From assembly GCA_046758985.1 (NCBI GenBank), contig JBHIBI010000001.1, positions 1 to 24,794 of the forward strand: a DNA stretch of 24,794 nt, in the 5' to 3' direction. How positions within the stretch are numbered: the stretch's first letter is position 1; the number at the start of each line of letters is the position of its first letter. The notes beneath the pieces are model-generated. The model saw only the letters and a program-made list of their open reading frames with translations. It did no database searches and had not been told where the DNA came from. Made by a program: the position numbers and the translations under genes. Positions 1 through 24,794 of this stretch are shown one piece after another. This stretch comes from Dehalococcoidia bacterium. Lineage in GTDB: Bacteria; Chloroflexota; Dehalococcoidia; Lucifugimonadales; JBHIBI01.

Positions 1-506
1 GCCATGAAGGCGTTGAAGAGGAAGCCCGCCAGGCGCATCCACCAGGCCCCACGGGGGAAGGTGAGGGCGTAAAACCGGCGGGCATGCTGTGCCGAGGAGG
101 TCACCAGGCCCACCATGTCCGGGTAGCAGCAGATGACCCGGTCGAGAAGGACGATGTCCGCCTCGGCCACCTCCTGCCCACGCTGGGCGAAGTCCATGCG
201 TTGATAGACAACGGCGTCCTGAAGCCCTAGCTGCTCCGCCAGGGCTCTGGCAGCCTGGAGATAGGCTGGAGAGGCCTCGACTCCTACCGCCTTCCCCGCC
301 CCCGCCTTAAGCAGCTCCAGATGAAGGGCGCCGATCCCGAACCCAATCTCCAGCAGGCTGGAGCCCGCCAGATCCTGAGCTTTCAAGAAGTCCACCAGGA
401 GGCGCGCCCGCTTGTCCAGGCCCTTCTTCCAGTAGGCCTTCAGCTCCTTCCTGGCGTTAGCCTGGTCAAACATCTGGTCCAGGCCGTTGACGCTACAGCA
501 ATCCAC
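1..506 (-). CDS. Class I SAM-dependent methyltransferase (BchM-like family), 3' end runs off the window
   Basis: Not in ORF track. Manual translation from GTG at 506 (SD AAAGGGGG upstream): MDCCSVNGLDQMFDQANARKELKAYWKKGLDKRARLLVDFLKAQDLAGSSLLEIGFGIGALHLELLKAGAGKAVGVEASPAYL...ADIVLLDRVICCYPDM. SAM motif I LEIGFGIG; frame open to position 1. Confidence 0.85.
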   Translation of the reverse strand, partial: MDCCSVNGLDQMFDQANARKELKAYWKKGLDKRARLLVDFLKAQDLAGSSLLEIGFGIGALHLELLKAGAGKAVGVEASPAYLQAARALAEQLGLQDAVVYQRMDFAQRGQEVAEADIVLLDRVICCYPDMVGLVTSSAQHARRFYALTFPRGAWWMRLAGFLFNAFM

Positions 507-518
507 ACTTGCCCCCTT

Positions 519-1850
519 TTACAGGACGCCATCACGGCGCATGGCGGTGAGCGCCTCCTCGAAGGCGTCCACCGTCCGGTCGATGTCCCCCTCTCGGTGG
601 ACGGCGGAGACGATGTAGTTCCTGCCCCCCATACAGTCCACGCTAGCGTTAAGTAGGCTGCGCTTTAGGCCGCCCCCTATAGCGGGTACCCAGCCCTTGC
701 TCAAGTCCTGGTGAGCGAGGGTACAGAGCTCCCGGTCACAGTCGCAGTCACTCCCTAGGCTCAGGTGGACAATAGCGCCCACGCCATAAGCGTGGCCGGG
801 GACCTCCAGCTTCGCTAGCACCCCGTTGAACCCCTGCTTCAGACGCCGGGCCATGGCCTCGGCGTGGGCGTTGAGGGGCTGGGTGGCCAGCAGCTCCAAG
901 ACCCGGCTGCCTGCCACCCCCGAAAGGGGGTTGGCATTGAAGGTGCCGGGATGGCCTACCCGCCGCTGGCTGTCCCACTCGGGGTCGCCCCGGTGGGCTA
1001 TCATCTCCAGCACCTCGGCTTTCCCAGCGACGGCGCCCCCAGGCAGGCCGCCCCCCAGGATTTTGGCCAGGGCGGTCAGATCGGGGTGAACGCCAAAGCG
1101 GGCCTGGGCCCCGCCCTTGGAGGTACGGAAGCCCGTGACCACCTCGTCGAAGACCAACAGCACCCCGTAGCGTTGGGTAACCTCCCGCAAGGCCTGAAGA
1201 AAGCCAGACTGGAGGGGCAGCAAGCCCATGTGGCCTCCTGTGGGCTCCAGGATCACCGCTGCCACATCTCCATCTTCTTGCAACACGCGCTCCACAGCAG
1301 CGATGTCGTTGGGGGGCAGGACAAGGACCGTGCTCTGGGTAGCTTCGGGAACCCCCGCCAAGCTGCCCACGGCGGGGAGCACGTAGTCGTGCCAGCCGTG
1401 AAAGTGTTCCTGAAACTTGACCACCTTGCTCCGGCCGGTGAAGGCCCGCACCAGCCGCAGGGCCAGTAGGGTGGCCTCGGTGCCCGAGCTGACGAAGCGT
1501 ATCCGCTCCGCCGAGGGGATGAGAGCCTTCACCGCCTCGGCCCACCGCAGCTCCAGCTCCATGGGGCCGCCTAGGTGGGTGCCCTGGGCAACCTGTTGGG
1601 CCACCGCCTCCACTACCGCTGGGTGAGCGTGGCCGAGCATCAGGGCCCCGTGCCCCATGACGTAGTCCACGTACTCGTTGCCGTCCACGTCCCACTTCAG
1701 GGCACCCTGAGCATGGGTCAAGGAGACAGGGAAGGGCGTCACGTACCGGGTATCGTGGGTCACCCCGCCGGGGAAGAGTCCCCGGGCCCGTTCATAGAGG
1801 GCCGCCGACTTAGGGTGCTTGCGAACGTACTCGTCTACTATGCCACTCAT
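519..1850 (-). CDS. Class III PLP aminotransferase, glutamate-1-semialdehyde aminomutase-like paralog
   Basis: Motifs WDVDGNEYVDYVMGHG, FVSSGTEA, FDEVVTGFR, PLP lysine in ALAKILGGGLPGG, HPGTFNANP. Lacks the HemL N-terminal NSPVRAF motif (has GGVTHDTRY), so not called hemL. Confidence 0.85.
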   Translation of the reverse strand: MSGIVDEYVRKHPKSAALYERARGLFPGGVTHDTRYVTPFPVSLTHAQGALKWDVDGNEYVDYVMGHGALMLGHAHPAVVEAVAQQVAQGTHLGGPMELELRWAEAVKALIPSAERIRFVSSGTEATLLALRLVRAFTGRSKVVKFQEHFHGWHDYVLPAVGSLAGVPEATQSTVLVLPPNDIAAVERVLQEDGDVAAVILEPTGGHMGLLPLQSGFLQALREVTQRYGVLLVFDEVVTGFRTSKGGAQARFGVHPDLTALAKILGGGLPGGAVAGKAEVLEMIAHRGDPEWDSQRRVGHPGTFNANPLSGVAGSRVLELLATQPLNAHAEAMARRLKQGFNGVLAKLEVPGHAYGVGAIVHLSLGSDCDCDRELCTLAHQDLSKGWVPAIGGGLKRSLLNASVDCMGGRNYIVSAVHREGDIDRTVDAFEEALTAMRRDGVL

Positions 1851-1874
1851 GGCTCACTCCTGCCCAGTCCCCTC

Positions 1875-1903
1875 ATTGTCGCCGAAACACCGCCCTTTGC
1901 CAA
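1875..1903 (-). promoter_or_regulatory. Putative sigma70-type promoter for the aminotransferase-methyltransferase operon
   Basis: Minus strand TTGGCA-17 nt-GACAAT, about 25 nt upstream of the ATG at 1850. Confidence 0.45.
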
Positions 1904-2035
1904 GCCTCCCTCGTCGGCACCGCCCTGGCGCTCTCCGATGAAGAGATGTTGGAGGCCATATCGGCCCCCGGCCTGAAGTGCCGGGAGCTGCTGACAAGGG
2001 CTCACGCCCCTTGCGCAAGAAGGGCAAGGCCAGGG

Positions 2036-2041
2036 TATAAT
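2036..2041 (+). promoter_or_regulatory. Putative -10 element for ispH
   Basis: Perfect TATAAT about 50 nt upstream of ispH; the nearest TTG hexamer (TTGCGC, 2011) is 19 nt away, so the -35 is weak. Confidence 0.45.
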
Positions 2042-2089
2042 AGGGCTACATCGGGTAGCGATACCCAACACCAGCGCACCAAAGGGGGC

Positions 2090-3025
2090 ATGATGGAGGT
2101 GATCCTCAGCGCACCACGGGGCTTCTGTGCCGGCGTGGTGCGTGCCATCGAGGTGGTGGAGCTCTCCCTCCAGAGGTTCGGTGCCCCCGTTTATGTCAAG
2201 CACCAGATCGTGCACAACCCCTACGTGGTGGCCTCCCTGGAGCGCAAGGGGGCTATCACCGTGGAAGCCGTGGAGGAGATCCCCCCTGGCTCGGTGGTGG
2301 TCTTCTCCGCCCATGGGTCCCCGCCCGAGGACTACGAGAAGGCTAAAGCCCGCGGGCTGCGACTCATTGATGCCATCTGCCCCCTGGTGACCAGAGTGCA
2401 CAACGAGGCCCGGAAGTACTCTCACGAAGACCGAAGGCTCATTCTGATAGGACACCGGGGCCACCAAGAGGTGAAGGGTACCATGGGCCAGGCGTCTATG
2501 GCCCTGGTGGACGAGCACGAGGGAATCAGCCTTCCCGACTGGTCCGAGGAGACCCCAGTGACCGTCCTCACCCAGACCACCCTGTCGCTGGACGACACCT
2601 ACCGATCGGTGGAGGAGATCCAGCGACGCTTCCCCAACGTCATCGTGCGCAACGACATCTGCTACGCCACCACCAACCGCCAGGAGGCGGTCAAGCGGCT
2701 GGGCTCCATGGTGAACCTGGTGCTGGTCATCGGCGCTCAGAACAGCTCCAACTGTAACCGCCTCCAGGAGGTTGCCCAGGCCCAGGGCATCCCCGCCCAC
2801 CTCATCAACGGTCCCGAGGAGGTGCAAGAGGAGTGGCTGAAGGGCGTGAACAGGGTGGGCATCACCTCGGGTGCCTCCACCCCTGAGGTGCTGGTGGAGG
2901 CAGTGATCAACCGGCTGGCCCCAGAGCAGGTCTCCACCCTGGAGGGCGTGGAGGAGAACATCACCTTCGTCCTCCCCCAGGAGCTCCGCGACATGGGCCA
3001 GCCCCGCCGCAGCTACACCTGGTAA
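2090..3025 (+). CDS. ispH: 4-hydroxy-3-methylbut-2-enyl diphosphate reductase (LytB/IspH)
   Basis: PRGFCAGVVRAI, HQIVHN, FSAHG, DAICPLV, NDICYATTNRQ, NSSNCNRL, GITSGASTPE; three cluster Cys present. Start is 2090 or 2093 after SD AAAGGGGG; the ORF-track start at 1946 is overextended. Confidence 0.97.
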   Translation: MMEVILSAPRGFCAGVVRAIEVVELSLQRFGAPVYVKHQIVHNPYVVASLERKGAITVEAVEEIPPGSVVVFSAHGSPPEDYEKAKARGLRLIDAICPLVTRVHNEARKYSHEDRRLILIGHRGHQEVKGTMGQASMALVDEHEGISLPDWSEETPVTVLTQTTLSLDDTYRSVEEIQRRFPNVIVRNDICYATTNRQEAVKRLGSMVNLVLVIGAQNSSNCNRLQEVAQAQGIPAHLINGPEEVQEEWLKGVNRVGITSGASTPEVLVEAVINRLAPEQVSTLEGVEENITFVLPQELRDMGQPRRSYTW

Positions 3026-3057
3026 GGTCCACCTGACTCTTCTGCCTCGGGCGACGC

Positions 3058-3834
3058 CTACACGAACAGGCCGGTGATGGTGCTGCCCAGCCCGCCGATG
3101 GTGAGCCAGTAGTACACGATGAAAGCGCCCGCCAGCAGGAGCAGCCCCGCGCTTACCCGGTCAAGGACGGGCAGCAGCGTACGCATGTAGCCGGCAACCG
3201 TCTCCTTGAAGAGGGCCGTCCCGATGGTCAGGACCGTAAGCACCAGGCCCATGCCCAGGGCATAGCTGATGAACTGGTAGAAGCCCAGCAAAAGCCCCCC
3301 AGCAGCCAGGGAGCTGCCCACCACCACCAGGAAAATGGGCAGGGTGCAGCTCAGGGAGGCTACGGCATAGGTGATGCCGAAGAGGAAGAAGGAGCGCACC
3401 CCACCCCTGGCCGGGGTATCCAGCCGGGCCGCCAGGCGCGCCGCAACTCCCGAGTACACCTTCTTACCCCTCAGCAGCAGAAGGCCCATGCCGATGAGCC
3501 CCACGCCGATGAGCAGGGCTATCCAGGGCACAATTTGAATGATGAGACGCCCTCCGGAGGCGATCGCGATGCCGACGATACCGAAGAGGATAACAAAACC
3601 CATGGTCACCACCAGGGAGATGAGCACCGCCCGCGAGAAGCGCTCCAGGATGGTGCCCTCAGGGTTCCCTGGGTTGCCACGAAGAAAGAGGGCCAGGTAG
3701 GCCGGCAGGAGGGCAAAGCCGCAGGGGTTGACCGTGCTCACCATCCCCGCCGCAAAGGCGAAGCTGATGGGCAGGATGACCACCAGCGAGCTCAGCCAGC
3801 CCTCCGCCAGAAGCTGGATATCGAGAGGGTTCAC
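3058..3834 (-). CDS. ccdA: Cytochrome c biogenesis / thiol-disulfide transporter CcdA (DsbD beta-like)
   Basis: Multi-TM protein with two redox Cys in VNPCGFALLPAYL and ASLSCTLPIFL. Confidence 0.88.
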   Translation of the reverse strand: MNPLDIQLLAEGWLSSLVVILPISFAFAAGMVSTVNPCGFALLPAYLALFLRGNPGNPEGTILERFSRAVLISLVVTMGFVILFGIVGIAIASGGRLIIQIVPWIALLIGVGLIGMGLLLLRGKKVYSGVAARLAARLDTPARGGVRSFFLFGITYAVASLSCTLPIFLVVVGSSLAAGGLLLGFYQFISYALGMGLVLTVLTIGTALFKETVAGYMRTLLPVLDRVSAGLLLLAGAFIVYYWLTIGGLGSTITGLFV

Positions 3835-3906
3835 AACGCTCCTAGGTCTCTCTCCAGAAAACGCAGGCTACCTCGGAAGCCTCCCCGCAGTCCACCATCT
3901 ATTCCT

Positions 3907-3915
3907 ATTATAGCA
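3907..3915 (-). promoter_or_regulatory. Extended -10 promoter for ccdA
   Basis: Minus strand TGCTATAAT about 70 nt upstream of the start at 3834. Confidence 0.55.
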
Positions 3916-3993
3916 ACCCGAGGTCACAGCACACACCTCGCCTTTCACTCAGTTGGATGCGGCACATCAGTAGAGGGTTGCACCCCACCTCCC

Positions 3994-4022
3994 TTGACAA
4001 GGCCTCCTCATCGCCCTATAAT
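3994..4022 (+). promoter_or_regulatory. Consensus sigma70 promoter of the btu operon
   Basis: TTGACA (3994-3999), 17 nt, TATAAT (4017-4022), directly upstream of the riboswitch. Confidence 0.85.
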
Positions 4023-4045
4023 GCGCCGCACAGCAAAGCAATGAC

Positions 4046-4180
4046 CCTTGCGGGGGTGCTCCAACGGGTTAAAAGCGAAGTCCGGTGCGAATCCGGCGCT
4101 GTCCCGCAACTGTGATGCCGCCCTAGGCGGATGAGCCAGGTCGCCTGCCCCCGCCGGTGTCGAAGCCTTCGAGGAAAGGC
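4046..4180 (+). ncRNA. Cobalamin (B12) riboswitch, compact type
   Basis: GGTGCT...TTAAAAGCGAAGTCCGGTGCGAATCCGGCGCTGTCCCGCAACTGT...GAGCCAGG core; P1 GCGGGGG (4050-4056) with CCCCCGC (4148-4154); short P6; downstream GCCTTCGAGGAAAGGC hairpin; precedes a Btu-type ABC transporter. Confidence 0.95.
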
Positions 4181-4205
4181 GCAGGCACAGCGGTGCCAAC
4201 CACGA

Positions 4206-4234
4206 CCCTGCTCCTACTCGGGGCAGGGCTTTTT
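4206..4234 (+). terminator. Intrinsic terminator forming the riboswitch expression platform
   Basis: CCCTGCTCC-tactc-GGGGCAGGG followed by CTTTTT. Confidence 0.8.
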
Positions 4235-4328
4235 CGTGTGCACCGTCTGGCAAGAGGCCCCGTGCCCGCCTGCGGCGTGCCGGAGCCCTTTCCTGAGCCT
4301 GCCCTCTCGAGAGAAGGGAGGGTATCGC

Positions 4329-5240
4329 ATGACCGGCTCCGTTCCACGGTACGCCCTGGCACTCCTGGCCCTGCTTCTGGGGCTCAGCCTTGCCTGTAGG
4401 CTGGCCGCTCCAAGCCCTCCGCAGGCCACCTTCCCCCTGCGTGTCACCGATAGCAGGGGAAGAGAGATCCTCATCGCTGAGCCGCCCCAGCGGATCATCG
4501 CCTTCGATGCCGCCGCCATCGAGACCCTCTTCGCCACCGGCGCAGGGGACCGGGTGGTAGGCACTCACGCCTTCGTCTCCTACCCTCCAGAGGTAGCCCA
4601 CATCCCCAAGGTGGGCGACGCCTTCAACATCGACCTGGAGGCGGTGGCCGCACTGGAGCCCGACCTGTTCTACATCTTCTTCGACCGCTTCATCCCCGAG
4701 ATGGAGCAACTGGGCATCACCGTGCTCTACCTAGCGGCCCCGGAGGACCTGGAGGCCATCTACGAGCGCATCCGGCTGTGGGGCGACATTGTGGGCCACA
4801 CTGCCGAGGCGGAGGTGGTGGTGAAAAGGATGCAACGGGAGCTTGACGACCTCCAAAGGAGCCTACCTCCGGTCGTGCGGGGGCGAGGGCCGGGGATCAG
4901 GGTGTTTCACGAGGTTGGTGAGCTGTGGACTACCGGCCCTGACACCTTCGTCGGCAGGCTGTACCCACTCCTCAAAGCCTACACCATCGCCGACATCGAG
5001 GGCTGGGGCCAGCTCAGTGCCGAGCAGGTGGTGGAGGCCAACCCGGCGGTCATCATCACCACCTACCCTGAGGGTCCCCAGGCCATCAGAGACATCCCCG
5101 CTTTCCAGTCCCTCTCGGCGGTGAAGGCTGGCCGGGTATACGCCGTGGATGGCTCCCTGCTCAGCATCCCGGGACCCCGCATCGTGGAGGGGCTGAAGGA
5201 GCTGGCCCGGCTCCTCTGGCCGGAGTCGCGCTATGACTGA
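4329..5240 (+). CDS. btuF: Cobalamin ABC transporter substrate-binding lipoprotein
   Basis: Start ATG 4329 after SD GGGAGG; lipobox LSLAC; FPLRVTDSRGRE, PPQRII, LEAVAALEPDL, PGPRIVEGL motifs of class III metal-chelate SBPs; B12 riboswitch upstream. Confidence 0.9.
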   Translation: MTGSVPRYALALLALLLGLSLACRLAAPSPPQATFPLRVTDSRGREILIAEPPQRIIAFDAAAIETLFATGAGDRVVGTHAFVSYPPEVAHIPKVGDAFNIDLEAVAALEPDLFYIFFDRFIPEMEQLGITVLYLAAPEDLEAIYERIRLWGDIVGHTAEAEVVVKRMQRELDDLQRSLPPVVRGRGPGIRVFHEVGELWTTGPDTFVGRLYPLLKAYTIADIEGWGQLSAEQVVEANPAVIITTYPEGPQAIRDIPAFQSLSAVKAGRVYAVDGSLLSIPGPRIVEGLKELARLLWPESRYD

Positions 5241-5424
5241 GCCGGTCCTGCTCTCCTGGAACGGTGAGTTCCACTCCTTTGTCTACGATGGGCCCATCTT
5301 CAAGGAGCAGGTCGAGCATCGGGTAGGCGAAGTGGTGCTGCGGGACGGCTTCTACTTCTGCGACCTGACGGCTGGATGGGAAAAGAAGGAGGTGCCAGAT
5401 GGTGCGACTCCTCTCCCTGCATAG
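5233..5424 (+). CDS. Small hypothetical protein (63 aa) inside the btu operon
   Basis: SD GGAG at 5222-5225; ATG overlaps the btuF end by 8 nt; strong GC3 codon bias over the first ~45 codons; fills the btuF-btuC gap exactly. Confidence 0.7.
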   Translation: MTEPVLLSWNGEFHSFVYDGPIFKEQVEHRVGEVVLRDGFYFCDLTAGWEKKEVPDGATPLPA

Positions 5425-6490
5425 CCAGGCATCCCTCGCCGAGAATGCGGCCATCCCCCGTTTGCCGGGCTACCCATGGCACCGCTTGGTGGTGGGCCTG
5501 ACACTGCTGGGGGTGCTAGGCCTGGTGGCGGCCTCCTTCGGCTCCGTAGCCATCCCCCAGGGTACCCTGCTGAAGATCGTAGCTGCCCGGCTGCCCTTCC
5601 TCGACCTGGCCCCCGACTGGCCCGCCAGTTGGGAGACCATCGTCTGGCAGCTCCGGCTGCCCCGGCTGGTGCTGGCGGCCCTGGTGGGGGCCTCCCTGGC
5701 CAGCGCCGGGGCCACCTACCAGGGGCTGTTTCGCAACCCCCTGGCCGATCCCTACCTCATCGGGGTGGCCGCGGGGGCGGGCCTGGGGGCCACCGTGGTG
5801 CTGGTCACCCCGGTGCCCCTGTACCTGGGCGGGGTGAGCCTGCTGCCCCTGGCCGCCTTCGGGGGGGCACTGGCGGCAGTGAGCATAGCCTACACCCTGG
5901 CACGCCAGGGCGGGACCATTCCCCTCACCAGCCTCATCCTAGCGGGCGTGGCCATCGCCGCCCTGGCGGGGGCCATCACCAGCCTGCTGATGATCCGCAG
6001 CGACCCCGACATCCGCCCCCTGCTAGGATGGCTCATGGGTGGGTTCGCCACCAGCCACTGGGAGCAGGCCTTGATGGTGCTGCCCTACGTTCTCCCCAGC
6101 CTGCTGGTGATGCTGGCCTACAGCCGCATCCTCAACCTGCTGCAACTGGATGAAGAGCAGGCCAAGCAGCTTGGCGTCCACGTGGAGCGGACCAAGCTGG
6201 TACTCATCGTGGCAGCCTCGCTGGCCACCGCCGCTGCCGTCTCGGTCAGCGGACTCATCGGCTTCGTGGGGCTCCTGGCTCCCCACGCCGTGCGGCTGGT
6301 CTGGGGGCCAGACCACCGGTTCCTGCTGCCCATGGCCATGCTGGTGGGGGCCGGTTTCCTGGTGCTGGCCGACCTGGCGGCCCGCACTGTGGTCAGCCCT
6401 GGCGAGCTACCCGTGGGCGTGGTCACCGCCTTCTGCGGCGTGCCCTTCTTCCTGTACCTGCTGCGAGCGACTCGCCAGAGGGTCGCCTGA
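5399..6490 (+). CDS. btuC: FecCD/BtuC-family ABC permease
   Basis: SD AAGGAGGTG; LRLPRLVLAALVG, FRNPLADPYLIG, EEQAKQLGV, GLIGFVGLLAPH, GELPVGVVTAFCG. Confidence 0.93.
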   Translation: MVRLLSLHSQASLAENAAIPRLPGYPWHRLVVGLTLLGVLGLVAASFGSVAIPQGTLLKIVAARLPFLDLAPDWPASWETIVWQLRLPRLVLAALVGASLASAGATYQGLFRNPLADPYLIGVAAGAGLGATVVLVTPVPLYLGGVSLLPLAAFGGALAAVSIAYTLARQGGTIPLTSLILAGVAIAALAGAITSLLMIRSDPDIRPLLGWLMGGFATSHWEQALMVLPYVLPSLLVMLAYSRILNLLQLDEEQAKQLGVHVERTKLVLIVAASLATAAAVSVSGLIGFVGLLAPHAVRLVWGPDHRFLLPMAMLVGAGFLVLADLAARTVVSPGELPVGVVTAFCGVPFFLYLLRATRQRVA

Positions 6491-6503
6491 GATGGGAGGG
6501 ATG

Positions 6504-7301
6504 ATGCTTGCGATACGAGGGGTGCACTTGAGCTACAATGGTCGCCCGGTGCTCCAGGGGGTGAGCCTGGAGGTGGAGCGCGGTGAGCTGGTAGGGCTGG
6601 TGGGGCCCAACGGCGCGGGCAAGACCACGCTGCTGAGGACCATCAGCGGGGTACTGCGAGCCCAGAGGGGCAACATCACCCTAGGCGGCCAGAGGCTTGC
6701 CGCCCTGGCCCCCCGAGAGCGGGCGCGGCTGGTGGCAGTGGTCTCCCAGAACCCTGCCATCGCTCCTGGCTTCACCGCCCTGGAGCTGGTGCTCATGGGC
6801 CGCAACCCCCACCTGGGGCTCCTCCAGTGGGAGGGCCCCCGGGACCTGGCAGCCGCCCGGCGGGCCATGGAGCTGACGGACACCTGGGAGTTGGCAAAGC
6901 GCCAGGTCGTCACCCTCTCCGGCGGCGAGCGGCAGCGGGTCTTCATGGCCCGCGCCCTGGCCCAGAAAACACCCCTCCTGCTGCTGGACGAGCCCACAGC
7001 CCACCTGGACATCGCTTACCAAGCGGCACTGTTCGACCTGGTGCAGGAGGTGCGGGCCCAGACGGGTATCACTGTACTGGCGGCCATTCACGACCTGACC
7101 CTGGCGGGCCAGTACTGCGACCGCATCGGCGCCCTGCATCAAGGCCGCATCGTCGCCCTGGGGCGCCCGCGTGAGGTGCTCACCCCCCAGACCATCGCCA
7201 CCGTCTTCGGGGCCCAGGTGGCCATCGTCTCCCACCCCGTGGCGGGCAGCCCTGCCGTGTTGCCCGTGGGACGCATGTGGAACCAGCAGGGGCACCTGTG
7301 A
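6504..7301 (+). CDS. btuD: Cobalamin/iron-chelate ABC ATPase
   Basis: Walker A GPNGAGKTT, signature LSGGERQR, Walker B LLLLDEPT, H-loop AIHDL. Start 6504 fits SD GGGAGG best (alternatives 6501, 6492). Confidence 0.93.
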   Translation: MLAIRGVHLSYNGRPVLQGVSLEVERGELVGLVGPNGAGKTTLLRTISGVLRAQRGNITLGGQRLAALAPRERARLVAVVSQNPAIAPGFTALELVLMGRNPHLGLLQWEGPRDLAAARRAMELTDTWELAKRQVVTLSGGERQRVFMARALAQKTPLLLLDEPTAHLDIAYQAALFDLVQEVRAQTGITVLAAIHDLTLAGQYCDRIGALHQGRIVALGRPREVLTPQTIATVFGAQVAIVSHPVAGSPAVLPVGRMWNQQGHL

Positions 7302-7383
7302 GGACCTGGAGCTTTCTGCCCGCGCTGCCTGGCGCCAGCCTTCGCTTTGACACCCCCCTGCTGGCCCGGCTCAAGTAGTGGCC

Positions 7384-7488
7384 CTAGGAGGTGGGAGATC
7401 CTAAGAGAATATCCTCCCCCTCGACCAGTTTCATCTCCCCTGGGGCGAGCTCTCCAGTGGTAGACACCTTGACGAACTCCTTGGGCAT
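7384..7488 (-). pseudogene. 5' remnant of a Rieske-type [2Fe-2S] ferredoxin
   Basis: SD TAGGAGG then MPKEFVKVSTTGELAPGEMKLVEGEDILL, typical of the N-terminus of small Rieske ferredoxins, followed by GSPTS-stop. No CxH or CxxH ligand motif found downstream. Confidence 0.7.
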
Positions 7489-7577
7489 GGTGCCTCCTAA
7501 GGAAGTCAACATCCTAGCTGCCGCCGGGGAAAAGGTCTTTAAGTCCGTTGATACCCATAGACTTACGACCAAACCCC

Positions 7578-7585
7578 ATTATAAT
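7578..7585. promoter_or_regulatory. Palindromic ATTATAAT giving TATAAT on both strands
   Basis: Plus-strand TATAAT 7580-7585 (TAGACT 16 nt upstream) faces the LuxR gene; minus-strand TATAAT 7583-7578 faces the Rieske remnant. Confidence 0.45.
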
Positions 7586-7648
7586 TGACCTACAGGCATG
7601 TGAGAGGGCGGACAGAGGAAGCACCACAGTGGCCTGTGAGCGTAGGGA

Positions 7649-8335
7649 ATGAAGCTCCTCTTCGTGGGAAGCGACCCGCAGCTTGTGCAACGGCTCACCG
7701 AGGCGCTGGCACAGGCAACAGACCTGAACTTGCAGCGTGGATCGAGGAGTGCCGAGCAGATAGTCAGCGGGCTCCGCGCAAGTCCGGATATGCTGCTCCT
7801 CGAGCTTACCCTTGTCGATGCCTCCATGGTCCAGGAGATCCGCAGGCTTCGCCGGATGGTGGACCTGCCTCCCCTCATCGCCCTCTGCCCCCAGGTAGAT
7901 GAACGGCATCTGTGGGTAGCTGTGAGTTTGGGTGTTGCCGCTTGCCTCCCTCAGGATACGCCTCCAGAGTTTCTCATCAGCACCATCCGGCACGTAGCCC
8001 AGGGAGAGCACCCCATCGACTACCTGATTCTCCAGCACGCGGACCTGGCCTCCTCCCTTCTGCAGCAGCTTCGGGAGCTCCCCCTCGCTCCTCCGCTGGA
8101 GTCAGTGGAGTGCCCCCTCTCACCCCGAGAGCTGGAGATTCTCCGGCAGGTGGCCCAAGGGCGGTCCAACAGCCAGATCGCCAGTGCGCTGGCAGTACAG
8201 GAACAGACGGTAAAGAACTACGTCTCGGCGATCATGCGGAGGCTGGATGCCCCCAACAGGACGTACGCTGTGGCCATCGCCCTGCAAAACGGCTGGCTCA
8301 ACCTTGTCCCACGGGTGAGGCCTCCACGCGGCTAG
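7649..8335 (+). CDS. NarL/LuxR-family regulator with degenerate (pseudo-)receiver domain
   Basis: C-terminal HTH LSPRELEILRQVAQGRSNSQIA...TVKNYVSAIMRRL; receiver has PDMLLLEL (Asp to Glu), VGSD, LIALC and ACLPQD. Confidence 0.9.
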   Translation: MKLLFVGSDPQLVQRLTEALAQATDLNLQRGSRSAEQIVSGLRASPDMLLLELTLVDASMVQEIRRLRRMVDLPPLIALCPQVDERHLWVAVSLGVAACLPQDTPPEFLISTIRHVAQGEHPIDYLILQHADLASSLLQQLRELPLAPPLESVECPLSPRELEILRQVAQGRSNSQIASALAVQEQTVKNYVSAIMRRLDAPNRTYAVAIALQNGWLNLVPRVRPPRG

Positions 8336-8388
8336 CACCGACGGCTGGAATGGGGCTGCGTGTCAAGAACGGGCTGCGCCAGGAGCCC

Positions 8389-9267
8389 CTAGCCGCGGAG
8401 CGAAGGAGAGAACCGGGAGCCCTGGATAGCGGGAGCTAGGAGGCTGCTCAGAATCCAGACGAACTCCACATCGCTGCGCAAGAAGGTCCGGCCTCCCGAT
8501 CGCTGTCCCAGCAGAATGAGCCCCAGGAGCTGCGCCCGGTAGATGAGGGGGAGACAGATGATGGACGCACTATCGGAAGAGATGGGTTGAAGCTCGGGCC
8601 AGGAGAGACAGTCGCCCCCGGCCGTCAGGACGTCCCCTAAGCGGTAGACCTCGGCCTCGAGACGCTCCAGGGCCGGCTCCGAAGGGGTGAGCAGTCCCCC
8701 AGGGAAGCCCTGAGAGCTCACCAGCACCAATCGCCCCGCCTCGGCCCGCAGGAACAGGGCCACCTGGTCTACACTGAGGCGAGCTTTCAGCGTCGCCATG
8801 AACACCCTCAGCACTTCTTCGGGGTCACCTTGGCCCAAAAGGGTGCGGCTCAACTGGATGACCGGCGAGTAGGCCCGCAGACGTTGCTCCTCCCAGCAGG
8901 TCCGGGTACGGTCCAGGACCTCACCTACCGTCTGGAGCAACTGCTCAGGGTAGATGGGCTTCAGCGCCAGGCCCTGGGCACCCAGCTCCAGAGCACTGAT
9001 GGCGTTGGCCAGGGTCCCATAGCCGGTGATAAACACGGCGGCCGCCTGGGTGCTCTTCCTGGCCTCTTCCAGAAACTCAATGCCCCCCATGTGGGGCATC
9101 TTGATATCAATGAGCAGCAGGTTATAGTCCCGGCTCTTGAGCTTCTCTAGCCCCTCCTCCCCAGAGGGTACCCCCTCCACCTGATAGCCCGCCCGGTGGA
9201 GCACCCGCATCAGGGACCTGCGGACAATCTCCTCATCCTCGACTAAGAGAATGCTCTCTTTGGCCAT
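8389..9267 (-). CDS. Response regulator, REC plus GAF domain, no catalytic or DNA-binding output
   Basis: Start MAKESILLVEDEE at 9267 (SD GAAGGGAG); intact LIDIKMP, ITGYG, LALKP; GAF-like C-terminus SIICLPLIYRAQLLGLILLGQR...FLRSDVEF. Confidence 0.88.
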   Translation of the reverse strand: MAKESILLVEDEEIVRRSLMRVLHRAGYQVEGVPSGEEGLEKLKSRDYNLLLIDIKMPHMGGIEFLEEARKSTQAAAVFITGYGTLANAISALELGAQGLALKPIYPEQLLQTVGEVLDRTRTCWEEQRLRAYSPVIQLSRTLLGQGDPEEVLRVFMATLKARLSVDQVALFLRAEAGRLVLVSSQGFPGGLLTPSEPALERLEAEVYRLGDVLTAGGDCLSWPELQPISSDSASIICLPLIYRAQLLGLILLGQRSGGRTFLRSDVEFVWILSSLLAPAIQGSRFSPSLRG

Positions 9268-10618
9268 CCCGCTCTCCCTTCGTGGAACCGGGCAACGCTG
9301 GCAGGGTGATGGTAAAGGTGGTGCCCTGGTCCACCACGCTCCGGACGGCGAGCGCGCCTCCGTGCCGTTCCACAATCCGCTGGCTCACCGTCAACCCAAG
9401 ACCGGTGCCCTTGCCCGGGGGTTTGGTGGTATAAAAGGGGTCAAAAATACGCTGAAGCTGCTTCTTGGAGATGCCTATACCCGTATCGCTAATCTCCACC
9501 TCCACGCCTCCATTCTGCTGGCGGGTGGCTACCGTAAGGGTGCCACCCGAAGGCATGGCATCTAAGGCGTTGGTCACCAGGTTCAGGAAGAGCTGCCTCA
9601 ACTGCTCCCCGTCACCCCACACCAGGGGAAGGGTGGCATCCAGCAGGGTCTCGACCTCCACGCCCGAGGACTCCGTACGTACCTTGGCCAGCTCTACCAC
9701 CGACAGGAGGGCTCCATTGACCTCCTCCCGACCCCAGACGGGCTCGTCCTGTCGGGAGAACTCCAGCAGGCTGCGTAGGATACCCCTGGCTCGCTGGACC
9801 TCCTGGTCAATAAGCTGCATGTCCTCTCGTACGGCCTCCGGCAACTCTCCCTGGGCGAGCAGGTAGGTCAGGTTCATAATGGACTGGAGGGGGTTGTTCA
9901 CCTCGTGGGCCACGCTGGAGGCCAGCTCACCGATGGCGGCCAGCTTGGCCGACCGGATGAGCTGCTCCCGCGTCTGCTCCAGCTCCTTCAATTGCATCCG
10001 GAGTTGCTCCGAAAGGCGGGTGCTCTCCATGACGGCACGTACGTGGGAGGTCGCCATCTCGATCACCTGGATCTGCTTCCGGGAGTACGGCTTCCCATTG
10101 GTCCTAGCCGACAGGATGAGCACCGATACCGGCTCGTCCTGACTGCCCAGAGCGATGAAGAGCTCACCTCCCAGCCGCCCAAAGACCTCCTGCTCCCCAG
10201 CCGGGAGGCCTTGCCATTCCGGTAAAGGTGCCAGCTCCCGGAAGGTCACCACCTTCTGCTGGAAGCCCAGCCAGCGGATCAGCGGGTTCTGCCAGGTAAG
10301 CGGCACTTGAATCGCCTCCGGCTCTCCCGAGGCATAGACCTCCACGCCTGTTCGCCTCCCCAAGGCCGGCGAGAGCAGATAGGCCCGCTTCGCCTTCACG
10401 GCCTGGGAAAGCAGGTCCACCAGGGAGCGACGGACAGTCTCCGGCTTAGAGATATCCTGTAGCTCGTGGACAAACCGCGACAGGTTCGATATCTTTTGCC
10501 AGCGCCTCCAAGAGGCAAGGTCCTCGGTCCACGAAGCAAACCGTCGAGCGAGAAAAACCAGAAATATATCCAGGAGTACAAGTCCTGCCAGCAGCCCCAA
10601 CGCGAGATTTAGACTCAT
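9233..10618 (-). CDS. Membrane-anchored sensor histidine kinase (TM-GAF-HisKA-HATPase)
   Basis: H-box SVAHEVNNPL, N-box QLFLNLVTNALDAM, G1 DTGIG, F-box FDPFYTTK, G2 GTGLGL; one N-terminal TM helix; GAF segment. Confidence 0.95.
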   Translation of the reverse strand: MSLNLALGLLAGLVLLDIFLVFLARRFASWTEDLASWRRWQKISNLSRFVHELQDISKPETVRRSLVDLLSQAVKAKRAYLLSPALGRRTGVEVYASGEPEAIQVPLTWQNPLIRWLGFQQKVVTFRELAPLPEWQGLPAGEQEVFGRLGGELFIALGSQDEPVSVLILSARTNGKPYSRKQIQVIEMATSHVRAVMESTRLSEQLRMQLKELEQTREQLIRSAKLAAIGELASSVAHEVNNPLQSIMNLTYLLAQGELPEAVREDMQLIDQEVQRARGILRSLLEFSRQDEPVWGREEVNGALLSVVELAKVRTESSGVEVETLLDATLPLVWGDGEQLRQLFLNLVTNALDAMPSGGTLTVATRQQNGGVEVEISDTGIGISKKQLQRIFDPFYTTKPPGKGTGLGLTVSQRIVERHGGALAVRSVVDQGTTFTITLPALPGSTKGERDGQREHSLSRG

Positions 10619-10849
10619 GGTACCTCTCGCTCCACTGCGCTCCGACCAGGAGGCTAACCCACCACCCCTCTCACCACAATGCTCTGCTGTTGCCCGGTAT
10701 TCTACCTCAATTTCTCTACTGATATAAAGCCAAGCAGAACCTCCACCCTCTAGCGGAGGAGGGCCGACGAAAGGGTTCGAGACCTAAGAAAGCCAACATG
10801 TAGGCTACAGGGGCAAAAGGGGAATTTCCACAGTACATAAGTACTGGGA

Positions 10850-11521
10850 CTACTTGATGGCCTTCAGACAGAGCCGGGAAGTGGGAGGGTACAGGAAGGG
10901 ACCCAGGCGCAGGGGCTCCACCACGGCGAACCCAGCCTGGCGCACCACCTCGGCCACCTTCGAGCTGGGCCGGAGGTACTCGGCGGTGACCTCAAGAGCC
11001 AAGATACGGTGGAAGAGCCGGGTCAGGAGATTCGTAGGAAGGGGAAGGAATTCCCAGAGGGCCAGTCTACCCCCCGGCCGTAGGACCCGCCGCGCCTCGG
11101 TGAATAAGTGGTACAGGTCTGGGAGGGCAAAATGCTTCACTACATAGGAGCAGAGGACCACGTCAAAGCTATCGTCGCCAAAGGGTAGATGGGTAACGCT
11201 GGCCTGCAAAAGGTTCACCCTGGGGTTGGTGTGGTCTGCCAGGGCAAGCAACGGCCTGCAGGCATCTACCCCTACCGGCCCCTGGGTGAGCCCCACCCGG
11301 TGGATCAGGTAGGAGAGGACGCTGGCCCTTCCGCAACCCACATCCAGCACCTGGTCATCGGGATAGAGGGGCAAACGGCGGCTCAGGCGAAAGAGGGGGG
11401 TATGCAGCAGAGGCAGTCCCCAAGGCGAGAGGACGAACCGCATGTGGCGGGCGTAGAGGCTATCTTTCGCCAGCCACCTGTTGTACTGTATAATAGTAGC
11501 CCGCTCTTCCGACTCTTGCAT
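10850..11521 (-). CDS. Class I SAM-dependent methyltransferase (type 11, UbiE-like)
   Basis: VLDVGCG, LPFGDDSFDVVLC, RRVLRPGGRL. Confidence 0.88.
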   Translation of the reverse strand: MQESEERATIIQYNRWLAKDSLYARHMRFVLSPWGLPLLHTPLFRLSRRLPLYPDDQVLDVGCGRASVLSYLIHRVGLTQGPVGVDACRPLLALADHTNPRVNLLQASVTHLPFGDDSFDVVLCSYVVKHFALPDLYHLFTEARRVLRPGGRLALWEFLPLPTNLLTRLFHRILALEVTAEYLRPSSKVAEVVRQAGFAVVEPLRLGPFLYPPTSRLCLKAIK

Positions 11522-11650
11522 CTGTTGAAGGAGGCCTCCTGGGCCCGGCTGTACGTGGCCGCACTACTCTAGTATATTGGTTGCCAATCGGCAAGAAGAG
11601 ATGCGCAGGCCCGTTGGATTTGCCCACACTGCTCTCGCATAGGGGGACAC

Positions 11651-12040
11651 ATGACGGAGAAGTACCAGCGAGAGATCGAGGAGATCCTGGAGAAGACCAC
11701 CGAGCCTGCGCCGCGGGAGACTTTTAAGGGCCGGGGGGGCGCTCCTCGGAGACGGGTGACCATCCCCCTGGGATGGCTCTTCGCCGGGAAAAAGTGGAGC
11801 ATCTCCCCGGGCAAACTGTTCCTGGCCAGTGTGCTCCTGCTTCTGGCGGCCCTGGTGATCAACTCCACTACGGCGAGGATCGTGGGGCCGCTGGTCTGGA
11901 TAGCGGTCTTCCTCTTCATCGCCGCCTACGCTATGTTCTTCATCCGGCCCGGCATCAAGTATGAGAAGCGATGGCGCGGGCGGCCTCTGGAGGAGTCCCT
12001 CTCTCTCTGGGACCGGGTCAAGAAGTGGCTCAGAGGCTAG
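11651..12040 (+). CDS. Hypothetical two-TM membrane protein
   Basis: SD AGGGGG; MTEKYQREIEEILEK amphipathic start, two hydrophobic helices, basic KRWRGR tail; GC3-biased codons. Confidence 0.8.
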   Translation: MTEKYQREIEEILEKTTEPAPRETFKGRGGAPRRRVTIPLGWLFAGKKWSISPGKLFLASVLLLLAALVINSTTARIVGPLVWIAVFLFIAAYAMFFIRPGIKYEKRWRGRPLEESLSLWDRVKKWLRG

Positions 12041-12117
12041 GGGTCAAGGACCCGAAGCGAAAGGCTGCCAGGCTCCTCGGGAGGCCTCGTGCTCCTGGAA
12101 CACCCACCATAGTACAT

Positions 12118-12151
12118 AACAGCAGCCACCGCCGAGGCGGTGGCTGCTGTT
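12118..12151. terminator. Perfect inverted repeat, probable bidirectional terminator
   Basis: AACAGCAGCCACCGC-cgag-GCGGTGGCTGCTGTT (15 bp stem) between the convergent membrane protein and reductase genes. Confidence 0.8.
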
Positions 12152-12182
12152 CTCTCACCCAAGGTAGCAGGGACATGGCTCG

Positions 12183-13997
12183 CTAGACGGCACACTCGCC
12201 CTCGCCCCGCTCCAACTTATAGAGGACACTCTTACCCCAGTCCATGTAGAGGTCAAGGGTGTCCCTATTCAGTGGTGCCACCTCACGGAAGGGGCTCAGC
12301 ACCCCCTCAAAGGCCTTGACCCCCACCCGGTCAACGAACTGGTTGAAGGGCTCGCCCTCCTGGCGGTTCTCCTGGTAGAAGGAGAGGATGCTCTTCACTG
12401 CCCCAGGTATCCGCTTGGCGGGCACCTTCACTCGGGGCAGGCGCTCTCCGTAGCGGGTGCTCTCGAAGTCCTCATATGCACCACCCAGGAACAGCTCGTA
12501 GGCGGGGACCTGGTTCCCGCTCCCCCCCTTCATGGCCGCGCCGTGGAAGCCGATGTTGGCCACGTGGTGCCGGCTGCAGCCGTTGGGGCAGCCGCTGATC
12601 TTGATGTGCAGGGAGTTGATCAGCGGGTCCTCCAGCGCCCCGTTCATGGAGGCGAGGGACTCCCGCAGGGCACTGCCCAGGCCCATGGAGGAGGTGATAC
12701 CCAGCTTGCAGCTATCGGTGCCGGGGCAGGCCACCACATCGGTGATGGAATGAGCCTCAGCCTCCCCCAAACCCATTTCCTGAAGGGCCTGCCAGACATC
12801 GTAGAGTCGCTCATCCTGCACCCAGCGGAAGGCCAGGTTCTGCTCGTCGGTGATGCGGGCCTGGCCCGAGGCGTAGTTCCGGGCCAGGTTGGCCAGAGAG
12901 CAGAACTGGTGGTACTGAACGTCGCCCAGGGGGAGCTTCACGAAGACCACGTTGTAGCCCCGCTGCCGTTGCTTCCATACGTTGGTGGCCTTCCACAGCT
13001 CGAACTCCTGGGAACGGTGGTGGCCATTGGAGGACCCACCACCTACTGGCACCGTCTCCAGCACCTCCAGCCACTCCAGCCCCTCCATGTAGGGCGTGGG
13101 GTCAATGGGTGGGATCTTCGCCAGCTCCTCCTGGATCATCCCCTTCACCGTGTCCCAGCCCAGCTTGTCGATGAGCACCTTGATGCGGGCCATCATCTTG
13201 TTCTTGCGGAGCATATCAGCGTTGCTGAAGACGGTGAGCACCGCCTGGGCCACCCGCAGGAAGTCCTCCACGGGAACAAACTCGGTCAAGGTGTAGGCCA
13301 GGCGGGGCATGATGGAGGTGGCGCCACCCACGGCGACCCGGAAGCCCTTGCGCAGGACCCCGTTCACCTCCTGGACCCGGGCAGTGAAGCTGAGGTCGTG
13401 CATCCGGGCAGCCACGCAGTCGCAGACGCCGGGGGAGAAGGCCGTCTTGAATTTGCGGGGCATGGCCTGGGTCAGGGGATTGCGGACACAGAACCGGGCG
13501 TAGGCCGCCAGATAGGGGGTGAGGTCAAAGGGCTCACCCGGGAGCACCCCCACCATGGGGCAAGCTGAGATGTTGCGAACAGTGTTGCCGCCGGCCTCCC
13601 GGGTGGTGAGACCCACGGGGCCCAGGAGCCGCATAGCCTCGGCGGCGCTTTCCAGGCTTAGATGGTGAAACTGGAAGTTCTCCCGGGTGGTCACGTGGCC
13701 CTTCCTCAGCGGGGCGTACCTCTCCGCCAGTTCCCCCAGGGCTTGGAGCATGTCGGCGGTGAGGATGCCACCGGGGACCTTCACCCGGAACATCTGGCGG
13801 TCGGGCTGGCGCTGGCCATACACGCCCTGCTTAAGCCGAAAGGCCTGAAAGGCCACCTCATCCCGCTCCCCGGCGCGGAAGGCCTGCACCTCGGCCTCGA
13901 AGAGGTCCACCTCCTCCGGCAGGTAGGGAATGATCCCCGGCGTGTGGCCATTGCTCTTCGCGCCGTTACCAGGAGCCTGTAAGGACCCCTGCGCCAT
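12183..13997 (-). CDS. Ferredoxin-type siroheme/[4Fe-4S] sulfite (or nitrite) reductase, probably assimilatory sulfite reductase
   Basis: Start MAQGSLQ at 13997 (SD GGAGG); RLKQGVYGQRQ, TTRENFQFH, PRKFKTAFS, Cys ligands ACPGTDSC (Cx5C) and ISGCPNGC (Cx3C). The Cys-codon leader peptide upstream favours sulfite over nitrite. Confidence 0.88.
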   Translation of the reverse strand: MAQGSLQAPGNGAKSNGHTPGIIPYLPEEVDLFEAEVQAFRAGERDEVAFQAFRLKQGVYGQRQPDRQMFRVKVPGGILTADMLQALGELAERYAPLRKGHVTTRENFQFHHLSLESAAEAMRLLGPVGLTTREAGGNTVRNISACPMVGVLPGEPFDLTPYLAAYARFCVRNPLTQAMPRKFKTAFSPGVCDCVAARMHDLSFTARVQEVNGVLRKGFRVAVGGATSIMPRLAYTLTEFVPVEDFLRVAQAVLTVFSNADMLRKNKMMARIKVLIDKLGWDTVKGMIQEELAKIPPIDPTPYMEGLEWLEVLETVPVGGGSSNGHHRSQEFELWKATNVWKQRQRGYNVVFVKLPLGDVQYHQFCSLANLARNYASGQARITDEQNLAFRWVQDERLYDVWQALQEMGLGEAEAHSITDVVACPGTDSCKLGITSSMGLGSALRESLASMNGALEDPLINSLHIKISGCPNGCSRHHVANIGFHGAAMKGGSGNQVPAYELFLGGAYEDFESTRYGERLPRVKVPAKRIPGAVKSILSFYQENRQEGEPFNQFVDRVGVKAFEGVLSPFREVAPLNRDTLDLYMDWGKSVLYKLERGEGECAV

Positions 13998-14020
13998 ATC
14001 TCCAACCTCCATTCGGACAT

Positions 14021-14065
14021 AAAATGAAGCGCCCCTCACCGGGTTCACCTTGCCGGGAGGGGCGC
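14021..14065 (-). terminator. Attenuator terminator (3:4 helix) in the reductase leader
   Basis: Minus strand GCGCCCCTC-ccgg-caaggtgaac-ccggt-GAGGGGCGC followed by TTCATTTTAT, 23 nt before the reductase start codon. Confidence 0.75.
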
Positions 14066-14098
14066 CGTGCTCTCGACCGCTAAAAGCTACGCGTCCCC

Positions 14099-14146
14099 CT
14101 ATGTCAGGGGACAACAGTAGCAGCAGACCAACATGCTCTTTCGCAT
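14099..14146 (-). CDS. Cys-rich attenuator leader peptide MRKSMLVCCYCCPLT
   Basis: atg cga aag agc atg ttg gtc tgc tgc tac tgt tgt ccc ctg aca tag; begins 9 nt after the -10 box; followed by alternative helices and a terminator. Confidence 0.8.
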   Translation of the reverse strand: MRKSMLVCCYCCPLT

Positions 14147-14155
14147 AGCAAGCAA

Positions 14156-14184
14156 AGTATATCGTCTTTCTCAACAATTGTCAA
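14156..14184 (-). promoter_or_regulatory. Near-consensus sigma70 promoter for leader plus reductase
   Basis: Minus strand TTGACA (14184-14179), 17 nt, TATACT (14161-14156). Confidence 0.85.
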
Positions 14185-14219
14185 TGCCTTTTGCACGTTG
14201 GTGAAGATTGCATCCCCGC

Positions 14220-14228
14220 TGCTATAAT
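14220..14228 (+). promoter_or_regulatory. Extended -10 promoter (divergent)
   Basis: TGCTATAAT 33 nt upstream of the ATG at 14262. Confidence 0.65.
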
Positions 14229-14261
14229 GGGAGCGACCTTGCGAAGCGAGGTGGTGTCTCC

Positions 14262-14425
14262 ATGGCCCGAGGTGCGCAACGGCAGTTCGTGAAGTATGAC
14301 CTCTATGCCGTGGACCCCAGTGGCGCCGGCTTGCTCACAGCGAGCGGCAACGGGCCAAGGACCAGTTCCTGACGGTGGAGGAGTTCTCCCCCCAGATGAG
14401 CATCCAGAGCTATAGCCAGGGCTAG
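14262..14425 (+). pseudogene. Frameshifted, truncated chlorite dismutase / coproheme decarboxylase (HemQ/ChdC)-family gene
   Basis: MARGAQRQFVKYDLYAVDP, frameshift in the C-run at 14315-14318, then [34 protein letters not shown]-stop. Matches the family N-terminal pattern 'QFVxY..F.VDP.WRRL...R...K.EF..VVEEF...M.I.SYS' (recognition from memory). Confidence 0.72.
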
Positions 14426-14594
14426 CCGGCCTTACGCCAGCCGAGGAGGGGGTTGCTGCCTGCCGAAAGCAATCCAGAGGAGGGCGCACATCGTATACCT
14501 TAGTGGAGTCGAGAGTGCCACCCCAAAGAGCCGTGGGAGCGGCCGCCAAGCGTATCAGGAGTTGGGACCGCATCATTCCGCTAGGAGGCGTCGT

Positions 14595-15212
14595 ATGAAG
14601 GGGCTGGCCCTTATCCCGCTCTCCATCCTGTTGCTGCTAGCAGCGGCCGCCTGCGCCGCCGCCACACCCACTCCCACGCCAACGCCTACGTTAACACCAG
14701 CAAGTGGGATCGCTGCAACACCCACGCCAACGCCGGCGGGTATGATGGAGCCAACACCAACCCCTACAGCCACGCCAACGCCGCCTCCAACGAACATGAC
14801 GCCAGAGCCGACGCCGTCGCCTTCCACCCCGAGACCAACCCCTACCTCCACCCCCACCCCAGGGCCAACCATGGTGCAGATCAGCGTCTCCGCCCAAGAC
14901 GTGTTTTTCGTTCCCGCTACCCTAGATTTCGGGCCCGGTGACACCGTTGACTTTACCGTGACCAACGATGGTGGCCTCCCCCACACCTTCACCATCGCCC
15001 TGGCCAGCGACCAGAAGGACACGGTGTTCATCGACCTATCGCTGAGCCCCGGGGAGACCATAACTGGGCAGCTCACCATGCCCCAGGAGGTCACTTCCCT
15101 CTACCTCTTCTGCCGGTTCCATGAGGCCGCCGGGATGGTGGGGACGGTCAACGTCGGCACCCCTCCCGCGGAGGGTACCCCACCTCCATCAACCCCCGAC
15201 TACTATTATTGA
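14595..15212 (+). CDS. Cupredoxin (type-1 copper) lipoprotein with long Pro/Thr linker
   Basis: SD TAGGAGG; lipobox AAAAC; PT repeats; ligands NDGGLPHTF (His) and [14 protein letters not shown] (Cys-x2-His-x4-Met). Confidence 0.88.
14664..14865 (+). repeat. Low-complexity Pro/Thr coding repeat (ACN-CCN)n
   Basis: Encodes [12 protein letters not shown]...TPTPTPGP; imperfect 6-nt periodicity. Confidence 0.8.
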
Positions 15213-15248
15213 AGTATTGAAGAAAAAGCACGTTGAAAGGAGGATGTG

Positions 15249-15641
15249 ATGAGAAGCAAGCTCTTGGCGACCCTGCCTTTGACTCTGGGGGTTTTGGCTG
15301 CGGCGGCTTGTGGAGGAGGCTACCAGGCGCCCGGGCCAGCGGCTACCACGCCCCCCTCGGAGGCCGCGCAAGGCGAGGTGACGGTCACCGCAACCTACCC
15401 CAGGTTTCAGCCCACCTCCATCACCGTAGCCCCAGGGGAGACCATCCGCCTCAATCTCACCAGCACAGATACCTCTCACACCTTCACCATTGATGAGCTG
15501 GGGATCAACATAGCCGTGAGCGGAGGCCAGACGATCGTTGAGGAGATGAGGGTAGAGCAAGCGGGGACCTTTACCTTCTACTGCACCGTACCTGGGCATC
15601 GGGGAGCAGGCATGGTGGGCACCCTTGAGGTGCGTGAATGA
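15249..15641 (+). CDS. Second cupredoxin lipoprotein
   Basis: SD AAGGAGGA; lipobox LAAAAC; DTSHTF and FYCTVPGHRGAGMVG (Cys-x4-His-x4-Met). Start is 15249 (ATG) or 15246 (GTG). Confidence 0.88.
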   Translation: MRSKLLATLPLTLGVLAAAACGGGYQAPGPAATTPPSEAAQGEVTVTATYPRFQPTSITVAPGETIRLNLTSTDTSHTFTIDELGINIAVSGGQTIVEEMRVEQAGTFTFYCTVPGHRGAGMVGTLEVRE

Positions 15642-15679
15642 TCCGTAAAGAGACACTGGATCGGTGGGAGCTCCCAGGC

Positions 15680-15708
15680 GGAGGGGAGCATTGCCATGCC
15701 TCCCCTCC
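15680..15708 (+). terminator. GC-rich hairpin after the cupredoxin pair
   Basis: GGAGGGGAGCA-ttgcca-TGC(C)TCCCCTCC; only a short U-tract, so efficiency is uncertain. Confidence 0.45.
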
Positions 15709-15719
15709 CTTGCTATACT
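15691..15719 (+). promoter_or_regulatory. sigma70 promoter for zinc-finger microprotein and flavodoxin
   Basis: TTGCCA (15691-15696), 17 nt, TATACT (15714-15719) with extended TG. Confidence 0.7.
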
Positions 15720-15749
15720 GGGCCTGAATGAGCCAGTCGGGGTACTCAC

Positions 15750-15869
15750 ATGGCCCAGGTCGAACCTCAGCTCCCCTACCGCGATGTCTGTAGTCACCTG
15801 ATGGGGCAGTGGCGCTGTGAGCTCCGCTGTCCCAATTGTGGGTACACCCGCGACTGCTCCGACCCGTAG
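15750..15869 (+). CDS. 39-aa CPxCG-type zinc-finger microprotein
   Basis: Not in ORF track. MAQVEPQLPYRDVCSHLMGQWRCELRCPNCGYTRDCSDP; directly downstream of a good promoter. Confidence 0.65.
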   Translation: MAQVEPQLPYRDVCSHLMGQWRCELRCPNCGYTRDCSDP

Positions 15870-15890
15870 CCACCCTTGGCAGTTCCATCA

Positions 15891-16418
15891 ATGCCGGTCA
15901 CAGTACTGGTCCTCTACGACAGCCATGGCCCCCTGATGGAGTCCCTGGCCTCCGCGGTGCTGGAGGGCATCGCCCAGGTGAATGGAGCGGTGTCCCTCAA
16001 GAAGCACCTGAGACAGGCACGTCGGGAGGACCTGCTGGCCGCCAGCGGCATCATCCTGGGCTCTCCCAACTGGAGCGGCATCACCGGCTCTCTCAAGAGC
16101 TGGCTGGATGACCAGGGTGACCTGTGGGAGGAGGGAGCACTGGCAGGCAGGGTGGGTGCCGCCTTCGCTGTCGGCCGGGGCAGGCATTCGGGCCTGGAGT
16201 TCACCCTCCTGAGCCTGCTCCACTGGATGCTAGCCTGCGGGATGGTCGTCGTGGGGCTCCCCTGGAGCCCCACCATGCGGGTCTCCGGCTCCTACTACGG
16301 TGCCACGGCGGCAGGCGAGGTCACCCCCACGGACCTGGAGCAGGCACGGCACCTGGGGCAACGGGTAGGTTCCCTCGCTGTACGCCTGAGCTCAGGGATA
16401 CCACCAGCAACCCCCTGA
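15891..16418 (+). CDS. WrbA-like flavodoxin-fold NAD(P)H:quinone oxidoreductase
   Basis: VLVLYDS, IILGSPNWSGITGSLKSWLD, GRVGAAFA, YYGA, ARHLGQRV; start probably ATG 15891 (TTG 15876 possible). Confidence 0.85.
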   Translation: MPVTVLVLYDSHGPLMESLASAVLEGIAQVNGAVSLKKHLRQARREDLLAASGIILGSPNWSGITGSLKSWLDDQGDLWEEGALAGRVGAAFAVGRGRHSGLEFTLLSLLHWMLACGMVVVGLPWSPTMRVSGSYYGATAAGEVTPTDLEQARHLGQRVGSLAVRLSSGIPPATP

Positions 16419-16429
16419 GGAGAGGGACC

Positions 16430-16612
16430 ATGCCCAGCCCTGGAGTGGCGAGTCTTCAAGAGCAGATTGTCCAGTTCCCCACCTTTGCCTTGCAAGAGTG
16501 TCGAATAACGCCACCATACCTGGGTGACATCCCTCGGTCTCCGGGAAAGCGTGGACGATGGCTCTGGAATCAGTTCTCCCACGGCGTTGACATTTCCGGG
16601 AAAACCCTTTAG
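16430..16612 (+). other. Short ORF (60 aa) with SD, possibly a decayed gene remnant
   Basis: SD GAGGAGAGGG right after the flavodoxin stop; MPSPGVASLQEQIVQFPTFALQECRITPPYLGD...; weak GC3 bias. Confidence 0.3.
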
Positions 16613-16615
16613 CCT
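16587..16615 (+). promoter_or_regulatory. Putative sigma70 promoter for proX
   Basis: TTGACA (16587-16592), 17 nt, TAGCCT (16610-16615); implies a 5' UTR of about 265 nt. Confidence 0.55.
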
Positions 16616-16887
16616 AACTCGGTCTCTCACTGTTGCCCTGCCAAGGGCCCTAGCTCAACTGCCTCCTCGTAGATATCCCATTACCGTCTCCACAGCGGGG
16701 GCAAAACTATACCTCCCCAGGGTCGGGGAGATAGCGACCACCAATGAAAATGAAAAGGAGGTGAAAGGACAAATAAGAGTCTCTCAAAACGCTGCAATCG
16801 TCCCAATGAGGGCCTCTCGTTGGGACCAACGGGTCAGCAGCTTGCCAAGTACTGAGAGGACTACAAACAAGGAGGAGGTACAACGCT

Positions 16888-17949
16888 ATGTTCGGTAAGG
16901 CCTCTCTGCCCCGACTGCTGGGGCTTATCATAGCGGTACTAGGTATGATTCTGGTGGGCGCCGCCTGCGCAGGTGAGGAGAAGGAGCCCATCAAGTTTCA
17001 CGATGGCCAGTGGGAAAGCAACTGGGAGCACATCAATATCGCCGGGTACATCATCAAGCACGGCTATGACTACCCGGTGGAGTTTGTCGAGGGTACCACA
17101 GGCACCATGCTGGTCACTCTCCCCGAGGGAGACATAGACGTGAACATGGAGCTCTGGCGGAAGAATATCCAGCCCTGGTACGACGAGAACATCGCCAACG
17201 GCAAGATCGTGGACCTGACCGGGACTGGGGACAGCGTCCCCAACGGAAGCAAGGGGCAGATCCTGGAGACCTCCCGCCAGGGGTGGTACGTTCCCACCTA
17301 CGTCGTGGAAGAGAACCCCGGCCTGAAGTCGGTGCTCGACCTGCCCGACTACAAGCACCTGTTCCCGGACCCGGAGGACCCCAGCAAGGGTGTCTGGGTC
17401 AACTGCATCATCGGCTGGCAGTGCCAGAAGATCTTCAGGGCGAAGTCGTTCGCCTACGGTCTGGACGAACACTACAACGTCATAGAGCCGGGATCCGGGG
17501 GGGCCATTGAGGCCAACATCTATGGAGCCTACCAGGCCGGCGAGCCCGTCCTTTCCTACTACTGGGAGCCCACCAAGCTGATGAATGATCTGGACATGAC
17601 CCTGCTGGAGGAGCCCGAGTGGAACGAGGCGTGTCATGCCGCCATCCAGGCGGCGATAGAGGCGGAGCCCTATGAGTCGGAGGTAGCATGCGCTGAACAG
17701 GAATACGACGTCCACACCGGGGTTAACAGCAGCCTGGTGGAGCGCGCCCCCGAGGTGGTGGATTTCCTGGGCAACATGTTCATCGGAGCCCTCGCGCTGG
17801 GCGACCTGGCTACCTGGAAGACCGAGAACGACAAGGAGTGGGACGAGGCAGCTATCTACTGGCTGAAGAACAACGAGGATACCTGGACCCAGTGGGTCCC
17901 CTCGGACGTGGCGGACAAGGTGAAAAGGGCTCTGGAAAAGGAAGACTAG
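16888..17949 (+). CDS. proX: Glycine betaine/proline-type ABC substrate-binding lipoprotein
   Basis: SD AAGGAGGAGG; lipobox LVGAAC; DGQWES, DIDVNMELW, GWYVPTYV, NCIIGWQC, YYWEPT. Confidence 0.9.
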   Translation: MFGKASLPRLLGLIIAVLGMILVGAACAGEEKEPIKFHDGQWESNWEHINIAGYIIKHGYDYPVEFVEGTTGTMLVTLPEGDIDVNMELWRKNIQPWYDENIANGKIVDLTGTGDSVPNGSKGQILETSRQGWYVPTYVVEENPGLKSVLDLPDYKHLFPDPEDPSKGVWVNCIIGWQCQKIFRAKSFAYGLDEHYNVIEPGSGGAIEANIYGAYQAGEPVLSYYWEPTKLMNDLDMTLLEEPEWNEACHAAIQAAIEAEPYESEVACAEQEYDVHTGVNSSLVERAPEVVDFLGNMFIGALALGDLATWKTENDKEWDEAAIYWLKNNEDTWTQWVPSDVADKVKRALEKED

Positions 17950-17988
17950 ATCCCGAGAAAGCGTCTGAACAGGGAGCCGCACATGTGG

Positions 17989-18020
17989 ACGCGCGGGAGG
18001 ATTTGCATCCTCTCGCGCGT
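17989..18020. terminator. 14-bp hairpin between convergent proX and proW
   Basis: ACGCGCGGGAGGAT-ttgc-ATCCTCTCGCGCGT (one G-U pair). Confidence 0.7.
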
Positions 18021-18041
18021 ACCTCTCTGGGACCTGACAGC

Positions 18042-18983
18042 CTACGGGTTGGTCTGGGCACGCGGGTCCTTGGCAAAGCCCTGGGAGATACGGTCGATGA
18101 TCACCGCCAGGATGACAATGCCGATGCCTCCCATGAGTCCCTTGCCGAACTCCAGCATCATGATGCCCGCCAGTATGTCCGCCCCCAGCCCCCCTGCGCC
18201 CACCATGGAGGCGATGACCACCATGGCCAGGGCCATCATAATGGTCTGGTTGACCCCCGCCATTATGGTAGGCCGGGCCAGGGGGAGCTGGATCTTGAAC
18301 AGCAGTTGCCACGGAGTAGTGCCAAAAGCCCGGGCCGCCTCGATGAGCTCCGGGGACACCAGGCGGATGCCCAGATTGGTCAGCCGCATGGCCGGCGGAA
18401 CGGCGTAGATCATGGTGGCCATCACTGCCGGCACCTTGCCCAGGCCCAGGAAGTAGATGGCGGGGATAAGATAGACGAAGCTGGGCATGGTCTGCATGCC
18501 ATCCAGGATGGGACGTATCAGGGACTGCAGCCGGTCGCTCTTGGACATGGCAATGCCAACGGGGATGGCCACGGTGACCGACAGGAAGGTTGCGGTTCCC
18601 ACCACCGCCACGGTACGCATGGCCTGGTCCCACAGGCCAACCACCCCTATGAAGACAAGGCTTACCACGGAGATCAGGGCGATTCTGTGGCCGCTTACCC
18701 TCCAGGCCAGCAGGCCTACCGCCCCAGTGAAGAGCCACCAGGGCAGCCAGAGCAAGGACTTCTCTAGGGGGACCAGCGCCCTGAGCAACACCGCGGTGAG
18801 GGCGCGGAAGAAGCCGCGCCAGTGGATCACCATCCACTCCACCGCGTTGTCCACCCACTTGTCCAGGGGCAAGCTGAATACGGACGGAAATTCAGATGCG
18901 GTTCCCCTCAGGGCCAGGCCCAGGCCCACGGCAGCCACCACGGCGAAAGCCAGCGGCCATCTCCATCTGTGTAGGCCGTTCAT
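18042..18983 (-). CDS. proW: Glycine betaine/proline ABC permease
   Basis: PILDGMQTMPSFVYLIP, MRLTNLGIR, ELIEAARAFG, IMAGVNQTIMMALAMVVIASMVGAGGLG; start MNGLHR at 18983 (SD GGAG), 19028 is the alternative. Confidence 0.93.
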   Translation of the reverse strand: MNGLHRWRWPLAFAVVAAVGLGLALRGTASEFPSVFSLPLDKWVDNAVEWMVIHWRGFFRALTAVLLRALVPLEKSLLWLPWWLFTGAVGLLAWRVSGHRIALISVVSLVFIGVVGLWDQAMRTVAVVGTATFLSVTVAIPVGIAMSKSDRLQSLIRPILDGMQTMPSFVYLIPAIYFLGLGKVPAVMATMIYAVPPAMRLTNLGIRLVSPELIEAARAFGTTPWQLLFKIQLPLARPTIMAGVNQTIMMALAMVVIASMVGAGGLGADILAGIMMLEFGKGLMGGIGIVILAVIIDRISQGFAKDPRAQTNP

Positions 18984-19124
18984 ATTTCTCCATCTGCCTA
19001 CGGCGTTGATACTCCGTGGAATATTCATTGAAACCCCCTCTTATGCCTGCAGGAGTGGCCCCCTGGAATACGAGTATGAATTCCTGTGACTATGCATATC
19101 AAGCCCCCGGGATGGAGCGAGGAC

Positions 19125-20387
19125 CTACCCGTCGCTGCCACCCACAGAGGTGTGGGCCTTCTCCTGGGTCTGGGCCCTGTGGCTCTCGGCGATGCTGCCC
19201 AGCAGCGCCGCCCTGGGGACCACTCCCAAAAGCTGGCCCTCATCGTTCACCACCGCAATGGGCAACTCGCTTTCGGCAGCCAGGGGAACGAGGTCATCGA
19301 TGGGGCTAGTGGGGTGGACACACGGGCACGATGAGAGCTCAGACGCATCCAAGTCCCGGAGTGATTCGACACTGCGCTCCACTGCCTCTGCCGCCTGGCC
19401 TACTGTGATGACTCCATGGAGGGTCCTGTGGGAGTCCAACACAAAGGCGTGGTCTACGTCATTGGTCTGCATCACATGGAGGGCTACACGAGGCCCATGC
19501 CCCGGAAAGACCGTAGCATCCGGTTCTTGCATGATGCTGGCTGCCCCCATAACCCGCGTCCTGGAGACACCACGCACGAAATCGCCGACGTAGCTGTCCG
19601 CTGGGGTTGCCACAATCTCTTCAGGGACGCCCACCTGAATGATCTCTCCATCCCGCATGATGGCGATGCGGTCCCCCAGTTTCAGCGCTTCCTCCAGATC
19701 GTGGGTGATGAACACAATGGTCTTCTGCACCTGCTCCTGCAGGCTGATCAACTCATCCTGCATCTGCCGGCGGATGAGGGGATCCAAACCGCTGAAGGGC
19801 TCGTCCATCAGCAGAATCTCGGGGTCCACTGCCAGGGCGCGGGCCAGGCCCACCCGCTGCTGCATACCGCCGCTGAGCTCATTGGGGTATTGCCCCTCCC
19901 AGCCCTCTAGCCCCACCAGCTCGATGACCTCGGCAGCCCGACGGTAGCGCTCCTCCTTGCGGATGCCCTGGACCTCCAGGCCCCAGGCCACGTTATCAAT
20001 CAGCTTGCGATGAGGGAAAAGGCCAAAGTGCTGGAACACCATGCCGATCTTCCTGCGCCGGAACTCCCGCAACTGGGCCTCGTCGTACTGAGCCACGTCC
20101 TCACCGTCAACCAAGACCTGGCCGCGCGTTGGTTCTATCAGGCGGAGGAGGCAACGGATGAGGGTGGACTTGCCGCTGCCGGAGAGACCCATGACCACAA
20201 AGCTCTCTCCCCGCCGGGTCTCGAAGTTGACGTCCCGGAGGGCGATGACGCAGCCCGTTTGCTCCAGGACCTCACGTTTGCTGTGCTCCCTCCACTCTGG
20301 AGCGAGGACCTGTTCGGAACGCTGTCCATAGACCTTCCACAGGTTCTGCACCGAGATCCGTAGGTCGGTGCCGTTATCGTTCACCAT
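19125..20387 (-). CDS. proV: Glycine betaine/proline ABC ATPase with CBS domains
   Basis: [44 protein letters not shown]-terminal CBS pair; start MVNDNG at 20387 (SD AGGAG). Confidence 0.95.
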
Positions 20388-20602
20388 AGGCCACTCTCCT
20401 CTCCTGCTCCTCCCGCCTGTGCTCACGCCCTTCCCAAGGTGATGGTACTGTGTACTCAACAGTAGGCTTGTTCGGAGTAACAGTCCTCCCTCTTTGGAGG
20501 TTGGAGTGTCTGGGGTGACTTCAGGATAGGATCGATGATCGGGGGGTACACTATGGCAGGCCCGCCTGCTCTGCCATCAGAGACAAAGGCACAGGCCCGA
20601 CG

Positions 20603-21205
20603 TTAGTTATTTGAGGCGATGCTTTGTCGGTAGAGGCTCCAGAGGGGCATAAGGCGCTCCTCCAGGGGGAAGGCGTAGTTGCTGACCGACCAAAGGGTTG
20701 CGGTGCTCTGCACCATCCCCAGAAAGAGTGTCGCCGCTCTGGCGAGATCGATCCCTGGACGGAGCTCCTCACGCTCCATAGCCTCGGTGAGGATCTCCCG
20801 AATGACAGCCAGGTATCGCTCCAAGAGCTGGGCAACCCCCTCCCGGAGCCGGCTGTCATCGAAGTGGAGCACCTCGGCAACGAGGATGAAGGAGACCCCT
20901 CCATGGAGTCCGGTGTGGGTCAGGTGGTTTTGGAACACCTTCTCCAGACTGGCTAGTCCTGGGCCCGCCTCCCGTCGGGCCTCTTGCACCATCTTCAACA
21001 ATCCTTGTTCCAGTTCCTCGATCAGCACCAGGAGGATGTTATGTTTGCTGGGGAAGTAGCGGTAGATGGCACCTTCCGACAGCCCAATCTCCTGGGCAAT
21101 GGTCTCGATGGTGACATGCTCCATGCCGTCGGTGATAATGAGCTTCCTGACCGCCTCAACGATCTGGTGCTGCCTGACCAGGGTTGTTGCCCGTTTGATA
21201 GTCAT
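20603..21205 (-). CDS. TetR/AcrR-family transcriptional regulator
   Basis: RQHQIVEAVRKLIITDGMEHVTIETIAQEIGLSEGAIYRYFPSKHNIL HTH. Confidence 0.93.
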   Translation of the reverse strand: MTIKRATTLVRQHQIVEAVRKLIITDGMEHVTIETIAQEIGLSEGAIYRYFPSKHNILLVLIEELEQGLLKMVQEARREAGPGLASLEKVFQNHLTHTGLHGGVSFILVAEVLHFDDSRLREGVAQLLERYLAVIREILTEAMEREELRPGIDLARAATLFLGMVQSTATLWSVSNYAFPLEERLMPLWSLYRQSIASNN

Positions 21206-21220
21206 GAGGTCTGAAGATAC

Positions 21221-21273
21221 AAGTGAACGCTTACTTACCTAATTCATTATTGAGAAAATACCTCATTTGTCAA
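21221..21273 (-). promoter_or_regulatory. tetR promoter with downstream imperfect palindrome (candidate auto-operator)
   Basis: Minus strand TTGACA (21273-21268), 16 nt, AATAAT (21251-21246); AAGTGAACGCTTACTT (21221-21236) lies between the predicted TSS and the ATG. Confidence 0.55.
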
Positions 21274-21465
21274 CCCCGGTTGTCGTAGGGGTGAGTCTCA
21301 CCGGGGAAGATATGTGACGGTGGCCACCACCCCTGGGCTTGGAGGAGTAACCGGTCTTTCCTGCGCCTCCCCACCTCCTTGCACTTCCCCATAAGATGGG
21401 CGTACAATGCGTGGTGCTCCCCCTAGCTCTAGTCTACGCAGGAAAGGGCTTCGTCTTTACCTCAT

Positions 21466-22725
21466 ATGAACCGCCCCACAGACGAAACGGCACCGGGCGA
21501 GGCCCGGTTACGGGAGCGGCCGGCCCGCTTCCACGCCTTCGCCTCCCTGCAACACCGCGACTTCTTCTTGCTCTGGGTCGGAACCCTCTTTGCCTCGGGG
21601 GGCGTCTGGATTCAACAGACCACCGTGGGCTGGCTGGTGTGGGAGCTTTCTGGGTCGCCCCTTCTGGTGGGCACGGTTACCGGGATACGGGCTCTCCCCC
21701 TTCTGATCCTGGGCCCCTGGGGTGGCGTCGCCGCTGACCGTCTCGACCGCAGACACCTCCTCATCGGCACCCACGTCGTGCTCACGGTGGCCGCCTTCCT
21801 GTTTGCCCTGGTGATAGCTACGGGACAGGTACAGGTCTGGCACGCCTTTGTCTTCGTCCTCGTGGCTGGTTCTGCATGGTCCTTTAACCAGCCTGTGCGC
21901 CAGGCCCTGGTAGCCAACACAGTGCCCAGTAGAGACCTGATGAACGCCGTTGCCCTGAACGCTATGGCCTTCCAGCTCAGCAGGGTCATCGGGCCCGCTG
22001 CAGGCGGAGTCCTGATTCTGGTGGGAATGAGGGAGAGCTTCTTGCTTCAGGGCCTCCTCTACCTGGGTGTCGCCCTGGCCGCCCTGCCGATGCGGGTGCG
22101 CTTCGAACACCGACCTCTGGTCCAGGCTTCTGTCTTCTCCAACTTGATAGAGGGGATGCGATTTGTCTGGAGGGACCGCATCCTCCTGGGGCTTATCGCA
22201 ATGGCCTTTGCCACCGTCATCTTCACCATGCCAGCTATCCACCTGATGCCGGTGTTTGCTGCGGAGATCCTCCACGCCGGACCGGAGGTCCTGGGGCTCC
22301 TGCTCTCCGCCATCGGCGTCGGGGCCCTGGTGGCAAGCCTAGCCGTGGCCAGCATCCGGGAGATACCCCGAAAAGGCACCATCCTCTTCGTTACCGCAGC
22401 GCTGGCCGCCGTCTGCCTGACTCTCTTCGCCTTCTCTACCTGGCTGGTATTGTCCGTTATCATCTTGGCCCTGATGGGCTTCTTCCAGCTCTTCTTCCGC
22501 ATGGTCAACATGACCCTGGTTCAAGTGCTGTCGCCGGATGCTCTGCGGGGTCGGGTGATGAGCATCTACATGTGGGACCAGGGACTCCTACCGCTCGGCA
22601 GCCTCATCATGGGCACGCTGGCACAGGTCTGGAGTGCTCCCACAGCAGTGGTGAGCTTCGGGCTCGCCTCCCTGGTGTTGCTGCTGTTCCTGGCCCTCCG
22701 TTTTCGGGCCCTCCGGCAGCTCTAG
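21466..22725 (+). CDS. MFS transporter (EntS/macrolide-efflux-like, 12 TM)
   Basis: Motif A GGVAADRLDRR, RDFFLLWVG, RQALVANTVP, LRGRVMSIY. Confidence 0.92.
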   Translation: MNRPTDETAPGEARLRERPARFHAFASLQHRDFFLLWVGTLFASGGVWIQQTTVGWLVWELSGSPLLVGTVTGIRALPLLILGPWGGVAADRLDRRHLLIGTHVVLTVAAFLFALVIATGQVQVWHAFVFVLVAGSAWSFNQPVRQALVANTVPSRDLMNAVALNAMAFQLSRVIGPAAGGVLILVGMRESFLLQGLLYLGVALAALPMRVRFEHRPLVQASVFSNLIEGMRFVWRDRILLGLIAMAFATVIFTMPAIHLMPVFAAEILHAGPEVLGLLLSAIGVGALVASLAVASIREIPRKGTILFVTAALAAVCLTLFAFSTWLVLSVIILALMGFFQLFFRMVNMTLVQVLSPDALRGRVMSIYMWDQGLLPLGSLIMGTLAQVWSAPTAVVSFGLASLVLLLFLALRFRALRQL

Positions 22726-22733
22726 CTACCGGC

Positions 22734-23540
22734 TCAGGCGCGCAAGGCTCCCCCGCCGAAGAAGCGGAGCAACTGCTCGGCAAACCTGTCCGGGTCTTCC
22801 GAAGCGCAAAAATGGGACAGCCCCGGCAGCACCACCAGCTCGGCACCGGGAATCCCCTGGGCCAGGGCCCGCGAGAGGTGAGGCGGGGTCAAGATGTCCT
22901 GCTCACCCACCAGCACCAGGGTGGGGACCCGAATCCGGCCCAGGGACGCCCGAACGTCAAAGGCCCCGATGCCATCCACCAGTTGGCCAAAGGCCTGGAG
23001 CCGTTGCGGGTAGGGATTCTCACTACGCTCGCGGACGAAACTCTCGAGAAAGCCGGGCCTGCCTAAGGTGTCGGGGCCGAACATCCACGGAGCCAGGGCC
23101 CGGAAGTATTCAGACCGCTTCATGCGGCGCTGCATCACCTTCCGAGAGTTGAGCACCAGCATCAGCCGGGGGTCCGGCGCAGCCATGCTGCCCGACAACA
23201 CCATGGAACTGACCACCGCCGGGCGTTCCAGGGCCATGTTCAGGGCAACCATCCCTCCCATGGACATCCCCACCACATGCACCTTCGATAGGGAAAGCTT
23301 GTCCAGCAGTCCCAGTGTGTCCCTGGTGAGGTCATCCATGGTGTACCCGATGCGGGGCTTGGAGCTCTGACCGATGCCGCGGTTGTCGAAGATGATGCAC
23401 TCGTACCTGCCCTTCAAACGCTCCACGATGGGGTACCAGAGGTTATGGTCGGCACCCAGCCCGGAGATGAACATCACCGGCTCCCCGGTGCCCGCTCGCT
23501 CGTAATACAGCCTGAGCCGTCCTACTGTCACCGTCGGCAT
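22734..23540 (-). CDS. Alpha/beta-fold hydrolase (enol-lactonase-like)
   Basis: Nucleophile elbow GMSMGG, DNRGIGQS, acid VGEQD, His LSHF; SD GGAGGG. Confidence 0.9.
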   Translation of the reverse strand: MPTVTVGRLRLYYERAGTGEPVMFISGLGADHNLWYPIVERLKGRYECIIFDNRGIGQSSKPRIGYTMDDLTRDTLGLLDKLSLSKVHVVGMSMGGMVALNMALERPAVVSSMVLSGSMAAPDPRLMLVLNSRKVMQRRMKRSEYFRALAPWMFGPDTLGRPGFLESFVRERSENPYPQRLQAFGQLVDGIGAFDVRASLGRIRVPTLVLVGEQDILTPPHLSRALAQGIPGAELVVLPGLSHFCASEDPDRFAEQLLRFFGGGALRA

Positions 23541-23585
23541 TGCCAGCCCTCCAAGCGCAAGTATGGTTTCCGGCGCACCGCTAGG

Positions 23586-24794
23586 TTAGCCGGTGCGGAG
23601 CTGGATGAACCTGAAGAGGAGAGGATGGGTCTCCCTAGCCAGCCGGAAGGCCTCGTCAGCCACCGCCCGGATGGAGAAGTGGGCCTGGGGTGCCGTGCGG
23701 AGCTTGAACAGATGGTAGCACTCCCGCAGGTTGAGCTTGGCCAGCACCCGCCGCCGGTGGGCATGGGTCACCAGGTAGGGGGCCAGGTGGGGATTGAAGC
23801 CGTACAGCCGGTGAAAAGCCCGCTCCGCCACCTCGATGCCCCGGGAGAACTCCTGCTCCAGCTTCGCCTGCACAACCAGCTCCGGCACCAGGTAGCCGTG
23901 CTCCACCGTCAGGGGCTGGGGGATGTAGCTCTGCATCCGGTGCCGCTTGAACTCCCGGTAGGCCCCGTAGTCCATGACCAGGTCGAAGGTGTAGTCCACC
24001 AGCTCCGCCTCCCGCACCGGGGCATCATGGGGTCCCAGCCGCTCCAGACACTGGGTAATGACCCCCTCCCGCTCCTCCGGCCCCATGCCCTGGACCCGCT
24101 CCCAGAGCTGCCGGTAGGGAGCCGTGGCGAAGCGGTACAGCAGGGCAGTCACCAGCCGGGCCTCGGCCTCGGGGTCGTAGCGCACCAGGTGGGCCTCCAC
24201 GTGGCTGCCTCTGGGGCTGGGCTCGGCTGGGGGAGCAAGGGCCCGCTGCCTTTGCCTGGCGACCACCAGGTAGTCATTGCACTCCGCGTACTTGATAAGG
24301 GTGGGAGTGATCGCCCGCCCCTGCACCTTCAGTTGCTCTCCCAGCTCCTGCTCCTCCAGCAGCTCCGAGGAGAGGAGCTTGCGGATGGCGTGCTCCATGG
24401 AGCGGGCGTTCATGGTGACGCCCACGTTGGTCAGGGTGGCGGCGGGCAGGATAAAGCGGCAACTGTCCACGGCCTGCCGTCGCAGCCGCAAGTTGTAGGC
24501 CGAGTCCTTCTCATCGGTACCCTGTGGCTCCACCGTGTGCAGGTACTCCCGGACGCCATCCACCATCTGGCGATAGGTCTGGAAAAGGGTCTCGCAGGCA
24601 CTGGTGTAGAGCTCGGCCATCGCGGGTTGACCCTGCAACTCCTTGGGGACGTGGTAGTAGCCTTCGGGGAGCACCTGGTAGCGGGTGGACTTCTCGGTGT
24701 AGGAGGCCAGGCGGTTGTCCTCCAGGGTGTCACAGGCCAGCCGGGAGATGTTCTCCACCGCCATGTGGATGATGCCGTGCTCCGCCACCGAGGC
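23586..24794 (-). CDS. thyX: FAD-dependent thymidylate synthase with tandem Thy1 domains, 5' end outside the window
   Basis: Frame open to the window edge (ASVAEHG); domain 1 SRLA..EDNRLASYTEKSTRY; domain 2 MDYGAYREFKRHR, NLRECYHLFKLRTAPQAHFSIR. Confidence 0.9.
   Translation of the reverse strand, partial: ASVAEHGIIHMAVENISRLACDTLEDNRLASYTEKSTRYQVLPEGYYHVPKELQGQPAMAELYTSACETLFQTYRQMVDGVREYLHTVEPQGTDEKDSAYNLRLRRQAVDSCRFILPAATLTNVGVTMNARSMEHAIRKLLSSELLEEQELGEQLKVQGRAITPTLIKYAECNDYLVVARQRQRALAPPAEPSPRGSHVEAHLVRYDPEAEARLVTALLYRFATAPYRQLWERVQGMGPEEREGVITQCLERLGPHDAPVREAELVDYTFDLVMDYGAYREFKRHRMQSYIPQPLTVEHGYLVPELVVQAKLEQEFSRGIEVAERAFHRLYGFNPHLAPYLVTHAHRRRVLAKLNLRECYHLFKLRTAPQAHFSIRAVADEAFRLARETHPLLFRFIQLRTG

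Follow-up and report, generated by a model that had tools for sequence, protein, structure and literature searches.

Upstream of the gene for a NirA/Sir-type reductase, the 24,794-nt stretch analysed here (the window), from an uncultured Chloroflexota bacterium of the SAR202/Dehalococcoidia type, carries what is very probably a ribosome-mediated transcription attenuator that would sense Cys-tRNA(Cys) and control an assimilatory sulfite reductase gene from a leaderless mRNA. Its promoter, Cys-codon short ORF (sORF) and terminator are shared by dozens of species-level genomes, and the leader occurs in most of the related species checked.

Architecture of the leader

The leader lies on the minus strand and starts with a sigma-70 promoter in which the -35 hexamer TTGACA (14184-14179) is separated by 17 nt from the -10 hexamer TATACT (14161-14156). 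This promoter matches the consensus at 11 of 12 positions and is the sole promoter-like site that a promoter scan finds between 13500 and 14700, where shuffled sequences yield 0.2. Nine nt past the -10 hexamer, at 14146, is the ATG of a short ORF that has no Shine-Dalgarno (SD) sequence, MRKSMLVCCYCCPLT* (14146-14099, 15 codons plus UAG), and from this promoter geometry we infer that transcription starts at the ATG or no more than ~3 nt from it, giving a leaderless mRNA. Four of the 15 codons specify Cys (codons 8, 9, 11 and 12, reading UGC UGC (UAC) UGU UGU, 14125-14111), and these are the putative regulatory codons. Promoter, spacing and ORF are all present as a first-pass annotation of this DNA had described them.

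Three helices can be drawn over and beyond the ORF. Segment 1 (GUCCCCU, 14112-14106) is the 5' core of hairpin 1:2 and pairs there with segment 2 (AGGGGGAC, 14100-14093, or more widely AGGGGGACGC, 14100-14091), which begins inside the UAG stop codon and can alternatively pair with segment 3 (GCGCCCCU, 14065-14058). The two segments of hairpin 1:2 are those originally proposed, but the hairpin is longer than had been claimed, running from 14121 to 14086 (-19.8 kcal/mol). Its 5' arm takes in Cys codons 11-12, and the stop codon is placed where the loop meets the 3' arm; the hairpin could possibly double as a pause hairpin. Segment 3 forms the base of the 5' arm of terminator hairpin 3:4 (14066-14028, 14 pairs, -27.9 kcal/mol), which is followed directly by the U-rich tract UUCAUUUUAU (14028-14019) and stands, as foreseen, ahead of the reductase SD (GGAGG, 14010-14006), itself 8 nt before the reductase ATG at 13997. 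The U tract is broken by CA and is therefore weaker than that of most relatives. A simple terminator scan flags 1:2 instead of 3:4 because the 3:4 loop is 10 nt, and 3:4 was detected by a separate scan of our own. In the minimum free energy fold of the leader, hairpins 1:2 and 3:4 are present together (z = -3.25 relative to 200 shuffles).

Folding around a ribosome

When a ribosome mask is placed on Cys9, Cys11 or Cys12, the nascent RNA adopts the 2:3 antiterminator (-19.7 kcal/mol), whereas a ribosome at the stop codon, or no ribosome at all, leaves the window leader in the 1:2 plus 3:4 fold. Blocking segment 1, the check that the first-pass annotation had suggested, switches the RNA from 1:2 plus 3:4 to the alternative helix that it had drawn. 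Without a ribosome, the base of the terminator is sequestered with a probability of 0.02; this value becomes 0.51-0.81 when the ribosome stalls at Cys and 0.12 when it has reached the stop. Across 62 related leaders, stalling and a ribosome at the stop are clearly distinguished (0.52 vs 0.32), and stalling is not clearly different from the absence of a ribosome (0.52 vs 0.47, p 0.11); the p-values of these contrasts are overstated, as the sequences are related. By these folding models the 1:2 / 2:3 / 3:4 layout is real for the window sequence. As the terminator is more stable than the antiterminator (-19.7 kcal/mol), the switch has to operate kinetically.

In the mechanism that we propose, transcription would begin at or beside the ATG of the 15-codon leader ORF, and a 70S ribosome would translate the leader close behind RNA polymerase, assuming that the two processes are coupled. 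With ample Cys-tRNA the ribosome would reach the UAG codon and either cover segment 2 or, once released, permit 1:2 to form; segments 3 and 4 would then form the terminator, and transcription would end at about 14021, ahead of the reductase. With Cys-tRNA scarce, the ribosome would stall with Cys codon 9, 11 or 12 in its A site, hiding segment 1 and leaving segment 2 free, which would capture segment 3 on its emergence, block the terminator and allow polymerase to enter the reductase gene. The termination efficiency of the leader and its cysteine response are likewise predicted.

Conservation of the Cys-codon leader

From Dehalococcoidia/SAR202 metagenome-assembled genomes we collected 100 distinct regions lying upstream of orthologous reductases and looked in them for a pattern defined without selection for Cys: a perfect TTGACA-N16-18-TAnnnT followed, 6-12 nt on, by an ATG or GTG that opens a closed ORF. 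The pattern is present in 76 of the 100 regions (median ORF 16 codons) and absent from the other 24. Cys accounts for 15.4% of codons in the 76 ORFs, compared with 1.1% in the long ORFs of this genome, and 61 of them have at least two Cys; the Cys-codon sORFs that the first-pass annotation expected in orthologous leaders are thus there. Clusters of at least three Cys within 7 residues occur in 10 of 30 sense leaders, in none of 30 antisense sequences and in 0.9 +/- 1.0 after shuffling, and TGY triplets summed over 63 leaders are found 194 times in frame vs 42 and 6 times in the other frames. The last Cys is placed 3-6 codons ahead of the stop in 53 of 62 leaders. Taken as sequence comparison, this says that the leader ORF of the window is not a chance ORF. 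A perfect TTGACA occurs in 60 of 63 related leaders, and an intrinsic terminator was found in 63 distinct leaders, mostly 24-42 nt past the stop.

Could the leader be translated and yet monitor something other than cysteine? General translation capacity, transcription-translation coupling, another limitation or nascent-peptide arrest might be sensed, the Cys codons being partly a by-product of C/G-rich helices (CCUGU/ACAGG, CCCC/GGGG). One UGU does lie within the conserved CCUGU arm of helix 1:2, so that RNA structure alone could fix a Cys at that place. The number of Cys codons is also not constant, the nearest relatives by reductase sequence having only one or two and several other relatives a single one, and some clades with one Cys codon conserve other residues, for example MR(F/L)EDDLF(H/R)LC. 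Many leaders, moreover, end in Pro-stop, which is a slow-termination context. Against this, Cys persists while its count and spacing change between subfamilies (CC.CC, C.C.C, C.C, CCC and CC.C.C), its 15% share arises in ORFs defined without reference to Cys, the TGY triplets are strongly frame-specific and the genes downstream are cysteine-pathway genes in every case seen. We consider a sensor of anything other than cysteine unlikely.

The same leaders bear on whether translation is involved at all. A riboswitch or protein-binding leader that works the terminator independently of translation, the short ORF being incidental, would suit the strong conservation of AUAGGG and CCUGU at the nucleotide level: UAGGG is almost invariant across related leaders, and the 22-codon subfamily reads it in frame as Ile-Gly, which shows an RNA motif conserved independently of the stop. 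Such a switch is nevertheless very unlikely in our view, since 47 of 63 leaders keep the ATG at a set distance of 8-10 nt from the -10, a spacing that also bears out the near-leaderless start first proposed for the window, and since the ORF is closed at ~16 codons in the 76 regions. In one subfamily the stop position stays fixed while the codon switches among TAG, TAA and TGA, and in the same alignment variable sites are most frequent, by a slight excess, at third codon positions; both would be signs of leader translation. Rfam covariance models (leaders, riboswitches and T-box) give no match at E <= 1 on either strand of 13000-15000, and there is no conserved multi-helix, aptamer-like core beyond the attenuator helices.

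That the ORF instead encodes a functional Cys-rich micropeptide (metal- or redox-binding, or a precursor peptide), with the hairpin just insulating the reductase or ending the micropeptide transcript, is highly improbable. The peptides are conserved within clades, and the slight third-position excess would fit, but between clades they are unrelated except for Cys, and their length ranges between 6 and 30 codons; the adjacent genes include none for modification or export, the ORF overlaps mutually exclusive helices set out as in attenuators, and the promoter scan shows no promoter of the reductase's own between terminator and SD. Finally, we rejected a translational model of SD occlusion at this locus, as the reductase SD (14010-14006) lies beyond the terminator and in none of the folds pairs with the Cys tract.

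Covariation of the helices

A MAFFT alignment of 62 leaders gave no structure with RNAalifold because the variable spacers were misaligned, and searching its columns naively for pairs was no more informative; we therefore used subfamily alignments and a covariance model. This model (R1), built from 17 relatives with the window excluded, has a single match in the window (14021-14121 on the minus strand, E 5e-5), which is also its only match over the whole genome. Run over 120 genomes of the order it matched 4, being too subfamily-specific.

In the subfamily of the window the terminator is 98% paired and has three pairs changed on both sides. The helix equivalent to antiterminator 2:3 is 81% paired in the 17 relatives, compared with 24-67% when the segments are slid, and includes one pair with a compensatory G-C to U-A exchange; the helix equivalent to 1:2 is also kept. 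In a second subfamily, that with peptides ending in CxCMNDH, the 2:3 helix as drawn comes down to a GGGG:CCCC core without covariation signal. The expectation of covarying helices in the first-pass annotation therefore holds for the terminator and for the antiterminator of the window's subfamily; covariation does not support the antiterminator of the second. Segment 2/segment 3 duplex energies differ only modestly from those of shuffles (mean z -0.9): G-rich shuffles remain able to pair with C-rich arms, and in the 22-codon subfamily the stop codon does not mark the right place to anchor the comparison.

The presumed target gene and other copies of the leader

The gene behind the terminator (13997-12183, minus strand) encodes a sirohaem/[4Fe-4S] reductase of 604 aa with the Pfam domains NIR_SIR and NIR_SIR_ferr. 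Its top NCBIfam match is 'NirA family', under that family's cut-off, and since every NCBIfam cut-off is missed the family match does not fix the substrate; the nearest solved structure is that of M. tuberculosis NirA (1zj8). We take the enzyme to be an assimilatory ferredoxin-dependent sulfite reductase, presumably specific for sulfite over nitrite, and the Cys leader lends support to giving this name to a NirA-like enzyme.

The same leader motif stands ahead of operons of ThiF (MoeB-like) and PALP (cysteine synthase) in two relatives, which ties the element to cysteine synthesis; these ThiF-cysM copies came to light through the R1 search of the 120 genomes. Within the genome of the window, which is 82% complete, a second Cys leader was not found: a strict scan for a promoter with a leaderless ORF recovered the window site alone, and the regions upstream of both cysK/M genes and of the moeB-like-cysM operon have no leader. 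One candidate for a second Cys leader (C254) was rejected, as it sits inside a 543-aa ORF. APS/PAPS reductase was likewise not found in this 82% complete genome.

Relation to known attenuators

The leader-peptide transcription attenuators of E. coli and Salmonella (trpL, hisL, leuL, thrL, pheL and ilvL), reportedly described by Yanofsky in 1981, are the closest parallel in design. As in these, a short ORF rich in codons for the end product precedes overlapping 1:2, 2:3 and 3:4 pairings, the last of them an intrinsic terminator; the regulatory codons come 3-6 codons ahead of the stop, so that a stalled ribosome would mask segment 1 only; and the target gene acts in the biosynthesis of the amino acid that is sensed, given the presumed sulfite specificity here. 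The window leader differs in its amino acid, cysteine, in having neither SD nor 5' UTR, in the position of its ATG at the probable transcription start, in its host, a member of Chloroflexota, and in its target, which is one sulfite reductase gene and not a long operon. The classical leaders have no sequence homology to it, and no Rfam leader matches it. To our knowledge, cysteine was long without any known leader-peptide attenuator.

Our literature search found no paper on such a Cys attenuator in Chloroflexota, which agrees with the novelty put forward in the first-pass annotation, but the claim has to be narrowed, as Cys attenuators are on record in mycobacteria, where they are translational, and have been predicted, with a terminator, before cysS in Rhodobacterales. 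The polycysteine leaderless sORFs of mycobacteria (Ms5788A, Rv2334A and others) act on translation without a terminator, their Cys tract pairing with the SD of the gene that follows (Canestrari et al. 2020, 10.1101/834739). They share with the window leader a leaderless ORF, a C-terminal Cys cluster, a cysteine-related gene downstream and the sensing of Cys-tRNA by stalling, which is predicted here. Unlike them, the window leader has a strong intrinsic terminator between sORF and gene and its SD is ~90 nt away, past that terminator; in our folds its Cys tract pairs within hairpin 1:2 and not with the reductase SD, and the sequences are unrelated.

The uORFC-8-2 motif before cysS in Rhodobacterales, predicted to be a ribosome-mediated attenuator and comprising a uORF with conserved Cys codons, a terminator stem and a U run (Brewer et al. 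2021, PMC8632094), resembles the window leader in being a prediction of the same kind with Cys-codon uORF and terminator. It differs in that it belongs to Alphaproteobacteria, precedes a Cys-tRNA synthetase gene, carries its two Cys codons in tandem at positions 14-15, is not reported to be leaderless and is an unrelated RNA. For candidate Cys leader peptides in Actinobacteria, which have Cys-codon runs close to the stop and precede cys/cbs operons, no terminator was found, and the authors suggested a Rho-dependent mechanism (Seliverstov et al. 2005, PMC1262725). These too are short ORFs with Cys codons near the stop before a cysteine gene, but the window leader has a conserved canonical intrinsic terminator.

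Implications

With a Cys attenuator that is conserved, relies on a terminator and sits on a leaderless mRNA in Chloroflexota, classical attenuation would reach a further phylum and a further amino acid. The leader is an unannotated regulatory feature that could be added to annotations of SAR202/Dehalococcoidia genomes, and it is a compact candidate Cys-responsive part, predicted from its sequence, that may be usable in laboratory hosts. The underlying principle is textbook. A wider reading, which we put forward as possible though somewhat doubtful, is that a lineage-wide regulon of leaderless Cys-tRNA attenuators is the main control of sulfur assimilation in SAR202/Dehalococcoidia, in place of a regulator of the CysB/CymR type and with targets including sulfite reductase and the ThiF/MoeB-CysM route. 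SAR202/Dehalococcoidia are among the most abundant bacterial groups of the deep ocean. If the regulon reading is true, the leader would, in genomes with no detected APS/PAPS reductase, gate the use of sulfite derived from organosulfur compounds.

Organization of the leader region

The first-pass annotation had proposed a cysteine-codon attenuator ahead of a sulfite reductase gene, and the promoter, Cys-rich ORF, hairpins and Shine-Dalgarno sequence that it listed were all confirmed in the minus-strand sequence. A -35 element, TTGACA (14184-14179, -), is followed after a 17-nt spacer by the -10 element TATACT (14161-14156, -); these match the consensus at 11 of 12 positions and form the only promoter-like site within 13500-14700 (shuffles, 0.2). 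Nine nt past the -10, without a Shine-Dalgarno sequence, an ATG at 14146 opens a leader ORF (14146-14099, -) that reads MRKSMLVCCYCCPLT* and has its Cys codons at 14125-14120 and 14116-14111 (-). The RNA spanning 14150-13990 folds into two hairpins (z = -3.25 against 200 dinucleotide shuffles): the 1:2 hairpin, with a core of 14112-14106 paired with 14100-14093 and a full extent of 14121-14086 (-; -19.8 kcal/mol), and the 3:4 hairpin (14066-14028, -; -27.9 kcal/mol), with UUCAUUUUAU next. Downstream lie the Shine-Dalgarno sequence GGAGG (14010-14006, -) and the 604-aa reductase ORF (13997-12183, -; ATG at 13997), whose Pfam domains are NIR_SIR and NIR_SIR_ferr. ORF and domain annotation identifies the upstream neighbour (14562-15212, +) as a divergent cupredoxin-like gene, so the element sits in a genuine promoter-bearing intergenic region. 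The product of this neighbour is plastocyanin/azurin-like; its N-terminus resembles a signal peptide, and it contains a long Pro/Thr-rich linker. Beyond the reductase are a 116-aa ORF without a Pfam or NCBIfam match (11569-11919, -) and a SAM-methyltransferase gene (10850-11521); the interval from the reductase to the latter showed no terminator.

A simple terminator scan scored the 1:2 hairpin (14086-14113, -) and the CGUAGCUUUU following it as terminator-like. The 1:2 hairpin of trp is a pause site that synchronises ribosome and RNA polymerase, and by analogy the hairpin here may act as a polymerase pause site of the same kind.

Conservation of the leader ORF

The window's genome is metagenome-assembled (1.5 Mb, 65% G+C, 82% complete). 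We used the regions upstream of reductase orthologues (47-63% identity) found in 30 family-level relatives within the order, and of 80 more in public genomes that bear the label Dehalococcoidia, SAR202 cluster or Chloroflexota. ORFs with at least three Cys in seven residues are present in 10 of the 30 sense leaders as against 0 of 30 antisense, and in 0.9 ± 1.0 (maximum 4) of these leaders after dinucleotide shuffling. A Cys-blind test, which demands a perfect TTGACA-N16-18-TAnnnT, then 6-12 nt, ATG or GTG and a closed ORF, agrees with this count that the leader ORFs are not due to chance: the pattern occurs in 76 of 100 distinct upstream regions with ORFs of 6-30 codons (median 16), at least two Cys are found in 61 of the 76, and Cys makes up 15.4% of their codons, the share in long ORFs of the window's genome being 1.1%. 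The search for Cys-codon ORFs in orthologous leaders suggested by the first-pass annotation was thus positive. TGY triplets in the selected leaders number 194 in frame and 42 and 6 in the other frames, a count that is partly circular because the frames were picked for Cys.

The distance from -10 to ATG is 8-10 nt in 47 of 63 leaders, so transcription is expected to start at or beside the ATG. An intrinsic terminator is present in 63 distinct leaders, mostly 24-42 nt past the stop codon. In one subfamily the stop codon keeps a fixed position while swapping among TAG, TAA and TGA, and third codon positions are the commonest variable sites, which together point to translation of the leader ORF. 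R1, a covariance model of the window's subfamily trained on 17 relatives with the window excluded, has exactly one match in the 24.8-kb window (14021-14121, -; E = 5e-5), and this is its sole match across the whole genome.

Leader peptides vary among the orthologues. A 22-codon subfamily (leaders L054, L057-L059, L061, L066, L095, L104, L106 and L109, at ~2260-2400) encodes MLKVNGNPCASCCTCICYIGIR*; here the near-invariant AUAGGG is not a stop and is decoded in frame as Ile-Gly, the ORF closing three codons later, so conservation of the RNA motif does not depend on what it encodes. The relatives whose reductase sequences are closest have a leader MR(F/L)EDDLF(H/R)LC(T)(R/C)P.. with just one or two Cys codons. 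One base distinguishes leader L031 (~2230-2330) from L032-L037 and shifts the LCTRPPG* ending out of the frame set by its ATG, so that its peptide lacks Cys; either an assembly indel or a decaying attenuator could account for this. Pro-stop or Pro-Pro-Thr-stop endings are found in many leaders, almost always as UAG then GGG; they may simply result from the C-rich segment 1, or they may slow termination and keep the ribosome over segment 2.

Terminator, antiterminator and ribosome position

In a MAFFT alignment of the 17 sequences, to which no structure was fitted, pairing in the terminator reaches 98%, three of its pairs being altered on both sides, and helix 1:2 is kept in its lower part. The antiterminator, GGGnnCAGG with CCUGnGCCC (in the window, AGGGGGACGC with GCGCCCCU), is 81% paired, a figure that drops to 24-67% with the partner slid along, and one pair exchanges G-C for U-A. 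A second subfamily, whose peptides end in CxCMNDH, gives good support to helices 1:2 and 3:4 (90.5% paired; five pairs changed on both sides), and the 2:3 helix drawn for it is just a GGGG:CCCC core with no covariation signal. The antiterminator is therefore established in the window's lineage and only plausible outside it; the proposed 1:2/2:3/3:4 layout holds for the window by ribosome masking and for its subfamily by pairing, its 2:3 part showing no covariation signal in the second subfamily.

We folded the window's nascent RNA with 28 nt hidden by a ribosome. With the A site on Cys codon 9, 11 or 12, the minimum-energy fold of the RNA that still lacks segment 4 is the 2:3 antiterminator (-19.7 kcal/mol); if the ribosome is absent or at the stop codon, the fold is 1:2 plus 3:4. 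The base of the terminator 5' arm is already engaged in upstream pairing with a probability of 0.02 for free RNA, 0.51-0.81 with a stalled ribosome and 0.12 with one at the stop codon, the means over 62 leaders being 0.47, 0.52-0.57 and 0.32. Across these 62 the in silico contrast of stalled with stop holds and that of stalled with free does not; the p-values overstate significance because the sequences are related.

In 53 of 62 leaders, 3-6 codons separate the last Cys codon from the stop, a spacing that suits the proposed switch: held at the last Cys codon, a ribosome would cover segment 1 and leave segment 2 free; at the stop codon, it would cover segment 2. The most likely explanation is that a leaderless mRNA undergoes classical ribosome-mediated attenuation, and the orthologous leaders, the R1 model and the ribosome-mask folding support the attenuator originally proposed. 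A translation-dependent switch whose sensing is not specific to cysteine is less likely, as is an RNA switch independent of translation; a Cys-rich micropeptide with its own function is also a less likely reading.

Candidate regulated genes and the probable cysteine signal

The best NCBIfam match of the reductase is 'NirA family protein', with a score under the cut-off, and among solved structures the closest to it is Mycobacterium tuberculosis NirA (1zj8), reportedly a ferredoxin-dependent sulfite reductase (Schnell et al. 2005). R1 also matches leaders ahead of ThiF (MoeB-like) and PALP (cysteine synthase-like) genes in two relatives, with the peptides MSCKAYCFCTCPHK* and MRDFRSDIYSICTCPHTQGAG*; in one of these two genomes a reductase match was not found. 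We infer that cysteine is the signal and sulfite the substrate of the reductase, the best argument being one leader common to two different cysteine-pathway operons.

The window's genome has two cysK/M genes, and no second Cys leader was found in it (82% complete); upstream of its moeB-like-cysM operon there is only the terminator of the preceding gene and no leader. The whole 82%-complete assembly yielded no PAPS/APS reductase (PF01507), so sulfite could arise by a route that does not involve sulfate reduction, or the assembly could have a gap. At one of the orthologous loci (L002, G029:C17), the reductase orthologue directly follows another gene with no leader between them; the C-terminus of that gene's product resembles uroporphyrinogen-III methyltransferase (sirohaem synthesis), and the reductase begins with a Cys-rich extension, MCKVCGCSVE.

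Relation to known Cys leaders

Mycobacterial polycysteine leaderless ORFs act through occlusion of the Shine-Dalgarno sequence without a terminator (10.1101/834739). The window element has the leaderless Cys ORF in common with them but is terminator-based, and would therefore work otherwise and stand outside that family. Cys leader peptides without terminators were found in Actinobacteria (Seliverstov et al., PMC1262725), and a Cys-codon uORF with a terminator has been predicted before cysS in Rhodobacterales (Brewer et al., PMC8632094). Full-text literature searches found no Cys-codon attenuator in Chloroflexota or SAR202; the element carries no annotation and, judging by the literature that could be searched, has not been described for Chloroflexota. 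By its predicted features it is a member of an already known regulator type, the leader-peptide attenuator, and is a supported, sequence-based prediction of a textbook mechanism.
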